Shown here piece by piece: positions 1 through 64,000 of a DNA stretch of 64,000 bases. The position numbers and the translations under genes were made by a program. The notes beneath the pieces were generated by a model. The model searched no databases. It was not told where the DNA came from and saw only the letters and a program-made list of their open reading frames with translations. The DNA is from an uncultured Bacilli bacterium (GTDB taxonomy: Bacteria > Bacillota_I > Bacilli_A > RF39 > UBA660): contig CALVXC010000001.1 in the NCBI GenBank assembly GCA_944368805.1, positions 7,885 through 71,884 on the forward strand, written 5' to 3'. Each line of letters opens with the position of its first letter. Position 1 is the stretch's first letter.

Positions 1-20
1 TGACGAGGAATGATGATATA

Positions 21-1325
21 ATGAAAAAAGGTTTAAACAAAACACGAGTTAAAGAAATTTCTAAAATAAAACGCGAACCCAATTGGATGCGTGATTTTAG
101 ACTTAAAGCTTACGAAAAATTTATCGAGTTAAATAATCCTAACTTTGGGCCAGAATTAAAAATAGATTTTGATGAAATAACTTATTATAAAAAAATTGAC
201 GATGTAAAAAATAATTGGGAAGAAGTTCCTAAAGAAATAAAAGATACTTTTGATAAAATTGGTCTACCCGAAGCTGAACAAAAATATTTAGCTGGAGTTG
301 GGGCTCAATATGAAAGTGAAGTAATTTATCATAATATGATTGAAGAATTAGAAGAAAAAAACGTTATTTTTTGTGATACCGATACAGCTTTAAAAAAACA
401 TCCGGAACTTTTTAAACAATACTTTAATAATTTAGTTAAATATGATGAAAATAAATACACAGCTTTAAATGGAGCTGTATGGAGTGGTGGCACCTTTATT
501 TATATTCCACCATATACCAAAATTGAAAGACCTTTACAAAGTTATTTTCGCATCAATAGTCAAAATATGGGACAATTTGAACGTACCATAATTATCGTTG
601 ATGAAGGTAGTGATATTCATTATATGGAAGGTTGTACCGCACCTACTTATACAACTGATTCGTTACACGCTGCTATAGTTGAAATCTATGTTAAGAAAAA
701 CGCTAAATGTCGTTATACAACAATTCAAAACTGGTCAAATAACGTTTATAATTTAGTTACCAAAAGAGCCATTGTAGAAGAAAATGCAACGATGGAATGG
801 ATTGATGGAAACATTGGCTCAAAAGTTAATATGAAATATCCATGTTGTATTTTAAATGGTAATAACGCCACAGGCAATTGTATTTCCATCGCTGTAGCTT
901 CAACTGATCAAATTCAAGATACTGGAGCTAAAATGATCCATTTATCTCCTTATACTAAAAGCAATATTATTAGTAAATCAATAGCAGCTAAAGGAGGAAA
1001 TGCATCATATAGAGGAAATGTTACAATTAGTAAAAAAGCTCATCATTCTAAAAGCACTATTAAATGTGATACTATTATCATCGATGATAGTTCTAAAAGT
1101 GATACAATTCCTAAGAATGTCATCAATAATAGTTCATCTAATATTAATCACGAAGCCACTGTTTCTAAAATAAGTCAAGAACAGTTATTTTATCTAATGA
1201 GTCGAGGATTAGATGAAGAAAAGGCTAAAGAATTAATTATCATTGGCTTTTTAGATCGTTTTAAAGAAGAATTACCGATGGAGTATGCAGTTGAATTAAA
1301 TGCTTTACTTAAAAATTATTTTTAA
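21..1325 (+). CDS. sufB: Fe-S cluster assembly protein SufB
   Basis: 434-aa ORF. N-terminal motif '[14 protein letters not shown]' and overall SufB/SufD beta-helix signature. The window starts 20 nt upstream, so an upstream suf gene is probably truncated. Confidence 0.8.
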
Positions 1326-1386
1326 GCAAATACTTTCTTTTTAAATATTTTTATGATATAATTTTCTAAAGATAGGGAGGAATAAT

Positions 1387-1704
1387 ATGTTAAAAAAAAT
1401 ATTATTTATTACGTTAGGAAGTATAGCTTTATTTAATGTAACTGGTTGTGATAAACAAGAAAAACAAGAAGAATTATTAAAAGAATATGGAACTGATTAT
1501 TATAATACTTATATGAGTGAAGTTAAAGGACTCGATATTGCCGAAGTTACTTTAGGTATGTTAAAAGATTTAAACGATAAAGATTTAGAAAACTATGATT
1601 TAACTGATTTAGAAGATTGCGAAGATGAAACATCAGTCAAAATGACTTTAGATGAAAACAATAAAATAACAAAATATGAATATAATTTAAAATGTAATAA
1701 ATAG
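1387..1704 (+). CDS. small lipoprotein (signal peptide with lipobox VTGC)
   Basis: N-terminus MLKKILFITLGSIALFNVTGC is a textbook lipoprotein signal. RBS 'gggagg' 7 nt upstream. No recognisable domain. Confidence 0.55.
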   Translation: MLKKILFITLGSIALFNVTGCDKQEKQEELLKEYGTDYYNTYMSEVKGLDIAEVTLGMLKDLNDKDLENYDLTDLEDCEDETSVKMTLDENNKITKYEYNLKCNK

Positions 1705-1852
1705 TATTTTTTGCTATTCAATGTTACTAATTTTTTGATATTTGGTAATTATTTATCCTTTTTATGAACAGAAAACAAAAAAGAAAAGTAAAAATAATCA
1801 TTTGCTTTTCTTTTTTTTATTCTTTATATTGATATAGAAAGGAGGATTTGGT

Positions 1853-2182
1853 ATGTTGAATCAATCAATTATTGTCGGTAGATTAGTTAAAGATCCAGAA
1901 TTAAGAACTACAGAAAATGGTAACAAAGTTACTAATATAACTTTAGCCGTATCACGTAGTTACAAAAACATCGATGGCGAATATGATACCGATTTCATAC
2001 CTTGTGTTTTATGGAAAGGTACAGCCGAAAATACATCGCAATATTGTAAAAAAGGTGATTTAGTAGCAATCAAAGGAAGTTTACAATCACGTTTTTATGA
2101 TAAAGAAGATGGAACTAGGAATTATGTTATCGAAGTAGTAGCTGATAAAGTTACGTTTTTATCGACTAAAAGCAAGGATTAA
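1853..2182 (+). CDS. ssb: single-stranded DNA-binding protein, short paralog without acidic C-terminal tail (SsbB-like)
   Basis: OB-fold SSB motifs (IVGRLVKDPELRTT...; LWKGTAEN). Only 109 aa and ends ...STKSKD with no DDDxPF tail. Not in rpsF-rpsR context. Confidence 0.75.
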   Translation: MLNQSIIVGRLVKDPELRTTENGNKVTNITLAVSRSYKNIDGEYDTDFIPCVLWKGTAENTSQYCKKGDLVAIKGSLQSRFYDKEDGTRNYVIEVVADKVTFLSTKSKD

Positions 2183-2385
2183 GTTTCCTTGCTTTTGAAT
2201 TGCTCGTAAAATAAATCATCTGGTTTTAATTTAAACACATCGGCGATTTTAACTGCCATATCATATGACATACGTCGTTTATCGTTTTCTATTTGCCAGT
2301 AGAAAGTTTTACTGATATTTAATTTCATTGCCATTTGTCGGCAACTATAACCTGAAGCCATTCTTCTTTCTTTTAAAGTATTCAT
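2179..2385 (-). CDS. XRE/Cro-type helix-turn-helix transcriptional regulator (68 aa)
   Basis: HTH 'ASGYSCRQMAMKLNISKTFYWQIE'. Divergent from a second XRE gene; convergent with ssb. Confidence 0.6.
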   Translation of the reverse strand: MNTLKERRMASGYSCRQMAMKLNISKTFYWQIENDKRRMSYDMAVKIADVFKLKPDDLFYEQFKSKET

Positions 2386-2525
2386 CTTATCACCACCCTA
2401 TATACTAATTATATATTAACTTATAATTAATTTCAATAAAAAATGTTACCAATAAGTTAATTTTGTTTCGCTAATAGAGAATGATGGTATAATATAGTTA
2501 ACAAATTGATTACGGAGGTGGTTAA

Positions 2526-2879
2526 ATGATTATTGGTAAACGTCTTAAAGAATCTAGAATTAAAAAAGGATATTCACAAGAAGAGTTAGGTAATTTACTA
2601 GGAGTAACTAAAGTATCTATCTGTGGTTATGAAAAAGGAAGTCGAACTCCAACTTTAGCTAATTTTTTAGATTTGGTTAAAATTTTAGAAATAGAACCTG
2701 ATTATTTACTAGGTCGTGATGGTATAGGGGTAGCTGAAAGTGAGGAAAAATATCAAGTTAGTATTGCTAAAGAAGACATTGTTATTTTAAATGAGTTAAA
2801 AAAGCAACCTAAACTTTATAATAAATTATGTACTGATCCTAAACGAAATATTGAACTGTTAGCTAGAAAAATAAAATAA
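2526..2879 (+). CDS. XRE-family helix-turn-helix regulator (117 aa)
   Basis: HTH 'KGYSQEELGNLLGVTKVSICGYEKG'. RBS 'ggaggtgg' upstream. Divergent partner of the 2179-2385 gene. Confidence 0.6.
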   Translation: MIIGKRLKESRIKKGYSQEELGNLLGVTKVSICGYEKGSRTPTLANFLDLVKILEIEPDYLLGRDGIGVAESEEKYQVSIAKEDIVILNELKKQPKLYNKLCTDPKRNIELLARKIK

Positions 2880-2906
2880 TTTATCATAATTAAAGGTTAT
2901 TTATAA

Positions 2907-2940
2907 TTGTCAAATTAAATATTAATTTTGACAACTTTTT
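2907..2940 (+). terminator. putative intrinsic terminator (AT-rich hairpin ttgtcaaatt...aattttgacaa followed by cttttt)
   Basis: Inverted repeat followed by a T-run directly after the XRE gene. Confidence 0.4.
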
Positions 2941-3066
2941 AAATTTGAACAGCTTTAAAAAGGATTATATCTTAAAATAGCCTTTTTTAAATAAATTTTT
3001 CTATATTTTACCACTTTATTTATTTAACTAACAATGATATAATAAAAACGCTTTTATTAATCAAGC

Positions 3067-3095
3067 TTGACTAACGAACGTTTGTTTGATAATAT
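3067..3095 (+). promoter_or_regulatory. uvrA sigma-A promoter (TTGACT-17-TAATAT) with an SOS/Cheo box CGAACgtttGTTTG in the spacer
   Basis: -35 at 3067-3072 and -10 at 3090-3095. 3075-3088 matches the Gram-positive LexA box CGAAC-N4-GTTCG with one mismatch. Confidence 0.55.
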
Positions 3096-3112
3096 AAGAT
3101 GTAGGTGATAAG

Positions 3113-5917
3113 ATGGATGAAATTATTATAAAAGGCGCTAGAGAAAATAATTTAAAAAATGTTGATATAACTTTACCTAAAAATAAATTAATCGTTATGA
3201 CTGGTGTTAGTGGTAGTGGTAAATCTTCTTTAGCCTTCGATACAATTTATGCTGAAGGTCAAAGACGATATGTCGAAAGTTTAAGTGCTTATGCTAGACA
3301 ATTTTTAGGTGGTACAGAAAAACCACTAGTTGATAGCATTGAAGGGTTAAGTCCCGCTATTAGTATTGAACAAAAAACAACTAATAAAAACCCTCGTAGT
3401 ACTGTAGGAACTGTAACCGAAATATATGATTATTTAAGATTATTATATGCTAGAATTGGTATACCTTATTGTCCTAATCATCATAAACCAATTTTTAGTC
3501 AAAGTATTGAAGAGATGGTTAATAAAGTTTTAGAATTAAGTCCAAATACTAAAATAAGAATTATTAGTCCTATAGTTCATGGTGAGAAAGGTACTTTTAA
3601 AGAATTATTAGAAAATTTAAAAAAAGATGGTTATGTTCGTGTTCGAATTGACGAAAAAGAATATGATTTATCAGAAGAAATAAATCTTTCTAAAACGAAA
3701 AAACATTTTATTCATGTTATAATTGATCGTTTAATTATTAATGATGAAATTAGAAGTAGGTTATATGAATCAATTGAAATAGCTACCAAATTATCTAAAG
3801 GAAAAGTTGTCGTTGATATTATTGGTGGCGAAGAGTTATTAATGAGTGAAAATTATGCTTGTCCTGATTGCGGTTTTTCACTACCAGAATTAGAACCAAG
3901 AATGTTTTCTTTTAATGCTCCATATGGTGCTTGTCCTGATTGTAAAGGACTTGGAATTAAACTTAAGATTGATGAAGACTTAATTATTCCTAATCGTAAT
4001 TTAAGCATTAATGAAGGAGGAATTGTTCCTTTAAATTTAGATGCTAATATATATTATACGCAAATAAATACCGTTGCTAAATACTACGATATTGATTTAA
4101 ATAAACCAATTAAAGATTTACCTAAAGAAAAATTAGATATTATTTTATACGGTAGTAAAGAAATGCTAGAATTTAATTATATTTCAAGTAATGGTAATAC
4201 GAGAAAAACAAACGATTATTTTGAAGGAATTGTTAATAATCTTGAAAGACGTTATATTGAAACAAAGAGTGGTTGGATTAGAGAATGGATTGAAAAATTT
4301 ATGACTGAGCTTCCTTGTGATACTTGTCATGGTTCTAGATTAGATGACGGTGTTTTATCTGTTTTAATTGGCAAAAAGAATATTTACGAAACAACTAAAT
4401 TAAGTATTAGAGATTTATACGAATTTATCAATAATTTAAAATTAACTAAAACTGAACAAAGTATATCTGAATTAATTATAAAAGAAATAAAATCACGCTT
4501 ATCGTTTTTAATAAATGTAGGGTTAGAATATTTAACATTAGATAGAATGGCTGGTACTTTATCAGGTGGTGAAGCATCAAGAATTAGATTAGCAACTCAG
4601 ATTGGTTCTAGACTAACAGGCGTTTTATATGTACTAGATGAACCTAGTATTGGCTTGCATCAACGTGATAATAATCGTTTAATTAATTCTTTATTAGAAA
4701 TGCGTGATTTAGGTAATACTTTAGTTGTTGTTGAACACGATACTGATACAATGTTAGCTAGTGATTATTTAGTTGATATAGGACCTTTAGCAGGTTTACA
4801 CGGTGGACAAGTAGTTGCGAAAGGAACACCAAAAGAAGTAATGGAAAATGAAAGTAGTATTACTGGCCGTTATTTAAGTGGTAAAGAAAAAATAGAAGTT
4901 CCTAAAACCAGGCGAAAAGGTAATGGTAAATTTTTAAAAGTAATAGGTGCGAAAGAAAATAATTTAAAAAATATTAATGTTAAATTTCCTTTAGGTACTT
5001 TAATATGTGTTACGGGTGTTAGTGGTAGTGGTAAAAGTAGTCTAATTAATGAAATTTTATATAAAGCTTTAGCTAACCATGTTTATAAATCTAAAGAAAA
5101 ACCTGGTAAATTTAAAGAAATTAAAGGTTTAGAAAACATTGATAAAGTTATAGACATTTCTCAAGCACCAATTGGTAGAACACCTAGAAGTAACCCAGCT
5201 ACTTATACCGGCGTTTTTGATGATATTAGAGATGTTTTTACAAACACTAAAGAAGCTAAGATGAGAGGTTATCAAAAAGGAAGATTTTCTTTTAACGTTA
5301 AAGGCGGCCGTTGTGAAGCATGCTGGGGTGATGGTGTTAAGAAAATTGAAATGCATTTTTTACCAGATGTATATGTACCTTGTGAAGTTTGTGGTGGAAC
5401 TCGTTATAATAGTGAAACTTTAGAAATAAAATTTAAAGGTAAAAACATTCATCAAGTTTTAGAAATGCGCGTTGAAGAAGCTTTAGAATTCTTTGAAAAT
5501 TTTCCTAAAATTAAATATAAATTACAAATGTTAAATGATGTTGGTCTTTCTTATATCAAATTAGGTCAAAGTGCACCAACATTATCAGGTGGTGAAGCTG
5601 GAAGAGTTAAATTAGCTAAAGAGTTACAAAAAAAACCAACTGGTAAAAGTTTATTTATTTTAGATGAACCAACTACTGGTTTACATAGTTATGATATTAA
5701 AAAATTATTATCTATTTTACAAAAGATTGTTGATAACGGTGATACTGTTATTGTTATTGAACATAATTTGGATGTTATTAAACAAGCTGATTATATTATT
5801 GATTTAGGTCCTGAAGGTGGGGATAATGGAGGAACAATTGTTGCAACTGGTACTCCTGAACAAATAGTAGAAGTTAATAATAGTTATACTGGTCAATTTT
5901 TAAAACCTTTATTGTAA
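3113..5917 (+). CDS. uvrA: excinuclease ABC subunit A
   Basis: 934 aa. Two ABC modules (GVSGSGKSSLAFDT...; second GVSGSGKSSLINE), zinc-finger Cys pairs and LSGGE signature motifs. Confidence 0.95.
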   Translation: MDEIIIKGARENNLKNVDITLPKNKLIVMTGVSGSGKSSLAFDTIYAEGQRRYVESLSAYARQFLGGTEKPLVDSIEGLSPAISIEQKTTNKNPRSTVGTVTEIYDYLRLLYARIGIPYCPNHHKPIFSQSIEEMVNKVLELSPNTKIRIISPIVHGEKGTFKELLENLKKDGYVRVRIDEKEYDLSEEINLSKTKKHFIHVIIDRLIINDEIRSRLYESIEIATKLSKGKVVVDIIGGEELLMSENYACPDCGFSLPELEPRMFSFNAPYGACPDCKGLGIKLKIDEDLIIPNRNLSINEGGIVPLNLDANIYYTQINTVAKYYDIDLNKPIKDLPKEKLDIILYGSKEMLEFNYISSNGNTRKTNDYFEGIVNNLERRYIETKSGWIREWIEKFMTELPCDTCHGSRLDDGVLSVLIGKKNIYETTKLSIRDLYEFINNLKLTKTEQSISELIIKEIKSRLSFLINVGLEYLTLDRMAGTLSGGEASRIRLATQIGSRLTGVLYVLDEPSIGLHQRDNNRLINSLLEMRDLGNTLVVVEHDTDTMLASDYLVDIGPLAGLHGGQVVAKGTPKEVMENESSITGRYLSGKEKIEVPKTRRKGNGKFLKVIGAKENNLKNINVKFPLGTLICVTGVSGSGKSSLINEILYKALANHVYKSKEKPGKFKEIKGLENIDKVIDISQAPIGRTPRSNPATYTGVFDDIRDVFTNTKEAKMRGYQKGRFSFNVKGGRCEACWGDGVKKIEMHFLPDVYVPCEVCGGTRYNSETLEIKFKGKNIHQVLEMRVEEALEFFENFPKIKYKLQMLNDVGLSYIKLGQSAPTLSGGEAGRVKLAKELQKKPTGKSLFILDEPTTGLHSYDIKKLLSILQKIVDNGDTVIVIEHNLDVIKQADYIIDLGPEGGDNGGTIVATGTPEQIVEVNNSYTGQFLKPLL

Positions 5918-6021
5918 TAGATAAAGGTTTTTAAATTTTTATTGACAATTATACTGTTAAATATTATGATAATTACAAGATGAACGAAAGGAATCTAATA
6001 TAATTAGATTAAATATGATAT

Positions 6022-6901
6022 ATGAGTTTAAAATATGAAAAATGGCGTGATTTAATTATCGATCCTTTTAGTATAAAATTTAAAACAATTAAAATAAAAA
6101 AAATCATTAATTATTTACCAGCTGGTAATGATGTGGTTGAATGTATTGGTCAAAGAAATGAAATTCCAACTCGATTTTTTATAAAAATAGAAAGAAGTAA
6201 AACGGCTGATTTTAAATCAGAAATAAATAATTTAAATATACTATTTAAAAATCCCTGAAATATATGAATATGGTCAAGTAAATGATAAAAATTATATAGT
6301 TTTAAGTCCGATATCAGGTAAACGTTTATCAGAACTATTAGAAGCTAAAACTAATCAAAAATTTAAAAAACAATTGTTACAAAAATATGGGAATGAATTA
6401 GGACTTATTCATAAAATTCCTAGTAAAAATTTTAATATCGCTAAACAGCGAATTATAAATGAAATTCCTAGTCAAAAACATTATTCTAACTTTGATTTTA
6501 ACACAACTAAAATAATTAATTATCTAAAAGAAAATCATCCAAAAATAACTTTTGATACATTTATTCATGGAGATTTTCATTATGGAAATGTTTTGTGGCA
6601 AAATAGGCAAATAATAGGGGTTGTTGATTTTGAATATAGTGGTTTAGGCTTTAAAGAACAAGATATTGCTTGGGCGTGTATTTTAAGACCCAATCAAAAA
6701 TTTATGAATAATATAATCGATATTAAAGAATTTTTAAAAGGTTATTTAAATAATGGAACATTTAACAGTAAATCATTAAAATGGTGTTTAATAAATGGTT
6801 ATCTACATTTTTATTTAATGAACGAATCAAATAAAGAGTATAGACAAGAACTATTAAATATGATTGATACAATTATCGAATATGATTTTAACAATTTGTA
6901 A
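6022..6901 (+). pseudogene. APH/ChoK-family phosphotransferase (kinase) gene split by a frameshift in a T3-A5-C3 homopolymer stretch (6236-6255)
   Basis: ORFs 6022-6258 and 6374-6901 are adjacent frames. The downstream frame is open from 6236 and continues 'KIPEIYEYGQ...HGDFHYGNVLW...VVDFEYSGLG' (Brenner motif and DFE motif of aminoglycoside/choline kinase fold). One reading frame is restored by a 1-nt indel near 'tttaaaaatccc'. Confidence 0.55.
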
Positions 6902-6969
6902 TTTTTAAATTAAAATATTTTAATTTAAAAAATAATGTGGTACAATATTTAACCAACAAGGAGGATTTA

Positions 6970-8508
6970 ATGGAAAAAGTAGTAGCAGTTTTAGTAAAAA
7001 AAATATATAACTTTGGTTATGGAGAACAATCTAATAGAGTAAAATTAAACCCTGTTAGAATTATTAGGGGAATAATAGATAATGATATTATTATAACTGA
7101 AGATAATTGTAAATTTAAATGTGCGAATATTTCAGAATCTGATAATACCGAACAATATTTTTATATTTTTCCTATAAGTGTTGAAAAATTAGTTAAAGAA
7201 TATTTAACACAAGAACAAATTTATGAAAATTTAATTTCAAAGCAAAATGATGACGTTCAAATTATCGATTTAAATTCTTATCTAGTTGATTATTTTGATG
7301 AAGTATCAAGCTATCATACTTATTTAGAAGTATCTATTGATAAATTTAAAGCTGACTGTTATATTTATGATTATAATAATAGAGATACTAATAAAATTGA
7401 TCCACAATTAGATTTTTTCACAGCTTTTGATAATTTAGAAATAATCAAAAAAAATTATGAATATGTTGAAGAAAATTATGAAGAAGTAGAAGAAGATTAT
7501 GAAATTAAAGAAGAACCAACTAAAGAAATTGTTTTACAAGAAGAATTTATTCCTAAAATAAGTTGCCCTAGTTTATATAATACAATTACTAAAACAGTAA
7601 TTGCTCAAGATGAACAAATAAAACAAATTTTAATTGCTTTAAAAAAACATTATTTATCTGAAGATAATAAAATGAAAGCGAATATTTTAATGGCTGGTCC
7701 AACTGGAACTGGAAAAACAGAAATTTTGACGCAAATAGCTAAACAAATAAATGTGCCAATTGCTATTTTAGATTCCACACAATTTACCCAAGAAGGTTAT
7801 GTTGGAAGAAGTGTTGATCAAGCTATAAAACAACTATATGATAACGCAGATAGAGATATAAATAAAGCTAAAAAAGGGATTTTAGTTTTTGATGAAATCG
7901 ATAAAAAAGCAAGTATTGAAAGGGAGACGATTGCTACTAAAGCAGTATTAGATAGTTTGTTAAAAATAATGGATGGAACTGATTATTATGTTCCTAATTT
8001 AGGAAGTATTAATACATCTAAAATGGTATTTGTTGGTTCAGGAGCTTTTTCAAAAATTGTACCCGATTTTGAAAAAGAAATAGGCTTTAATAATCAAATT
8101 AATAAAAAAACTTCTTATAAAGAAAATGTTAATGTTGATTCTTTTATAAAATACGGTTTATCACCAGAATTTATTGGACGAATCAATGAATTAGTTTTGT
8201 TAAATGATTTGAGTATTAATGATTTAGTAAAAATTTTATTAAACTCTGATAAAAGTATATTAATAGCTAATAGAAATCTGTTAATGAAAAAAGGTATAAA
8301 ATTAGAATATGAAGATAAAGCTATTGAAAAAATAGCTATGAAGGCTTATGAAATAAAGTCAGGAGCTAGATCCTTAGACAAAGTTGTAAATGATACCTTA
8401 AGATACGCATATGAAGAAATATTTTTTGAAAATCAAAAATTTAAAGAATTAATAATTACTGAACAAACAGTAGAAGATCCTAAAATTTATAAACTACTTA
8501 AAAAGTAA
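6970..8508 (+). CDS. ClpX-family AAA+ unfoldase module with a non-canonical 240-aa N-terminal domain (no C4 zinc-binding domain)
   Basis: Start ATG 6970 follows RBS 'aaggagg'. C-terminal 280 aa match ClpX block by block: Walker A GPTGTGKT, '...FTQEGYVGRSVD', Walker B 'GILVFDEIDK', an 'EIGFN' IGF-like ClpP-docking loop, 'SPEFIGRI' and sensor-2 'GARSLD'. The N-terminal region is acidic and repeat-rich (NYEYVEENYEEVEEDYE) and unrelated to the ClpX ZBD. Confidence 0.6.
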   Translation: MEKVVAVLVKKIYNFGYGEQSNRVKLNPVRIIRGIIDNDIIITEDNCKFKCANISESDNTEQYFYIFPISVEKLVKEYLTQEQIYENLISKQNDDVQIIDLNSYLVDYFDEVSSYHTYLEVSIDKFKADCYIYDYNNRDTNKIDPQLDFFTAFDNLEIIKKNYEYVEENYEEVEEDYEIKEEPTKEIVLQEEFIPKISCPSLYNTITKTVIAQDEQIKQILIALKKHYLSEDNKMKANILMAGPTGTGKTEILTQIAKQINVPIAILDSTQFTQEGYVGRSVDQAIKQLYDNADRDINKAKKGILVFDEIDKKASIERETIATKAVLDSLLKIMDGTDYYVPNLGSINTSKMVFVGSGAFSKIVPDFEKEIGFNNQINKKTSYKENVNVDSFIKYGLSPEFIGRINELVLLNDLSINDLVKILLNSDKSILIANRNLLMKKGIKLEYEDKAIEKIAMKAYEIKSGARSLDKVVNDTLRYAYEEIFFENQKFKELIITEQTVEDPKIYKLLKK

Positions 8509-8623
8509 AAAAAGATTTTATCTTTTTAAATTAAGCTTTTTGAGTGAATCTAGACTAATTTAACAAATTCTGTTATAATTATTCTAGGCTTTTTTTATTT
8601 AAATCGCAAAGAAAGGAGGGAAT

Positions 8624-10270
8624 ATGAGTAAAATAAGAATATTTAGTTTAGGTGGTTTAAACGAACTAGGTAAAAATATGTATATAGTAGAAGTTGATGA
8701 AGATATATTTGTCTTTGATGCCGGATTAAAATATGCTGAAGACAAAATGTTAGGGGTTGACTATATTATACCTAATTACGATTATTTAAAAGAAAATCAA
8801 AACCGAATTAAAGGTGTATTTATTACTCACGGTCATAATGAACAAATGGGCGCATTGACAGATATTTTAGTTGATTTACCTAATTTACCTATATATGCAA
8901 CTAGTTTTACTGCTAAAATTATTCGTCAAGAATTATTAAATGAAAATTTAGATACTAGTAATTTACACGAAATAAAAAGTCATCGGAAAATGAAAGTTGG
9001 TAATAGTTATATATTTCCAATTAACTTAACTCATTCTGTTCCAGAAAGCGTTGGTTATGTTTTATACACTAATGACGGAGCAATTTTCTATACCGGTAAT
9101 TTTGTTTTTGATCCAACAATGATTGGTAGTTATAAAACTGATATCGGCAAATTAGCTTATGTTGGTAAACAAGGTGTTTTATGCTTAATGAGTGAATCTA
9201 GTTATGCTGATAAACCGGGTTTTACTTCACCTAATCATCGTATTAGTCAAGTTATAAGTGAAACATTAAATCGTAGTGAAGGACGTGTTTTGTTTAATGT
9301 TTTACATGCTCAATTATATCGTATTCAAGAATTATTTGAAGAAGTTTCCAAAACAGATCGTAATATTATCGTTTTAGGAAAGAACTTACAAAACATTTTA
9401 ATTCATGCGATTGATGCTGGTTATGTAAAATTTGATAAAAAAAGAATTGTCAGTATCAAACATGTTAACGATGATGATATAGTAATTATCGTTTCTGATG
9501 AACGTGAAAAACCTTTTTCTAATTTAAATCGAATTATAAAAGGTTATGATAAATTTGTTAAATTAAAAGAAAGTGATACTATTTTATTTGCTTCACCAGT
9601 ATTTGACGGTAACGAAAAAACAGCAGCTAAACTATTTGATAATATTGCTAGAACAGGAGCTAATTTAGTTAATCTTCCTACTAAAAAATATTTATCACAT
9701 CATGCTTCAAGTGAAGATTTAATGTTAATGTTAGATTTAATGCAACCTAAATACTATTTTCCTGTTATTGGTGAATATCGTCATCAAGTAGCCAATGCTG
9801 AAGTTGCTAAAAGTATTGGCATGACCGATGAAAATATTTTATTAAAATTAAATGGTCAAGTTGTTACTTTTGAAAATGGTAAATTAGTAGATACTAACGA
9901 AATTGTTAAAACTGATGAAATCTTAATTGATGGAAAAACCGTAGGTGATATAGGAGAATTAGTTTTAAAAGATCGTGAATCATTAAGTGACAATGGTATT
10001 GTTTTAATTACTGTTACTTTAGATAAAGAAACAAAAAAAGTTTTAGCTGGTCCTGAAATAATGACTAGAGGTTTTATTTATGTAAAAGATAATATTGATT
10101 TAATAAAAGAAGCAGAAAAATTATCGTTAGAAGTAGTAAAAGCTAATATAAAACCTAACTATGTTGATTTCAATAAAATAAAATCAGGAATTCGGGATAA
10201 AGTAGGGAGCTATTTTTATGAAGAAACCGAATGTCGACCAATGATTTTAGTAGTCATGCAAGAAGTATAA
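8624..10270 (+). CDS. RNase J-family metallo-beta-lactamase/beta-CASP protein with degenerate catalytic motifs (RNase J2-like paralog)
   Basis: 548 aa. N-terminus 'IFSLGGLNELGKNMYIVEVDEDIFVFDAGL' is typical RNase J. Motif II is HGHNEQ instead of HGHEDH, motif IV is 'GNF' instead of 'GDF', and the C-terminal 'IHGEY' is 'VIGEY'. Confidence 0.75.
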   Translation: MSKIRIFSLGGLNELGKNMYIVEVDEDIFVFDAGLKYAEDKMLGVDYIIPNYDYLKENQNRIKGVFITHGHNEQMGALTDILVDLPNLPIYATSFTAKIIRQELLNENLDTSNLHEIKSHRKMKVGNSYIFPINLTHSVPESVGYVLYTNDGAIFYTGNFVFDPTMIGSYKTDIGKLAYVGKQGVLCLMSESSYADKPGFTSPNHRISQVISETLNRSEGRVLFNVLHAQLYRIQELFEEVSKTDRNIIVLGKNLQNILIHAIDAGYVKFDKKRIVSIKHVNDDDIVIIVSDEREKPFSNLNRIIKGYDKFVKLKESDTILFASPVFDGNEKTAAKLFDNIARTGANLVNLPTKKYLSHHASSEDLMLMLDLMQPKYYFPVIGEYRHQVANAEVAKSIGMTDENILLKLNGQVVTFENGKLVDTNEIVKTDEILIDGKTVGDIGELVLKDRESLSDNGIVLITVTLDKETKKVLAGPEIMTRGFIYVKDNIDLIKEAEKLSLEVVKANIKPNYVDFNKIKSGIRDKVGSYFYEETECRPMILVVMQEV

Positions 10271-10276
10271 ATTATA

Positions 10277-10301
10277 AAACTACGTCAAGTAGTTTTTTTT
10301 T
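10277..10301 (+). terminator. intrinsic terminator after the RNase J gene (aaactac-gtcaa-gtagttt plus T9)
   Basis: 6-7 bp stem followed by a 9-T run. Confidence 0.7.
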
Positions 10302-10309
10302 AAAAAAGA

Positions 10310-10338
10310 TTGACATTATTATTGTTTTAGCATATACT
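10310..10338 (+). promoter_or_regulatory. sigma-A promoter of the marR-ABC operon (TTGACA-17-TATACT)
   Basis: Consensus -35 at 10310-10315 and -10 at 10333-10338. The transcript would start near 10345, giving a 135-nt leader. Confidence 0.6.
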
Positions 10339-10361
10339 TAATTATGTTGCGCTTGCAACTT

Positions 10362-10442
10362 AAACAAAAGAGGTAAAACAAAATAAGTAAAACAAAGAGG
10401 CAAAACAAAAGAGTTAAAACAAAGAGACAAAACAAAAGAGGT
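10362..10442 (+). repeat. tandem array of six 13/14-nt units (consensus AAAACAAA(A)GAGNN) in the marR leader
   Basis: Units read directly: aaacaaaagaggt / aaaacaaaataagt / aaaacaaagaggc / aaaacaaaagagtt / aaaacaaagagac / aaaacaaaagaggt. Preceded by the small palindrome gttgc-gctt-gcaac (10346-10359). Confidence 0.8.
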
Positions 10443-10479
10443 AAAAGATAGGGTGTAAAGAAAGGAGTAAGCAATTTTT

Positions 10480-10929
10480 ATGGATGATATTGATATGCTA
10501 CCAGTATATTTAGACAAAATAAAAAAACAAATAAAAAAAGATATCGATATTGATTTAAAAAAATATTCTTTAAGTAATATGCATGGGATGCATTTAATGT
10601 GTCTTTATAAAAACAGTAATGGACTTACTTTAAACGAACTAACCGAACGTATTAAAATTGATAAAGCTAATACAACTAGAGCCATTACTGATTTGATGTT
10701 AAAAGGATATGTTACGAAAGATAATAAGATCCGTGGTTATAAAGTAATTTTAACACCTAAAGGCTTAGAAATAGCCTCACTATTTTATAATCATCATCAT
10801 AGGCGAATGAAACAAATTTTAGAAATATTTAATAATCAAGAAAAAAAACAAATGCTTTCATTTTTAAAACGCATAATTAATAAATTAGATGAGGAGGATG
10901 AAAATGAAGAAAATTTTAAAAATTCTTAA
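10480..10929 (+). CDS. MarR-family transcriptional regulator
   Basis: 149 aa winged-HTH ('LTLNELTERIKIDKANTTRAITDLMLKGYV'). Overlaps the start of the downstream ABC exporter gene. Confidence 0.7.
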   Translation: MDDIDMLPVYLDKIKKQIKKDIDIDLKKYSLSNMHGMHLMCLYKNSNGLTLNELTERIKIDKANTTRAITDLMLKGYVTKDNKIRGYKVILTPKGLEIASLFYNHHHRRMKQILEIFNNQEKKQMLSFLKRIINKLDEEDENEENFKNS

Positions 10930-13138
10930 AAAATACAGCCTTGGTATTATAGCTGTTATTGTTTTACTATTTATTCAAGCCATGTGTGATTTATCATTAC
11001 CCGATTATACAGCTAAAATAGTAAATGTTGGTATTGGTCAAAATGGTATTGAAGAAAGTGTTCCTAAAGTTATCAAAGAAGAAACCTTAGATAATGTTTT
11101 ATTATTTGCTAGCGATGAAGAAACAGAAGATATTCTAAAACATTATTCTTTAATTAGTAAAGATAACTTATCAGAAAAGGAATATGAAGATTATTTAGCT
11201 AAATATCCATCATTAGCTAAAGAAAACTTATATCTTTTAAATGATTTAACTGATGAACAGTTACAATCATTAGAACAAAATTTTCAAATACCTTATTTAG
11301 TATTAACTACTTTAACAACCGATGATACTAAAATAAAAGAACAGTTAAAACAAATGTTCCCACAAATGAATTCAGAAACGAATATTATAGATATTTTAAG
11401 TACTTTAGATAAAAGTCAATTAACCAATATTCGACAAGAATTTTCTAAAGAATTAACCGATATTGATGATAGTCTAATCGATCAAATGACTATTGCGTCT
11501 TTGAAAGTAGAATATGAAGAAATTGGTATTGATATAAGTAAATTACAAACCAATTATATTATAAACGTTGGCTTAAAAATGTTAGGTTTAGCTTTATTAG
11601 CTATGTTTATCTCTGTAATTGTAACTTATTTAGCTGCTAAAATTTCTGCTTTATTTAGCCGTGATTTAAGAAGTCGAGTAGTTCATAAAGTAATGGATTT
11701 TTCTCATAAAGAATTTAAAGATTATGGTATTGCTTCACTAATTACTAGAAGTACTAATGATATTCAACAAATTCAAATGCTACTAGTTATGTTATTACGA
11801 ATTGTTGTTTATGCTCCAATTATCGGTTTTGGTGCTTTATCAAAAGTTAGTGGTAGTTCTATGTCATGGATTATTGGAGTTGCTGTTTTAACAATTTTAA
11901 GTTTAGTCATTGTTCTTTTCGCAGTTGCTCTTCCTAAATTTAAAATCGTTCAAAAATTAATTGATAAATTAAATTTAGTTTCAAGAGAGATTTTAACAGG
12001 TTTACCTGTTATTCGTGCCTTTGCTAATGAACGTCATGAAGAAAAACGTTTTGATAAAGCTAATCAAGACTTAACAAAAACCAATTTATTTGTTAACCGT
12101 ATAATGACGATAATGATGCCAAGTATGATGTTTATTATGAACGGTGTATGCGTTTTAATCGTTTGGGTAGGAGCAAGTAAAGTTGACCTTGGAAATATTC
12201 AAGTAGGAACTTTAATGGCCTTTATTACTTATACGATGCAAATTATAATGGCTTTCTTAATGATTTCGATGGTTAGTATTATGTTACCAAGAGCTTGGGT
12301 ATCAGTTAAACGAACTAATGAAATTCTAAATCAAGATATTTCTGTTAAGGAAAAAGAACAAACTAAAGATTTTGATCCTAATCAAAAAGGAACTCTTGAA
12401 TTTAAAGATGTTTACTTTAGATATCCTGACGCTTTAGAAGACGTTTTACAAAACATTTCTTTTAAAGTAAAAAAAGGAACAACTACAGCTTTTATCGGGT
12501 CAACCGGTTCTGGTAAATCAACTTTAATTAACTTAATTCCAAGATTTTTTGATGTGACAGGTGGTAAAATTATTTTAGATGGTGTTGATATTAAAGATGT
12601 TCCTTTAAAAGAATTACGTTCTAAAATAGGTTACGTACCACAAAAAGGTGTTTTATTTTCAGGAACTATTGCTTCTAATATTGGTTTTGGTAATGATGAT
12701 TTAACCAAAGAACAATTAGAAAAAGCATCACAAATCAGTCAATCTTTAGAATTTATTAACGACAAAAAAGATCGTTTTGAAACTCCGATATCACAAGGTG
12801 GTACGAATGTATCAGGTGGTCAAAAACAACGTTTATCAATAGCTAGAGCTATTGCTATTAATCCAGAATTTTATATTTTCGATGATAGTTTTTCAGCTCT
12901 AGATTATAAAACTGACGCTAAATTAAGAGCATCATTAGCTAAAGAAACTAAAGATAGTACGATTTTGATAGTCGCTCAAAGAGTAAGTACAGTTATGAAT
13001 GCTGATCAAATTATCGTTTTAGATAAAGGAAAAATAGTTGGGATAGGTAGTCATAAAGAATTAATGAAAACTTGTGATATTTATAGACAAATTTCCCTAT
13101 CACAATTATCAAAGGAGGAATTAGCTTATGGAGAATAA
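10904..13138 (+). CDS. ABC exporter permease/ATPase fusion, subunit 1 of a heterodimer (degenerate ATP site, about 200-aa extracytoplasmic insertion)
   Basis: Start ATG 10904 after 'ggagga'. Walker A GSTGSGKST and signature VSGGQKQRLSIARA. Walker B 'IFDDSFSALD' has D in place of the catalytic E, and the H-loop is 'AQR' instead of 'AHR'. Large hydrophilic loop after TM1 (residues about 35-230). Confidence 0.8.
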   Translation: MKKILKILKKYSLGIIAVIVLLFIQAMCDLSLPDYTAKIVNVGIGQNGIEESVPKVIKEETLDNVLLFASDEETEDILKHYSLISKDNLSEKEYEDYLAKYPSLAKENLYLLNDLTDEQLQSLEQNFQIPYLVLTTLTTDDTKIKEQLKQMFPQMNSETNIIDILSTLDKSQLTNIRQEFSKELTDIDDSLIDQMTIASLKVEYEEIGIDISKLQTNYIINVGLKMLGLALLAMFISVIVTYLAAKISALFSRDLRSRVVHKVMDFSHKEFKDYGIASLITRSTNDIQQIQMLLVMLLRIVVYAPIIGFGALSKVSGSSMSWIIGVAVLTILSLVIVLFAVALPKFKIVQKLIDKLNLVSREILTGLPVIRAFANERHEEKRFDKANQDLTKTNLFVNRIMTIMMPSMMFIMNGVCVLIVWVGASKVDLGNIQVGTLMAFITYTMQIIMAFLMISMVSIMLPRAWVSVKRTNEILNQDISVKEKEQTKDFDPNQKGTLEFKDVYFRYPDALEDVLQNISFKVKKGTTTAFIGSTGSGKSTLINLIPRFFDVTGGKIILDGVDIKDVPLKELRSKIGYVPQKGVLFSGTIASNIGFGNDDLTKEQLEKASQISQSLEFINDKKDRFETPISQGGTNVSGGQKQRLSIARAIAINPEFYIFDDSFSALDYKTDAKLRASLAKETKDSTILIVAQRVSTVMNADQIIVLDKGKIVGIGSHKELMKTCDIYRQISLSQLSKEELAYGE

Positions 13139-14933
13139 AAAACCAGGAATGCATAATTTAGAAAAAGCTAAAGACTTCAAAGGTACTTTAAAAAAATTAT
13201 TTAAGTATTTAGGTCAATATAAAATATCTTTAATTGTTGTCATAATTTTTGCTGTAGCTAGTACTGTCTTTGCCATTGTTGGACCAAAAATTTTGGGTAA
13301 TGCAACTACCGAATTATTTAATGGTTTAATGGATAAAATAAATGGTGTTGGTGGTATTGATTTTGAAAAAATTGCTGGTATTTTATTAACTTTATTAGTT
13401 TTATACATTATAAGTGCTTTATTTTCATATATCCAAGGTTTTATTATGAGTGGTGTTACCCAAAAAATGACTTACAAAATGCGTCAAGAATTATCAGTTA
13501 AAATAGGTAAATTACCAATGAAATATTTTGATAAAAAGAATCATGGTGAAGTATTATCAGTTATTACTAACGATGTCGATACTTTATCTCAAAGTTTAAA
13601 TCAAAGTGCGATTCAACTAATTACTTCTATTGTTACTTTAATCGGAATTTTCTTCATGATGTTATCAATTAGTATACCAATGACTTTACTTGCTTTACTA
13701 GTTTTACCACTATCAGCTGTTTTAATAATGTTAGTAGTTAAAAAATCACAAAAATACTTTAAAAGTCAACAAGAATATTTAGGACACGTTAATGGTAAAG
13801 TTGAAGAAATGTATTCTGGTCATTCTGTAATTAAAGCTTTTAACGCTGAAGAAAAAATGTTAAAAGGTTTTACTAAAGACAATAACGTTTTATGTGATTC
13901 AGCTTTAAAAAGTCAATTTTTATCTGGTTTAATGCAACCAATTATGAATTTTGTAGGTAATTTAGGTTATGTTATGGTAGCTATTGTCGGTGGATATTTA
14001 GCTATTAACGGTAAAATAACTGTTGGTAATATCCAATCATTTATTCAATATATGCGTCAATTTACTCAACCAATTGCTCAAATAGCTCAAGTATCTAATA
14101 TGTTACAATCAATGATGGCCGCAGCTGAACGTATTTTTGAATTTTTAGAAGAAGTTGAAGAAGAACAAACAATTAAAAACAAGGTAACTACTGATAATAT
14201 TAAAGGTAATGTCGTTTTTGATCATGTTAAATTTGGTTATAACGAAAATCAAATTGTTATTCATGATTTTACTAGTAAGATTAAACAAGGTAGTAAAGTG
14301 GCAATAGTTGGTCCAACGGGTGCTGGTAAGACAACCATGGTTAAATTATTAATGCGCTTTTACAACGTATTAGATGGTCAAATTTTAATTGATAACCATA
14401 ATATTAACGACTTTGATCGTAATGACTTACGCAAAGTATTTGGAATGGTTTTACAAGAAACATGGCTATTTAATGGAACCATTATGGAAAATATTCGCTA
14501 TGGTAGATTAGATGCAACCGACGATGAAGTTATTGAAGCTGCTAAAAAAGCTGAAGTTCATCACTTTATTCAAACGCTACCAGGTGGTTATAACATGGTT
14601 TTAAATGAAGACGCTAATAATATTTCACAAGGTCAAAGACAATTACTAACGATTGCTCGTGCTATATTGGCTGATCCTAAAATCTTAATTTTAGATGAAG
14701 CAACTTCATCAGTTGATACGAGAACTGAAATCTTAATTCAAAAAGCAATGGATGAACTTATGAAAGGAAGAACCACTTTCATTATTGCGCACCGTTTATC
14801 AACAATTAAAGATGCTGATATGATTTTAGTAATGGATAAAGGTGATATTATTGAAACAGGTAATCATCAACAATTATTAGAAAAAGATGGCTTTTACGCT
14901 AAATTGTATAATTCACAATTTGAATCATCATAA
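13128..14933 (+). CDS. ABC exporter permease/ATPase fusion, subunit 2 (canonical ATP site)
   Basis: Walker A GPTGAGKTT, signature 'ISQGQRQLLTIARA', Walker B 'ILDEATSSVD', H-loop 'IAHRLSTI'. Overlaps the upstream partner by 11 nt. Confidence 0.85.
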   Translation: MENKKPGMHNLEKAKDFKGTLKKLFKYLGQYKISLIVVIIFAVASTVFAIVGPKILGNATTELFNGLMDKINGVGGIDFEKIAGILLTLLVLYIISALFSYIQGFIMSGVTQKMTYKMRQELSVKIGKLPMKYFDKKNHGEVLSVITNDVDTLSQSLNQSAIQLITSIVTLIGIFFMMLSISIPMTLLALLVLPLSAVLIMLVVKKSQKYFKSQQEYLGHVNGKVEEMYSGHSVIKAFNAEEKMLKGFTKDNNVLCDSALKSQFLSGLMQPIMNFVGNLGYVMVAIVGGYLAINGKITVGNIQSFIQYMRQFTQPIAQIAQVSNMLQSMMAAAERIFEFLEEVEEEQTIKNKVTTDNIKGNVVFDHVKFGYNENQIVIHDFTSKIKQGSKVAIVGPTGAGKTTMVKLLMRFYNVLDGQILIDNHNINDFDRNDLRKVFGMVLQETWLFNGTIMENIRYGRLDATDDEVIEAAKKAEVHHFIQTLPGGYNMVLNEDANNISQGQRQLLTIARAILADPKILILDEATSSVDTRTEILIQKAMDELMKGRTTFIIAHRLSTIKDADMILVMDKGDIIETGNHQQLLEKDGFYAKLYNSQFESS

Positions 14934-14986
14934 TTTTTAGTTGAAATTTTTAAATTAAAAATGTATAATACATCTGGGAGGTTTAT

Positions 14987-15505
14987 ATGAAAAAAATAAA
15001 AGAAATTATAAGAAAATTTAAAGTAGAAGAAATTCCTTTTGCTTTAGATGATTTAAAACCAATTTATATAACACAATATTACCTTAAAGTTAATACTAAT
15101 TATGAGGTAAGAATTAAAAAATGTAATAATCAATATACCCAAGCCGAAATAATTCAAAAAGGAAAAGATGTCATTAAAAAAGAAACTGAAATGACTAAAG
15201 AACAATTTGATATAATTAATCAATGTTTTGTAGGTGATCCAATCGAAAAGAAACGTTATATTGTTTCTTTGCCTGATAATTTATTGGCTGAAATAGATGT
15301 TCATCAAGGAAAAACAGCTGGGCTTATCAGTGCCAAAGTTAAATTTAAAGATGAAATTCAAGCTTATAGTTTTATTAAACCAGATTGGTTTGGTGAAGAT
15401 ATTACTAATGATTTAGGTTTACGAAGTAAATATCTTGCTGTAAAACCTAAACAATTAATTGATTTTAAAGAAAACGATAAAATAAAGATAAAAAAGCTGA
15501 CTTAG
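14987..15505 (+). CDS. CYTH-like (triphosphate tunnel) domain protein
   Basis: 172 aa. N-terminal 'RKFKVEE...ITQYYL...EVRIKK' resembles the ExExK/R-rich CYTH motif series. Assignment is tentative. Confidence 0.4.
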   Translation: MKKIKEIIRKFKVEEIPFALDDLKPIYITQYYLKVNTNYEVRIKKCNNQYTQAEIIQKGKDVIKKETEMTKEQFDIINQCFVGDPIEKKRYIVSLPDNLLAEIDVHQGKTAGLISAKVKFKDEIQAYSFIKPDWFGEDITNDLGLRSKYLAVKPKQLIDFKENDKIKIKKLT

Positions 15506-15520
15506 TCAGTTTTTCTATTG
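15493..15520 (+). terminator. intrinsic terminator (gctgac-tta-gtcag plus tttttc) overlapping the CYTH gene stop
   Basis: Hairpin plus T-run. Confidence 0.55.
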
Positions 15521-15570
15521 AAATAATAAAAAAAGTATGTTATTATCTTTTAAGAAATGAAGGGATTATT

Positions 15571-16983
15571 ATGTTACCAAATTTACAAGAAGCTAAAATT
15601 AGAACCAAAAATAAAGTTGATATTAAAAATTATCATTTAGATCCTAAATATAAAAATTTAGGTTTAAATAAAAAATATTATATTAAAACATATGGTTGTC
15701 AGATGAATGAACACGATACTGAAAACATTAAAGCTATTTTAGAACAAATGCATTTTACCGAAACTACTTTAATGGAAGAAGCTGATTTAATTTTACTAAA
15801 TACATGTGCGATTAGAGAAAATGCTCATAATAAAGTATTTGGTATGATTGGAAGAATTAAGCATTTAAAAGAAACTAAACCTCATATTATAGTAGGATTA
15901 TGTGGTTGTATGGCTCAAGAAGAAATTGTTATTGATGAAATCATGAAACGATATAAATGGTTAGATATTGTTTTTGGAACTCATAATATTGCTAATGTAC
16001 CAGAAATATTAAATAAATCTTTAACTAAAAAACAATTAGCTATTGAAGTTATGAGTATTGAAGGTGATATTGTTGAAAATATTCCGGTTAAAAGAGAAAG
16101 TAAATATAAAGCTTGGGTTAATATTATGTATGGTTGTGATAAATTTTGTACTTACTGTATTGTCCCTTATACGAGAGGGAAACAAAGAAGTCGCCTACCT
16201 AAAGATATTATTAATGAAGTAAAACAACTAGTAAAAGAAGGTTATCAAGAAATAACTTTATTAGGTCAAAACGTTAATGCCTATGGTAAAGATTTAGATA
16301 TCGATTATACGATGGCTAATTTACTTAATGATGTTGCAAAAACTAATATCAAAAGAATTTTCTTTGTTACTAGTCATCCTTGGGATTTTACTTTAGATAT
16401 GATTGAAGCTATTAAAAATAATGATAATGTTAAACCTTATATTCATTTACCATTACAATCAGGTTCAAATGAGATTTTAAAAAAAATGGGACGTCGTTAT
16501 ACTAAAGAAAGTTATTTGGAATTGTACAATTTGTTAAGAAGTAGTATCCCTAATGTTTCTATTACCACTGATATTATTGTTGGTTTTCCTAATGAAAGTG
16601 ATCAAGATTTTAATGATACTTTAGATGTAGTTAATAAGTGTAAATTTGATTCAGCTTTTACTTTTATTTTTTCACCACGTGAAGGAACACCAGCTAGTAA
16701 AATGAAAGATAATGTTAGTTTAGAAATTAAAAATCAAAGATTGCAACAACTAAATAAATTAATTAATAAATATTCGAATGAAGCTAATATGAAATATTTA
16801 AATAAAACAGTTGATGTTTTACTTGAAAAAGTTAGTGAAAAAAATCCTAATATGTTAATGGGTTATACTGATACTATGAAATTAGTTAATGTTTTAGCCC
16901 CTAAAGATAATATTGGTAAAATTGTTAAAGTCAAAATTGAAAGTGTCAAAACATGGAGTTTAGATGGAAAAATAGTAAAGTAA
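15571..16983 (+). CDS. miaB: tRNA-i6A37 methylthiotransferase MiaB (radical SAM MTTase)
   Basis: 470 aa. MTTase N-domain 'KTYGCQMNEHDTE', radical-SAM 'CDKFCTYCIVPYTRG' and a TRAM C-terminus. Confidence 0.85.
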   Translation: MLPNLQEAKIRTKNKVDIKNYHLDPKYKNLGLNKKYYIKTYGCQMNEHDTENIKAILEQMHFTETTLMEEADLILLNTCAIRENAHNKVFGMIGRIKHLKETKPHIIVGLCGCMAQEEIVIDEIMKRYKWLDIVFGTHNIANVPEILNKSLTKKQLAIEVMSIEGDIVENIPVKRESKYKAWVNIMYGCDKFCTYCIVPYTRGKQRSRLPKDIINEVKQLVKEGYQEITLLGQNVNAYGKDLDIDYTMANLLNDVAKTNIKRIFFVTSHPWDFTLDMIEAIKNNDNVKPYIHLPLQSGSNEILKKMGRRYTKESYLELYNLLRSSIPNVSITTDIIVGFPNESDQDFNDTLDVVNKCKFDSAFTFIFSPREGTPASKMKDNVSLEIKNQRLQQLNKLINKYSNEANMKYLNKTVDVLLEKVSEKNPNMLMGYTDTMKLVNVLAPKDNIGKIVKVKIESVKTWSLDGKIVK

Positions 16984-17039
16984 TTCTTTACTTTTTTTCA
17001 AATTACTGGTATTCTATATATAGAATAGGAGTGAATGTT

Positions 17040-17828
17040 ATGCCTAAAAAAAATACTACTAAAAAAGAAAATGAAAACGTTGATTTAGAAAAAACACAAA
17101 AATTAGATGTTGATGCTATTAAAAAACCAGATATGGAAAGCAAAAATACTAAAGAAAGTCAAAAAAAGAATTCTAAAACAACAACTAAAAACAATAAAAT
17201 AACAAGTAAAAAAACATCTAGCAAAAAAAAGAATAACGAATTTCCTAAATTTGAAAAAGAAGATGTTACTATAACAGAAATAGTATCTAAAATTAATGAA
17301 GAAAAAGGTCATATTAAAAATCCGGAAATTACTAATAAAAAATCAGGTATGTCATCGATTATTTTATTGCTTTTAGTGATTGTTGTTATTTGGGCTATGA
17401 TTTATTATTTATTTTTAAGCCCTAATGCTTATTTAAAAAACAATGATAAGGAAAATACTTTAGAAAATGAAGTAACTGATGATGCTCAAACAGAAAATGA
17501 TGAAGTTAATGAAGAACTTTTAATGATTGCTGAAACATCTGCTCAAAATTTTGTATCAGCCGCTATGTTATGGCATCAAGATGCTTTAATGCGTTATGGA
17601 AGTTTAACTGATGTAGAAGTATTAAAAGATGGATCAGTAGTTAAATTAGATGAACAAGATAGTTTTGCTTTAAATAATGATGAGAAAATAAATGTTAGTG
17701 GATCATTACCTGATAGTATAAATTCAATGATTATTTCTAAAGACGGTATTATCGTTATTTCACAAATCAATTTTAATGGTTATTGTTTTGATTACAATGG
17801 TGAAAGCCTAACCAATGTTGAATGTTAA
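17040..17828 (+). CDS. membrane-anchored hypothetical protein with Lys/Thr-rich N-terminal region
   Basis: Start ATG 17040 after 'taggagtg'. One TM helix (SSIILLLLVIVVIWAMIYYLFL). No recognised domain. Confidence 0.5.
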   Translation: MPKKNTTKKENENVDLEKTQKLDVDAIKKPDMESKNTKESQKKNSKTTTKNNKITSKKTSSKKKNNEFPKFEKEDVTITEIVSKINEEKGHIKNPEITNKKSGMSSIILLLLVIVVIWAMIYYLFLSPNAYLKNNDKENTLENEVTDDAQTENDEVNEELLMIAETSAQNFVSAAMLWHQDALMRYGSLTDVEVLKDGSVVKLDEQDSFALNNDEKINVSGSLPDSINSMIISKDGIIVISQINFNGYCFDYNGESLTNVEC

Positions 17829-17856
17829 AAAATAGTGTAAAAACTATTTTTTTTGT
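17829..17856 (+). terminator. intrinsic terminator (aaaatagt-gtaaaa-actatttt plus T-run)
   Basis: 8-bp stem and T8 directly after the stop codon. Confidence 0.6.
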
Positions 17857-17902
17857 TAACTTTTACTTCTTACTTGCATAAATTAAAGTGAGGAGGGATA
17901 AA

Positions 17903-18439
17903 GTGGCACTTTATAAAGAAATTGTTACTAAAGCTATCGTTGGTAAAGGGAAAAAATATTTTAAGAACAGTTATACCTTGGAAACAGAAGAACAACCAAC
18001 GACAGTATTGGGTTGTTGGGTAATCAATCATAAATTTAAAGGTTATAAATCAAAAGATAGAATTGGCGTTGACGGATCATATGATGTTAATATTTGGTAT
18101 TCATATGATAATGATTCTAAAACGACAGTTGTTAATAAAAAAATTGATTACAATGACTTGTTTAATGTAAAAGTTCGTAGTAATGCTGATTTAAGCGGTG
18201 ATACAGATATTATTGTTAGAACTTTGTCGCAACCTAATTGTAGTAAAGTTGAAATTGGGGAAAATGGTGTTATCAATTTCGATATTGAAAAAGAATTAGG
18301 TGTAGAATTAGTTGGTGAAACGAAAATGAAAATAGCTATCGAGGAAGATGAAGAACCTTGGGAGGAACTTGATGATGATGTTACCGATGAGGTTTTAGAA
18401 GAAATCGATAAAGACGTTAAAGAAGATTATATCGATTAG
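17903..18439 (+). CDS. cotE: outer spore coat morphogenetic protein CotE-like
   Basis: GTG start 17903 after 'gaggaggg'. 'ALYKEIVTKAIVGKGKKYF...LGCWVINHKF...DGSYDVNIWYSY...SQPNCSKVEI...LVGETKM' follows B. subtilis CotE block by block, plus an acidic C-terminal tail. The miaB-(x)-cotE synteny recalls Bacillus ymcB-cotE. Confidence 0.6.
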   Translation: MALYKEIVTKAIVGKGKKYFKNSYTLETEEQPTTVLGCWVINHKFKGYKSKDRIGVDGSYDVNIWYSYDNDSKTTVVNKKIDYNDLFNVKVRSNADLSGDTDIIVRTLSQPNCSKVEIGENGVINFDIEKELGVELVGETKMKIAIEEDEEPWEELDDDVTDEVLEEIDKDVKEDYID

Positions 18440-18525
18440 TGTCAACTTTGTTGGCGCTTTTTTATAGAAAAATATTGTCATATTAATAATTTAAATTAAT
18501 ATTATATACTGTCAACCAATTAGTG

Positions 18526-18554
18526 TTGACAGCGTTTGTTTTTTATGATAAGAT
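18526..18554 (+). promoter_or_regulatory. rpsP promoter (TTGACA-17-TGaTAAGAT) overlapped by a 7-bp inverted repeat tgtcaac/gttgaca
   Basis: -35 at 18526-18531 and extended -10 at 18546-18554. IR arms at 18510-18516 and 18525-18531. Confidence 0.5.
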
Positions 18555-18579
18555 ATACATACTGAAATGGAGGAGAGTT

Positions 18580-18861
18580 ATGGCAGTTAAATTAAGATTA
18601 AAAAGAATGGGCGCTAAAAAAAGACCGTTTTATCGTGTTGTAGCTGCTGATTCAAGATCACCACGTGATGGTCGTTTTATTGAAACAATTGGTACTTATA
18701 ATCCAATTGCTAATCCAGCAGAAGTTAAAATTGATGAACAATTAGCTTTAAAATGGTTAAATAATGGCGCTATTCCTACTGATACTGTAAGAGATTTATT
18801 TAGTAAACAAGGCATTATGAAAAAATTTCATGATTCTAAAATGACTAAGAAAGAAAAATAA
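18580..18861 (+). CDS. rpsP: 30S ribosomal protein S16
   Basis: ATG 18580 after 'ggaggag'. '[35 protein letters not shown]' is canonical S16. Confidence 0.95.
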
Positions 18862-19106
18862 TGAATTTAGTAGAATTAACTGAATATTTAGTTAAAAACG
18901 TTGCTAAAGAACCAGAAATGGTATCAGTACGCCAATTTGATGATGAAGATGATTATATTATCATTCAAGTTATGATTGATAATGGTGATATGGGAGCAGT
19001 TATTGGTCGTGGTGGTAAAATCGCTAATGCGATTAGAACGATTGTTCAAGCTGCTGCTTATATTAATGGCGAAAAAAAAGTTAGAATTAATATCGATTCT
19101 TTTTAA
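18861..19106 (+). CDS. KH-domain RNA-binding protein (YlqC/UPF0109 family)
   Basis: 81 aa with GxxG KH motif 'VIGRGGKIANAIR'. Conserved position after rpsP. Confidence 0.8.
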   Translation: MNLVELTEYLVKNVAKEPEMVSVRQFDDEDDYIIIQVMIDNGDMGAVIGRGGKIANAIRTIVQAAAYINGEKKVRINIDSF

Positions 19107-19137
19107 AAGACAAGTCCTTGTCTTTTTTCTTTACATT
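19077..19137 (+). repeat. 62-bp direct repeat, copy 1 (3' end of the KH gene plus its terminator)
   Basis: Identical to 20652-20712 over about 61 nt: aaagttagaattaatatcgattctttttaaaagacaagtccttgtcttttttctttacatt. Confidence 0.9.
19106..19130 (+). terminator. intrinsic terminator (aaagacaag-tcc-cttgtcttt plus T-run)
   Basis: 9-bp stem plus T6. Part of the duplicated 62-bp segment. Confidence 0.7.
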
Positions 19138-19895
19138 CTGTAATAATGTTAATATTTTCATCTTTAATATTTAATAAATTTAGTATATAATTATTAATAG
19201 ACATAAGTTTGTTCATTTTAATGTTTATAGTTCAATTACATTGTATTAACTTATGTCGTTTTTATTAAATAAAAATAGCATTGGTAAAATCTATCCATTA
19301 ACACTACTTATAATACAACAAGTTTGTGTATTTACACAAGGCGATCCAAATACATTGAATATTTCTATAAGTCCTTGTTTATTTGATTTAGAAACTGCTG
19401 GTTATAATTCAGTTATGTAAGATTATTTGACAATGTTAATTTAATTTTAGTTTATGATAATTATTTTTGCTCTAAATATCATTTAAGTTTATATCACAAT
19501 CATTAAATATCTATTAAAAATTTAAATAAGTTTAAATCTAAACTTGATGTTAAATATTCAGATGATTCTATAATTATGAATATATGTATCAAAACTAGTA
19601 AAATCAGAAAAGAATATATAATGAAATATATAAGAATATTGAAAAAAAACAATATTAAGATAGAAGATAGTATTAGATATTTTATTGTAATGAGACTATT
19701 GTGTGTTTTTGATATTAGAACTATGGATAAAGATGATTATTTTTATAGCTTTTATTTAGTTCATTATTTTTATATGCATACAAATAATATTAATTATAAA
19801 AAGTTGAAAAAAATGGTGAAAAGTTATAATTAATTAAAATTTAATAAAAAGATTGAATTGTTAATTATTATATATATTGGAAGGAGAGTTTTGAA

Positions 19896-20315
19896 ATGAG
19901 AAAAGAAAATATAAGGGTTAGAGGAATTATAGTAGATAATAATGAACTTGTTGTTATTAAAAGAATTAAACCTGATAGAATATATTATGTTTTTCCGGGA
20001 GGTGGATTGGAAAAATCTGATAAAGATCAAATTCAATGTGTTCGTAGAGAAATTCTGGAAGAATTAGGGGTAATAGTTGATGTTGGAAAATTAAAATTTG
20101 AATTAGAAGAAAACAATGTACTTAGTTTGTTTTATGAGTGCAAAATAATTGATGGGATAATTGGTACAGGAAATGGTCCTGAATATTCCAGTAATGCTAG
20201 AATTACTAATGGGGAATATATTCCTATGAAAATTCCTATAAACAATCTTGATAAGATTAATCTTTTTCCAATTGAAGCAAAAAAATTTATTATTGAAAAT
20301 TATGGCTTTTCTTAG
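19896..20315 (+). CDS. NUDIX hydrolase
   Basis: Nudix box 'GGGLEKSDKDQIQCVRREILEELGV' (GX5EX7REUXEEXGU). RBS 'ggaaggagag'. Lies inside the repeat-flanked insertion. Confidence 0.8.
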   Translation: MRKENIRVRGIIVDNNELVVIKRIKPDRIYYVFPGGGLEKSDKDQIQCVRREILEELGVIVDVGKLKFELEENNVLSLFYECKIIDGIIGTGNGPEYSSNARITNGEYIPMKIPINNLDKINLFPIEAKKFIIENYGFS

Positions 20316-20651
20316 AAAAAAAGTATAGGTAATTTATGAAATTAATATAACATTTAATGGTAATGATGTTGTGGAAAATTATTCAACATCTTGAAAAAGG
20401 AATACGGTAATGTTATTTATTTTATAAATGATATTTCTACTTTTGATATTTTTTCAAATAATAAAGGAAGTGGCTTTTTCCAAATTTAATATTAATCGTA
20501 TTTTAAATGAGCCAAATAATTTACAACAATTTAAAAAAGAATTTATTCTTTATAATGAATTTGTATTTGATTACATTGAAAAAATTCACGTGAAAGATTT
20601 ATCTGTTATAAGAACCATATTTTGAAAATTTTAGGAAATATTAAATTACTA

Positions 20652-20712
20652 AAAGTTAGAATTAATATCGATTCTTTTTAAAAGACAAGTCCTTGTCTTT
20701 TTTCTTTACATT
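20652..20712 (+). repeat. 62-bp direct repeat, copy 2
   Basis: Same sequence as 19077-19137. The two copies bracket a 1.5 kb AT-rich segment carrying a NUDIX gene. Confidence 0.9.
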
Positions 20713-20763
20713 TTTAGTTGTATAAATAACAAAAATATATTATAATATTAATGAGGTTTGAAT

Positions 20764-21456
20764 ATGGAAGATAAATTAAAAATACCTAATCATGTAGGAC
20801 TTATTATGGACGGAAATGGAAGATGGGCTACTTCAAAAGGTCTATCAAGAAGTGAAGGACATAAAGCTGGTTATTTAAATTTAGAAAAACTAAATAAATA
20901 TATCTTTAAAAAAGGTGTTAACGTTTTAAGTATATATGCTTTATCAACCGATAACTTTAAACGTCCTAAACAAGAAATTAATTATATAATAAATTTATTT
21001 TTAAATAACTTTTTTAAAGAAAAGGATTTTTATCAAAAAAACAATATTAAAGTAGTTTTTTCAGGAAGAAGAAATCATTTTAGTGAAAAAGTTTTAAAAG
21101 CTATGGATGATATTGTTGAACAAACAAAAAACAATACAAGCGCTATATTTAATATTTGTTTTGATTATAGTTCTAGAAACGAAATTATAGATGCTTTAGA
21201 AAAAATAAAAGAAGATAATATTAATAATTTAGATCAAGAAACTTTTAATAAATATTTATATCATGATTTGCCACCAATCGATTTACTTATTAGAACAAGT
21301 GGTGAACAACGATTAAGTGATTTTATGTTATGGCAAGTAGCTTATGCTGAATTTTATTTTCCTAAAACAATGTTTCCTGATTTTGACGAAAAAGAATTTG
21401 ATTTAGCTATTTTAGAATACAATAAACGTAATAGAAAATTTGGAGGTATAAAATGA
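20764..21456 (+). CDS. uppS: undecaprenyl-diphosphate synthase
   Basis: 'HVGLIMDGNGRWA' and 'SGEQRLSDFMLWQ' motifs. ATG 20764 after 'gagg'. Confidence 0.9.
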   Translation: MEDKLKIPNHVGLIMDGNGRWATSKGLSRSEGHKAGYLNLEKLNKYIFKKGVNVLSIYALSTDNFKRPKQEINYIINLFLNNFFKEKDFYQKNNIKVVFSGRRNHFSEKVLKAMDDIVEQTKNNTSAIFNICFDYSSRNEIIDALEKIKEDNINNLDQETFNKYLYHDLPPIDLLIRTSGEQRLSDFMLWQVAYAEFYFPKTMFPDFDEKEFDLAILEYNKRNRKFGGIK

Positions 21457-22250
21457 AAACAAGAATTATCAGTGCGATTGTCGCTTTAGCTATTTTAGTT
21501 CCTATATTTTTATACGGAGGTATGATTTTCAATATTACTATTTATATTTTAGGAATTTTAGCTTTAAAAGAATTTTTAGGTGTTAAAAATAATAAAAAAG
21601 AAATCCCTAATTTTATTAAATTTATTTCATATATTTTATTAACCATAATAATGCTTTTAAATACTAACAAAACTGATGTTTTTACGATGGATTATAGATT
21701 AGTAGCTGGTTTATTTATTATGTTTTTAATACCAACTGTTTTATACCATGATCGTAAAAAATTCAGTGTAAATGATGCCTTTTATTTAATCGGTGGTATT
21801 TTCTTTATTTCGATATCTATGTCATTATTTATTTTAATCAGAGAAACTAGTTTAAATATATTAATCTATTTATTTCTTATATCGATTATGACCGATACTT
21901 TTGCTTACTTTACTGGTATTTTAATTGGTAAACATAAATTATTAGAAGTAATTTCCCCTAAAAAAACCTGGGAGGGTATGATTGGTGGAACAGTTTTTGG
22001 AACATTTATTGGGGTAATGTTTTACGTAGTTGTTATTAATCCAGAAGTTTCATTACCACTTATTATTGGAACAACTTTATTCTTATCAATTATTGGTCAA
22101 TTTGGCGATTTAATCTTCTCAGCCATTAAAAGATATTTTAACACCAAAGACTTTTCTAACCTTATGCCAGGACATGGTGGAATATTAGATCGTTTTGATA
22201 GTATTATTTTCATTATGTTAGGTTTTATGTTTTTTATTAATATGTTATAA
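21453..22250 (+). CDS. cdsA: phosphatidate cytidylyltransferase
   Basis: Polytopic membrane protein. C-terminal 'PGHGGILDRFDS' CTP-transferase signature. 4-nt overlap with uppS. Confidence 0.85.
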   Translation: MKTRIISAIVALAILVPIFLYGGMIFNITIYILGILALKEFLGVKNNKKEIPNFIKFISYILLTIIMLLNTNKTDVFTMDYRLVAGLFIMFLIPTVLYHDRKKFSVNDAFYLIGGIFFISISMSLFILIRETSLNILIYLFLISIMTDTFAYFTGILIGKHKLLEVISPKKTWEGMIGGTVFGTFIGVMFYVVVINPEVSLPLIIGTTLFLSIIGQFGDLIFSAIKRYFNTKDFSNLMPGHGGILDRFDSIIFIMLGFMFFINML

Positions 22251-22261
22251 AAGGAGAGAAT

Positions 22262-23278
22262 ATGACACTAATATATTTTATTTTAATTTTAGGAGTGACC
22301 ATTTTTATTCATGAATTCGGTCATTTCTTATTTGCTAAAAAAGCCAAAATTCATTGTTATGAATTTTCTTTAGGTATGGGACCTAGAATTTTTAAGTTCA
22401 ATCGTAAAAACGATGAAACAGATTATTGTCTTAGACTATTTCCAATCGGGGGATATGTTTCAATGGCTGGGGAACAAATTGAAGTTGATGATAAAGTTCC
22501 TAAAGAAAATCAAATGTTAAATAAACCATGGCACTCTAGATTTTTAACGATTGTAGCTGGAGTAATGTTCAATTTTATATTTGCTATTTTACTTCTTTTT
22601 ATTGTTGGCTTAATTAACGGTGTATCAACTAATAAACCAATTATTGGTCAAGTAGTAGAAAATAGTCCAGCTTATGAAGCTGGCTTACAAAAAGGCGATT
22701 TAATAACTGAAATTAACGGGAAAAAAGTTGGTTCAATCGATCATTTTTTATTAGAAATGCAAGTTAATACCGGTGATGAAATATCTTTAGTAACTGATAA
22801 AGGTAAAAAAATTCAAATAACACCTAGCAAAGAAGAAGAAAGTTATACTTATGGTTTTGCTATGGATGCTAGTAAGGAATATGGTGTTGTTGCTTCAATA
22901 AAATACGCTTTTACTAAATTCTTTGGTTTAATTGGTCAAATGGCTTTAATTATTGGCTATTTAATTACCGGTACTTTAAGTTTAAATAATTTAGCCGGTC
23001 CAGTTGGTATTTATAGTATTGTTGGTGAGAGTGCACAAGCTGGTTTTGTTAATTTAATTTATTTAACAGCTTTATTAAGTATTAATGTTGGGTTTTTAAA
23101 TTTTCTACCTATTCCAGCTTTTGATGGGGGACGTTTACTTTTCTTAATAATTGAAAAAATAAAAGGTAGCCCTGTTAATCCTAAGGTTGAAAACATTATT
23201 CATAGTATCGGTTTTATTTTATTAATGATTTTAATGATTGCTGTTACATATAACGATATTATTAGATTAATCAAATAG
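22262..23278 (+). CDS. rseP: RIP site-2 zinc metalloprotease RseP/RasP
   Basis: HEFGH zinc motif at the N-terminus, one PDZ domain, C-terminal 'NFLPIPAFDGGR' (LDG motif). Confidence 0.85.
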   Translation: MTLIYFILILGVTIFIHEFGHFLFAKKAKIHCYEFSLGMGPRIFKFNRKNDETDYCLRLFPIGGYVSMAGEQIEVDDKVPKENQMLNKPWHSRFLTIVAGVMFNFIFAILLLFIVGLINGVSTNKPIIGQVVENSPAYEAGLQKGDLITEINGKKVGSIDHFLLEMQVNTGDEISLVTDKGKKIQITPSKEEESYTYGFAMDASKEYGVVASIKYAFTKFFGLIGQMALIIGYLITGTLSLNNLAGPVGIYSIVGESAQAGFVNLIYLTALLSINVGFLNFLPIPAFDGGRLLFLIIEKIKGSPVNPKVENIIHSIGFILLMILMIAVTYNDIIRLIK

Positions 23279-23287
23279 GAGGTTAGT

Positions 23288-24187
23288 ATGTTAAAAGTAG
23301 AGAATATAACAAAATATTATGGTGATTTTAAAGCTGTTGATAATTTATCTTTTACTGTTAAACCAGGCGAAATATTTGGACTTTTAGGATTAAATGGAGC
23401 AGGAAAAACAACAACTTTCAGAATGATTATGGGCCTTTTAAATCCGACTGAAGGGGAAATTACTTTAGATGGAAAAAAAATAGACTATAGTGTCAGTGAT
23501 AAAATCGGCTTTTTAACAGAAGAAAGAAGCCTATTAACTAAAATGACTGTTTTAGAACAAACTATTTTTTATGGAACTTTAAAAGGAATGAGTAAAGATA
23601 AAATAATCGAAAGATTAGATTATTTATTAGAAAGATTTGATATACCACAATATAAGAACAAAAAAATCAAAGAATTATCTAAAGGTAATCAACAAAAGAT
23701 TCAATTTATTAATGCAATAATTAATGAACCTAAATTACTTATTTTAGATGAACCTTTTGCTGGTTTAGATCCTTTAAATGTTGAATTGTTTAAACGTGAA
23801 ATTGTCACAATGGCTAATAAAGGAAGTATGATTATTTTTTCATCACATAGAATGGAACATGTTGAATTATTTTGTAAAAAATTAGTTATTTTAGTAGCGG
23901 GTAAATCAGTTATTGAAGGTTATTTAAAAGATATTAAAGAAGATTATCGTAAAAAGAATATTTTTGTTAAAGGGAATATTGATTTAGATTTAATTAAAAA
24001 AATAAAAGGCGTTAATGAAGTTATTGATAAAGCTGATGAAATTGAAATTAAAATTGCTGGTAAAGAAATAATTGATGATGTATTTAAAGTTGTTAGTAAG
24101 GGTAGTAATATAACTAAATTTGTTGTTGAAGAAGCATCTTTAAATGAAATTTTTGTAGCGAAAGTAGGTGAAAGCTATGAAAAGTAA
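23288..24187 (+). CDS. ABC transporter ATP-binding protein (ABC-2/NatA-like)
   Basis: Walker A GLNGAGKTT, signature 'LSKGNQQK', Walker B 'LILDEP'. Confidence 0.8.
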   Translation: MLKVENITKYYGDFKAVDNLSFTVKPGEIFGLLGLNGAGKTTTFRMIMGLLNPTEGEITLDGKKIDYSVSDKIGFLTEERSLLTKMTVLEQTIFYGTLKGMSKDKIIERLDYLLERFDIPQYKNKKIKELSKGNQQKIQFINAIINEPKLLILDEPFAGLDPLNVELFKREIVTMANKGSMIIFSSHRMEHVELFCKKLVILVAGKSVIEGYLKDIKEDYRKKNIFVKGNIDLDLIKKIKGVNEVIDKADEIEIKIAGKEIIDDVFKVVSKGSNITKFVVEEASLNEIFVAKVGESYEK

Positions 24188-25490
24188 ACTTGGTTTTCTA
24201 ACAAGTGTCAGTTTAAAAAGAAAAATTAAAACTAAATGGTTTTTGGCAGCTAATATTTTATTAGCTATAGTTATTATTGGTATAGCTAATATCGATAGTA
24301 TTATTAATTTCTTTGGTGGTGATTTTGATTCCAAAGATAAAATTTATGTTATCGATAATACTAATAATTCATATGATATTTTTCAAACCCAATTAAATGA
24401 AGCAAGTGAAAGTTTTGATAATGAGGGCCGTTTTGAAGTTGTTAAATATGAAAAAAGTGTTGAAGAAGGAAAAAAACTTATTGAAGAAGATGATAAAAAC
24501 ATCGTTTTAGTTTTAAATGATGATACTGAAAACACCCTAGCAGCCACTTTAATTACTGACGGTTATATTGATACAATCGATTATCAATTAATTAATACAG
24601 CTATTAATAATACCAAAACATCTTTAGCTATTATGAATTCTAGTATTTCACCTGAAGAATTAGCTAGTATTTATAATCCGATTGAAGTTGATCGTGTTTA
24701 TTTAGACGAAAGTAAAAAATCGGAAAGTGAAAACGCTGAAATGTTATTAACAACAGTTTTTCCAGTTATTATTCTACCATTTTTCATGTTGACTATTTTT
24801 CTAGTCCAAATGATTGGAGCTGAAGTTAATGATGAAAAATCAACAAGAGGAATGGAAATAATTATTTCTAACGTTTCACCAGTTACGCATTTCTTTTCTA
24901 AAGTAATAGCTGGTAATTTATTTGTATTATTACAAGGACTATTATTAGTTATTTATGGTGGAGTTGGAATATTAATTAGAAAATTAACTACGCAAGAAAG
25001 CTTATTATCTAAATTAGGTAGTGAATTAAATATTGATATATCTAATATTTTACAAAATGGTTTTGGTGATAATTTAGTTTATTTTATTATTGTATCTTTA
25101 ATTTTAATGCTTTTAACTTTTATAGCTTATGCTTTATTAGCTGGTGTTTTAGCATCGATGACTACTAATATTGAAGATTTTCAACAACTACAAACACCAA
25201 TTATGATTATTTCACTTATCGGTTTTTATTTAGCCATGAGCGCTAATTTATTTGAAGGGTCAATATTTATTAAAGTAGTTTCTTATATTCCACTTATTTC
25301 TGCTATTTTATCGCCATCGTTATTAATTTTAGGTCAAATTGGTTTAGTTGATATTTTAATTTCAATTGGCTTAATGATTGTTACCATTTTCTTATTAATT
25401 AAATATGGATTGAGAATTTATAAAGCAGGAATATTAAATTATTCATCAAATGGTTTATGGAAGAAAATGTTTAAAGCCTTAAAAGAATAG
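24168..25490 (+). CDS. ABC-2 family transporter permease
   Basis: 440 aa. N-terminal TM, large extracytoplasmic domain, then a 5-6 TM bundle. Overlaps the ATPase gene. Confidence 0.65.
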   Translation: MKAMKSKLGFLTSVSLKRKIKTKWFLAANILLAIVIIGIANIDSIINFFGGDFDSKDKIYVIDNTNNSYDIFQTQLNEASESFDNEGRFEVVKYEKSVEEGKKLIEEDDKNIVLVLNDDTENTLAATLITDGYIDTIDYQLINTAINNTKTSLAIMNSSISPEELASIYNPIEVDRVYLDESKKSESENAEMLLTTVFPVIILPFFMLTIFLVQMIGAEVNDEKSTRGMEIIISNVSPVTHFFSKVIAGNLFVLLQGLLLVIYGGVGILIRKLTTQESLLSKLGSELNIDISNILQNGFGDNLVYFIIVSLILMLLTFIAYALLAGVLASMTTNIEDFQQLQTPIMIISLIGFYLAMSANLFEGSIFIKVVSYIPLISAILSPSLLILGQIGLVDILISIGLMIVTIFLLIKYGLRIYKAGILNYSSNGLWKKMFKALKE

Positions 25491-25510
25491 TAAAATCTAT
25501 TCTTTTTTTA
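25478..25510 (+). terminator. intrinsic terminator (aagaatag-taaaatc-tattcttttttt)
   Basis: 8-bp stem plus T7 at the end of the ABC operon. Confidence 0.55.
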
Positions 25511-25536
25511 TTGTTTATGATATAATTATTATAAGT

Positions 25537-25621
25537 GCAAGAGTGGTGGAATAGGTAGACACGCAAGCTTGAGGGGCTTGTGAGTTATCTCGTGTGGGTT
25601 CAAGTCCCATCTCTTGCACCA
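25537..25621 (+). tRNA. tRNA-Leu (anticodon GAG), class II with long variable arm, CCA encoded
   Basis: Acceptor stem gcaagag/ctcttgc, D-arm ggtg-gaatAggtag, anticodon stem caagc/gcttg with loop ttGAGgg, long variable arm, T-arm gtggGTTCAAGtcccat, 3' 'a cca'. A '-10' tataat lies upstream. Confidence 0.85.
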
Positions 25622-25666
25622 AATTAAATAAAATACACAGTGATTGTTCAAAAATTATTAAGAAAA

Positions 25667-25705
25667 AAATGCACAACATTTTGAAATAATGTGCATTTTT
25701 ATTTA
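25667..25705 (+). terminator. intrinsic terminator after the tRNA (atgcaca...tgtgcat plus T5)
   Basis: 7-bp stem followed by tttttattt. Confidence 0.55.
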
Positions 25706-25864
25706 CTTAAAATCTCTATTTTAAAGTATAAATTATAAATATTTAATATTTATGTATTAATAATGTAATTGAAAAATTGTTAAAAACATTCCAAAGTCGT
25801 CTTTATAATTGTTTAAAATTAAAATGTTGTAAATAATTTAATTTTAACTAAAGAAGTAAAAATA

Positions 25865-26327
25865 TTACCACTTTTTCTTACAATTCATTAATTCTGAAAT
25901 ATATCCAGTTAAACAATGAATAGATAGGATAAATGCGTATAATAAAATATAAATAATAAATGCAATGATACTTCTTTTTTCTAATTTACAATCGATTTCT
26001 TTTAATGTATTTTTTCTTCTAATTTCAATTATTAAACAAAGTAGTAATCCCATTGGAATTACAAGTAAAGATATTAAACCAATTAATAATGGATTTCCTA
26101 AAATCAAAAAAATTAGTCCAAGTGGTACAAAAATAAGAAGCGCAAGGTCGATAAATGGGAAAAATAAATTTAAACCCTGGAACTAAAGCTATAAATATTA
26201 CTAGATAAAAAGCTAAAAAATATCCTAAATAACATGCTATATCATTGATCCAATTAATATTTATTCCGATTGTACAAATAAAATATAATAGGGCAGTCAT
26301 AATTGATATTAAAAACATTTTTTTCAC
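25865..26327 (-). pseudogene. small polytopic membrane protein gene interrupted by a frameshift in a T/A homopolymer region (about 26150-26185)
   Basis: ORFs 26025-26327(-) and 25865-26107(-) overlap in different frames. Both are strongly hydrophobic (MKKMFLISIMTALLYFICTIG...; LLIGLISLLVIPMGLLLCLII...). The joining region contains runs (ttttttt, attttt). Confidence 0.4.
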
Positions 26328-26384
26328 CTCATAGTATCATATGATGATTATTCAAAAATGGTATAGTGTCAAAGAAAGAATAAA

Positions 26385-27203
26385 ATGAATATGATAAATA
26401 GAGGTGAATTAAAATTGAACATAAAAAAAATAACAATAGTATTTTTAATCATTATTATTTTAATTATTAGTGGGTTAATTTTTAAATATTATAAATACAA
26501 TCAAAGAGAAAACATAAAAATTCCTATTTTACTTTATCATGATTTTGTATTAACAGTACCTGATAGTGATCCCGATAATTTTAATTATATAAATACTAAA
26601 GAAAGTTTTGAAGAAAATATAAAAACTTTTTTAAATAATGGTTATGAAATAATATCTATGAGTGAATTAGCTTCTTCTGATAGTGGTAAAATAGAATTAC
26701 CAAAAAAACCACTTTTAATAACTTTTGATGATGGATATTATAGTAATTATGAATATATTTATCCAATTTTAAAAAAATATAATGTAAAAGCTTCTATTTT
26801 TATAGTAACTGATAATATTGGCAAAGAAATAAATGGTAAAAAATACTTGGGGTGGGATGAATGTTTAGAAATGCAAAATAGTAACCTTGTAGAAATATTT
26901 AGTCATAGTAAAAAACATGTGTTTTACAATAAACTACCAGTTAGAGAAATACGTGATGATGTAAAAGAATCCTATAAAATCATCGAACAACATTTAGGTA
27001 AAAAAGATTTAAAAGCTTTTGCCTATCCTTATGGAGCATATACAAATGAAACAGTACGTGCTTTAAAAAATAATGGTATTGATTTTCAAATATATGATAT
27101 TGGAATAAATAACTTTAAAGATTTTGATAAAGATTACATCAGAAGAATTAATATTCCTTGTGAAATGACTGGTAAAGAAATTATAGATCAAATAGAAAGT
27201 TAA
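26385..27203 (+). CDS. polysaccharide deacetylase (NodB homology domain), membrane-anchored
   Basis: N-terminal TM then 'LLITFDDGYYSNYEYIYPILKKYNVKASIFIV' (TFDDG motif 1 of the CE4 family). Confidence 0.8.
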   Translation: MNMINRGELKLNIKKITIVFLIIIILIISGLIFKYYKYNQRENIKIPILLYHDFVLTVPDSDPDNFNYINTKESFEENIKTFLNNGYEIISMSELASSDSGKIELPKKPLLITFDDGYYSNYEYIYPILKKYNVKASIFIVTDNIGKEINGKKYLGWDECLEMQNSNLVEIFSHSKKHVFYNKLPVREIRDDVKESYKIIEQHLGKKDLKAFAYPYGAYTNETVRALKNNGIDFQIYDIGINNFKDFDKDYIRRINIPCEMTGKEIIDQIES

Positions 27204-27506
27204 AAAAAATTAAAAATTGAAAAAAATTATAAAAATTTATTAGTTAAATAAAAACATAATTAAACAAAAACTTTAGTTTGAGTTGAAATTATGTTTTTAA
27301 ATGGCAAACTATTTTTTTTAAATCCCTATAGACTATATGTAAAAATATAGATTTCTCATATCAATTTACTATCATTATTAGTCGTGATATAATATAAATA
27401 AAGTTTATATTAAAAAGCAACCAATATTATTACAATTGCAACTATAAATATATAGACTTTATTTTTAACTTATTATATAATTATACGATATTGAGGTGTT
27501 TAAGAA

Positions 27507-30353
27507 GTGAGAAGTAGGAAGTATTATTTTATTATTATAATGTATGGTTTAATATTAACAAGTATATTATTAGGAGTAAATAACATATTTGGTTGTTTAG
27601 GTGATTGGAATAGTCAACATACTGTAATTCCTGATTATTTTAGAAAACTTTTTTATGAAACCGGAAATCTAATTCCTAATTTTGCTTTTAATTTAGGAGC
27701 TGGACAAAATATTTTTAATTTTAGCTATTACGGCCTTATGAACCCTTTTATTTTATTATCTTATTTATTACCATTTGTGCCGATGAAAGTTTATATTGCT
27801 ACTATTAGTATTATTATTCAAATAGTATCTTCTATATTAATTTTTAAATTTTTAGATTCGCATAATTATTCTAAAAAAATATGTTTATTTTCTAGTTTAG
27901 CTTTTCTGACTTTATCACCAATTATTTTTCATTCGCATTATCATATCATGTTTGTTTGGTATTTTCCTTTTTTGATTATGTCCTTATTTGGTGTTGATAG
28001 GTACGTAAAAGATAATAAATCATTTTTACTTATGATTAGTATTTTTTTAGTTTTGCTTACTAATTATTATTATGGAGCAACCTCTATATTAGTAATTGCT
28101 ATATACGGTATATATCAACTAATCAAAAAAAATGATAATCTAAAATCATTTATAAAAGACTTTTTTAAAGCTATGTTACGTGTTATAATTCCTATTTTAT
28201 TAGCTTGTTTTATTTTACTACCAACTTTTTATACAATTATAAATTCAAGAAGAATAACTAATGTAAATATTAATTTATTAGATTTATTTTCATTTCAAAT
28301 AAACGAAAGCATGTATTCTTCTTATAGTATGGGAATATCTAGTTTTTTCATTATTTCTATCATAGGAAATATGTGCCTTAAAAAAACAAAAAAAGAAGAT
28401 TACTTTTTAAGTTTAGCGCTATTAATTATTACTTTTATTCCAATTTTTATGTATGTTTTAAATGGATTTTTATATATTAGGGGTAAAGTTTTAATACCAT
28501 TTATTATTTTATATATTATTTCTTCAGCGTCATTTATTAAAAATATTTACGATAATAATATTAATTATAAAAAAATGCTTTTAATAACTAGTTTAATTGT
28601 ATTACTAGTAATTGTTACGAACTTAAAAAACATTTTTCTAATTATTTTTCTAATCGATATTATTTTAACTTTTATCTTTTTATATTTCTTTATTAAAAAG
28701 AAAAAATATAAAATTTTATTTATTCCGTTAATGATTATATTAATAACTTTAAATATATTTAATAATCTTAATTCTGAATATATAACTAAAGAGCAATATG
28801 AAACAGAACAAAACCAAAACGAAGAAATAGAAAAACTAATCAATTATATAGAAAATGATGATTTTTATAGAACTAATGTTGAAATAAATTCTAATCGAAA
28901 CGTCAATAAATATTGGAATGAAAATTATTATGGTTCAACCATTTATTCATCAAGTTATAACTCTAATTACTATCAATTTTATAACTTTGAATTTGGAAAT
29001 AATATTCCATATCGTAATTCATTTATTATAGACGGTAATACTAATGAATTATTTAATTCTTTTATGGGGGTTAAATATATAGTTGCTAAAAAGAATAAAG
29101 AAGTAAGTTATGAAAAAATAAAAGAAAGTGAAAACTATGCTTTATATTATAATGAAAATGCTTATCCAATCATATATACCGTCAACACATTAGGTTCTTT
29201 AAAACAATATGAGGATTTATCCTTTCCTTATAATGTTGAGTATTTATTAAAATATCCTGTTTTAGAAACAGAAAATAACCAAGAATATGAAACTAATATA
29301 AGAAAAATTAAATTGGATTTAAAACAAACGTATGAAATTAATATTGATAAAAAAGTAAACTATAATTATCAATTAAACGAATCCATTAAAAATAAATATC
29401 TTATTATTTCGTTTGATATAGATAATGATACTGATAGTGATAGGAGTATTACTATTAATGGTGTTAAAAATAAATTAACTTCTAAAGATTGGTATTATTA
29501 TAATAATAACAAAACATTTGAATATGTAATTTATGTAGATGAAGAAATTACTAGTCTTGATATCGAAATGACTAAAGGTAAGTATAATATTTCTAATATT
29601 CATCTATATACTATGGATAAAGTATTACCTAAATATGAAGCTTTACAAAATATAAATATCGATAAAGAAAAAAGTATTATTACTGGTAAAACATCTTTAG
29701 AAAGCGACTCTTATGTTATTACATCTATTCCTTATGATAAAGGATTTAAAGCATATGTTGATGGTACGGAAGTTAAGACTGAAAAAGTTAATCAAGCCTT
29801 TTTAGGGTTTAAAGTTTCTAAAGGAGAACATAGTATCAAAATAGAATATAATTCACCATTTTATAAAGAGGGGCTTATTTTATCATTATTAGGTTTATTT
29901 TTAATGTTTATAACTTTAATTTTAGAAAATAAAAAAATTATAAACTTTATAAAAAAATATAAAGAATTGACTTTATATGTTATTTTTGGTTTTTTAACAA
30001 CAATTGTAAGTTTAGCAATATATTTTATTACAACTAATACTTTTTTAGATGTAAATAATGCCTTAGAGCTTCAAATGGCTAATATTATATCGTGGTTTAT
30101 AGCCGTTTTATTTGCTTATATTACCAATAAAAAGTATGTGTTTGCTAAAACTGATAATTCTCTTTTTAAAGAAATGTTAAGTTTTTACTTATCAAGAATT
30201 GCTTCTTTATTAATTGATATGTTTTTAATGTTTATATTAGTATCAGTTTTAATGTTTAATGATACTATTATAAAAATATTGGTTCAAATAATTGTCATTG
30301 TAACAAATTATTTATTTAGTAAATATTTAGTATTTAAAGGAAGTGAAAAGTAG
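27507..30353 (+). CDS. YfhO-family GT-C glycosyltransferase fused to a C-terminal GtrA-like 4-TM domain
   Basis: 948 aa. 12-14 TM N-terminal region with a large extracytoplasmic domain, typical of YfhO. The last 130 aa ('LYVIFGFLTTIVSLAIYF...ANIISWFIAVLFAYITNKKYVF...NYLFSKYLVF') match the GtrA/GtcA flippase-like family. GTG start at 27507; ATG 27540 is an alternative. Confidence 0.65.
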   Translation: MRSRKYYFIIIMYGLILTSILLGVNNIFGCLGDWNSQHTVIPDYFRKLFYETGNLIPNFAFNLGAGQNIFNFSYYGLMNPFILLSYLLPFVPMKVYIATISIIIQIVSSILIFKFLDSHNYSKKICLFSSLAFLTLSPIIFHSHYHIMFVWYFPFLIMSLFGVDRYVKDNKSFLLMISIFLVLLTNYYYGATSILVIAIYGIYQLIKKNDNLKSFIKDFFKAMLRVIIPILLACFILLPTFYTIINSRRITNVNINLLDLFSFQINESMYSSYSMGISSFFIISIIGNMCLKKTKKEDYFLSLALLIITFIPIFMYVLNGFLYIRGKVLIPFIILYIISSASFIKNIYDNNINYKKMLLITSLIVLLVIVTNLKNIFLIIFLIDIILTFIFLYFFIKKKKYKILFIPLMIILITLNIFNNLNSEYITKEQYETEQNQNEEIEKLINYIENDDFYRTNVEINSNRNVNKYWNENYYGSTIYSSSYNSNYYQFYNFEFGNNIPYRNSFIIDGNTNELFNSFMGVKYIVAKKNKEVSYEKIKESENYALYYNENAYPIIYTVNTLGSLKQYEDLSFPYNVEYLLKYPVLETENNQEYETNIRKIKLDLKQTYEINIDKKVNYNYQLNESIKNKYLIISFDIDNDTDSDRSITINGVKNKLTSKDWYYYNNNKTFEYVIYVDEEITSLDIEMTKGKYNISNIHLYTMDKVLPKYEALQNINIDKEKSIITGKTSLESDSYVITSIPYDKGFKAYVDGTEVKTEKVNQAFLGFKVSKGEHSIKIEYNSPFYKEGLILSLLGLFLMFITLILENKKIINFIKKYKELTLYVIFGFLTTIVSLAIYFITTNTFLDVNNALELQMANIISWFIAVLFAYITNKKYVFAKTDNSLFKEMLSFYLSRIASLLIDMFLMFILVSVLMFNDTIIKILVQIIVIVTNYLFSKYLVFKGSEK

Positions 30354-30354
30354 T

Positions 30355-31290
30355 ATGGAAAAAATATCAATAGTTGTCCCTTGTTATAACGAAGAAGAAT
30401 CTTTACCAATATTTTACGAAGAAATTTGTAAAGTAAGTAAAAAAATGAATTATGTTGATTTTGAATTTTTATTTATTGATGATGGTAGTAGTGATAAGAC
30501 ACTTAAATTATTAAAAGAATTTAATTCAAAAGATAAAAGAGTTAGATATATTTCTTTTTCAAGAAATTTTGGAAAAGAAGCCGGAATGTATGCAGGTTTA
30601 GAAAGTTCAACTGGTGATTTTGTAGCTATTATGGATGTTGATATGCAAGATCCTCCTGAAATGGTTATAAAAATGTATGATATAATAAAAAAAGAAGATT
30701 ATGATTGTGTCGCTCTTTATACTAGTAGTCATGATGATTATTCCATAATAAGGAAATTTTTTACCAATTGTTGGTACAAATTTATCGATAAATTATCATC
30801 AGTTAAACAAGTAGCAGGAGCTAGAGATTTTAGATTAATGAGCCGAAAAATGGTTGATGCAATAGTATCAATGAAAGAATATAATAGATATTCTAAAGGA
30901 ATTTTTAGTTTCGTTGGTTTTAAAACAAAATGGATAGATTATAAAACACCTGCTAGAGTAGCTGGTAAAACGAAATGGAACTTTATTAAACTTTTTAAAT
31001 ATGCAATGGAAGGAATGGTGGCCTTTTCAACAACTCCACTAGTTTTATCCGCGCTTATTGGTATATTATTTTGTTTAATTGCTTTTGTTGCAATTATTGT
31101 AATAATTGTTAAAACACTTGTTTGGTCAGATCCTGTTAGTGGTTGGCCTTCATTAGCGTGTATTATAATGTTTTTAAGTGGCTTACAATTATTCTTTCTT
31201 GGCGTTATTGGAATGTATCTTTCAAAAGCATATTTAGAAGTTAAACAAAGACCACTATATATAATAAAAGAAACTGAAAAAGATAAATAA
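30355..31290 (+). CDS. GT2 polyprenyl-phosphate glycosyltransferase (GtrB/CsbB-like) with C-terminal TM helices
   Basis: 'ISIVVPCYNEEESL...FIDDGSSD' GT-A fold with DxD 'DVDMQD'. Two C-terminal TMs as in GtrB. Confidence 0.8.
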   Translation: MEKISIVVPCYNEEESLPIFYEEICKVSKKMNYVDFEFLFIDDGSSDKTLKLLKEFNSKDKRVRYISFSRNFGKEAGMYAGLESSTGDFVAIMDVDMQDPPEMVIKMYDIIKKEDYDCVALYTSSHDDYSIIRKFFTNCWYKFIDKLSSVKQVAGARDFRLMSRKMVDAIVSMKEYNRYSKGIFSFVGFKTKWIDYKTPARVAGKTKWNFIKLFKYAMEGMVAFSTTPLVLSALIGILFCLIAFVAIIVIIVKTLVWSDPVSGWPSLACIIMFLSGLQLFFLGVIGMYLSKAYLEVKQRPLYIIKETEKDK

Positions 31291-31355
31291 TTTTTTAAAG
31301 ATAAATTGACTTTTAACCATTAATTAGCTATAATACCTTTCATCGAGGTGGTTGT

Positions 31356-31877
31356 ATGTTTTTAAAACAAATTATGTCTTATTATGGTTGTGAAATTAGT
31401 AAAAATTGTTTGCAAGAATTACAAGCTATTTTTGAATTTGCAACCGAGAATAATTCTTTAGATTATAAAACAAATAATGGGTTATCGGGAATTTCGCTTT
31501 ATAGTGAAGATGGTCCAAGTGGAGAATGCGATATAAATCGTCTTTATCAAACTTTTGAAACTAGAAGTAACTTAATAACTTCACAAATCAGACGTGATTA
31601 TTTTGAAACAGGACAAGAAGTTATAAATGCTAAAATTTATAATAAATCAAATGAAACAATTGCTTGTAAAGTTTGTTTTACAGAAGGGCAAATATATTTT
31701 CACCAAAGTATTATCAATGGTAATGGTAAAACATTATATGAAACAAAAACAAATGATAATCATTGCTATTTATATTGTAATGGTTCATTTGTTAAAGAAT
31801 TAGATAATAATGAAAGTATTTTCTCGTCTATTTTAAATTATGATTTAAATAAATCAAATAAAACCTTAACTAAATAA
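31356..31877 (+). CDS. hypothetical protein (Cys-rich, 173 aa)
   Basis: ORF with RBS 'gaggtgg'. No recognisable motif. Confidence 0.4.
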   Translation: MFLKQIMSYYGCEISKNCLQELQAIFEFATENNSLDYKTNNGLSGISLYSEDGPSGECDINRLYQTFETRSNLITSQIRRDYFETGQEVINAKIYNKSNETIACKVCFTEGQIYFHQSIINGNGKTLYETKTNDNHCYLYCNGSFVKELDNNESIFSSILNYDLNKSNKTLTK

Positions 31878-31907
31878 AGTTATCATAAGCGATAACTTTT
31901 TTTAATG
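31878..31907 (+). terminator. intrinsic terminator (agttatc-ataagc-gataact plus T8)
   Basis: 7-bp stem plus T-run. Confidence 0.7.
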
Positions 31908-31965
31908 ATACTATAATGACAAAAATAACTAAATATGATAAAATTATTTTAGAAAGTAGGTATTT

Positions 31966-33198
31966 ATGAAAATAGAAAATGTTAAAGCGAGAGAAATTTT
32001 AGATTCAAGAGGTAATCCCACTTTAGAAGTTGATGTTATTTTGGAAAACGGTATTATCGGAAGGGCTAGTATTCCATCAGGTGCTTCGACTGGTTCAAAA
32101 GAGGCTTTAGAGTTAAGAGATGGTGGTGATCGTTACTTGGGTAAAGGTGTTTTAAAAGCTGTTAACAATGTCAATAATGATTTAAAAAACTTAGTGGTAG
32201 GTATGGATGTTTTTAACCAAAAAGAAATTGATGAAGCTATGATTAAATTAGACGGTACAAAAACAAAAAGTAGATTAGGTGCGAATGCTATTTTAGGTGT
32301 GTCAATGGCTAGTCTAAAAGCAGCCGCTTTAGCCAAAAAATTACCATTATATAAATATATCGGTAATGGTACTATTTTACCAAAACCAATGATGAATATT
32401 TTAAACGGAGGTGCGCATGCGGACAATAATTTAGATTTTCAAGAATTTATGATTATACCACAAGCTCCTTCTATTAAAGAAAGAATAAGAATTGGTAGTG
32501 AAGTTTTCCATACTTTAAAAAAAGTTTTAAAAGAAAATGGTTATAATACTAATGTTGGTGATGAAGGAGGGTTTGCTCCTAATTTAGATAACAACAGTGC
32601 AGGTTTTGAAATTATTATAAAAGCTATTAAACAAGCTGGTTACATTCCAGGGAAAGATGTTAATTTAGCTATCGATGTAGCAGCTAGTGAATTTTATTAT
32701 GACGGTAAATATCATTGTGATGGATTAGAACTAACAACGCAAGAATTGATTGCTTTTTATGAACAGCTAGTTTTAAAATATCCAATTGTTTCAATTGAAG
32801 ATCCTGTTGCTGAAAACGATTGGGAAGGTTTTAGATTAATTACCGAAAAATTAGGTGATAAAATTCAATTAGTAGGTGATGATTTATTTGTTACTAATAA
32901 AGAATATTTACAAAAAGGAATTGATCTAAAAGCTGGTAATGCTATATTATTAAAAGTAAATCAAATAGGAACAATTACCGAAACTTTAGAAACAATTAAG
33001 TTAGCTAAAGATAACAATTATAAGACGATAATTTCTCATCGTAGTGGTGAAACTGAAGATACAACAATTTCAGATTTAGCAGTGGGACTTAATTTAGGAC
33101 AAATAAAAACCGGTTCTTTATCAAGAACTGATCGAACTTGTAAATATAATCAACTTATTAGAATTGAAGAACAGTTAGAAGGGTACTTTAATAATTAG
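31966..33198 (+). CDS. eno: enolase
   Basis: 410 aa, '[11 protein letters not shown]...[18 protein letters not shown]' canonical. This version lacks the usual acidic loop. Confidence 0.95.
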
Positions 33199-33267
33199 TA
33201 CCTTTTTAATTTACAACTTTTTTAATCCGTGATATAATTATTTTAGGTAATAATCTTGGAGGTAAAT

Positions 33268-35478
33268 ATGGCAAAAAAGAAAAAACGTAAAGAGACAAAA
33301 AAAACTAAAGGATATCAAATCGAGTTAAACGGAATTATATTAATTTTAATTGCCATTATTGGTTTTGGTAGTTCTTATATGAATATGGGAGTTGTTGGTA
33401 AATTTATAAGTGCTTTTTCGATTTTTCTAGTAGGTACTTGGTATAATATTTTATTATTAGCCGTTTTAATAACGGGAATTTATATTATGGTTAAACGTAA
33501 ATGGCCTGTTTTTTTCACATCTAGATTAGTTGGTTTATATATATTTGCAGCTGGGATTTTAATTTTTTCTCATATAAGTTATATATCAAATAGTGATATA
33601 ACTAGTTTAGAAGTAATGAAAGAAACAATTAATAATTTCTTATCAGCTATCAATAGTACAGCTACTATTCAAGGTGGCGGTATTTTAGGAGCATTATTTG
33701 CTGCTTTATTCGTTGCTTTATTTGATGTAGGTGGAACTAAAATAGTTGTTTGGGTATTACTTATCTGTGGAGCAATTATGTTTACTGGAGTATCTATTTA
33801 TGATATTTGTACTTGGTTTAAAACCAAGAGTAAGAAAATTATTGAAAATAATAAAATTAGGCTTAATGAAAAACGACTTGAAGACGCTAAGAAAAGAGAA
33901 GAAAAATACGAAGAAAAAAATAAAGTGGTTATTTCTAGTGTCGATGAATTAATTAGCGTTAATGATAATAAAGAGGAAAAAACTGAAGTTAAAGAGGAAG
34001 TTAAAGATATTTCAACTAAAGGTTATGTTTATCCTTCTTTAAATCTATTAGCTAAACCAACAAAAAACAAAAACAATAATAATGATGCTAGTGTTATTAA
34101 TGAAAACAGTAATATTTTAAAACAAGTATTAACAGATTTTGGTATTGAAGGAAAAGTAGTTGCTGCTAATGTAGGACCTTCTGTTACACAATATGAAATG
34201 GAAGTTAAATCAGGAACTAAAATGAGTAAAATTTTAGGAATTCATAGAGAAATAGCTTTAGCTTTAGCAGCTAAAGATGTTCGTATACAAGCTCCAATCC
34301 CTGGTAAAAAAACTGTTGGTGTAGAAATTCCTAACAAAAGTATTTCCATGGTTACCGTTAGAGAAATATTAGAATCAATTCCTAAAAGTTATGCTAATTC
34401 AAAATTGCTTGCTTCATTAGGAAGAGATATTATGGGTAGACCAATATGGGTTGAAATTGATAAAACACCTCATTTACTAGTAGCTGGTTCGACCGGTAGT
34501 GGTAAATCAGTTTGTATCAATAGTATTATTATATCGTTATTAATGCGTAGTAAACCTGATGAAGTCAAATTAGTGCTAGTTGATCCTAAAAAAGTTGAAT
34601 TATCGATGTATAATGGAGTTCCCCATTTATTAACACCAGTTGTAACTGATCCTAAAAAAGCTAATATCGCTTTAAAAAAGATAGTTGCTGAAATGGAAAG
34701 AAGATATGATTTATTTAGTGAATCAGGTACTAAAAATATAGCTTCTTATAATGCTTATATAAATAAGAAAAATAAAACTTTAGATGAAGCTGGACAAATT
34801 AAAGAATTACCTTATATTGTTGTTATTATCGATGAATTAGCTGATTTAATGTTAGTAGCGGCTAAAGAAGTAGAAGATTCAATTATGCGTATTACCCAAA
34901 TGGCTAGAGCAGCTGGAATTCATTTAATTGTTGCTACTCAAAGACCATCAACCGATGTTATTACTGGTGTAGTTAAAGCTAATATTCCATCACGTATTTC
35001 TTTTGCTGTTTCATCTAGTATTGATTCTAGAACCATCTTAGATATGTCAGGAGCCGAAAAACTACTTGGTAAAGGAGATATGTTATTTTTACCACAAGGT
35101 GAAAACACTCCAATTAGAGTTCAAGGAACATTTATTTCTGAAGAAGAAATTAAAGCTGTAGTTGACCATACTATTAAACAACAAATAGCTCATTATGATG
35201 AGACTATGACAATGGACGATGAAGAGATGAAAGCAACTACTATGGTTGAAGAACATGATGCTAAAGAAGAACCTTTATATAATGAAATAGTTGAATTTGT
35301 AATTACCCAAGGAAAGGCAAGTGCTTCACTTTTACAAAGACGTTTTCGTCTAGGATATAATCGAGCTGCTAGAGTAATTGATTTATTAGAAGAACGTGGA
35401 ATAATTGGACCTAATAACGGATCTAAGCCAAGAGAAGTTTTAGTAAAATTAGAAGATAAAAATAATAGTGAGGAGTAG
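33268..35478 (+). CDS. ftsK: DNA translocase FtsK/SpoIIIE
   Basis: ATG 33268 after 'ggaggt'. N-terminal 4-TM region, Walker A 'VAGSTGSGKSVCINSIIIS', Walker B 'VVIIDELADL', C-terminal gamma wHTH 'LYNEIVEFV...RRFRLGYNRAARVIDLLEERGI'. Confidence 0.9.
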   Translation: MAKKKKRKETKKTKGYQIELNGIILILIAIIGFGSSYMNMGVVGKFISAFSIFLVGTWYNILLLAVLITGIYIMVKRKWPVFFTSRLVGLYIFAAGILIFSHISYISNSDITSLEVMKETINNFLSAINSTATIQGGGILGALFAALFVALFDVGGTKIVVWVLLICGAIMFTGVSIYDICTWFKTKSKKIIENNKIRLNEKRLEDAKKREEKYEEKNKVVISSVDELISVNDNKEEKTEVKEEVKDISTKGYVYPSLNLLAKPTKNKNNNNDASVINENSNILKQVLTDFGIEGKVVAANVGPSVTQYEMEVKSGTKMSKILGIHREIALALAAKDVRIQAPIPGKKTVGVEIPNKSISMVTVREILESIPKSYANSKLLASLGRDIMGRPIWVEIDKTPHLLVAGSTGSGKSVCINSIIISLLMRSKPDEVKLVLVDPKKVELSMYNGVPHLLTPVVTDPKKANIALKKIVAEMERRYDLFSESGTKNIASYNAYINKKNKTLDEAGQIKELPYIVVIIDELADLMLVAAKEVEDSIMRITQMARAAGIHLIVATQRPSTDVITGVVKANIPSRISFAVSSSIDSRTILDMSGAEKLLGKGDMLFLPQGENTPIRVQGTFISEEEIKAVVDHTIKQQIAHYDETMTMDDEEMKATTMVEEHDAKEEPLYNEIVEFVITQGKASASLLQRRFRLGYNRAARVIDLLEERGIIGPNNGSKPREVLVKLEDKNNSEE

Positions 35479-35484
35479 TTATAT

Positions 35485-36447
35485 ATGAGTAGACCAAAAT
35501 TAATTGATTTAGAAGAAGCGATATATGCAGCAGAATATATGATAGATAATTCGAAATTAAATGAGTTGGGAATATTTATTAAGCGAAATAATAAATGGCA
35601 TATTATAAAAGGTATATACGATGATAATTATAACCAAAAATTATCAAATGGTGAAAATTATGATGTTTTTAATAACATTTTTAAAACCTTAAAAGAAACA
35701 ACTACTTATGATAAAGCTGTAATTATTCAAAACAGTTCAAATGATAAATTAATAATATGTATAGGAAAAAGCGTTATAGAAAGTGAATTGGTAGACGGTA
35801 TATATGAAGTTGAAAAAACAGCAATAAAAAAGGCTAAAAATCAAGAAACAACAGAAGTGTTTGCTGATGTTAAATTTGATATTGATCCGATATATTATAA
35901 TGAAGAAGATGAAAAAGAAGAGTTAGCTAAAGAAGAAATAAATCACGTAAGTTATTATCCTTTTGGTATTGATGAGGGGGAAATAATTGAGACGTCTTTA
36001 GAAGGAATTTTAAAAAATGTTCCAAAAACAATTTCTAAACCCAAAGAAGAAGTTATATCTATGTTAGGTAAAGCTAAAATTGGTCAACAAGAAGATAAAA
36101 CTTATAATTGGACGGGAGCTATAATTGATTATGGTACTTTGATGGAACACGATTATAAATATGTTGATACTTCTGATCTAGATTTTGATTTCAATGAAGA
36201 TGTAATTAAACAAATAGTTGAAAAAAGAAACCTAAAAGAAAATAAATTACCAATAACTGTTATTAATCTTAATGATAACGACGAATTTGAATTTATTTCG
36301 GGTAAAAATAGTACTGAAGAAATTTATATGATTAACCAAAAATCTTTATATGATGGTTTAGAAAATAAAAATGAAATTGAATTTAAAAGAGTAAATCCAA
36401 ATAATAGAAGTAATTCTTTAAATCCAAATGAAAGTAAAAGGATGTAA
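35485..36447 (+). CDS. hypothetical acidic protein (320 aa)
   Basis: ORF immediately after ftsK. No recognisable domain. Confidence 0.45.
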   Translation: MSRPKLIDLEEAIYAAEYMIDNSKLNELGIFIKRNNKWHIIKGIYDDNYNQKLSNGENYDVFNNIFKTLKETTTYDKAVIIQNSSNDKLIICIGKSVIESELVDGIYEVEKTAIKKAKNQETTEVFADVKFDIDPIYYNEEDEKEELAKEEINHVSYYPFGIDEGEIIETSLEGILKNVPKTISKPKEEVISMLGKAKIGQQEDKTYNWTGAIIDYGTLMEHDYKYVDTSDLDFDFNEDVIKQIVEKRNLKENKLPITVINLNDNDEFEFISGKNSTEEIYMINQKSLYDGLENKNEIEFKRVNPNNRSNSLNPNESKRM

Positions 36448-36451
36448 ACTC

Positions 36452-36952
36452 ATGAAAAGAAGTAATAAAGGAGTTATTGTTATATTAATTTTAATTATTT
36501 TAGCTTTAGCTAGTTATATTGTTTATGATAATTTTTTTGCTTCTAAAGAAAAGTGTTCTGAAAGTGAAGAAATTTGTGAAATACCAAATGAAGAAACAAG
36601 TGATGATAATAACGAATTAACTCTTAATGAAAAAGCTTGTCTGGCTTTTGAACAAATGTTAGAAAACGATTCAACTGTAAGCAATTATACTATCAATAGT
36701 TGTCAAATAATAGCTGATTGTTATGATGATGAAGAAAAACTTATTTTAAATGTTAACTATGATGTTACATCTCCAACCCAAGATCAAATGTGGATTGCTG
36801 GTAATGGAAATGCAGATATCGATACATTAACAGTTAATGGTAAACAAAACTATGTAGTAGTTAATAAAGAAAATGATAGTTATATTTATACTAGTATGGC
36901 TACAGGAATATTAAATAATTCAGAAACTTCAAAACCTGATATATGTGATTAA
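36452..36952 (+). CDS. hypothetical secreted/membrane-anchored protein
   Basis: ATG 36452. N-terminal TM/signal 'GVIVILILIILALASYIVY', several Cys residues. Confidence 0.45.
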   Translation: MKRSNKGVIVILILIILALASYIVYDNFFASKEKCSESEEICEIPNEETSDDNNELTLNEKACLAFEQMLENDSTVSNYTINSCQIIADCYDDEEKLILNVNYDVTSPTQDQMWIAGNGNADIDTLTVNGKQNYVVVNKENDSYIYTSMATGILNNSETSKPDICD

Positions 36953-36980
36953 AGAGTTTTAAACTCTTTTTTTTTAAACA
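36952..36980 (+). terminator. intrinsic terminator (aagagtt-tta-aactctt plus T9)
   Basis: 7-bp stem plus T-run. Confidence 0.7.
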
Positions 36981-37043
36981 CTTTCTTAACATTTTCGTTT
37001 TACAAAAAACAAATAATTATGATATAATTAGTAAGGTGATAAG

Positions 37044-38948
37044 ATGACAAAATACGATGAAAATTCAATAAAAATACTAGAAGGATTAGAAGCTGTTAGA
37101 AAGCGTCCTGGAATGTATATTGGTTCAACCGATAAACGGGGATTACATCATCTAATTTGGGAATTAGTTGATAATGCCATTGACGAAGTAATTAACGGTT
37201 ATGGTAATAAAATAAAAGTAACAATTAATGAAAATGGAAGTATAACCGTTGAAGATGAAGGTAGAGGTGTTCCTACCGGGATGCATAGTAGTGGAATGTC
37301 AACTCCAGAAGTAATTTATACTGTTTTACATGCTGGTGGTAAATTTGAAGACGGAAGCTATAAAGTATCAGGTGGACTACATGGTGTTGGAGCCAGCGTT
37401 GTAAATGCTTTAAGTAAATATTTAGAAGTAACTATTAAAAGAGATGGTTATGAATATTATATTAAATTTATCGATGGTGGGAAAACAGCTATACCTTTAC
37501 AGAAATTGGGTAAAACTAATCGTCATGGAACAAAAGTTACTTTTATGCCGGATGATACAATTTTCTCAACTACAACATTTTCTTTTACAACCATTTGCGA
37601 AAGAATGCAAGAAAGTGCCTTTTTATTAAAAGGATTAACAGTTGAAGTTGAAGATGTAGCCGATAATAAAAAAGAAGTTTTTCATTATGAACACGGTTTA
37701 AAAGCTTTTGTCGAATATTTAAACGAAGACAAAAAACCACTTCATAAAGTAGTTGCCTTTGAAGGAGTAAAAGATAAAATCGAAGTCGAAGTAGCTTTTC
37801 AATATACTGATACTTATTCAGAAAATTTAATTTCATTTGTTAATAACGTTAAAACAATCGATGGTGGGACTCATGAAGTAGGTTTTAAAACAGCTGTAAC
37901 TAAAGTATTCAATGAATATGCTAGAGAAAATGGCTATTTAAAAGCTAAAGATAAAAACTTTGAAGGAAACGATACTAAAGAAGGATTAACCGCGATTGTT
38001 AGTTTAAAAATACCTGAAACTTTACTTCAATTTGAAGGTCAAACTAAAGGTAAATTAGGTACTCCGGAAGCTAGAACTGTTGTAGAAAGTATCGTTAGTG
38101 AAAAGTTACAATTCTTTTTAGAAGAAAACAAGGAAATATCAACAAAAATATTAGAAAAAATGGTTAAAAGTAAAATGGTTAGAGAAGCCGCTAGAAAAGC
38201 ACGTGATGAAGCTAGAAACGGTAAAGACAAAGGAAAAAAAGAACGAGCTTTAAGTGGTAAATTAACGCCAGCTCAGAAAAAAGATCCTAACAAAAACGAA
38301 TTATTTTTAGTTGAAGGTGATTCAGCTGGAGGATCAGCTAAATTAGGTCGTGATAAAAAATATCAAGCCATTTTACCTCTTAAAGGAAAAGTAATTAATG
38401 CTGAAAAAACTAAATTAGAAGATATTTTAAAAAACGAAGAAATCAATACCATTATTTATACAGTAGGAGCTGGAGTAGGAAGTGATTTTGATATTAAAGA
38501 TTGTAATTATGATAAAGTTATAATTATGACTGATGCTGATGTTGATGGTGCACATATTCAAATTTTACTTTTAACGTTCTTTTATCGTTATATGAAACCA
38601 TTAATTGAAGCTGGGAAACTTTTTATTGCAAGACCACCATTATATAAAGCTGTTATTAATAAAAAAGTTTATTATGCTTGGAGTGATGAAGATTTAGCTA
38701 AATTACGTAGTGAACATAAAACAATTTCTAGTTTACAAAGATATAAAGGTTTAGGAGAAATGAATAGTGATCAACTTTGGGAAACGACCATGAATCCTGA
38801 TACTAGAAGTATGATTAAAGTTAATATTCAAGACGGCGCTTTAGCTGAAAAAAGAGTTAGTGTTTTAATGGGTGATAAAGTTGAACCTAGAAAAGATTGG
38901 ATTGAAGAAAACGTTGAATTTTCATTGGAAGATAATTATGCAATTTAG
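37044..38948 (+). CDS. parE: type IIA topoisomerase ATPase subunit, likely ParE (topoisomerase IV B)
   Basis: 634 aa. GHKL ATPase 'IWELVDNAIDE', 'GGLHGVGASVVNALS', TOPRIM 'LFLVEGDSAGG', 'PLKGKVINAEK'. No dnaA/dnaN/recF context, and the partner gene lacks a GyrA box. Confidence 0.75.
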   Translation: MTKYDENSIKILEGLEAVRKRPGMYIGSTDKRGLHHLIWELVDNAIDEVINGYGNKIKVTINENGSITVEDEGRGVPTGMHSSGMSTPEVIYTVLHAGGKFEDGSYKVSGGLHGVGASVVNALSKYLEVTIKRDGYEYYIKFIDGGKTAIPLQKLGKTNRHGTKVTFMPDDTIFSTTTFSFTTICERMQESAFLLKGLTVEVEDVADNKKEVFHYEHGLKAFVEYLNEDKKPLHKVVAFEGVKDKIEVEVAFQYTDTYSENLISFVNNVKTIDGGTHEVGFKTAVTKVFNEYARENGYLKAKDKNFEGNDTKEGLTAIVSLKIPETLLQFEGQTKGKLGTPEARTVVESIVSEKLQFFLEENKEISTKILEKMVKSKMVREAARKARDEARNGKDKGKKERALSGKLTPAQKKDPNKNELFLVEGDSAGGSAKLGRDKKYQAILPLKGKVINAEKTKLEDILKNEEINTIIYTVGAGVGSDFDIKDCNYDKVIIMTDADVDGAHIQILLLTFFYRYMKPLIEAGKLFIARPPLYKAVINKKVYYAWSDEDLAKLRSEHKTISSLQRYKGLGEMNSDQLWETTMNPDTRSMIKVNIQDGALAEKRVSVLMGDKVEPRKDWIEENVEFSLEDNYAI

Positions 38949-39022
38949 TTATAATAATTGTTATATATTTAAGATAAAAAAATAGAAATAAATAACTGTA
39001 AATATAGTTTAGTAGGTGATTA

Positions 39023-40738
39023 ATGGAAAAGAAAATTTATACTAAAAATTTGTGGGAAGTAGATAATAATTGTCAATTAATTAATCCTAATGATTATAAT
39101 TTTCAATTTAAAGGAAAAGCATTATGGATTAGTTTAGTTGACAAAATAGTATATGAATCTCCTAATAAGATAGTTGAAATTAATGAAACATCAATTTCTA
39201 ATCCCATAATTTTAGAACATGACACAATAAAAATAAATCCAACTTATTATAAAAATAATCAAGAACAAATAGATAAATTTATTTTAGAATTGATTAATAA
39301 TTTTAAAGGTGATAAGTTAAGTCTTGATAAAAATATTATAAATGATGATTTATTTAAACTAATTAAAAATAAAGATTTAAACGAAATAAGGCTTGGATAT
39401 AAAAGAGAACCATATGTTTTAAAAGAAAAAGATTTAAATTATATTCAACATATTAAAAATATTACTGTTGAAGAAGTGGAAGATAAATTAAAAGATAGTA
39501 TTCCTACATATTTAAATTATAAACCACTTAATTATCTAGTAGGACGTTATGATTGGCATGATTTAAATAATTATGAAGTATTATATTTTTATGATCCATT
39601 AAGCGAAGAAGAAATTTCTAATTTAAAATATATTGGTAAACAAGTGAAAAAAATAAGTATTGAATATAATGATTTTCGTAATATTCTTAAGGTTATTTCT
39701 AATTTATCTAATGTTGAAGTCGTAATTAAAGTAGAAGATAAATTTGATTTTCCATTTGAATATTTTGAACAATTTGATAATGTTTTTGTTGAAAACAATC
39801 GTGAAAAATATCCGGTTAAATATGTTATCGAACAAGAAGCAAAATTAGAAAAATTAGTAAAAAATATCAAAAATTCTAATCTATCACCATTAGAAAAATA
39901 TTTAGCTGTTTATGATATTGTTAAAAAATTTAAACAATATAAAGAAAACGAAGAAAATCTAAATCAGTCAAGAAAATTATATGAATTATTAGATAACAAA
40001 TATATTGTTTGCTTAGGTTTTGCTAAATTGTTAGAAGATTTATTACGTCGAATTGGAATAAAAGCAGTTAATTCAGTCGTTGAAGTTATTTTAAATGGTA
40101 ATGAATTAGAAAATTATAATGCTGGTCATGCGAGAGTGCTAGTTTATTTAAATGACCCTAAATATAACATTAAAGGTTATTTTGTGGCCGATCCTACTTG
40201 GGATAATAAAATGAATGAAAATTATTATAATTATTCTTTGATGACTCCACATGATCGTGAACTTGACAAGTTGATAACGTATTCAAAGGATGATTTGTAT
40301 GGTTCTGATAGTTTTGAAGAATTGCAAAAAAGATTTCAAAAAAGTGAGTTTGTTTTAACCCATTTTATGGATAATCTTAAATATTTTGATAAAGAATTTT
40401 ACGAAAACTTATTAAAAAAACATGGATTAGAAGAAAAAAAATTTTACTTGAAATTGACTGAACAACAAAAGAATGATCTTATAAATGACTTAAGTATTTT
40501 TACTTATATAAAAGAAAATACTGAAAAAGAAATAAGTGGGGTTACTTTAATTGATGCTGCAATGGAAGTATATAAATTTCAAAATCCTGATTATACCCTA
40601 GAAGAATATCAACAAGTCAAAAACGATTTAATTAAAAGTAATATAAAAAGGCAAGAAGAAGTCTTTCCTAAAATAGAGCGATATAATGATACAGAGTATG
40701 ATGTAATTGGAAATAAAAACAATAAATTTAGTAGGTGA
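39023..40738 (+). CDS. transglutaminase-like (TGc) cysteine-protease-fold domain protein
   Basis: 571 aa. Core 'IVCLGFAKLLEDLLRRIGIKAVNSVV...GHARVLVYLND...GYFVADPTWDN' follows the TGc Cys-His-Asp pattern (CxGFA...LLR..GI.A...G; H.W...Y; DPT). Confidence 0.55.
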   Translation: MEKKIYTKNLWEVDNNCQLINPNDYNFQFKGKALWISLVDKIVYESPNKIVEINETSISNPIILEHDTIKINPTYYKNNQEQIDKFILELINNFKGDKLSLDKNIINDDLFKLIKNKDLNEIRLGYKREPYVLKEKDLNYIQHIKNITVEEVEDKLKDSIPTYLNYKPLNYLVGRYDWHDLNNYEVLYFYDPLSEEEISNLKYIGKQVKKISIEYNDFRNILKVISNLSNVEVVIKVEDKFDFPFEYFEQFDNVFVENNREKYPVKYVIEQEAKLEKLVKNIKNSNLSPLEKYLAVYDIVKKFKQYKENEENLNQSRKLYELLDNKYIVCLGFAKLLEDLLRRIGIKAVNSVVEVILNGNELENYNAGHARVLVYLNDPKYNIKGYFVADPTWDNKMNENYYNYSLMTPHDRELDKLITYSKDDLYGSDSFEELQKRFQKSEFVLTHFMDNLKYFDKEFYENLLKKHGLEEKKFYLKLTEQQKNDLINDLSIFTYIKENTEKEISGVTLIDAAMEVYKFQNPDYTLEEYQQVKNDLIKSNIKRQEEVFPKIERYNDTEYDVIGNKNNKFSR

Positions 40739-40742
40739 GAGA

Positions 40743-43253
40743 ATGAAAAGTGTACTTAATAGAATTTACGATTATACCCTAGAAGATATTATGGGAGAAA
40801 GTTTTGGACAATATGCTAAAGAAATTATTCAAGATAGAGCCTTACCCGATGTTAGAGATGGTTTAAAACCTGTTCAAAGACGTATTTTATATGGTATGTA
40901 TCGTGATAAAAACACATATGATAATGCCTATAAAAAATCAGCTAAAACGGTAGGAGCTGTCATGGGATCATTTCACCCTCATGGTGATTCAAGTATTTAT
41001 GAAGCCATGATAAGAATGAGTCAATGGTGGAAACAAAATCAAATTTTAATTGACGTTCAAGGTAATAACGGTTCAATTGATGGAGACGGTCCAGCAGCTA
41101 TGCGTTATACAGAAGCTAGACTTGCTAAAATAAGTAACGAATTATTAAAAGACATCGATAAAAAAACCGTTACTTGGGCTCCTAATTATGATGATACTAT
41201 TTTAGAACCTACTGTTTTACCAGCTAAATTTCCTAATCTTTTAGTAAACGGTTCAACGGGAATAAGTGCTGGTTATGCTACCAATATTCCACCCCATAAT
41301 TTAGGGGAAGTAATTGACGCTACGATTAAACGAATCGATAGCCCTAATTGTTATTTAGATAGTATTTTAGAAATTATTAAGGGACCAGACTTTCCAACTG
41401 GTGGTATAGCATCTGGTAAAAATGGTATTCGTGATGCTTATAAAACTGGAAAAGGGAGAATTATCGTTAGTTCTAAAACTGAATTTGTTAAAGAAAAAAG
41501 TAAAGAACAAATTATAATTCATGAAATTCCTTTTGAAGTCAATAAAGCCAATTTAATTAAAAAAATCGATGAAATTAGAATTGATAAAAAAATAGACGGT
41601 ATAGCTGAAATAAGAGATGAATCGAATCGTGAAGAACCAATGCGTATTGTTATTGATTTAAAAAAAGGTGCTGATAAAGATTTTATTTTAAAATATTTAC
41701 TTAAAAATACTGAATTACAAGTTTCTTATAATTTTAATATGGTTGCAATCGTTAATCGTCGACCTATGACTTTAGGTATTTTAGCAATATTAGATGCTTA
41801 TATTGCTCATCAAAAAGAAGTTATTTTAAAAAGAACAGCTTTTGATTTAGAATTCGCTAAAAATAGAATGCATATTGTTGAAGGTTTAATTAAAGCTTTA
41901 TCTATTTTAGATGAAGTTATTAAAACCATTAGAGCCAGTAAAAATAAAAGTGATGCTGAAAAAAACTTATGTTTAAAATATGATTTTACGGAAAAACAAG
42001 CTGAAGCTATTGTTAAACTACAATTGTATCGTTTAACTAATACCGATGTTAGTGAATTACAAGCTGAATTTGAACACTTAAAAATAGTTATTGCTGGTTT
42101 AGAAGTTATTTTACACGATGAAGACAAATTAAAACATGTTATGAAAGAAGAACTTCGTAAAATAAAAAAAGAATATGCAGTAGAAAGAAAAACAGAAATT
42201 AAAGAAGAAATCGAAGAAATCAAAATTGATACGATGAAAATGATTACTAAAGAAGATTGTGTTGTTTTAGTTACTAACGATGGCTATGTAAAAAGAACAA
42301 ATTTAAGAAGTTATAATGCAACGGAAGATTTACCACAATTAAAAGAAAATGATTATATAATTGGTATGTATGAAATGAATACTATGGATACACTATTATT
42401 ATTTACTAATTTAGGAAGTTATTTATATATACCAGTTTATGAATTACCTGATTTAAAATGGAAAGAGTTAGGTAAACATGTAAGTAATGTTATAAAAATG
42501 TCTAGTGATGAAAAAATAGTTAAAAGTTTACCAGTTTACAATTTTGAAGAAAATTATAATATTACGATTTTTACTAAAAATGGAATGGTAAAAAGAACTA
42601 ATTTAAAAGAATTTAAAGCTAGTCGTTATTCTAAACCAATTACTTGTATGAAATTAAAAGATGATGATCAAGTTGTTAGTGTAACAGATAACAAAGGAAG
42701 TCAAGTATTTATTACCACTTACCGGGGCTATGGTTTACGCTATAATACTAGTGAAATACCGATTGTTGGTTTAAAAGCCAGTGGTGTTAAAGCTATTACT
42801 TTAAAGGAAGATTATGTTACTAACGGAATTGTTTTCGATAATATAGACTATTTGACAGTTGTTACAACCAAAGGTACAGCTAAAAGAGTTAAATTATCTG
42901 AATTTGAAAAAACTTCTCGTGCGAGAAAAGGTGTTTTAATAGTTCGTGATGTTAAAACTAATCCATATTACATTTTAAAAACTTTTATTATTAGTAATAA
43001 AAACGAATTAGGTTTAAAAACGAAAGATGAAATTAAATTAATCAAATTAACAGAATTACCAATTGCTGATCGTTATTCAACAGGTACAACTGTTTCTAAA
43101 CAATTGTTAAAAGATGTATTTGAAGTGAAAAATCTAGAAAATAAAAACATATTTGAAGTAGAAAATGAAGAAATAATTGAAGATATATCATTAGATACAA
43201 TTGATAAAAGAATGATGACGATTGATGATTTTCTAAATGATTTTGAAAAATAA
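40743..43253 (+). CDS. parC: type IIA topoisomerase A subunit, likely ParC (topoisomerase IV A)
   Basis: ATG 40743 after 'aggtgag'. 'LEDIMGESFGQYAKEIIQDRALPDVRDGLKPVQRRILY', active-site region 'AMRYTEARL'. No QRRGGKG GyrA box was seen in the C-terminal domain. Confidence 0.75.
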   Translation: MKSVLNRIYDYTLEDIMGESFGQYAKEIIQDRALPDVRDGLKPVQRRILYGMYRDKNTYDNAYKKSAKTVGAVMGSFHPHGDSSIYEAMIRMSQWWKQNQILIDVQGNNGSIDGDGPAAMRYTEARLAKISNELLKDIDKKTVTWAPNYDDTILEPTVLPAKFPNLLVNGSTGISAGYATNIPPHNLGEVIDATIKRIDSPNCYLDSILEIIKGPDFPTGGIASGKNGIRDAYKTGKGRIIVSSKTEFVKEKSKEQIIIHEIPFEVNKANLIKKIDEIRIDKKIDGIAEIRDESNREEPMRIVIDLKKGADKDFILKYLLKNTELQVSYNFNMVAIVNRRPMTLGILAILDAYIAHQKEVILKRTAFDLEFAKNRMHIVEGLIKALSILDEVIKTIRASKNKSDAEKNLCLKYDFTEKQAEAIVKLQLYRLTNTDVSELQAEFEHLKIVIAGLEVILHDEDKLKHVMKEELRKIKKEYAVERKTEIKEEIEEIKIDTMKMITKEDCVVLVTNDGYVKRTNLRSYNATEDLPQLKENDYIIGMYEMNTMDTLLLFTNLGSYLYIPVYELPDLKWKELGKHVSNVIKMSSDEKIVKSLPVYNFEENYNITIFTKNGMVKRTNLKEFKASRYSKPITCMKLKDDDQVVSVTDNKGSQVFITTYRGYGLRYNTSEIPIVGLKASGVKAITLKEDYVTNGIVFDNIDYLTVVTTKGTAKRVKLSEFEKTSRARKGVLIVRDVKTNPYYILKTFIISNKNELGLKTKDEIKLIKLTELPIADRYSTGTTVSKQLLKDVFEVKNLENKNIFEVENEEIIEDISLDTIDKRMMTIDDFLNDFEK

Positions 43254-43300
43254 AAAATATATTAATCCATAAGAATTAATATATTTTTTTTATTTATTTT
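43254..43300. terminator. bidirectional AT-rich hairpin between convergent parC and arcC
   Basis: aaaaaatatattaat...attaatatatttttt inverted repeat (about 15 bp arms) with T/A runs on both sides. Confidence 0.5.
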
Positions 43301-44205
43301 ACTATTACTGTACAATCTATTTCATTTAAAGCATTACTTAAATTATTTAGACCAGTAATAATAGCTTTATTATTTGTTTCATTTACAAAATTAATAGCTG
43401 CTTCAATTTTAGGTTTCATACTTCCCTTAGCAAAATGTCCATCATTTAAATATTGTTTAGCTTCACTAGTAGTTATTTTTTCTAAAATTTGATGATTAGG
43501 TTTACCAAAGTTTAATTCAGCATGATTAACAGTAGTTAAAATAATTAAATAATCAGCTTTTAACATAATAGCTAATTTAGAAGAAGCTAAATCTTTATCA
43601 ATAACAGCAGCAATTGGTTCATTATTGTTTTCATTAAAAACAGGAATTCCACCACCACCACAAGTTATAACAATGTGATTAGTTTTTAATAAATCTTTAA
43701 TTGTTTCAATTTCTACTATATCTTGAGGAATAGGGGAAGCAACCACTTTTCGATATCCCCTATTAGCATCTAAAGCAAAAACTTCATTAGTTGTTTTGGC
43801 TAATCTTAAAGCTGTTTCTTTGGAATAGAAAGGACCAATTGGTTTTGAAGGATCATTAAATGCTTGATCATTTCTATCAACAACTACTTGAGTAATTAAT
43901 GATACAATTTTACGATTAGGTAAATATTGTTTTAAGTTTTTTTGCAGATGATAACCGATATAACCTTGACTCATAGCTGTACATTCAGTTAAAGGCATAT
44001 AAGGAATATCATCATTTTCATATGAATCTTCAAATGCTAAATTAATAATTCCTACTTGTGGACCATTACCATGCGTAATTATTATTTCGTGTCCAGCTTC
44101 GATTAATGGTAAAAAATTCTTAACGGTTTTTCTTATATTAGCTTGCTGTTCATCCGGGTAGTTACCTAAAGCATTGCCACCTAAAGCAATAACTAAACGA
44201 CTCAT
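43294..44205 (-). CDS. arcC: carbamate kinase (AguC/ArcC)
   Basis: 303 aa. '[13 protein letters not shown]', 'THGNGPQVG', '[11 protein letters not shown]' are carbamate kinase signatures. Last gene of the agmatine deiminase operon. Confidence 0.9.
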
Positions 44206-45302
44206 TTATGTTTATAAGGTACTTGTTGGGTAATACAATGAATATTACCACCACCTAATAATATTTCACGAGCATAAACCGTTTCGATTTGACGATCAGG
44301 ATATAGTTCACTTAATTTTTTAATAGCTAATTCATCATGAGGGTCATTAAATATTGGTAGAATAATGGCACCATTAACAGTGTAATAATTAACGTAAGAA
44401 GCGGCCATTCGATCGTTTTCATTACGTGGTAAAGTTCCGTCAACAGCATCAACTCCTAAACTTTCTTCTTTCGTAATTAAAACAGGATTAGGAATTAATA
44501 ACTTATGAATTTCTAATTTACGTCCCTTTGCATCAACTTCATTTTCTAAATATTCTAATGCTTTTTTAGAACGCTCATATTGTGGATCAGACTCATCATC
44601 AGTCCAAGCTAAAACAACAACACCTGGACGAACAAAATTACACATATTATCAACATGACCATTAGTCTCATCGTTATAAATACCTTCAGGTATCCATAAA
44701 ACTTTGCTTGCTCCTAAATAATCACATAATTTTTTTTCAATTTCTTCTTTAGATAAAGAAGGATTACGACCTTCAGATAATAAACATTCTTCGGTCACCA
44801 TAATCGTTCCTTCACCATCACTATGAATTGATCCACCTTCTAAAACAAAGTCATCTAAACGATATCTTTTAACCCCTTCTAGTTCACACATTTTACTAGC
44901 AATTTTATCATCTTTATCCCAAGGAAAATATAGTCCATCGACTAATCCCCCCCAAGCATTAAAATTCCAATCAACACCACGCATAATACCTTCATCATTA
45001 ACAACAAATGTTGCACCACAATCACGAATCCAGGAATCGTTATTACTCATTTCAATAACTTTAACATTTTCAGGGACTAATCCTAAAACATTTTCATATT
45101 GTGTATCATTAACTCCAACAATTACTGGTTCGTATTTGTTGATAGCTTTAATAACGTTGATAAAAGCTTCTTGCGCAGGTTTAGCGCCTAAGCGCCAATT
45201 ATCAGTTCTTTCTGGCCATAATATATAAGTGTGAGAATGTTTTTCAAATTCACCAGGCATTCTAAAACCATCTTTTATGGGAGTAGTATTTAATTTTTTC
45301 AT
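44202..45302 (-). CDS. aguA: agmatine deiminase
   Basis: 366 aa. '[31 protein letters not shown]' parallels E. faecalis AguA. C-terminal '[10 protein letters not shown]' catalytic Cys. Confidence 0.85.
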
Positions 45303-46702
45303 TATTGAATCTCCTTTTTAACACGGAAAGCTAAAATTTCTTGAATTACAAGTGATATAGCTACACCAATTATAAGTGGTAAATTAGCCATAATTGATTC
45401 TTTAGTAAAATCGATAAATAAAGTAAAGATAATACCAGCTATTAACAAAATTAAAGGTATATAAGTCATAAGATTAATTAAAACTTTGCCACCTGGAACT
45501 TTATAAGCCCTTTGGGTTTTATCTGTTTTTCTTAATTTTAAGAAAGCAGGGAATAGTGGTATATAACTCATAAGTAGGGTAACTAAACTAAAGCTAAAGA
45601 AAGTCCAGAATAAGTTAGAAGCACTTTCACTAACTTCACCTAAAATAACTCCAATTAATACGATAACGGTAGCTACTAAACCATTGATAATTGAGGCCAT
45701 ATATGGAACACCTTTTTTATTGGTTTTAGCAAAACTTTTTGGAAGTCCACCATCGTTAGCAGAATATTTAGCAACAGAGTTAACTCCAAATGACCATGAT
45801 ACGATATTAGCAACCATTGTATAGATAAACATTAAACCAACAACGATAACAATTGTTCTTATTAAAGCATCATTAACCCCTAATGATGATAATAAAATAG
45901 CAAATGATTCAGTAATTCCTGATGCTTCAGCTTGTTCAGTTGTCATAGCAATATTAACACCAGTTGCTGGTAAAATATAGAATAAAGCCATTAAAGATCC
46001 ACCAATTATAAGCGCTTTAGGTATTTCTTTTTTAGGATTTTCCATATCATCAGTGAATGTTGCTACAACTTCAAATCCTAAGAAATTAAAGATAATAACT
46101 GATATAAATGATAATCCAGCCAAATCTAAACTAGGGAATAAATCAGCTACACTAGTTACTGGATTCGCACTTTCTCCAGTTTTTATAAAAACATAAATTC
46201 CTAAAAATCCTAAACCTACCATAAAGGCGATTTTAAAGAAAGTTCCTAAATTAACGATCCATTTACTTTCACCAATTCTTTGCGTACCTAATAAAGATAC
46301 TATCCATGTATAAGCCAGTTGTAAAACTAATAGCCATATTATTGAAAGTTCAATATCAAAAATGTTCATTATAACATCAGTAACAGCAACAGCTAAAGAA
46401 GCAATCCAAAGTGGGAAATTAATCCAATAATTCCAAGCTACACGTGCTGCCCATTTTTTACCAAATGCTTTTTTAACCCAATCGTACATTCCGCCTTCGC
46501 TTTGAAAAGTACTACCAAGTTCAGCAGAAATTAAACCATAAGGTAGGCAAAAAGCAATTATAAGTAATATCCACCAAAAATATTGGGAATTACCAATCGC
46601 TGCCGATGGTGTAACTGATTCAGCAACTAAAGTAATACAAACAGTTGCTAAAATAGCATCGACTAAACGAAATTTTTTCTTTTTCACAACTTTATCTTTC
46701 AT
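45302..46702 (-). CDS. aguD: agmatine/putrescine antiporter (APC-family amino-acid permease)
   Basis: 466 aa, 12 TM, APC permease. Position between ptcA and aguA as in the aguBDAC operon. Confidence 0.75.
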
Positions 46703-46711
46703 TTTACACTC

Positions 46712-47707
46712 CTAATTTTCTAAATTATTTTTTATTATTTCTCTTGTTTCATTTTCTTTACCCATGAAGTATACTAGTAAAGCTCGAATTGAAGTTAAAC
46801 GATTTTCAGCTTCATCTAAAACAATTGAATATTCTGAATCAATAACTTCGTCAGTAACTTCTTCACCACGAGAAGCTGGCAGGCAATGCATGAACTTAAC
46901 GTTTGGTGAAGCTTTTTTAATCATATCCATATCAACTTGATATTTAGGATAGAAAATATTCATTCTTTGTTCTTTACTTAATTCAGCTTCATATAATCCA
47001 TACCAAACATCAGTATAGATAAAATCAGCGTCTTTTAAAGCCTCATCTTCATCTTCAGTCACATAAAATTGTCCACCAGAAGTTTTACAGTTTTCTAAAG
47101 CAATTTGTCTAAATTCTTCTTTTAATTGGAAGTCTTTAGGACCATAATGAACAAAAGTTCCTCCTAGTTTGGTAATAATCATCATTAATGAAGCACATAC
47201 TTGAGTAGCATCACCAACAAAGACAATTTTACAATCTTCAATTTTTTTGTTAGGGGGTAAGTGTTCTAGCATCGTTGTAACGTCCCCCATCTCTTGGGTT
47301 GGATGATTATAATCACTCATACCATTAATAACAGGAATGCTACATTCACGTCCTAATGTTTCAATACTTTCGTGTTTAATAACGCGAGCCATTACAATAT
47401 CAACTAATCTTGAAATAACATGAGCTGTATCGTTTAAATTTTCATGTGCTCCTAATTGAATTTGACCAGGCGCTAAATATTGAGCATGTCCACCAAGTTG
47501 GGTCATAGCTGTTTCAAACGATATTCTCGTTCTAGTTGATGATTGTTCGAAAATCATTCCTAATGATTTGTGGTATAAAACATTTAAGTGATTACCAGCT
47601 TTTAAATGTTTTTTAATCGATAATCCTAAATCAATAATATTAAGTAATTCTTCTTTAGTGAAGTCTTGAGTATCGATAAAACTTGTTTTCATAATTCCTC
47701 CTTTCAT
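46712..47707 (-). CDS. ptcA: putrescine carbamoyltransferase
   Basis: '[21 protein letters not shown]' (STRTR carbamoyl-phosphate site), '[17 protein letters not shown]', '[13 protein letters not shown]'. Collinear with Enterococcus PTCase along the whole length. Confidence 0.9.
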
Positions 47708-47897
47708 AAGTAACTACTGTTACTATCTATTATAAATATATAATAATATAGTATACTTGTAAAGAATAAAGTTAATTATCGTTGTCAAAAAATGTAAACT
47801 TTTGTAAGTGATAATATATTAATAAAGTTTGCTATTTGTTTTAATATATAAATATTACTAATTAAAGAAAAAAAGTTTTCTTTTAAGAATAGAAAAC

Positions 47898-48929
47898 TTA
47901 TTTTATTTCTGACCATAAACGATCATATTTTGTAATATTTTCACCAATATCGATAACAAATTCACCATTATTCATAATTCTATCAGGAATATTCATTGCT
48001 TCATTATTTAAATAAGAATCACTTAATAATTTATTTGTTTCTTGATTTACATTTTTATAAGGAAAATAAGTAACAACTCGCTTCATAACTTCAGGATTTA
48101 AAATATAATTGATAAATTTTAAAGCATTTTCTTTATTTTTTGCTCCCTTACTGATAACGAAATTGTCGATCCATTTATAAATACCTTCTTTAGGAAAAAC
48201 AATTTCAATATTACTATTTTCACCTATTGCTAAAGCAGCTTCAGCATTCCAAATAACGCCGATACTAGCTTCTTCAGTAATTAAAGAACCTTTAGGATTA
48301 TCACTATCATATAATTTAATATTAGGTTTAAGTTCTAAAAGGAATTCCTTAGCCTCAGCTAAAGCATAATCATTAGTATCATTTAACGAATAGCCATTAG
48401 CTTTTAAAGCTATACCAATTACAACTCGTTCATCATCTAATAAAACAATACTATCTTTATATTTAGGATTCAATAAATCATTGTAAGAAGTAATATTTTC
48501 TTCGATCTTTTGTTTATTAACAGCTATTACAACACCACCAGCAATAAAAGGAACAGAATAATCATTATTTGGATCATAACTTTGATTTAAATAATTAGGA
48601 TCCAAATTACTAAAATTAGTTAAACTAGCAGTATCTATTTTTTCAAGTAAATCTTTTTTTAACATAATATCAACCATATAATCACTAGGAACTAATATAT
48701 CATAAGTTCCTGTTTTAGAAGACATTACTTTAGCTAAACATTCTTCATTTGAAGAATAAGTGCTATAATTTACTTTAATATCATATTCTTTTTCAAATTG
48801 TCTAATCACTGAATCAGGAATGTATTCTGACCAATTAAAAACATTTACTTCGCCATTTTCATATTTTTGATTACAACCAGTTAAACCTAAAAGTAATATA
48901 AATAAAACTAATAACTTTATTTTTTTCAT
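47898..48929 (-). CDS. potD: spermidine/putrescine ABC transporter substrate-binding lipoprotein
   Basis: Lipobox 'LGLTGC'. PotD-type SBP (343 aa), last gene of potABCD. Confidence 0.8.
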   Translation of the reverse strand: MKKIKLLVLFILLLGLTGCNQKYENGEVNVFNWSEYIPDSVIRQFEKEYDIKVNYSTYSSNEECLAKVMSSKTGTYDILVPSDYMVDIMLKKDLLEKIDTASLTNFSNLDPNYLNQSYDPNNDYSVPFIAGGVVIAVNKQKIEENITSYNDLLNPKYKDSIVLLDDERVVIGIALKANGYSLNDTNDYALAEAKEFLLELKPNIKLYDSDNPKGSLITEEASIGVIWNAEAALAIGENSNIEIVFPKEGIYKWIDNFVISKGAKNKENALKFINYILNPEVMKRVVTYFPYKNVNQETNKLLSDSYLNNEAMNIPDRIMNNGEFVIDIGENITKYDRLWSEIK

Positions 48930-48934
48930 TTAAA

Positions 48935-49723
48935 TCATCCTTTTTTATTTTTCTTAATTTGAATAATAATAAATAAACTTAAAGCAATTATAGTAAAGAG
49001 TAAAATAATAGTTGTTAAAGCATTTACTTCTGGTGTAATTCCCATTTTAATCATCGAGAATATTTTTAAAGGCAAGGTATTACTACCAGGTCCTGCTGTA
49101 AAATAACTAATAATAACATCATCTAACGATAAAGAAAAAGCAAGTAGGGCACCTGATGCAATTCCAGGTAATAAACTAGGAATTGTTATATAAAATAAAG
49201 TTTTAAACTTATTTGCTCCTAAATCCATAGCTGCTAATTCAATTTGATCATCATAGCTACTTAATGTTGATCGAACACATAACACTACAAAAGGAACACA
49301 GAAAGTAATATGCGCAAGAGTGATAGTAATTAAACTAAGCTCGATATTAGTTAAAGTGAAAATTGAAAGTAGGGAAATACCTAAGACTATTTCTGGAATA
49401 ACAATTGGAATATATAATAAAGTATCTAAAGCTTTTTTTGTTTTAAATTGATATCTATGCATTGCAATCGCACCCATTGTTCCAATAATAACTGAAACAG
49501 TAGTTGAAACAAAAGCGATAAGTAAAGTGTTTTTAAATGCTTCTAATAAAGAAACATTATCCATAAGAGAAAGATACCAATCAAAAGTAAAATTTTCAAA
49601 AGTGACATTTAACCTAGAAGAGTTAAAAGAATAAACGACTAAAATAAATATTGGTAAAAACAGAAATAATAAAACCAAAAAGATATAAAAGTTTTTAAGG
49701 TGTTTACTTTTCATAAGATACAC
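48935..49723 (-). CDS. potC: spermidine/putrescine ABC transporter permease
   Basis: 6-TM permease with EAA-like loop 'ELAAMDLGANKFKTLFYITIP'. Confidence 0.8.
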   Translation of the reverse strand: MYLMKSKHLKNFYIFLVLLFLFLPIFILVVYSFNSSRLNVTFENFTFDWYLSLMDNVSLLEAFKNTLLIAFVSTTVSVIIGTMGAIAMHRYQFKTKKALDTLLYIPIVIPEIVLGISLLSIFTLTNIELSLITITLAHITFCVPFVVLCVRSTLSSYDDQIELAAMDLGANKFKTLFYITIPSLLPGIASGALLAFSLSLDDVIISYFTAGPGSNTLPLKIFSMIKMGITPEVNALTTIILLFTIIALSLFIIIQIKKNKKG

Positions 49724-50567
49724 CTCCTAATTGTTCCATTTTTCCTCCCATTTTACGATAAACAATAACGACTATTAAAGTAAAAAGAACAATTGAAATA
49801 GCTAAAGCTGCACCAAAGGGCCAATTTCTAGCTACTAAAAATTGATTTTTAATAACATTTCCAATCATCATCGTTTTGCCTCCACCCAATAAATCGGAAA
49901 CAAAAAAGTAACTTAAAGTAGGAACAAAAACCATAATACTACCGGCTAAAATCGCATATTTTGTTTGTGGTAAAGTAACATGTAAGAAAGTTTTAAATTT
50001 ATTTGCTCCTAAATCTTTAGCTGCATCGTTTAAATTGGCATCTAACTTTGAAATGTTACTATAAAGAGGTAAAATCATAAAAGGTAATAAAGTATAAACC
50101 ATTCCAATAATTGTACCGGTTTGATTGTACATAAATTTAATCGGTTCATCAATCAAATTTATATTTAATAAAAAATTGTTAATAATACCACCATCTCTTA
50201 ATAGAATAATTAAGCCATGAATTCTAATTAAGGAATTAGTTAAAAACGGTAAAATAACTAAAGTTATTAAAATGGTTTGAACAGTTTTATTTTTTTGACT
50301 AATAAAACAAGCAAAAGGGTAAGAGATTAATAAGCAAATAATTGTTGTAACTAGTGCGATAAAAAAGGAATTTGCAAAAATTTTAAGATATAAAGGTTCT
50401 AAAATTAATTTATAATTTTCTAAAGTAAAAATATATTCAATTCCACCATAAATACCTTTTTCCATAAAACTAATAATCACTACATAAATACATGGTAATG
50501 CTACTAAAAACACCATAAAGAAAGCAATCGGCAAAATCATAATTAATAGTGGTAATTTTTTAGACAT
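49704..50567 (-). CDS. potB: spermidine/putrescine ABC transporter permease
   Basis: Permease with 'NDAAKDLGANKFKTFLHVTLP' EAA loop. Likely start MSKKLPLL (50567). ORF-track start 50615 is an upstream extension. Confidence 0.8.
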   Translation of the reverse strand: MSKKLPLLIMILPIAFFMVFLVALPCIYVVIISFMEKGIYGGIEYIFTLENYKLILEPLYLKIFANSFFIALVTTIICLLISYPFACFISQKNKTVQTILITLVILPFLTNSLIRIHGLIILLRDGGIINNFLLNINLIDEPIKFMYNQTGTIIGMVYTLLPFMILPLYSNISKLDANLNDAAKDLGANKFKTFLHVTLPQTKYAILAGSIMVFVPTLSYFFVSDLLGGGKTMMIGNVIKNQFLVARNWPFGAALAISIVLFTLIVVIVYRKMGGKMEQLGGVSYEK

Positions 50568-50578
50568 AATATCAACCC

Positions 50579-51640
50579 CTAATCTTGAATAATTAAAGCA
50601 TCTTCTATATCCCAAGAAATATAAACTTCAGAATTTAAAGGAAGTAATTCTTGTTCGTTAAAGCGATTAATTTTTAAAGATAAATCATCAACATTTACAA
50701 ATGTTTTAATAATATCGCCTTGATAAAGATGATCAGTAATCGTTCCTTTTAAAAATTGATTGTTTGGCTTAGTTTTGGTTATTTTTAATTGTTCTGGTCT
50801 AATTAATAAGTGAACATTATCATTAACTTTATTAATTTGATTTAAAGCTAAAACTTCAATATTTCCTATTTTAATAGTTGCGATATTATTATCTATTTTA
50901 GTGATAATGCCTTTTAATAAATTAGATTCACCAATAAAGTCAGCTACAAATTTAGTTTTAGGGTAATTATAGATATTAACAGGAGTATCAATTTGTTCGA
51001 TCTTACCTTTATTAATAATAACAATTCGATCACTCATAGTTAAAGCTTCTTCTTGATCATGAGTAACATAAATAAAAGTAATTCCTAAATTTTGTTTAAT
51101 TTTTTTAAGTTCTAACATCATTTCTTTTTTAAGTTTTAAATCAAGTGAACTTAAAGGTTCATCTAATAAAAGGACTTTCGGATGATTAACTAATGCTCTT
51201 GCAATAGCTACTCTTTGTTTTTGTCCACCACTTAATTGGATAGGCAAACGATTATCTAATTTATCTAGTTTAACTAATTTTAGCATTTTATTGACTTCAA
51301 TAGTACGTTTGTTTTTAGAAATTTTTTTCATCTTTAAACCGAATTCAATATTTTTTCGAACATTTAAATGAGGAAATAAAGCATGATTTTGAAAAATAGT
51401 ATTAACAGGAATTTGATATGGTTCTAGTTTGGCTATATCTTCACCATCAATATAAATATGACCTTCAGTTGGATTAAAAAAACCGGCTATCATTTTTAAA
51501 ATAGTCGTCTTACCACAGCCTGAAGGCCCTAAGATAGTTAAAAACTCACCATCCTTAATATTTAAATTGATATTTTTAACTACTTTAACTTTGTCGAAAT
51601 TTTTACTAACATTATCTAACTTAACTATAATTTTTTCCAT
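50579..51640 (-). CDS. potA: spermidine/putrescine ABC transporter ATPase
   Basis: Walker A GPSGCGKTT, signature LSGGQKQRVAIARAL, Walker B LLLDEPLS, C-terminal TOBE-like domain. Confidence 0.85.
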   Translation of the reverse strand: MEKIIVKLDNVSKNFDKVKVVKNINLNIKDGEFLTILGPSGCGKTTILKMIAGFFNPTEGHIYIDGEDIAKLEPYQIPVNTIFQNHALFPHLNVRKNIEFGLKMKKISKNKRTIEVNKMLKLVKLDKLDNRLPIQLSGGQKQRVAIARALVNHPKVLLLDEPLSSLDLKLKKEMMLELKKIKQNLGITFIYVTHDQEEALTMSDRIVIINKGKIEQIDTPVNIYNYPKTKFVADFIGESNLLKGIITKIDNNIATIKIGNIEVLALNQINKVNDNVHLLIRPEQLKITKTKPNNQFLKGTITDHLYQGDIIKTFVNVDDLSLKINRFNEQELLPLNSEVYISWDIEDALIIQD

Positions 51641-51800
51641 ATTATCACCCTTATTTTATCTTTATTATACCTTATTTAAAAGAAAATTAATAGGTAAGTA
51701 AAAAAATATTGGCACAATTTTACATTTATTTAAGGTAAAATAAAAAAAACATTGATAATTAAAATTAGCTATTATATAATTAAAATAGGAAGTGATAAAA

Positions 51801-54800
51801 TTGAAAACAATAACCGTTGATGGTAATGAAGCTTGTAGCTATACATCTTATTTATTTACTGAATTGGCCGGTATTTATCCAATAACACCGTCAAGTCCTA
51901 TGGCTGAACATATCGATGAATGGAATAAAAAAAGAGTTAATATTTTTAAAAGACCTGTTAAAGTAGTAGAAATGCAAAGTGAAGCTGGTGCGGCTGGTTT
52001 TATCCATGGTTCTTTACAAAGTGGATGTTTAACTAGTACTTATACGTCAAGTCAAGGTTTATTGTTGATGATTCCTAATATGTATAAAATATCAGGAGAG
52101 ATGTTACCAGCTGTTATTCATGTAGCAGCACGTAGTTTATCAACACATGCTTTAAGTATTATGGGTGACCATCAAGATATATACGCAACTAGAAGTACAG
52201 GATTCTGCTTTTTAGCTTCTTCATCAGTTCAAGATGCTGCCTATTTATCAGCTATTGCCCATTTATCTGCTTTAAAAAGTAGTCTTCCATTTCTTCATTT
52301 TTTTGATGGCTTTAGAACTAGCCATGAAATAGCTAAAATAAATGTTTTAGAAGCTAATGATTATCAAGATATTATCCCTTATGATAGTATTGAAAAATTT
52401 CGGAGTAAAGCTTTAAATCCTTTAAAGCCAAAAACTATTGGAACAGCTCAAGGTGATGATATTTATTTTCAAATGACTGAAGTACGTAATAGTTTTTATA
52501 ATCAAGTACCAGATATTGTTAATGAATATATGCAAAAGATTAATGAAAAGGCTAAAACTGATTATAAACCTTTTAATTATTATGGACATCCTAAAGCTAG
52601 TAAAGTAATTGTAGCTATGGGATCAGTTTGCGAAACAATCAAAGAAACAATCGATTATTTAATTAAATTAGGTTATAAAGTTGGTTTAATTGAAGTTCAT
52701 TTATATCGTCCTTTTTCTTCAAAATACTTTTTAAATCAATTACCTAAAACCGTTAAAAAAATAGCTGTTTTAGATAGAACAAAAGAATCTGGCTCAAGAG
52801 AACCTTTATATTTAGATGTTTGTAATGTTTTAAAAAATCGTAAAATTTTAGTAGTTGGTGGAAGATATGGATTATCTTCTAAAGATACAACACCAAGTCA
52901 AATTAAAGCCGTTTATGATATGTTATCTAATGAATTAAAAGATGATTTTACAATTGGAATTGATGACGATGTAACTAATTTAAGTTTAAAAGTTGAAGAA
53001 GAATTAAAAATTAGTGATTCAGATGAATTATTAATTTATGGTTACGGATCTGATGGAATGATTAGTGCTTCAAAATCAATTATGAAATTAGTAGGTGATA
53101 ATACTAAACATTATGTTCAAGGGTATTTTCAATATGATTCTAAAAAATCTGGTGGAATGACTATTAGTCATTTAAGATTTAAAAAAGAACCGATAAGATC
53201 AACTTATTACGTTAATAATCCTAAAACCGTTGTTGTTAGTAAGGATACATATTTAGAAACGATTAATCCAATTGTTAATATTCAAAAAAACGGTACCTTT
53301 ATTTTAAACACTTCTAAAACAGCAAGTGAACTTAATACTTTTATCCCAAGTGAAATTAAGAAAATTATCCATGAGCGCAATATCAAATTTTATACAATTG
53401 ATGCTTCGTTATTATCACGTAAAATAGGATTAAAAAATAAAATAAGTACCGTTATGGAAAGTGTAATTGTTAAATTATCTGAAATACTAGATTATAATTT
53501 AGCTAAAGAAAAAATGAAAGAATATGCAAAAGAGCGTTACTTCAAAAAAGGAAGTGAAGTAGTTGAAAATAACTTTTTAGCTATCGATCAAGCCAGTGAT
53601 TACATTAATGAAATAACATTAGATAATGATTATCAAAAACATTTACCAAGTAAAACAGATGATGTTTACGAAGCTATGCGTTTAAGAATGGGATCTAACT
53701 TACCAGTATCAGCTTTTATAAATATGCCTGATGGTCATTTCCAAGCTGATACCAGTTCCTTAGATAAAAGAGGAGTAGCCGAAACGGTTCCTCATTATAT
53801 AAATAGTAATTGTATTATGTGTAATAAATGTTCACTAATTTGTCCTCATGGTGTAATTAGACCATTTTTACTAAATGAAGACGAGTATCAAAAAGCTCCT
53901 GATATGGTGAAAGATAAATGTCTTAAAGATTCAAAAGGTGGTTATTATTGTTTAGGTATTTCCGTTTTAGATTGTACAGGATGTGGCTTATGTATTAAAA
54001 ATTGTCCTGGCAAAAAAGAACAAAAAGCTTTAGTTAGTTCTAAATTAAATGTTGAAATAACTAATAAAGAACAAGCAATTTATGATTATTTAATTAATAA
54101 TGTAAAAGAAAAAGATGTTTATAAAATAAATACTGTTAAAGGTAGTCAGTTTAAAGAATCTAAATTCAAATTTCATGGAGCTTGTGCTGGTTGTGGTCAA
54201 ACAGCTTATATTAAATTATTAACTCAATTATTTGGTGATGATTTAATTATTAGTAACGCAACTGGTTGTTCATCTATTTATGGCGCTAGTGCACCTTGCA
54301 TGCCTTATAATATTCCTTGGGCTAGTTCTTTATTTGAAGATAACGCTGAATATGGTTATGGTATGTTAATGGCTAATAACGTTATTAAAGAAAGATTAAG
54401 ATCTTTAATGGTTAAAGAAAAAAATCCTTTATGTAAAGAATGGTTAGAAAATATTGATAATTATCAAATTACTAAAAAAGTTTATGATCATTTAGATTAT
54501 AAAAACGTAAATAAAGAAATTAATGATTTAAAAGACTTTTTAATTAGTCGTAACATTTGGATAATTGGTGGGGATGGTTGGGCGTATGATATTGGTTTTG
54601 GTGGCATTGATCATGTTTTATCAACTAACGATAAGGTTAAAATATTAGTTTTAGATTCGGAAGTTTATTCTAATACTGGTGGTCAATCATCCAAAGCAAC
54701 ACCTAAAGGTAGTATTGCATCATTTAGTTCAATGGGTAAAAAGACAAGTAAAAAGAATTTAGCAAAATATGCTTTAACTTTAAACCATGTTTATGTTGGA

Positions 54801-55187
54801 ACAATTAATTTAGGCGCTAATGCTAATCAGGCCATTAAAACGTTAATTGAGGCTAATGAATATAATGGTCCAGCTTTAATAATTGCTTATACTCCTTGTA
54901 TAGCACACGGTATTAAAGGCGGATTAGAAAACAGTATCGATATGGAAGCATTAGCGACCAATTGTGGATATTTTCCTTTATTTAGATATAATCCAATTGA
55001 TCAAAAATTTACTTTAGATAGTAAAAAAGTTGATTTTAATTTATATGAAGAATTTCTAAATAATCAAAATCGATATAATATGCTTAAAGTAATTAATCAA
55101 GATGAAGCAGATAGTTTATTAAAACAAAATAAACAAGATGCTGAAAATTTATTTGAATATTATCGCAAATTAGATGAAAATAAATAA
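51801..55187 (+). CDS. nifJ: pyruvate:ferredoxin (flavodoxin) oxidoreductase, single-polypeptide PFOR
   Basis: About 1130 aa. N-terminus 'KTITVDGNEACSYTSYLFTELAGIYPITPSS', two 4Fe-4S ferredoxin motifs (CIMCNKCSLICPHG; CTGCGLCIKNCPG), TPP domain 'GGDGWAYDIGFGG'. TTG start 51801 after 'aggaag'; GTG 51792 is an alternative. Confidence 0.9.
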   Translation: MKTITVDGNEACSYTSYLFTELAGIYPITPSSPMAEHIDEWNKKRVNIFKRPVKVVEMQSEAGAAGFIHGSLQSGCLTSTYTSSQGLLLMIPNMYKISGEMLPAVIHVAARSLSTHALSIMGDHQDIYATRSTGFCFLASSSVQDAAYLSAIAHLSALKSSLPFLHFFDGFRTSHEIAKINVLEANDYQDIIPYDSIEKFRSKALNPLKPKTIGTAQGDDIYFQMTEVRNSFYNQVPDIVNEYMQKINEKAKTDYKPFNYYGHPKASKVIVAMGSVCETIKETIDYLIKLGYKVGLIEVHLYRPFSSKYFLNQLPKTVKKIAVLDRTKESGSREPLYLDVCNVLKNRKILVVGGRYGLSSKDTTPSQIKAVYDMLSNELKDDFTIGIDDDVTNLSLKVEEELKISDSDELLIYGYGSDGMISASKSIMKLVGDNTKHYVQGYFQYDSKKSGGMTISHLRFKKEPIRSTYYVNNPKTVVVSKDTYLETINPIVNIQKNGTFILNTSKTASELNTFIPSEIKKIIHERNIKFYTIDASLLSRKIGLKNKISTVMESVIVKLSEILDYNLAKEKMKEYAKERYFKKGSEVVENNFLAIDQASDYINEITLDNDYQKHLPSKTDDVYEAMRLRMGSNLPVSAFINMPDGHFQADTSSLDKRGVAETVPHYINSNCIMCNKCSLICPHGVIRPFLLNEDEYQKAPDMVKDKCLKDSKGGYYCLGISVLDCTGCGLCIKNCPGKKEQKALVSSKLNVEITNKEQAIYDYLINNVKEKDVYKINTVKGSQFKESKFKFHGACAGCGQTAYIKLLTQLFGDDLIISNATGCSSIYGASAPCMPYNIPWASSLFEDNAEYGYGMLMANNVIKERLRSLMVKEKNPLCKEWLENIDNYQITKKVYDHLDYKNVNKEINDLKDFLISRNIWIIGGDGWAYDIGFGGIDHVLSTNDKVKILVLDSEVYSNTGGQSSKATPKGSIASFSSMGKKTSKKNLAKYALTLNHVYVGTINLGANANQAIKTLIEANEYNGPALIIAYTPCIAHGIKGGLENSIDMEALATNCGYFPLFRYNPIDQKFTLDSKKVDFNLYEEFLNNQNRYNMLKVINQDEADSLLKQNKQDAENLFEYYRKLDENK

Positions 55188-55198
55188 AAAAAAATAGA

Positions 55199-55281
55199 AG
55201 TCGCCTTTTGCGACTCCCATAAAAGAATAAAAAGGGGTTGGCTAGTGTGATACTAGCTCCAATTCGCCTAAATCGAATTGG
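55199..55281 (+). other. three consecutive stem-loops between PFOR and the recG promoter (possible processed 3' UTR or sRNA)
   Basis: agtcgc-cttt-gcgact (55199-55215), gctagt-gtgat-actagc (55241-55257), ccaattcg-cctaaat-cgaattgg (55259-55281). Unusually GC-rich for this genome and not followed by a clean T-run. Confidence 0.4.
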
Positions 55282-55369
55282 TGATATATATACTAATCGA
55301 TTTAAGTAAATTTGTCAAGCCTTTTTTTATTTTTTTTGTCATTTTTTGTTTTTTAGTATTTAAAAATCA

Positions 55370-55398
55370 TTGACAAACGAAAATATGTTCGTTATACT
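55370..55398 (+). promoter_or_regulatory. recG promoter (TTGACA-17-TATACT) with an SOS/Cheo-like box CGAAAatatGTTCG in the spacer
   Basis: -35 at 55370-55375 and -10 at 55393-55398. 55378-55391 is GAAA-N4-GTTC, one mismatch from the Gram-positive LexA box. Confidence 0.55.
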
Positions 55399-55420
55399 TG
55401 ATATATAAAGTAGGTGAGTT

Positions 55421-57409
55421 ATGGAGTTACAAAGTATTAAAGGTATCGGTGATAAAACGGTTAAATTATTTAATAAACTAGGTATTTATAATACCAATGA
55501 TTTAATCAATTATTTTCCGTTTCGGTATGAAGTTATTAAAAGAAGTGATGTTAATAATTTAAAAGATAATGATAAAATTATTATTGATGGTGTAATTGAA
55601 AATATACCTAATTTATATCGTATTAATAAAAAATTAGATAAAATGACCTTTCGAATTAATAGTGGTGAACAATTATTTAATGTTACGATTTTTAATCGTG
55701 GTTTTTTAAAATCTAGTTTAAGAATTGGTAGTGTTATAACTGTTATTGGTAAATATAATGTTAAAAACAATTCAATAACAGCGAACGATATAAAGTTAAT
55801 GACTTTAGGTAATAAGATAACGATTGAACCTATTTATCATAAAGTTAGTGGTCTTAGTAATAAACAAATTCATAATTACATTAATAAAATTATTGATCAA
55901 GAAACAATTAGTTATATACCTAATTATCTAGAAGAAAAATATCATTTTCTAGATCATTATAAATCATTAAATTGTTTGCATAATCCTACTGATTTAAAAT
56001 TATTAAAACAAGCTAGATTAAGATTTAAATATGAAGAGTTGTTTTTATTTATGTTAAAAATGACGGTTTTAAAAATGAGTAAAAAAAATAATTTAGGATT
56101 AAAGCGCAATATTTCGTATACTGAACTTACAGATATTATTAAACAGTTACCGTTTACTTTAACAGTTGACCAAAAAAAGGCGATTGATATGATTTATTCC
56201 GATTTAAATTCTAATATAGCTATGAATAGATTATTACAAGGAGATGTTGGTAGTGGTAAGACAATTGTAGCTTTTTTAACAATTTATTTAAACTATTTAT
56301 CTGGTTATCAAAGTGCCTTAATGGTACCAACGGAAATTTTGTCTATTCAACATTACCACAATTTTTTAGAAATTTTTAAAAACAAAAATATAAATTGTCG
56401 TTTGTTAACTGGTAAAACAAGTTTAAAAGAAAAAAGGAAAATTTATGATGAATTAAAAACTGGGAAGATAGATGTAATTATAGGAACACACGCTTTAATT
56501 AGTGATAATGTTAATTATTATAATTTAGGTTTAGTTGTTACTGATGAACAGCATCGATTTGGAGTTAAACAAAGAGAAAATTTATATAATAAAGGAATTA
56601 CCCCAGATATTTTATATATGAGTGCGACACCCATACCTAGAACTTATGCTATTACATTATATGGTGATATGGATATATCTTCAATTAAAACAATGCCTAG
56701 TGGTCGTAAGCCGGTTATAACTTATTTGAAAAGTAATAAAGAAATTAAAGATGTTTTAAATCTAATGTATAACCAATTAGAAAATAGTCATCAAATTTAT
56801 GTTATTGCTCCATTAATTGAAGACAATGATAAATTAGATTTAGATAGTATTTATAAGTTAGAATATAAGATGAATTTAGCTTTCGGTAAGAAATATAATG
56901 TTGGTATTTTACACGGAAAACTTAATAATAAAGAAAAAGAAGAAGTGATGAGTAAATTTAAACATAACGATATTCAAATTTTGATTAGTACAACGGTTGT
57001 TGAAGTTGGTGTTGATGTTAAAAATGCCACTATGATGGTTATTTTTGATAGTTATCGATTTGGTTTGTCAACTTTACATCAATTGCGTGGTCGTGTTGGA
57101 AGAAATAGTTTAGATTCTTATTGTGTTTTAATTAGTGATCGAGAAACTAAAAGACTTGATATTTTAACTAAAACTAATGATGGCTTTAAAATTAGTGAAG
57201 AAGATTTTAAATTAAGAGGTAGTGGAGATATATTTGGGATTAGACAAAGCGGTGATATGTGTTTTAATATTGCTGATATTAAACAAGATTTTGATTTAGT
57301 TTTAAAAGCTAAAGAAGATAGTGAGGCTTTTATTAAAAATAAAGAATATTTAAAAATAGAAAACAAACATATCATTGATTTAGTAAAATCCTCTAGCAAA
57401 ATTAGTTAA
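55421..57409 (+). CDS. recG: ATP-dependent DNA helicase RecG
   Basis: 662 aa. N-terminal wedge/OB region, helicase motifs 'GDVGSGKT', 'VTDEQHRFGV', 'MSATPIPRT', 'QLRGRVGRN'. Confidence 0.85.
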   Translation: MELQSIKGIGDKTVKLFNKLGIYNTNDLINYFPFRYEVIKRSDVNNLKDNDKIIIDGVIENIPNLYRINKKLDKMTFRINSGEQLFNVTIFNRGFLKSSLRIGSVITVIGKYNVKNNSITANDIKLMTLGNKITIEPIYHKVSGLSNKQIHNYINKIIDQETISYIPNYLEEKYHFLDHYKSLNCLHNPTDLKLLKQARLRFKYEELFLFMLKMTVLKMSKKNNLGLKRNISYTELTDIIKQLPFTLTVDQKKAIDMIYSDLNSNIAMNRLLQGDVGSGKTIVAFLTIYLNYLSGYQSALMVPTEILSIQHYHNFLEIFKNKNINCRLLTGKTSLKEKRKIYDELKTGKIDVIIGTHALISDNVNYYNLGLVVTDEQHRFGVKQRENLYNKGITPDILYMSATPIPRTYAITLYGDMDISSIKTMPSGRKPVITYLKSNKEIKDVLNLMYNQLENSHQIYVIAPLIEDNDKLDLDSIYKLEYKMNLAFGKKYNVGILHGKLNNKEKEEVMSKFKHNDIQILISTTVVEVGVDVKNATMMVIFDSYRFGLSTLHQLRGRVGRNSLDSYCVLISDRETKRLDILTKTNDGFKISEEDFKLRGSGDIFGIRQSGDMCFNIADIKQDFDLVLKAKEDSEAFIKNKEYLKIENKHIIDLVKSSSKIS

Positions 57410-57446
57410 TTAGTGTCAACTGATTATCAAATTATTAAAAGTGTTA

Positions 57447-57475
57447 TTGACTTTTAGGATAATTATCTTTATAAT
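57447..57475 (+). promoter_or_regulatory. strong consensus sigma-A promoter (TTGACT-17-TATAAT) 40 nt downstream of the recG stop
   Basis: -35 at 57447-57452, 17-nt spacer, -10 at 57470-57475. No protein gene follows within 250 nt. Confidence 0.6.
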
Positions 57476-57482
57476 GATAATA

Positions 57483-57585
57483 GCGTGATTGATTCACGCG
57501 GACACTCTTACGGTTATATAATGTGAGAGTGCTCAACCAAAACCCCCTGAAGGAGCCTTATGGCTCCATTTTTGTTTGTTTAAGT
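57483..57585 (+). ncRNA. candidate 100-nt small RNA (promoter, three hairpins, intrinsic terminator)
   Basis: Hairpins cgtga-ttgat-tcacg (57484-57498) and cactct...agagtg (57503-57533), then terminator ggagcc-ttat-ggctcc followed by attttTGTTTGTTT (57552-57584). The terminator stem carries an SD-like 'gaaggag' and a 7-codon ORF ATG gct cca ttt ttg ttt gtt taa (57560-57583). Confidence 0.45.
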
Positions 57586-57680
57586 TTAAAATAATTTATT
57601 ATAGGTTTTCTAAAGTTTAAAAAAGTTTAATTTAGTTCTAATTAGTTTAAATATTGTGGGTGGTTAAAAATATAAAAATT

Positions 57681-57731
57681 AACCTAATTATACCAAAAAG
57701 CGTTGACCAAATGGTATAATTAGGTTAAAAT
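57681..57731 (+). promoter_or_regulatory. abiEi promoter with a perfect 15-bp inverted-repeat operator (aacctaattatacca ... tggtataattaggtt) flanking the -35 TTGACC
   Basis: Left arm 57681-57695 and right arm 57712-57726 are exact reverse complements. TTGACC at 57703-57708, 17-nt spacer, TAAAAT at 57726-57731. AbiEi proteins are known autorepressors that bind inverted repeats in their own promoter. Confidence 0.6.
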
Positions 57732-57741
57732 TATATTGGTG

Positions 57742-58290
57742 ATGAAAATGTTATATAATCATAGCGAAATAAAAAATAAATATAAAACAACTTATCAAAT
57801 ACGAAAAGCAATAAGTAATAAAGAAATATATAAAATAGAAAAAGGTATTTATTCAGATAATCCAGAAGTGCATTATTTAGCAATTTTAATGAAAAAGTAT
57901 CCTTATGCAGTTATTACAGGAGAATCAGCATATTATTATTATAATTTTACTGATATAATACCTTCTAAAATATATTTAGCTACACGTGATGTTAATACAA
58001 GAATACATGATAAAGACATTAAACAAATTCGTATGAGGGACAATCTTTATAAATTAGGCAGTACTCAAATTATATATGAGGGAGTAATTATAAATATTTT
58101 TGATAAAGAGCGTTTATTAATTGATTTAGCAAGAAATAAAAATAAAATTGGATATGATTTATATAAAGAAATTATATTTAATTATAGAAAAATTGCTGAT
58201 AAATTGGATGTAAGTAAAATAGAAGAATATTTACAATATTTTTCAAATAGTGATAAGATACTTGGAATATTACAAGATGAGGTGTTTTAA
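57742..58290 (+). CDS. abiEi: AbiEi-family type IV toxin-antitoxin antitoxin / transcriptional autorepressor
   Basis: About 180 aa. N-terminal wHTH '...IYKIEKGIYS', then 'YPYAVITGESAYYYYNFTD' matching the AbiEi 'A.I.G.SAL..HGL.D' signature. Stop TAA overlaps the next ATG (TAATG). ATG 57742 or 57748 is the likely start; the ORF-track TTG 57736 is an extension. Confidence 0.7.
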   Translation: MKMLYNHSEIKNKYKTTYQIRKAISNKEIYKIEKGIYSDNPEVHYLAILMKKYPYAVITGESAYYYYNFTDIIPSKIYLATRDVNTRIHDKDIKQIRMRDNLYKLGSTQIIYEGVIINIFDKERLLIDLARNKNKIGYDLYKEIIFNYRKIADKLDVSKIEEYLQYFSNSDKILGILQDEVF

Positions 58291-59111
58291 TGAATTTAAG
58301 TAAATCAGTAGAACAATATATCCAGATTGGATATAAAAAAGATGATGCTATATCTAAGGTTGCGCAAGATATAATTCTTTTAAAAATATCAAAGAGTAAT
58401 TTTTCAGAGTATATTACCATCAAAGGTGGAGTTGTAATGCACTCTATATCTAGAGATAATCGTAGAGCTACTAGAGATTTAGATATGGATTTTATTAAAT
58501 ACGCTTTAGAAGATAACTCTATTCATAATTTTATATTAAAATTAAATGCAGTAAAAGATGGTATTAGTATTGAAATAGTAGGTAAAATTGAAAAATTGCA
58601 CCATCAGGACTATGATGGAAAGAGAGTTAATATAAGACTAATCGATTCTAATGAATTTATAATAAATACCAAATTAGATATTGGAGTTCATAAATTATTT
58701 GATATAGAACAAGATAACTATTGTTTTGATTTAGGCATTTTTAAAGAAAATGTTAATTTACTTATAAATTCAAGGGAACAAATTTTTGCTGAAAAATTAA
58801 AGTCATTACTAAAATTTGGAATAACATCAACAAGATATAAAGATGTATTCGATTTTTATTATTTAATTAATAATGAAAAATTAGATAAAAATAAATTGTT
58901 AAAATATATAGATATTCTTATTTTTGAAGATTCACTCATGAAAGAAAATGATTTTGAAGGTATAATAACTAGAATTAATTTGATTTTTAAAAATAGTAGA
59001 TATAGATCTATGTTAAATCAAGCAAACAATAATTGGTTAAATTTACCTGTTGATATTGTTATAAATAATATTTTAGAATTTCTATCATCTTTAGAAGTGG
59101 TGAGTGTCTGA
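58290..59111 (+). CDS. abiEii: AbiEii/AbiGii-family nucleotidyltransferase toxin (DUF1814)
   Basis: 273 aa. N-terminal NTase motif 'IKGGVVMHSISRDNRRATRDLDMDF' (hKGG...R.T.DLD). Size and position immediately after AbiEi with a 1-nt overlap. Confidence 0.7.
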   Translation: MNLSKSVEQYIQIGYKKDDAISKVAQDIILLKISKSNFSEYITIKGGVVMHSISRDNRRATRDLDMDFIKYALEDNSIHNFILKLNAVKDGISIEIVGKIEKLHHQDYDGKRVNIRLIDSNEFIINTKLDIGVHKLFDIEQDNYCFDLGIFKENVNLLINSREQIFAEKLKSLLKFGITSTRYKDVFDFYYLINNEKLDKNKLLKYIDILIFEDSLMKENDFEGIITRINLIFKNSRYRSMLNQANNNWLNLPVDIVINNILEFLSSLEVVSV

Positions 59112-59112
59112 T

Positions 59113-61479
59113 ATGAGTAAGGAGATAATCAATTTAATAAATGAAAAAGAAGAACAAATAAAAAAGCTACAAGAAGAAATTGCAATTTTAAAAAAGAAAC
59201 TAGAAATTCTTGATAAATCAGATAAATCAACAATCATATTTTCTAAAGAAGAAAAAGTGAATCTATTTATGAATTATTTTAGGGGGAGAGATGATACATA
59301 CCCATATTTATCTATTGATAAAAATAATCCAAGCAAGAAATATTATATTCCAGCTTGCATTAATGAATGGAAACAAGGAATTTGCAATAAGCTTATGAAA
59401 AGGCCTTGCAAAACTTGTCAATATAGAGAAAATAAACCATTAACATATGAGGTTTATCAAAAACATTTAGAAGGACAAATAATAGGTATTTATCCACTTT
59501 TAGATGATGAAACATGTTATTTTCTTGCTTTTGATTTTGATGATAAATTAGAAGAAAAAAATATAAAAGATGATGTACTTGCTTTTTGGAGTGTTTGTGA
59601 AGAGTATCATGTTCCAATATCAGTTGAGAAAAGCAGATCAGGTAAAGGATTTCATATTTGGTTATTCTTTACTGAAAGAGTAAAAGCAATTACAGCTAGA
59701 AAATTGGGTAGTCTTCTTTTATCTAAAACTATGGAAGTAAGGGATAATTTAAAAATATCTTCTTTTGATAGAATGTTTCCTAGTCAAGACTTTTTACCAA
59801 AAGGAGGATATGGTAATTTAATTGTGTTACCATTTCAAAAAGAACCAGCTAGCTATGGAAATACTTTATTTATTGATAAATATTTTATACCTTATAAAAA
59901 CCAGTGGGAATATCTAAAGAATATTAGAAAAATATCTAATGAGGATGTATATGATTTGATAAAAATATTATCCGATAATACAATAGATGTTAGTCATGAG
60001 GATTTAAATATTAAAGAAGAAATAAAAAGTAAAAAGAAAAATAATTTTAAATTTCCAAAATCTTTGGATGTTATATTAGATGATATGATTTATATTGACA
60101 AGAAAAATTTGTCAGCAGGAGCAAAAAATTGTTTTAGACGATTAGCATCTTTTGCAAATCCAGAATTTTATAAAAAACAAAGACTTCGTTTATCAACTTA
60201 TAATGTCCCTATGGTAATAGATTGTAGTAGTGTAGATGATAGATATATTAAATTACCACGAGGAACGTATGAGTATTTATTAGACATTTGTAACGAAAAA
60301 AAAGTAAAATTGAAAATAAAAGATAAAAGAAATCAAGGATACAAAATAAACATAAATTTTAATGGTAGTTTACGTGATGAACAAGAAATGTGTTTAAATA
60401 GATTATTGAGTTATGATAATGGAATTTTACATGCACCAACTGGATTTGGAAAAACAGTAGTGGCTTGTAATTTAATTGCAAAAAAGAAAGTTAACACATT
60501 AATTATTGTTCATAGTTTAAGTTTATTAAAACAATGGCAAGAAAGAATTAAAGAATTTTTAGGTGTTGAAAATGTTGGTCAAATTGGAGGAGGAAAAAAT
60601 ACAATTACCAATGTAATAGATGTTGCTAGTATTAAAACTTTGTGGAATAAAGGTGAATTAAATGAAATAACCAAAAATTATGGAATGATTATAATTGATG
60701 AATGTCATCATTTAGCCGCTTTTACTTATGAACAAGCAGTAAACAGTATTAACTCTAAATATGTCTATGGTTTTACAGCAACCCCTAATAGAGAAGATGG
60801 ACATAGTCCAATTGTTAAAATGCAATGCGGTGATATTAGATATGAAGTTGATTTTAAAAAGTTTAATGAAAATCTTGGCATTCCTATGATAGTTAAAGTT
60901 AAAGAAACTTATTTGAAATTTGCTGATCCATTAATAAACGATTATACAATTAATGAAATAAATAACTTAATTACGAAGGATATGGATAGAAGTGAAATGA
61001 TTTTTAACGATGTCAAAAATGAATATAAGAAAGGAAAAAATATTCTTATATTAACTGAGAGAATAGAACATTTAGAGTATTTGAGTTCTAGAATGCAAAA
61101 AATTACAAATAATGTATTTGTATATAAGGGTGGATTAGGTAAAAAAATATTAAAAGAATATGATGAAAGTAATAGAATGATATTAAATCAGAACAAAAAT
61201 AAAATTATTTTAGCAACAGGATCTTATATTGGTGAAGGATTTGATGATTCAAGTTTAGATGTTTTATTTTTAACCATGCCTATTTCAGGAATTACAAAAG
61301 TAACCCAATATACAGGAAGGCTACATAGAAAGAATGATAATAAAAAAGAAATCATTATTTATGATTATGTTGATAAAAATTTTAAACAAACAAGAAATAT
61401 GTTTGAAAAACGAAAAAAGACATATGTAAAATTGGGCTATAAAATAATAGATGAAAGATCTGTACAATTAACAATATAA
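59113..61479 (+). CDS. fusion protein: N-terminal coiled-coil, Cys4 cluster, archaeo-eukaryotic primase (PrimPol) domain, central linker domain, C-terminal XPB/RAD25-like SF2 (DEAH) helicase
   Basis: ATG 59113 lies 1 nt after the abiEii TGA (translational coupling); the ORF track uses GTG 59104. AEP motif I 'YFLAFDFDDK' (DxD), motif II 'SRSGKGFHIWLFF' (sGxGxHhh), motif III region 'SFDRMFP'. Upstream 'CINEWKQGICNKLMKRPCKTC' is a 4-Cys cluster. Helicase Q-like 'LRDEQEMCL', motif I 'HAPTGFGKT', motif II 'IIDECHH', motif III 'GFTATPNREDG' (XPB-type), motif VI 'TQYTGRLHR'. Confidence 0.7.
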   Translation: MSKEIINLINEKEEQIKKLQEEIAILKKKLEILDKSDKSTIIFSKEEKVNLFMNYFRGRDDTYPYLSIDKNNPSKKYYIPACINEWKQGICNKLMKRPCKTCQYRENKPLTYEVYQKHLEGQIIGIYPLLDDETCYFLAFDFDDKLEEKNIKDDVLAFWSVCEEYHVPISVEKSRSGKGFHIWLFFTERVKAITARKLGSLLLSKTMEVRDNLKISSFDRMFPSQDFLPKGGYGNLIVLPFQKEPASYGNTLFIDKYFIPYKNQWEYLKNIRKISNEDVYDLIKILSDNTIDVSHEDLNIKEEIKSKKKNNFKFPKSLDVILDDMIYIDKKNLSAGAKNCFRRLASFANPEFYKKQRLRLSTYNVPMVIDCSSVDDRYIKLPRGTYEYLLDICNEKKVKLKIKDKRNQGYKININFNGSLRDEQEMCLNRLLSYDNGILHAPTGFGKTVVACNLIAKKKVNTLIIVHSLSLLKQWQERIKEFLGVENVGQIGGGKNTITNVIDVASIKTLWNKGELNEITKNYGMIIIDECHHLAAFTYEQAVNSINSKYVYGFTATPNREDGHSPIVKMQCGDIRYEVDFKKFNENLGIPMIVKVKETYLKFADPLINDYTINEINNLITKDMDRSEMIFNDVKNEYKKGKNILILTERIEHLEYLSSRMQKITNNVFVYKGGLGKKILKEYDESNRMILNQNKNKIILATGSYIGEGFDDSSLDVLFLTMPISGITKVTQYTGRLHRKNDNKKEIIIYDYVDKNFKQTRNMFEKRKKTYVKLGYKIIDERSVQLTI

Positions 61480-61634
61480 GAAGAATATCAACCACCCATT
61501 CAACCACCAAAATAGGAGATTTTTATTTTAAAGTTATAAACTTGTTTAAACTTTTGTAAACAAAAATCCTTTGAAAATAAAGGATTTGATAATATAAAAT
61601 AGTTTAGAGTACGTGATATAAGTTTGCCCCCTGA

Positions 61635-61668
61635 AATCCCAGCCGAGAGGCTGGGATACTTTGTTTAT
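61635..61668 (+). terminator. intrinsic terminator (atcccagcc-gaga-ggctgggat followed by actttgtttat)
   Basis: 9-bp GC-rich stem, unusual in this genome, preceded by 'ccccctgaa' and followed by a T-rich tract. Sits 150 nt after the PrimPol-helicase stop. A second hairpin aaatccttt-gaaaat-aaaggattt lies at 61565-61588. Confidence 0.6.
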
Positions 61669-61823
61669 AAGGGATTTTAACTATTTTTGGGAGAATTTCA
61701 AGGGTTAATAGACTTTATGACAGCAATTTGGTACAATGTAAATGATGGGTCATATGAAAAACTTTGTATTTTTAACTGAACATCAAACGTTTAGAAATAA
61801 TCAATTAGACATATTAAGAAGAT

Positions 61824-62145
61824 ATGAAAAAAATGCGTCATAACTGCTTTTTCAGTTTTATTAGGTGGTTTTGTATCATCAAGTTATCATACAAATGAAG
61901 AAGACACTTTAAAAGATCGAACTGGATGGTGGCGAACTAAAACGATTTATCATAATGAAGCATGCACTATTTTAAAAAATGGCAGTCGGATTTTAATTTC
62001 TTCTAATATACGTACTGGTGGGACACGCCCAATTTTATCGTACTCTTCAATAGTATCAATTTATTTGAACAAAAAAGAAATAGAACATAATAGAAATTAT
62101 ACACAAAATACAATAAAACAAGAGGACTTAAATCTTGAAGAATAG
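61824..62145 (+). pseudogene. small secreted protein gene out of frame at a poly-A(7) tract in codons 2-4 (phase-variable or frameshifted)
   Basis: ATG 61824 is followed by A7 (61827-61833) and terminates after 24 codons. Removing one A gives MKKCVITAFSVLLGGFVSSSYHTNEED...LNLEE (about 106 aa) with a classic signal peptide. That 103-codon frame (61834-62145) has no internal stop and no ATG, so it is absent from the ORF track. Confidence 0.5.
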
Positions 62146-62186
62146 CAATCTAATTCAAAATAGTTAGTGAAAAGGAAAGAAAGAAA

Positions 62187-63155
62187 ATGGAAAAAAAGTA
62201 TAATTTAACAAATAAAGAAATATTAAACTCTATAAAACACGTTGTTGATAATTCTAAATATGTAAGTATAAATGAAAATAATATTGACAATGTTATTCCA
62301 ATTTTGAAAGAAAATAAAAAAGAGCCTTGGCTAAATAGTGATTATCTAGATATTGAAAACTTTTTACAGGAACAAATTTTAATGTATTTGATATTATGTG
62401 AATCGTTAAATTTTTGTTATTGGGATTCTGATATAAAATGGAAAATAGAATATAAAGATGAATGGTATTCTGGTTCGTTTGGATTATTTTATGCCATATC
62501 TAAAGCTATTAAAAATGGCTATAAACTTTTAGATATTGATTATTTGGAAAATATTACAATGAAAGAACTTGATGAAATATTTAAAGGAACAACTTCTATA
62601 CCTTTATTAAAAGAAAGATATGAAATAATAAAAAGATTGGTTGTTGAATTTAAAAATATACCTAATCTACTAGATGCAATTAGTGCTAATAATGATATAG
62701 AACTATTGAACAATATTATAAATAATTTTAGTAATTTTAGAGATATAAGTTTATACAAAGGAAAAAAAGTATATTTCTTTAAAAGAGCAATTCTTTTAGT
62801 AGGGGATTTAATTCTAAATATTAATTTTATTAAAGAAAGTGTTAAAAATGATGATCATATGTTAGGATGTGCGGATTATAAAGTTCCACAAGTTTTAAGA
62901 CAATTAGGGATTTTAGAATATTCTGACGATTTATCAACTAAAATTGATAATAAACAAAAAATAGAACATGATAGTGAAATGGAAATTGAAATTCGTGCCA
63001 ATATGTTATATGCGATAGAAATAATAAAAGAAAAATTACAAAAAAACGGAATTAAAATGAATTCTGTACAAATAGATAATGCTTTATGGTTATTAAGTAA
63101 GGATAAAGAATTTAAAGAAAAGCCTTATCACTTAACAAAAACAATTTATTATTAA
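62187..63155 (+). CDS. DUF2419 / queuosine-salvage (Qng1-like) family protein
   Basis: 322 aa. 'FRDISLYKGKKVYFFKRAILLVGDL' and 'CADYKVPQVLRQLGIL' resemble conserved blocks of the eukaryotic/bacterial Q-salvage protein family as remembered. RBS 'aaaggaaag'. Confidence 0.45.
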   Translation: MEKKYNLTNKEILNSIKHVVDNSKYVSINENNIDNVIPILKENKKEPWLNSDYLDIENFLQEQILMYLILCESLNFCYWDSDIKWKIEYKDEWYSGSFGLFYAISKAIKNGYKLLDIDYLENITMKELDEIFKGTTSIPLLKERYEIIKRLVVEFKNIPNLLDAISANNDIELLNNIINNFSNFRDISLYKGKKVYFFKRAILLVGDLILNINFIKESVKNDDHMLGCADYKVPQVLRQLGILEYSDDLSTKIDNKQKIEHDSEMEIEIRANMLYAIEIIKEKLQKNGIKMNSVQIDNALWLLSKDKEFKEKPYHLTKTIYY

Positions 63156-63164
63156 ATAAAATAT

Positions 63165-63540
63165 ATAAGCTAAAGAAGGAGCTAATGTAATTATTGTTGG
63201 AAGACATGAATAAACATTAAAACAAGCAGCTAATATAGATGGTAAAATTTCTTATGTAGTTGGTGATATTACCGATAGTGACGTTGTTTTAAAAGTAGTT
63301 AATTTAGCTAAAGATAAATTTGAGGAAATTGATATTTTAGTTAATAATGCAGGATGGTGTCCAGTTCAACCAATTTACCTGAAGATGAAGAAAGAAAACA
63401 TGAGGAAAGTATTACTAGTAATATTCCATTTAAACGTTTTGGTACTCCTGAAGAAGTAGCCAATGTTGCTTTATTTTTAGTAAGTGACGAAGCAAGTTAT
63501 GTTAGTGGTTCTATTTATTCTGTAACTGGTGCTTCATAAA
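63165..63540 (+). pseudogene. short-chain dehydrogenase/reductase (FabG-like) remnant: 5'-truncated, in-frame stop, about 115-codon internal deletion
   Basis: 'AKEGANVIIVGRHE*TLKQAANIDGKISYVVGDITD...[13 protein letters not shown]' corresponds to SDR residues 25-90. It then jumps, with a frameshift, to '[54 protein letters not shown]', the SDR C-terminus. The GxxxGxG N-terminus and the S-Y-K catalytic core are absent. Confidence 0.7.
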
Positions 63541-63708
63541 AATATTTTTTACTTAATTTAATAAAATTATAAAAAAAACTTGACCGTGTGTCACACCCGA
63601 CAATTATAATATTATTGTATTAATAAAAAGGGTGGTGAGAAATAAAGTTAAGTATTAAAATAAAATTAAGTATTAAAATGTGTAAAAACAAAAAGAAAGG
63701 AATATGAA

Positions 63709-64000
63709 AATGAGTAAAAAACTTATAGGAATTATTATAGTAATAATATGTATTGTTATAGGATGTATTTTATATTTTGTATTAAGTAATAGAACTTCAG
63801 AAAATTCTAGTTCTAATAATACAGATAACACAAATGAAAATAACGAGAATCAAATTTCGGAAACAGCACTTGGAGATAATATATTAGTAGTTTATTTTTC
63901 TGCACAAAATCATACTGAAGCTGTTGCTGAAAAAATCGCTAGTAATTTAGACGCTGATATTTTTGAAATTATACCGGTAGATGAATATACTTCAGAAGAT
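63709..64000 (+). CDS. membrane-anchored flavodoxin-like protein (partial, runs off the window)
   Basis: N-terminal TM 'LIGIIIVIICIVIGCILYFVL', low-complexity linker, then 'ILVVYFSAQNHTEAVAEKIASNLDADIFEI', typical of a flavodoxin fold start. RBS 'aaaggaatatg'. Confidence 0.5.

Follow-up and report, generated by a model that had tools for sequence, protein, structure and literature searches.

An AbiE pair joined to a primase-polymerase/XPB-like helicase gene in an uncultured Bacilli bacterium

Three tightly packed genes on the + strand, at 57748-61479 of a 64,000-nt stretch of DNA from an uncultured Bacilli bacterium (here called the window), encode an AbiEi antitoxin, an AbiEii nucleotidyltransferase (NTase), and an archaeo-eukaryotic primase (AEP) domain fused to an XPB-like SF2 helicase (ORF3). 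Do they form one immune system, or have separable systems been joined? The original prediction offered two readings, a new tripartite immunity system or the replication module of a decayed integrative element retained by AbiE addiction. On balance, we favour another, in which two conflict/defence modules, each autonomous, have been combined in one co-transcribed cassette.

Gene identities and operon layout

The predicted operon layout is borne out by the junctions, which can be read directly in the sequence. The abiEi and abiEii genes overlap as TAATG (TAA 58288-58290, ATG 58290-58292), and the abiEii stop (TGA 59109-59111) is separated from the ATG of ORF3 at 59113 by a single T (59112). The predicted ORF3 length of 790 aa needs a small correction, to 788 aa from this ATG or 791 aa from a GTG at 59104. 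Translation of abiEi (ORF1) could also begin further upstream, at 57742 or 57736. The gene call on contig L012 agrees with the 180-aa form, which aligns with PADLOC AbiEi from one end to the other. Shine-Dalgarno-like GGTG(A)/GAGGTG motifs, read from the sequence, lie 5-8 nt ahead of every one of the three starts, and a terminator scan found no + strand site between the genes, which are probably co-transcribed.

Table 1. Features of the cassette and its surroundings (window positions)
Feature	Position	Strand	Details
Block common to a second genomic context (transferable cassette, as far as delimitable)	57642-61532	+	blastn
Candidate AbiEi operator	57679-57728	+	perfect 17-nt inverted repeat, arms 57679-57695 / 57712-57728
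Sigma-70-like promoter	57703-57731	+	TTGACC-17-TAAAAT, 10/12 matches
abiEi (ORF1)	57748-58290	+	180-aa antitoxin/repressor; PADLOC AbiEi PDLC02238
abiEii (ORF2)	58290-59111	+	273-aa DUF1814 nucleotidyltransferase toxin; Pfam PF08843, PADLOC
ORF3, AEP-XPB-like helicase	59113-61479	+	788 aa from ATG; short form lacking PLD nuclease
AEP domain, aa 47-281	59251-59955	+	Pfam AEP-TOTE PF22548, 1.9e-81
SF2 helicase core, aa 419-772	60367-61428	+	ResIII 7e-28 over aa 419-560; XPBII 6p4f 1.7e-22
Terminator-like hairpin, then T-rich tail	61636-61657	+	ACTTTGTTTA; after operon

The candidate operator, whose arms are separated by 16 nt, brackets the -35 box, a layout that matches the published AbiEi operator as given in a passage of review text. 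Its repeat is kept and lengthened to 21 nt in the related locus L002, and a different 8-nt repeat has the same layout around the -35 box in L019, as judged by eye on the printed sequence; the repeat finder, with its minimum arm of 9, reported none there. AbiEi may autoregulate the promoter. The promoter match alone is weak evidence, since promoter-like sites show no excess over shuffles in this 26% GC DNA. Terminator-like sites number five against 0.6 expected in shuffles, and include a second hairpin at 57552-57567.

ORF1 is identified as AbiEi by its full-length PADLOC match (2.5e-61) and by the S. agalactiae AbiEi structures 6y8q/9hlo_A (2.6e-6); the AbiEi_4 check that had been suggested fails, because ORF1 has no match in a Pfam search. 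ORF2 matches AbiEii in Pfam (1.3e-17), PADLOC (6.6e-105) and PDB 9hlo_B (1.6e-10), and contains all the expected motifs (G46-G47, T61, D63xD65, D188), with T61 and D188 aligning to the S. agalactiae phosphoacceptor T65 and to D192, respectively. Two labels of the prediction need revision. [quoted passage not shown]

ORF3 is, as proposed, a primase-polymerase fused to an XPB-like helicase. Its AEP domain contains a Cys4 cluster (C82, C91, C99, C102) and catalytic motifs (D141xD143, S174-R-S-G-x-G-x-H181, D219) that are invariant or nearly so in a 38-sequence alignment, and matches both the CRISPR-associated Prim-Pol (CAPP) structures 7nqd/7nqf (1.7e-11) and the PADLOC 'PrimPol, CAS-associated' model (3e-75). 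The helicase motifs, conserved in the same alignment, comprise Walker A (GFGKT, 446-448), DECH (529-532), the RED motif (R560-E-D562) and motif VI (Q732..R736..R739); the segment TATPNREDG aligns with TATFEREDG of A. fulgidus XPB, and NCBIfam XPB matches at 1.4e-20. Foldseek searches with an AlphaFold2 model (pLDDT 89.7, pTM 0.83) returned XPB/Ssl2 and archaeal XPB as top matches (1.6e-21), with the CAPP Prim-Pol domain also among them (target TM 0.80).

Recurrence and separability of the two modules

The association is not a one-off. Among 80 AEP-helicase loci from 80 species genomes, 12 of the 62 ORFs called directly upstream encode AbiEii, in the same orientation and closely coupled to the helicase gene; the calls come from a crude ORF caller, and the metagenome loci are redundant. 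Counted by locus, the link is seen in 11 named loci out of 66 that could be judged. No other upstream neighbour is nearly as common, and none forms a sizeable recurring family. Downstream, AbiEii is absent from the top 25 families reported for 66 ORFs, and with the count taken from that listing as 0/66 the polarity is significant (Fisher p = 9e-5). Linked loci span at least five phyla, with labels from Bacilli/Tenericutes, Acidobacteria/Terriglobales, Desulfosarcinaceae, Gammaproteobacteria, Zixiibacteriota and Verrucomicrobia. Where starts can be placed (L027, L031, L051, L067, L092), the genes overlap or are at most 7 nt apart; elsewhere the AbiEii stop falls within about 200 nt of the start of the tblastn match. 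A literature search found no paper describing the combination, in agreement with the prediction's claim that no described system pairs AbiEii with a primase-helicase.

Could two unrelated defence genes simply have come to lie side by side in a variable region, each transcribed and functioning separately? Defence and toxin-antitoxin genes do tend to lie together, and each of the two modules is mobile as well as autonomous. Such a reading is nevertheless very improbable given the upstream bias, the overlaps or 1-7-nt gaps in the window and in related loci with placeable starts, the terminator-free junctions, and the co-divergence of the modules within clades, where AEP pairs 87% and 63% identical accompany AbiEii pairs at 79% and 56%. 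Between clades AbiE has been exchanged in place: the AEP identity between L027 and L079 is 68%, yet their AbiEii proteins belong to unrelated subfamilies. A link that recurs with one polarity, closely coupled and with AbiE exchanged in place, goes beyond what a simple defence-island neighbourhood predicts.

Each module also occurs without the other. AbiE is missing from about 83% of AEP-helicase loci, and in the window's AbiEii subfamily only three of 19 lineages have the AEP-helicase; in the other 16, what follows the plain AbiE pair varies, several of these genes being of defence type or defence candidates. In other lineages the gene behind AbiE encodes a DRT-like reverse transcriptase (after 4 nt), a PDC-M54A-like NTPase (after 10 nt) or a PDC-S07-like NUDIX protein. 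An upstream AbiE is absent from homologues P0026 (70% identity) and P0028 and from those of E. coli. No difference in length or domains is visible between joined and solo forms of either partner: the solo helicases have 781 aa (P0026) and 792 aa (P0028) against 788 aa in the window, and AbiEii of the AbiE-only locus L102 has the window's 273 aa. In L164, an IS3 element occupies the helicase's place beside an intact AbiE (97.6% identity). The trio thus looks like a facultative, recurrent combination of two independent modules and not a proven three-part system, because each part mostly occurs without the other.

These observations bear on the tripartite reading, in which the AEP-helicase would sense invading DNA or replication intermediates and free AbiEii from AbiEi control. 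Helicase activity or its products (primers, DNA:RNA hybrids, displaced ssDNA) might release AbiEii to arrest translation; alternatively, AbiEii might modify AEP products. The excess of AbiE-helicase association could reflect such a functional dependence, as the link is strong, has one polarity and is closely coupled across five or more phyla, and the placing of unrelated AbiE subfamilies ahead of closely related helicases suggests selection for the architecture. Since the window helicase is a short form lacking the C-terminal PLD nuclease that about a third of its relatives, the longer ones, possess, an effector acting in trans is conceivable; in L037, AbiEi alone lies directly upstream of an AEP-helicase-PLD gene. 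Against this stand the autonomy of both modules in most genomes, the unchanged lengths and domains of joined partners, the unrelated cargo genes also preceded by AbiE, and the loss of the helicase while AbiE stays. Nuclease-less helicases are not enriched for AbiE either (7/47 against 2/28 others, p = 0.47). An obligate three-part system is accordingly a minority possibility, not favoured because the trio is facultative and its partners are unaltered.

The helicase family and the place of the cassette

ORF3 is no orphan, being already catalogued in Pfam (PF22548), and NCBI annotates its E. coli homologues as 'TOTE conflict system archaeo-eukaryotic primase domain-containing protein'. The family is very large, with members in at least 595 species genomes, on 97 plasmids and in 16% of complete E. 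coli genomes; most stand as single genes amid those of restriction-modification, toxin-antitoxin and mobile elements. Its neighbours, mainly restriction-modification, toxin-antitoxin and defence genes, include XamI, Eco57I, N6_Mtase, PIN, Fic, RhuM, SLFN_AlbA_2, CBASS and DpnII. Together with the fusions (PLDc_2, PNP_UDP_1, GNAT), this genomic context suggests a defence role.

AEP-helicase fusions are classic replication proteins of plasmids and integrative conjugative elements, which counts for the second original reading. Homologues lie on 119 plasmids (49 of them conjugative), beside a T4SS coupling protein (L186), beside a serine recombinase and ParB (L187), and within an integrase/AlpA/YfjI island of E. 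coli O157:H7; review text also has AbiE stabilising plasmids. A decayed replication module is nonetheless very improbable, although retention by AbiE addiction is plausible. The motor is an XPB-like SF2 enzyme with a RED motif, whereas replicative primase-helicases use SF3 or DnaB-type motors, and relatives fuse a PLD nuclease, PNP or GNAT. Recombinases and transposases account for only a few of 128 flanking ORFs, with no Rep or relaxase among the families listed, and a search of 50,697 phage records found no full-length homologue. With sizes from 47 kb to 1.4 Mb, the host plasmids are large and presumably have their own replicons, the replicon type being shown for one.

The cassette itself contains no integrase and is flanked by two housekeeping genes, recG and one for queuosine salvage; it does not lie in a defence island. 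It matches L002-L004 and L006 at 86.6% identity over 3898 nt (blastn), with different flanks there (NUDIX upstream, IS1595 downstream), and L005 over 3820 nt from window position 57719, the upstream end of L005 being N-masked. In the window and L189, recG, AbiE and the AEP-helicase are colinear at 67% nucleotide identity; the recG-adjacent trio has been retained long-term across these two lineages, which also argues against a decayed element.

In the favoured composite, AbiEi would bind the inverted repeat around the -35 box, repressing the operon, and would also hold AbiEii inactive; in S. agalactiae this inactivation is an antitoxin-induced autophosphorylation of the Thr aligned with T61. 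Were AbiEi lost or overridden, AbiEii would shut down translation; to judge from the MenT/AbiEii literature, the most likely means is nucleotide addition at the 3' ends of tRNAs. Invading DNA may be opened or tracked by the XPB-like motor, which has a RED motif and a damage-recognition-like N-terminal domain; the AEP domain might then prime and extend on the strand so exposed, with the outcome that replication is derailed or an aberrant product arises. The PLD nuclease of longer relatives would cut DNA. AbiE would serve as a portable front end with three contributions, a promoter under tight autoregulation, post-segregational cassette retention and a back-up by abortive infection, with the helicase as the direct DNA-targeting arm of a presumably antiphage composite. 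Abortive infection by any given AbiE pair is not guaranteed, as S. agalactiae AbiE gave E. coli no protection against 32 coliphages.

Comparison with known systems

The AEP domain falls in the Pfam family named for TOTE (TPR, OB, TBP, Effector) conflict systems (Aravind, Iyer and Burroughs 2022, as cited in bioRxiv 10.1101/2025.09.15.676423). However, no TPR, OB or TBP gene adjoins ORF3 in the window, where its partner is AbiE, and no TPR, S1/CSD (OB) or TBP family is among the neighbours listed for 80 related loci; assignment of the locus as a TOTE system was rejected on these grounds. CAPP of Marinitoga (PDB 7nqd-7nqf, 7p9j) provides the closest solved AEP fold (rmsd 3.4 A), but ORF3 lacks a CRISPR-Cas context and is fused to a helicase. 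For aa 315-772, XPB/Rad25 and archaeal XPB-Bax1 are the best structural and sequence matches, with the RED motif kept, and the pairing of helicase and nuclease in XPB-Bax1 is paralleled by the long relatives with a fused PLD nuclease. Unlike XPB, ORF3 is joined to a primase-polymerase in a bacterial mobile/defence context, without TFIIH or NER partners. The antiphage system DRT7, likened to ORF3 at the level of the AEP fold, offers a precedent in which the synthetic arm of an abortive system is a primase-polymerase of the AEP type, though its AEP is paired with a reverse transcriptase instead of a helicase.

ORF1 and ORF2 are homologues of AbiE (L. lactis, S. agalactiae; COG5340/DUF1814) and of MenAT (M. 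tuberculosis). The window pair keeps the gene order, overlapping stop and start, and inverted-repeat candidate operator around the promoter of classical AbiE, and its AbiEii has NTase motifs, phosphoacceptor Thr and catalytic Asp in common with that of S. agalactiae. Classical AbiE consists of two genes, whereas the window adds a third directly behind abiEii, apparently placing an AEP-helicase on the AbiE transcript.

Gene layout and protein assignments

The interval 57748-61479 is filled by three forward-strand ORFs: abiEi (ORF1), abiEii (ORF2) and a gene joining an archaeo-eukaryotic primase-polymerase (AEP) to an XPB-like SF2 helicase (ORF3). Both junctions of this trio are as originally predicted from the sequence. 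The TAA of abiEi (58288-58290) overlaps the ATG of abiEii (58290-58292) as TAATG, and a single T separates the TGA of abiEii (59109-59111) from the ATG of ORF3 at 59113. A GGTG(A)/GAGGTG motif lies 5-8 nt 5′ of every start, and a terminator scan found no forward-strand terminator-like site between the genes. The inverted repeat around the -35 box is conserved in L002, a second context of the block shared with the window. The window has a GC content of 26%. An in-frame TGA in the homologous locus L019 raised the possibility of an alternative code with TGA read as Trp. It was rejected for the window: 5 of 35 long ORFs there end in TGA, so code 11 applies, and this code leaves the conserved genes intact.

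Features of the AbiE-helicase locus and its flanks (window coordinates)
Feature	Position	Strand	Remarks
Candidate small RNA gene	57447-57573	+	between recG and the cassette
9-mer CCCCCTGAA	57543-57573 and 61627-61665		only two copies in the 64-kb window, flanking the cassette
Terminator-like hairpins	57552-57567 and 61636-61657		
25-32-nt repeats	57568-57637 and 61536-61567		not conserved in L002
Shared block	57642-61532		3.9 kb
Perfect 17-nt inverted repeat	57679-57695 / 57712-57728		brackets the promoter-like site, around the -35 box
Promoter-like TTGACC-17-TAAAAT	57703-57731	+	sequence scan
ORF1 (abiEi)	57748-58290	+	180 aa; alternative starts 57736/57742
ORF2 (abiEii)	58290-59111	+	273 aa
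ORF3 (AEP-helicase)	59113-61479	+	788 aa from ATG; alternative start GTG 59104
61-aa ORF	63354-63539		downstream of the queuosine-salvage gene

The AbiE assignments were borne out by profile searches, but not entirely by the expected models. ORF2 matches AbiEii both in Pfam (PF08843, 1.3e-17) and, end to end, in PADLOC (6.6e-105). ORF1 matches the PADLOC AbiEi model end to end (2.5e-61) but has no match in Pfam, AbiEi_4 included. It resembles the Streptococcus agalactiae AbiEi structures 6y8q and 9hlo_A (6y8q at 2.6e-6 over aa 24-172). When ORF2 is aligned to S. agalactiae AbiEii (9hlo_B), G46-G47 and D63xD65 are kept, T61 corresponds to the phosphoacceptor T65 and D188 to the catalytic D192, with residue roles taken from a recent preprint (10.64898/2026.01.19.700257).

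In ORF3, aa 47-281 match the Pfam AEP-TOTE domain (PF22548, 1.9e-81, profile positions 1-229 of 230) and aa 419-560 match ResIII/DEAD. An alignment of 38 sequences reveals nearly or fully invariant residues in the AEP part (the carboxylates D141/D143 and D219, SRSGxGxH 174-181 and a Cys4 set at 82/91/99/102) and in the helicase part (Walker A 446-448, DECH 529-532 and motif VI). The AlphaFold2 model is confident (pLDDT 89.7, pTM 0.83). Foldseek ranks XPB/Ssl2 and archaeal XPB first for this model (E 1.6e-21), and its AEP part matches the Prim-Pol domain of CAPP with a target TM of 0.80. The XPB RED motif is also present, TATPNREDG aligning with TATFEREDG of Archaeoglobus fulgidus XPB. The label of a PrimPol::XPB-like helicase is thus correct, as the RED motif, the top Foldseek matches and the domain matches agree.

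Association and separability of AbiE and the helicase

The linkage was surveyed from the helicase side in the best 80 of at least 595 species genomes (L018-L097), with neighbours called by a simple ORF finder. A same-strand upstream ORF was found at 62 of the 80 loci. Twelve of these 62 are AbiEii by Pfam, every other family having at most two matches, and all-against-all clustering likewise returned AbiEii as the sole sizeable recurring upstream family. AbiEii is absent from the top 25 families reported for 66 downstream ORFs; with the downstream count taken as 0/66, the asymmetry has a Fisher p of 9e-5. AbiEi precedes AbiEii in 10 of 11 named linked loci, and none was found upstream of the AbiEii of L092. 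Where starts can be placed, the end of AbiEii overlaps the beginning of the helicase gene or is separated from it by no more than about 7 nt. The linked loci carry labels of Bacilli/Tenericutes, Acidobacteria/Terriglobales, Desulfosarcinaceae, Gammaproteobacteria, Zixiibacteriota and Verrucomicrobia.

Within clades the two partners diverge together: AEP identities of 87% and 63% correspond to AbiEii identities of 79% and 56%, and AEP identities of 79-89% to 68-81%. Global co-evolution was rejected, since no correlation appears across deep pairs (Spearman 0.02-0.16). For instance, loci L027 and L079 have AEPs that are 68% identical and AbiEii proteins of unrelated subfamilies; one AbiE has thus been swapped for another within a constant architecture. 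The idea that AbiEii replaces a missing PLD nuclease was unsupported, AbiE accompanying 7 of 47 short helicase forms versus 2 of 28 long ones (p = 0.47). At L037 (2324-5921), an AbiEi-type gene without AbiEii (AbiEi_4 2e-13) lies 44 nt upstream of a 977-aa AEP-helicase-PLD gene, a layout that hints at AbiEi acting as a regulator of the helicase gene.

The trio is not obligate, as both helicase relatives without AbiE and AbiE lineages without the helicase occur. The ORF3 homologue P0026 (70% identity) has no upstream AbiE; it is followed by a Schlafen/AlbA_2 gene, and CBASS lies nearby. The close relative P0028 also lacks an upstream AbiE, and P0068 has the pair downstream instead of upstream. 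A reverse census covered 80 redundant metagenome loci with AbiEii 50-100% identical to ORF2. AbiEi is directly upstream in 78 of them, the contig starting inside AbiEii in the other two. The helicase starts within 400 nt of AbiEii in 7 of the 71 loci judgeable by at least 600 nt of downstream sequence, and any AEP match occurs in 10 of the 80. After dereplication at 90% identity, 3 of 19 AbiEii lineages carry the helicase and 16 do not. At L164 an IS3 element has replaced all but the first ~80 nt of the helicase gene, next to an AbiE pair 97.6% identical to that of the helicase-bearing L165. The lengths of the AbiE and helicase partners are unchanged when they are combined.

In helicase-free lineages, the gene directly after AbiE varies: it may encode a DRT-like reverse transcriptase (4-nt gap), a PDC-M54A-like NTPase (10-nt gap), a PDC-S07-like NUDIX protein, a metallophosphatase, or a T4SS, ParA or glycosyltransferase product. 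In the cluster L115 and L118-L120, an AbiEi-AbiEii pair ~63% identical to that of the window is followed after 4 nt by a 333-aa reverse transcriptase (L120:4827-5825) that resembles defence-associated enzymes (PADLOC RT 7.3e-31; Drt3a and UG4 ~1e-18). By analogy, this would be an AbiE-plus-RT operon comparable to AbiE-plus-AEP. L189, from a species whose recG-AbiE-AEP locus is syntenic with the window, carries a second, different AbiEi_4-AbiEii pair after the helicase (6785-10370). Ten nucleotides beyond this pair begins the gene for a P-loop NTPase, which runs off the locus and encodes no fewer than 706 aa. A second trio was rejected here, as this large gene is not an AEP-helicase and resembles PDC-M54A.

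Helicase family and history of the locus

Proteins related to ORF3 are numerous. More than 3,146 match below E 1e-10, more than 150 clusters (50% identity) have a representative that matches over essentially the full length, and at least 595 species genomes of many phyla contain a relative. Full-length copies at ~40% identity occur on 97 plasmids; in phage records no full-length copy was found, the match covering the helicase half only. In Escherichia coli, a homologue is present in 876 of 5,426 complete genomes, O157:H7 included, under the NCBI name 'TOTE conflict system archaeo-eukaryotic primase domain-containing protein'. The O157:H7 homologue, WP_000233452, is cargo of an integrase/AlpA/YfjI/Gp2 island without AbiE. 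Of 75 relatives, 28 (about a third) are extended at the C-terminus by 100 aa or more, with a PLD-like nuclease in those that were scanned. In others, a PNP_UDP_1, GNAT or flavodoxin-like domain is fused to the N-terminus. Such architectures are characteristic of conflict proteins and not of replication initiators.

In-frame stops or frameshifts interrupt the helicase in 5 of the 80 loci. Decay was noted by name for L019 (6001-8331), L022, L040, L062, L077, L029, L160 and L164; in L029 it is AbiEii that is frameshifted, and in L160 the helicase is truncated. Such frequent decay is turnover typical of defence genes.

In the lineage of the window the trio is old. The order recG, small-RNA-like element, AbiE, AEP-helicase is colinear with L189 at 67% nucleotide identity, and the shared block recurs in a different context at 86.6% identity. 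Another trio adjoins a T4SS coupling protein gene. The sequences GTGGGTGGTT/AACCACCCA were considered as terminal inverted repeats bounding a mobile cassette, but they are not conserved in L002 and were dropped as evidence of transposition; the 25-32-nt repeats likewise provide none. Exact look-ups of the RecG and queuosine-salvage proteins for an empty site returned only cassette-bearing or truncated contigs.

The candidate small RNA gene combines a strong promoter-like TTGACT-17-TATAAT (11 of 12 matches) with two hairpins, a C-rich motif that is conserved and single-stranded (CAACCAAAACCCCCTGAAGG), and a terminator. The same motif, with the same terminator layout, is seen again at L189:2297-2480 and L019 ~4330-4560; on a reading of the sequence, the two upstream hairpins also recur in L189 with different stem sequences. 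Rfam gave no match for the flanking elements. Each copy of the 9-mer is followed by a terminator-like hairpin, and L019 has the same arrangement on both sides of its cassette. These copies could be paralogous small RNA 3′ ends, attachment-like repeats or IS target sites. L001, a strain contig with 99.9% identity to the window, contains an inserted element (L001:3005-3429, at window 61636) right after CCCCCTGAAA. Judged by the TnpB-like look of its ORF's N-terminus alone (MKITKAYQFRFYPTKEQ...), this element may be of the IS200/IS605 type; the hairpin at its left end, GGAGCCTTATGGCTCC, is the same as the one left of the window cassette at 57552-57567. The only match of the 61-aa ORF is to the C-terminal end of short-chain dehydrogenases (adh_short_C2), and it is probably a gene remnant.

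A probable composite of two modules and its known relatives

The trio is best read as two autonomous modules combined into one co-transcribed composite. AbiE would serve as a portable front end, giving the composite its autoregulated promoter, its post-segregational retention and an abortive back-up, and the AEP-XPB-like helicase would be the DNA-directed arm. From its parts, the XPB-type motor may open or track duplex DNA, the primase-polymerase could prime on the exposed strand, and the PLD nuclease of longer relatives may be a further part.

The original prediction had offered two other explanations. In the first, a three-component immunity, the helicase-primase would act as sensor or effector and AbiEii as the growth-arrest arm. 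In a bolder form of this reading, foreign DNA or stalled replication would be detected by the helicase-primase, and the nucleic acid that it makes, or its conformation, would switch on the tRNA-modifying toxin AbiEii. In favor of three components are the polarity, the close coupling of the genes and the exchange of AbiE subfamilies; the autonomy of both modules in most genomes speaks against them, and the reading is unlikely. If true, it would link DNA sensing to translational arrest, and functional coupling would explain why unrelated AbiE subfamilies were recruited repeatedly to one position. The second, a decayed replication module, fits poorly with an SF2, XPB-like helicase, with the conflict-type fusions of its relatives, with neighbours that are mainly restriction-modification, toxin-antitoxin and defence genes, and with a syntenic position next to recG. 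The window contains no integrase or relaxase, and the linkage of homologues to such genes elsewhere is inconsistent rather than invariable.

The claim of novelty holds in part: both components are of known kinds, but their combination is undescribed in a limited literature search. Literature searches returned no experimental work on the AEP-XPB-like family, with or without the PLD nuclease, and it is missing from the defence systems listed by PADLOC 2.0. The larger prize is this family itself, which is directly testable in E. coli; pairing a primase-polymerase with a motor that opens DNA would be an unusual way of countering viruses, and the recurrent polar coupling to AbiE offers a concrete handle on it. 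This AbiE subfamily also precedes other candidate defence genes, among them the one for a DRT-like reverse transcriptase. The trio thereby bears on a wider question, namely whether toxin-antitoxin pairs serve other defence genes as portable front ends with a regulatory or guarding role.

Among known systems, plasmid and ICE replicative primase-helicases pair an AEP with an SF3 or DnaB-type helicase and are linked to an origin, integrase or relaxase, a description that ORF3 does not fit. CAPP is associated with CRISPR-Cas adaptation genes, whereas the window locus has no cas genes and ORF3 scores 77 bits against the NCBIfam PrimPol_Msp cut-off of 200. TOTE, according to a preprint (bioRxiv 10.1101/2025.09.15.676423) citing Aravind et al. 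(2022), stands for TPR, OB, TBP and Effector. By this second-hand definition, ORF3 has the PF22548-type AEP domain, but no TPR-OB (S1/CSD) gene lies between recG and the queuosine-salvage gene and no TBP (TATA-binding-protein-like) gene near ORF3; the window therefore holds a TOTE-type AEP domain and not a TOTE system. TPR, OB and TBP are also absent from the top 25 families per scan for 128 neighbour ORFs of related loci. Aligned with 6p66 and 6p4f, ORF3 has motifs I, II and VI of XPB/Rad25 helicases and RED after motif III (GFGKT, DECH, QYTGRLHR and TATPNREDG). NCBIfam matches to XPB, RadD and CRISPR-associated PrimPol fall below threshold, repair_heli_XPB at 73.4 bits against a cut-off of 610. 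Judged by its sequence, the helicase is XPB-like and not an XPB orthologue. A precedent for an AEP domain at work in antiphage defence is DRT7. [quoted passage not shown]

Follow-up and report, generated by a model that had tools for sequence, protein, structure and literature searches.

What does a PrimPol (AEP) domain fused to an XPB-like SF2 ATPase do when its gene directly follows an AbiE toxin-antitoxin pair? This question was raised by an open reading frame in the window, i.e. the whole 64-kb stretch of DNA that was analysed. The product is best explained as an unremarkable protein of the IEE type (IS-excision enhancer; 'Z1568-like' AEP family), an assignment that is probably correct. 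The features of the locus are listed in Table 1. The gene is called iee-like below; GenBank and RefSeq name such genes only 'DEAD/DEAH box helicase'.

Table 1. Features of the abiEi-abiEii-iee-like locus (positions in the window; residues in the numbering of the 788-aa product)
Feature	Position	Strand	Basis or remark
Inverted repeat, perfect 17 nt, TTAACCTAATTATACCA-N16-TGGTATAATTAGGTTAA	57679..57728	.	Overlaps the cassette promoter
Sigma-70-like promoter, TTGACC-17-TAAAAT	57703..57731	+	Consensus match only; inside the putative operator repeat
abiEi, type IV antitoxin/transcriptional repressor	57736..58290	+	PADLOC AbiEi PDLC02238, E = 2.6e-61
abiEii, nucleotidyltransferase toxin	58290..59111	+	Pfam AbiEii, E = 1.3e-17; PADLOC AbiEii PDLC02310, E = 6.6e-105, full length
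iee-like gene	59113..61479	+	Intact ORF; 788-aa PrimPol (AEP) + XPB-like SF2 ATPase
N-terminal long helix, residues 2-36	59116..59220	+	AF2 model, pLDDT about 86-92
AEP (Prim-Pol) catalytic domain	59251..59955	+	Pfam AEP-TOTE; domain model pLDDT 85.6
Cys4 cluster C82/C91/C99/C102	59356..59418	+	Within the AEP-TOTE domain; C-x8-C-x7-C-x2-C
AEP motif I, DFD	59533..59541	+	D141, D143 = IEE D142, D144; metal ligands; 77/77 conserved
AEP motif II, SGKGFHIW	59638..59661	+	H181 = IEE H178; nucleotide binding
AEP motif III, FDRMFP	59764..59781	+	D219 = IEE D216; third carboxylate
Alpha/beta linker domain, residues about 315-405	60055..60327	+	Precedes the motor; secondary structure of the AF2 model
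SF2 RecA lobe 1 (ResIII/DEAD)	60367..60792	+	Profile and motif matches
Lobe 1, Walker A	60430-60456	+	K447 = IEE K451
Lobe 1, DECH	60697-60708	+	
Lobe 1, TATPNRED	60775-60798	+	
SF2 RecA lobe 2 (Helicase_C)	61021..61332	+	
Lobe 2, motif VI QYTGRLHR	61306-61329	+	R736 = IEE R735, arginine finger
Intrinsic terminator	61636..61667	+	9-bp stem with 6 GC pairs, then a T-rich tail; closes the three-gene unit

A GTG at 59104 could serve as an alternative start and would give a product of 791 aa. The ATG at 59113 is the more likely start, because it is preceded, at a distance of 9 nt, by a Shine-Dalgarno-like GGTGA and is the start used in public gene calls. All the motif strings quoted in the initial annotation were found in the 788-aa product (DFD, residues 141-143; SGKGFHIW, 176-183; HAPTGFGKT, 440-448; DECH, 529-532; FTATPNRED, 554-562; QYTGRLHR, 732-739). 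The reading of the protein as a coiled coil, a Cys4 cluster, an AEP domain and an XPB-like SF2 motor in a single chain was borne out by profile, sequence and fold matches, which agree.

Kinship to IEE was established by BLASTP. The E. coli O157:H7 enzyme (ECs1305/Z1568) was aligned over 750 aa with 40% identity and 58% positives (551 bits). Nine residues with catalytic roles in IEE (D142, D144, H178, D216, Y128, S171, G176, K451 and R735) are identical here and were invariant in 77 of 77 species-level relatives. E. coli IEE is the founding member of the 'Z1568-like' family, one of 13 AEP families in a classification cited in PMC5862659, and it has been reviewed as a 'PrimPol helicase' (bioRxiv 10.1101/2023.06.07.543989). 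The architecture had been described as unusual, a view that has to be abandoned: AEP plus SF2 is what defines the 'Z1568-like'/IEE family, and thousands of relatives share the layout. More than 3146 matches were obtained at E<=1e-10, and 2353 clusters at 50% identity at E<=1e-30. The top 120 relatives were all about 780-800 aa long with the shared architecture, except for three truncated fragments. At least 570 matches, from many phyla, were found in species-representative genomes, and 96 full-length copies were found on plasmids. Neighbours of the sampled plasmid copies included TniB/TniQ, a resolvase with a Tn3 transposase fragment, a trio of tyrosine recombinases, IS5, IS66, IS110 and TA pairs. 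An overlap with tniQ was seen in plasmid-borne relatives.

In the N-terminal half, Pfam AEP-TOTE (PF22548) matched residues 50-284 (E = 1.9e-81, 273 bits). Compared with PDB sequences, the domain matched the Prim-Pol domain of CAPP (E = 1.7e-11). Inspection of a predicted structure for an AEP fold had been proposed as a check; the fold is present, and the best match of the AEP model was again the CAPP Prim-Pol domain (7nqd, TM 0.81, E = 8e-16, rmsd 3.2 A, 21-24% identity). The catalytic motifs are intact, as first proposed, with the acidic and His residues kept in the alignment of all 77 relatives. Y127 (IEE Y128), a Tyr in place of the ribose-sensing His, is equally conserved (77/77).

A four-Cys cluster had also been reported just before motif I. 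The four Cys are indeed there, 39 residues before the motif, but their spacing is C-x8-C-x7-C-x2-C and not x8-x8-x2. The four Cys were invariant in two alignments that include IEE. Of 77 family members, 55 have the cluster; the remaining 22 retain at most one Cys (20 of them none), and it was lost as a block in one clade. The cluster, which receives no discussion in the IEE biochemistry paper (PMC9943667), is probably a structural Zn site. The helix that precedes the AEP domain is probably a coiled coil, judging from the model, and would probably act in dimerisation, allowing the enzyme to hold two DNA ends in synapsis.

In the C-terminal half, Pfam ResIII matched residues 422-563 (E = 7e-28), and an archaeal XPB (XPBII) was retrieved from the PDB sequences with phmmer (E = 1.7e-22). 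The motor model is XPB-like with two lobes, and its top 22 Foldseek PDB matches were all XPB structures (E down to 2.7e-23). When aligned with XPB by Foldseek, the model extends over about 500 columns, more than the 441 aa of the targets; on this basis, the linker domain may be the counterpart of the archaeal XPB N-terminal domain. K447, DECH (529-532) and R736 were all conserved in 77 of 77 relatives. The triplet that follows motif III (R560-E561-D562 here) belongs to a string, FTATPNRED, that had been counted among the XPB hallmarks. Across the family it is a weak marker: R and D are conserved, but the middle residue in the 77 relatives is K in 46, R in 18 and E in only 7.

The activities proposed for the protein are modelled on those of IEE. 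IEE has been characterised as a DNA polymerase that depends on Mn2+, is error-prone and can join ends through microhomology; it is also a DNA-dependent ATPase, but failed to unwind forked substrates (PMC9943667). No primase assay for IEE was found in the accessible text of that paper; CAPP, the closest solved relative, does prime. By analogy, the AEP domain would be a Mn2+-stimulated, low-fidelity, template-directed DNA polymerase that may tolerate primer/template slippage and extend a 3' end paired via a few bases of microhomology. The C-terminal SF2 half would act as a DNA-dependent ATPase that grips the neighbouring duplex or translocates along it without unwinding, and would be needed for bringing two 3' ends together. 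With only 40% identity to the enzyme that has been characterised, the protein may differ from IEE in its activities. The initial annotation had suggested a primase or polymerase activity coupled to 3'-5' unwinding. Polymerization is backed by the homologue, but the coupled unwinding is unsupported, as IEE leaves forked substrates closed. The further suggestion that short products are made as a signal found no support.

In cells, IEE-type enzymes work on broken or replicating DNA produced by mobile elements. Two models have been put forward (bioRxiv 10.1101/2023.06.07.543989): microhomology end joining following transposase cleavage (Calvo) and strand switching in copy-out replication (Chandler). 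In either model, IS copies are removed and deletions are created. IS629-like transposases, which represent copy-out-paste-in IS elements, were present in 94.75% of IEE-positive E. coli assemblies (PMC9943667), and a transposase-dependent enhancement of IS excision is known for E. coli IEE only (PMC9943667; 10.1101/2023.06.07.543989). A decayed TnpB fragment directly follows the cassette in a near-identical strain, and an IS1595 element lies downstream of an 87%-identical cassette; TnpB- and IS1595-type elements are not among the IS types known to respond to IEE.

The iee-like gene comes third, after abiEi and abiEii, in a 3.9-kb cassette that has a single promoter, which bears the putative operator, and a single terminator. 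The promoter is the last promoter-like site before abiEi. AbiEi autorepresses via inverted repeats in its own promoter (PMC13064643), and the 17-nt inverted repeat is the probable AbiEi operator on sequence grounds; it is kept in the 87%-identical cassette (locus L002). The true start of abiEi is probably the ATG at 57748, and the PADLOC AbiEi profile begins at residue 5 of the ORF. One base (58290) is shared by the abiEi stop and the abiEii start, and the ATG of the iee-like gene lies 1 nt past the abiEii stop codon. No terminator-like site was detected on the + strand between 57568 and 61636. The iee-like gene would be co-transcribed with abiEi and abiEii, so that its expression is probably under AbiEi autorepression.

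The cassette is located on the chromosome between recG and a queuosine-salvage gene. The block 57642-61532 has 86.6% nucleotide identity to loci with different flanks, and the 3.9-kb unit is probably a horizontally exchanged cassette inserted downstream of recG. A candidate pair of terminal inverted repeats (57605-57629/61537-61561) was set aside, as it lies outside the block conserved with locus L002. The sequence CCCCCTGAA, together with a hairpin, has just two occurrences in the window, which flank the cassette on either side. These repeats were considered as att sites and rejected: nine other AbiE-IEE cassettes have no flanking repeat of >=11 nt of meaningful GC content. Because comparable flanking repeats are missing from these nine cassettes, CCCCCTGAA and its hairpin were treated as a duplicated terminator and not as a general feature. 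An Rfam scan of the two intergenic flanks gave sub-threshold chance matches only.

The AbiE linkage brings in another reading, which partly overlaps with membership of the IEE family: abiEi-abiEii-iee could form one functional conflict (anti-phage/anti-plasmid) system, in which the PrimPol-XPB protein is an effector or sensor acting with AbiEii and not a passenger. This is possible, though we consider it rather unlikely. About 16 of 76 family loci have an AbiEi-AbiEii pair directly upstream and on the same strand; where the reading frames are intact, the gap measures about -70 to +25 nt. These loci belong to at least five phyla (they include Bacilli, Acidobacteriota, Verrucomicrobiota, Gammaproteobacteria and Zixibacteria) and occupy several separate branches of the IEE tree; the same linkage was seen on further Bacilli contigs. 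In one defence island, the AbiE pair is located downstream, with R-M genes and a DUF2397/DUF2398/SMC-like cluster alongside. Relatives also have HigBA directly upstream, or HipA, VapBC and RelE/ParE nearby, and some carry a C-terminal PLD nuclease domain. The Pfam name of the AEP domain itself refers to a 'conflict system', and a search of 50 697 phage records yielded no full-length copy. Pairwise identities of AbiEii and of the IEE-like protein are correlated (r = 0.79), but such a correlation is expected from shared ancestry alone. About 80% of the family loci, that of E. coli IEE included, are without AbiE. No PADLOC system contains an iee-like protein, the sole match being the profile of the Cas-associated PrimPol, and TA pairs often travel as addiction modules beside unrelated mobile-element cargo. 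Because the sample consisted of the best 80 of at least 570 matches and is clade-redundant, the linkage may represent perhaps only about 5-6 independent events.

In a literature search combining AbiE with primase or PrimPol, the papers most relevant by title contained no description of an AbiE-IEE linkage. That the three genes make up a distinct, undescribed three-component module, with the PrimPol/XPB-like enzyme functionally coupled to the AbiEii toxin, is a speculative proposal to which we give little credence at present. In such a module, the enzyme could act on invading or replicating DNA as an abortive-infection trigger or effector; alternatively, it could repair the host chromosome afterwards. 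If the proposal were true, the wider IEE family would serve first and foremost in conflict or defence, with IS excision in E. coli as a side effect.

As a rule, PrimPol-helicase fusions carried by mobile elements are replicases (PMC5862659; PMC11724360), and relatives of the iee-like gene occur on plasmids and near conjugation genes. The product could on these grounds be a replicative primase-helicase of a plasmid, ICE or satellite that initiates replication of its carrier, as in pRN1 ORF904 or D5-type fusions. This is highly improbable, and the reading was rejected. The motor is of the wrong class (SF2, XPB/UvsW-like), with no hexameric SF3, SF4 or MCM helicase domain, and IEE itself showed no unwinding. 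Neither an integrase nor Rep nor origin-like repeats occur in the 3.9-kb chromosomal cassette, and the sampled carrier plasmids have their own RepA or replicon type.

There is next to no likelihood that the product is a CRISPR-associated Prim-Pol of the 'CAPP-helicase' type aiding prespacer production for adaptation. The top PADLOC profile was that of the Cas-associated PrimPol (3e-75), and no solved structure is closer than the CAPP Prim-Pol domain; in the literature, non-CRISPR relatives are described as having mostly the 'CAPP-helicase' layout. However, no CRISPR array was found in the 64-kb window and profile scans revealed no cas gene among the genes flanking the cassette, on which grounds the association was rejected. 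In addition, the NCBIfam CAPP model (PrimPol_Msp) scored 77.3 bits against a cut-off of 200, and no cas-like cluster recurred among the neighbours of 84 loci. Just as improbable is a bacterial XPB/Rad25 orthologue that works in nucleotide excision repair and carries an extra polymerase domain: residues about 320-780 find their best matches, in sequence and in fold, among XPB structures and the R-E-D triplet is in place, but its E is shared by only 7 of 77 relatives, the distribution of the gene is patchy and island-borne, the neighbours (AbiEi, AbiEii, RecG and a queuosine-salvage protein) include no Bax1-like nuclease or TFIIH partner, and orthology was rejected on scores far under the curated cut-offs (NCBIfam repair_heli_XPB, 73.4 bits against 610; rad25, 30.7 against 328.7). 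Membership of the TOTE conflict systems (TPR, OB, TBP, Effector; PMC12458937), from which the Pfam domain takes its name, was rejected too: the AEP-TOTE domain name fits, but no TPR-OB(CSD) or TBP gene was found among the flanking genes or the recurring neighbour clusters.

With the product placed in the IEE family, the AEP-SF2 fusion changes nothing by itself. It is already known: its cataloguing dates from 2005, its genetic link to IS excision from 2011 and its biochemical dissection from 2023. Naming the gene as an IEE homologue does assign a concrete, testable activity to an uncultured low-GC gut bacterium. More out of the ordinary is the genomic context, the AbiE operon. The AbiE linkage, the other TA neighbours, the overlap with tniQ and the PLD-bearing variants could help to settle the roles of IEE-type enzymes outside E. 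coli.

Other known systems were also compared with the locus. It resembles AbiE type IV TA systems by its full-length AbiEi and AbiEii, overlapping cistrons and probable inverted-repeat operator in the promoter; AbiE is a two-gene system (PMC13064643), whereas a third co-oriented gene abuts it here and in about a fifth of the IEE-family loci. The Marinitoga CAPP (PDB 7nqd/7nqe/7nqf) is a primase-polymerase for which a 'CAPP-helicase' subtype has been described. MpCAPP differs in having an N-terminal TPR region and a C-terminal PriCT-like region, in lacking an SF2 motor and in belonging to a type III CRISPR-Cas operon. The motors of XPB (Rad25/Ssl2) and phage T4 UvsW share Walker A, DExH, TATP, QxxGRxxR and the two RecA lobes, but identity to archaeal/eukaryotic XPB and UvsW is 13-21%, and no Bax1 or TFIIH partner accompanies the protein here. 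Unlike these SF2 motors, that of IEE hydrolyses ATP without unwinding.

E. coli IEE itself differs from the iee-like product in 60% of the residues, in the spacing between the second and third Cys (x6 in IEE, x7 here) and in the triplet after motif III (RRD in IEE, RED here). Within the SpLE1 element, the E. coli gene has DUF3987 and Rep-like genes and many IS elements for neighbours, and it forms no part of an AbiE operon. Because it does not adjoin AbiE, the AbiE-linked clade could have a different cellular role. The two proteins are nevertheless of nearly the same length (786 and 788 aa) and collinear from the coiled coil to the C-terminus. They share the N-terminal helical segment, the Cys4 cluster and the AEP-TOTE, ResIII and Helicase_C domains in the same Pfam order.

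An intact ORF (59113-61479, + strand) encodes a protein of 788 aa from its ATG, or of 791 aa if the upstream GTG at 59104 is used. Every motif quoted in the initial annotation was recovered in the order it gave, and the domains it named are correct: Pfam, PDB sequence matches and AlphaFold/Foldseek agree. In sequence searches of the PDB, the polymerase half matched the Marinitoga CAPP Prim-Pol domain (E=1.7e-11) and the motor half archaeal XPB (E=1.7e-22). Judged by these scores, the domain assignments are not due to chance. The reported cluster of four cysteines exists, but its second spacing is x7 and not x8, a slip of one residue.

Features of the window protein, of its cassette and of plasmid-borne relatives
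Feature	Position	Remark
AEP-TOTE (PF22548)	residues 50-284	Pfam E=1.9e-81
Cys cluster	C82, C91, C99, C102	C-x8-C-x7-C-x2-C
DFD	residues 141-143	
SGKGFHIW	residues 176-183	
ResIII/DEAD	residues 422-563	Pfam
HAPTGFGKT	residues 440-448	
DECH	residues 529-532	
FTATPNRED	residues 554-562	
Helicase_C	residues 640-743	Pfam
QYTGRLHR	residues 732-739	
recG	55421-57409	flank of cassette
inverted repeat, perfect, 17 nt	57679-57695 / 57712-57728	
sigma-70-like promoter	57703-57731	inside the inverted repeat
abiEi	57736-58290	PADLOC 2.6e-61
abiEii	58290-59111	PADLOC 6.6e-105; Pfam AbiEii
strong terminator	61636-61657	after iee-like gene
queuosine-salvage gene	62187-63155	flank of cassette
plasmid copy, tniB-tniQ	L098 2929-7280	Sphingobium plasmid pTB1; tniQ/iee-like overlap 4 nt
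plasmid copy, tniQ alone	L100 2613-6250	S. meliloti plasmid; precedes iee-like gene
plasmid copy, HigBA		directly upstream
plasmid copy, resolvase and Tn3 transposase fragment		upstream and downstream, respectively
plasmid copy, tyrosine recombinases		three
plasmid copy, IS5 elements		
plasmid copy, IS110 and RelE/ParE		

The full-length AlphaFold model (pLDDT 78.8) shows a long helix at the N-terminus (residues 2-36) and a motor of two lobes. When it was compared with the PDB using Foldseek, the top 22 matches were XPB structures (archaeal XPB and TFIIH XPB/Ssl2, E down to 2.7e-23), followed by T4 UvsW at rank 23. Residues 40-310 were modelled separately (pLDDT 85.6, pTM 0.84); their best fold match was the CAPP Prim-Pol domain 7nqd (TM 0.81, rmsd 3.2 A, E=8e-16), ahead of mycobacterial Prim-PolC and then LigD polymerase domains. 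The predicted models thus confirmed both folds proposed in the initial annotation, AEP and, for the C-terminal half, XPB-like. The proposal depended on an AEP fold and on conserved acidic and His residues; the fold is 7nqd-like and the catalytic residues are kept.

[quoted passage not shown] The window protein aligns with it end to end (40% identity, 58% positives over 750 aa, 551 bits) and has the same Pfam architecture. The IEE residues D142 and D144 (metal ligands), Y128 (replacing the ribose-sensing His), K451 (ATP binding) and R735 (arginine finger) (roles from PMC9943667), together with S171, G176, H178 and D216, are identical in the window protein and invariant in 77/77 full-length relatives from species-representative genomes. 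Z1568-like proteins are one of 13 AEP families in the classification cited by PMC5862659, and a 2023 overview termed IEE a 'PrimPol helicase', with HHpred matches to 7NQE and UvsW (bioRxiv 10.1101/2023.06.07.543989). By its sequence, the window protein adds a moderately divergent new member to the known IEE / Z1568-like PrimPol-SF2 family. The architecture had been called unusual; the observation itself was confirmed in detail and the domains were right, but the rarity was wrong, since IEE has the same AEP + SF2 layout and the family counts thousands of relatives.

Other identities were rejected. For CAPP, the score lies under the curated cut-off, there is no CRISPR array in the window and no cas gene is adjacent. 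The motor reaches 73 bits against the XPB orthologue model, whose curated threshold is 610, and has no Bax1-like partner. A replicative primase-helicase is contradicted by the helicase class, by the lack of unwinding in the homologue IEE and by a cassette devoid of Rep, integrase and origin. A TOTE system matches in domain name only, its TPR-OB and TBP neighbours being absent.

The four cysteines are invariant in alignments of close relatives and IEE, fall within the Pfam AEP-TOTE model and are kept in 55/77 wider relatives. They are lost in the 22 remaining relatives, most of them from an Acidobacteriota clade, where a K/R-rich sequence is found instead (20 have none and two keep only the first; loci L027, L029-L031, L035, L042, L045, L049, L052-L054, L056, L063, L064, L067, L072, L073, L076, L090 and others in the iee_full alignment); every catalytic residue stays invariant in these proteins. 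Such near-complete joint loss is what would be expected if the cysteines formed a single, dispensable metal site. The IEE biochemistry paper (PMC9943667) nowhere uses the word 'cysteine'. The RED triplet, presented as an XPB hallmark, holds in part: R (75/77) and D (71/77) are widespread in the family, but E occurs in only 7/77.

More than 3,146 proteins were retrieved at E<=1e-10 by a word-indexed search; the best 120 all combine AEP-TOTE with ResIII/DEAD and, save three truncated fragments, measure about 780-800 aa. An exhaustive HMMER scan gave 2,353 representatives of 50%-identity clusters at E<=1e-30, and nearly all of the best 150 cover both halves. Counting one genome per species, at least 570 relatives were confirmed. 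Among the matches listed were Bacillota, Acidobacteriota, Pseudomonadota, Planctomycetota, Bacteroidota, Chloroflexota, Actinomycetota and other phyla. Full-length copies, annotated just as 'DEAD/DEAH box helicase', occur in 96 plasmid records and in none of 50,697 phage records, where matches cover the helicase half only. Two or three clades are longer (920-1020 aa; loci L033, L051, L055, L058, L059, L066, L070, L074, L080, L083, L086 and others). In L033 (5686-8757), the sole long-clade locus scanned, residues 891-1010 form a PLD-like nuclease domain at the C-terminus, which contains an HxK motif (Pfam PLDc_2, 8.7e-11); judged by eye, L058 and L070 carry the same motif.

In the window, one base separates the abiEii stop codon from the iee-like ATG. 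AbiEi autorepresses through operators of the inverted-repeat kind (PMC13064643), and the 17-nt repeat is a putative operator of this type. With one promoter bearing this operator, no terminator-like site on the + strand within the three-gene unit and a strong terminal terminator, the three genes look like a single transcription unit. A promoter-like TTGACT-17-TATAAT (11/12) within 57447-57575, about 75 nt ahead of the recG-side terminator, would yield a short transcript; this region matched no Rfam family. The ~500 bp that separate the terminator of the cassette from the queuosine-salvage gene (61680-62186) hold short fragments with no ORF >36 aa, match none of the other loci compared and are possibly a decayed gene. 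A 61-aa ORF (63354-63539), which matches only the last ~45 positions of an enoyl-ACP reductase/SDR model (adh_short_C2, 1.1e-11), appears to be the remnant of a truncated gene.

Region 57642-61532 is 86.6% identical in nucleotides to metagenomic contigs that carry these three genes, with the operator repeat kept, flanked by a NUDIX gene on one side and an IS1595 transposase on the other. Among Bacilli that are more distant, the cassette again follows recG or adjoins a T4SS coupling protein. These comparisons indicate that the cassette moves as a unit. The contig of a 99.9%-identical strain (L001) departs from the window directly past the cassette (after ~61636) and carries a decayed IS605-type TnpB N-terminus (3135-3240; Pfam HTH_OrfB_IS605, E=7e-9) on the side where the 87%-identical cassette has its IS1595 transposase; as far as these contigs indicate, the position 3' of the iee-like gene is thus an IS-associated variable spot. 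Across the 64-kb window, the 9-mer CCCCCTGAA precedes a GC hairpin terminator at two places only, one on each flank of the cassette and both on the same strand (57543-57575 and 61627-61667). The downstream copy in L001 (3005-3036, 32 nt) is almost identical to the upstream copy of the window, and no comparable flanking repeat was found in other AbiE-IEE cassettes.

To survey neighbours, ORFs were called in 84 non-redundant family loci, neighbours were clustered and HMMs were built from the clusters. AbiEii was the commonest neighbour. In 13 of the 76 loci with enough upstream sequence (~16 allowing for over-extended ORF starts) it immediately precedes the iee-like gene on the same strand, and nearly always an AbiEi-type gene precedes it in turn. 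The linked loci belong to Bacilli, Acidobacteriota, Verrucomicrobiota, Gammaproteobacteria and Zixibacteria, on several separate branches of the IEE tree. Because the sample (best 80 of at least 570 hits) contains redundant clades, the number of independent events may be just five or six. Identity values of AbiEii and of the IEE-like protein correlate with each other (r=0.79), as shared ancestry alone would produce. Nothing but the recurrent operonic coupling of the iee-like gene to AbiE may be new; that this coupling is functional is, in our opinion, rather unlikely. No paper on an AbiE-PrimPol linkage was found in a limited literature search.

One AbiE-less lineage has a Schlafen/AlbA_2-HATPase gene downstream and CBASS nearby; in a second one, Fic lies upstream and a serine recombinase downstream. 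One relative lies in an R-M island, with a DUF2397/DUF2398/SMC-like cluster alongside and AbiE downstream. The Schlafen AlbA_2 + HATPase_c_4 gene recurs, mostly directly downstream, at L008 (12414-14075) and seven other loci, with a CBASS operon near in one contig. A protein of ~380-510 aa adjoins the iee-like gene on the same strand, mostly immediately downstream, at 10 loci of Acidobacteriota, Planctomycetota and other groups (L072 8310-9839, L076 8601-9857, L085 4859-6016; also L050, L053, L063, L090, L091); it gave one sub-threshold Pfam hit and no confident match. On plasmids, the arrangement with tniB-tniQ or tniQ suggests membership in Tn5053/Tn7-like transposition operons. What these contexts share is that the gene is cargo of mobile elements and islands, often beside transposition genes or toxin-antitoxin pairs, as would suit a DNA-transaction enzyme that serves mobile DNA. 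The pattern fits a passenger with an addiction module and a three-gene defence system alike.

The DNA polymerase activity of IEE is Mn2+-dependent and error-prone; the enzyme tolerates primer/template dislocation and joins 3' overhangs via microhomologies of >=4 bp, for which its C-terminal domain is required (PMC9943667). This domain is a DNA-dependent ATPase, abolished by K451A, and does not unwind forked duplexes (PMC9943667). The IEE data lend no support to a 3'-5' translocase unwinding ahead of a primase, as initially proposed, and none was found for short products acting as a 'signal'. Its effect in cells has been explained by two models. Calvo et al. propose that IEE acts in microhomology end joining once the transposase has cleaved (PMC9943667); the other model (Chandler; bioRxiv 10.1101/2023.06.07.543989) invokes a switch of strands in the course of copy-out replication. 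No primase assay for IEE was found in the accessible text of that paper; priming by the window protein is possible, since CAPP, its nearest solved relative, is a primase-polymerase. By analogy, the window protein would be expected to share the core activities of IEE.
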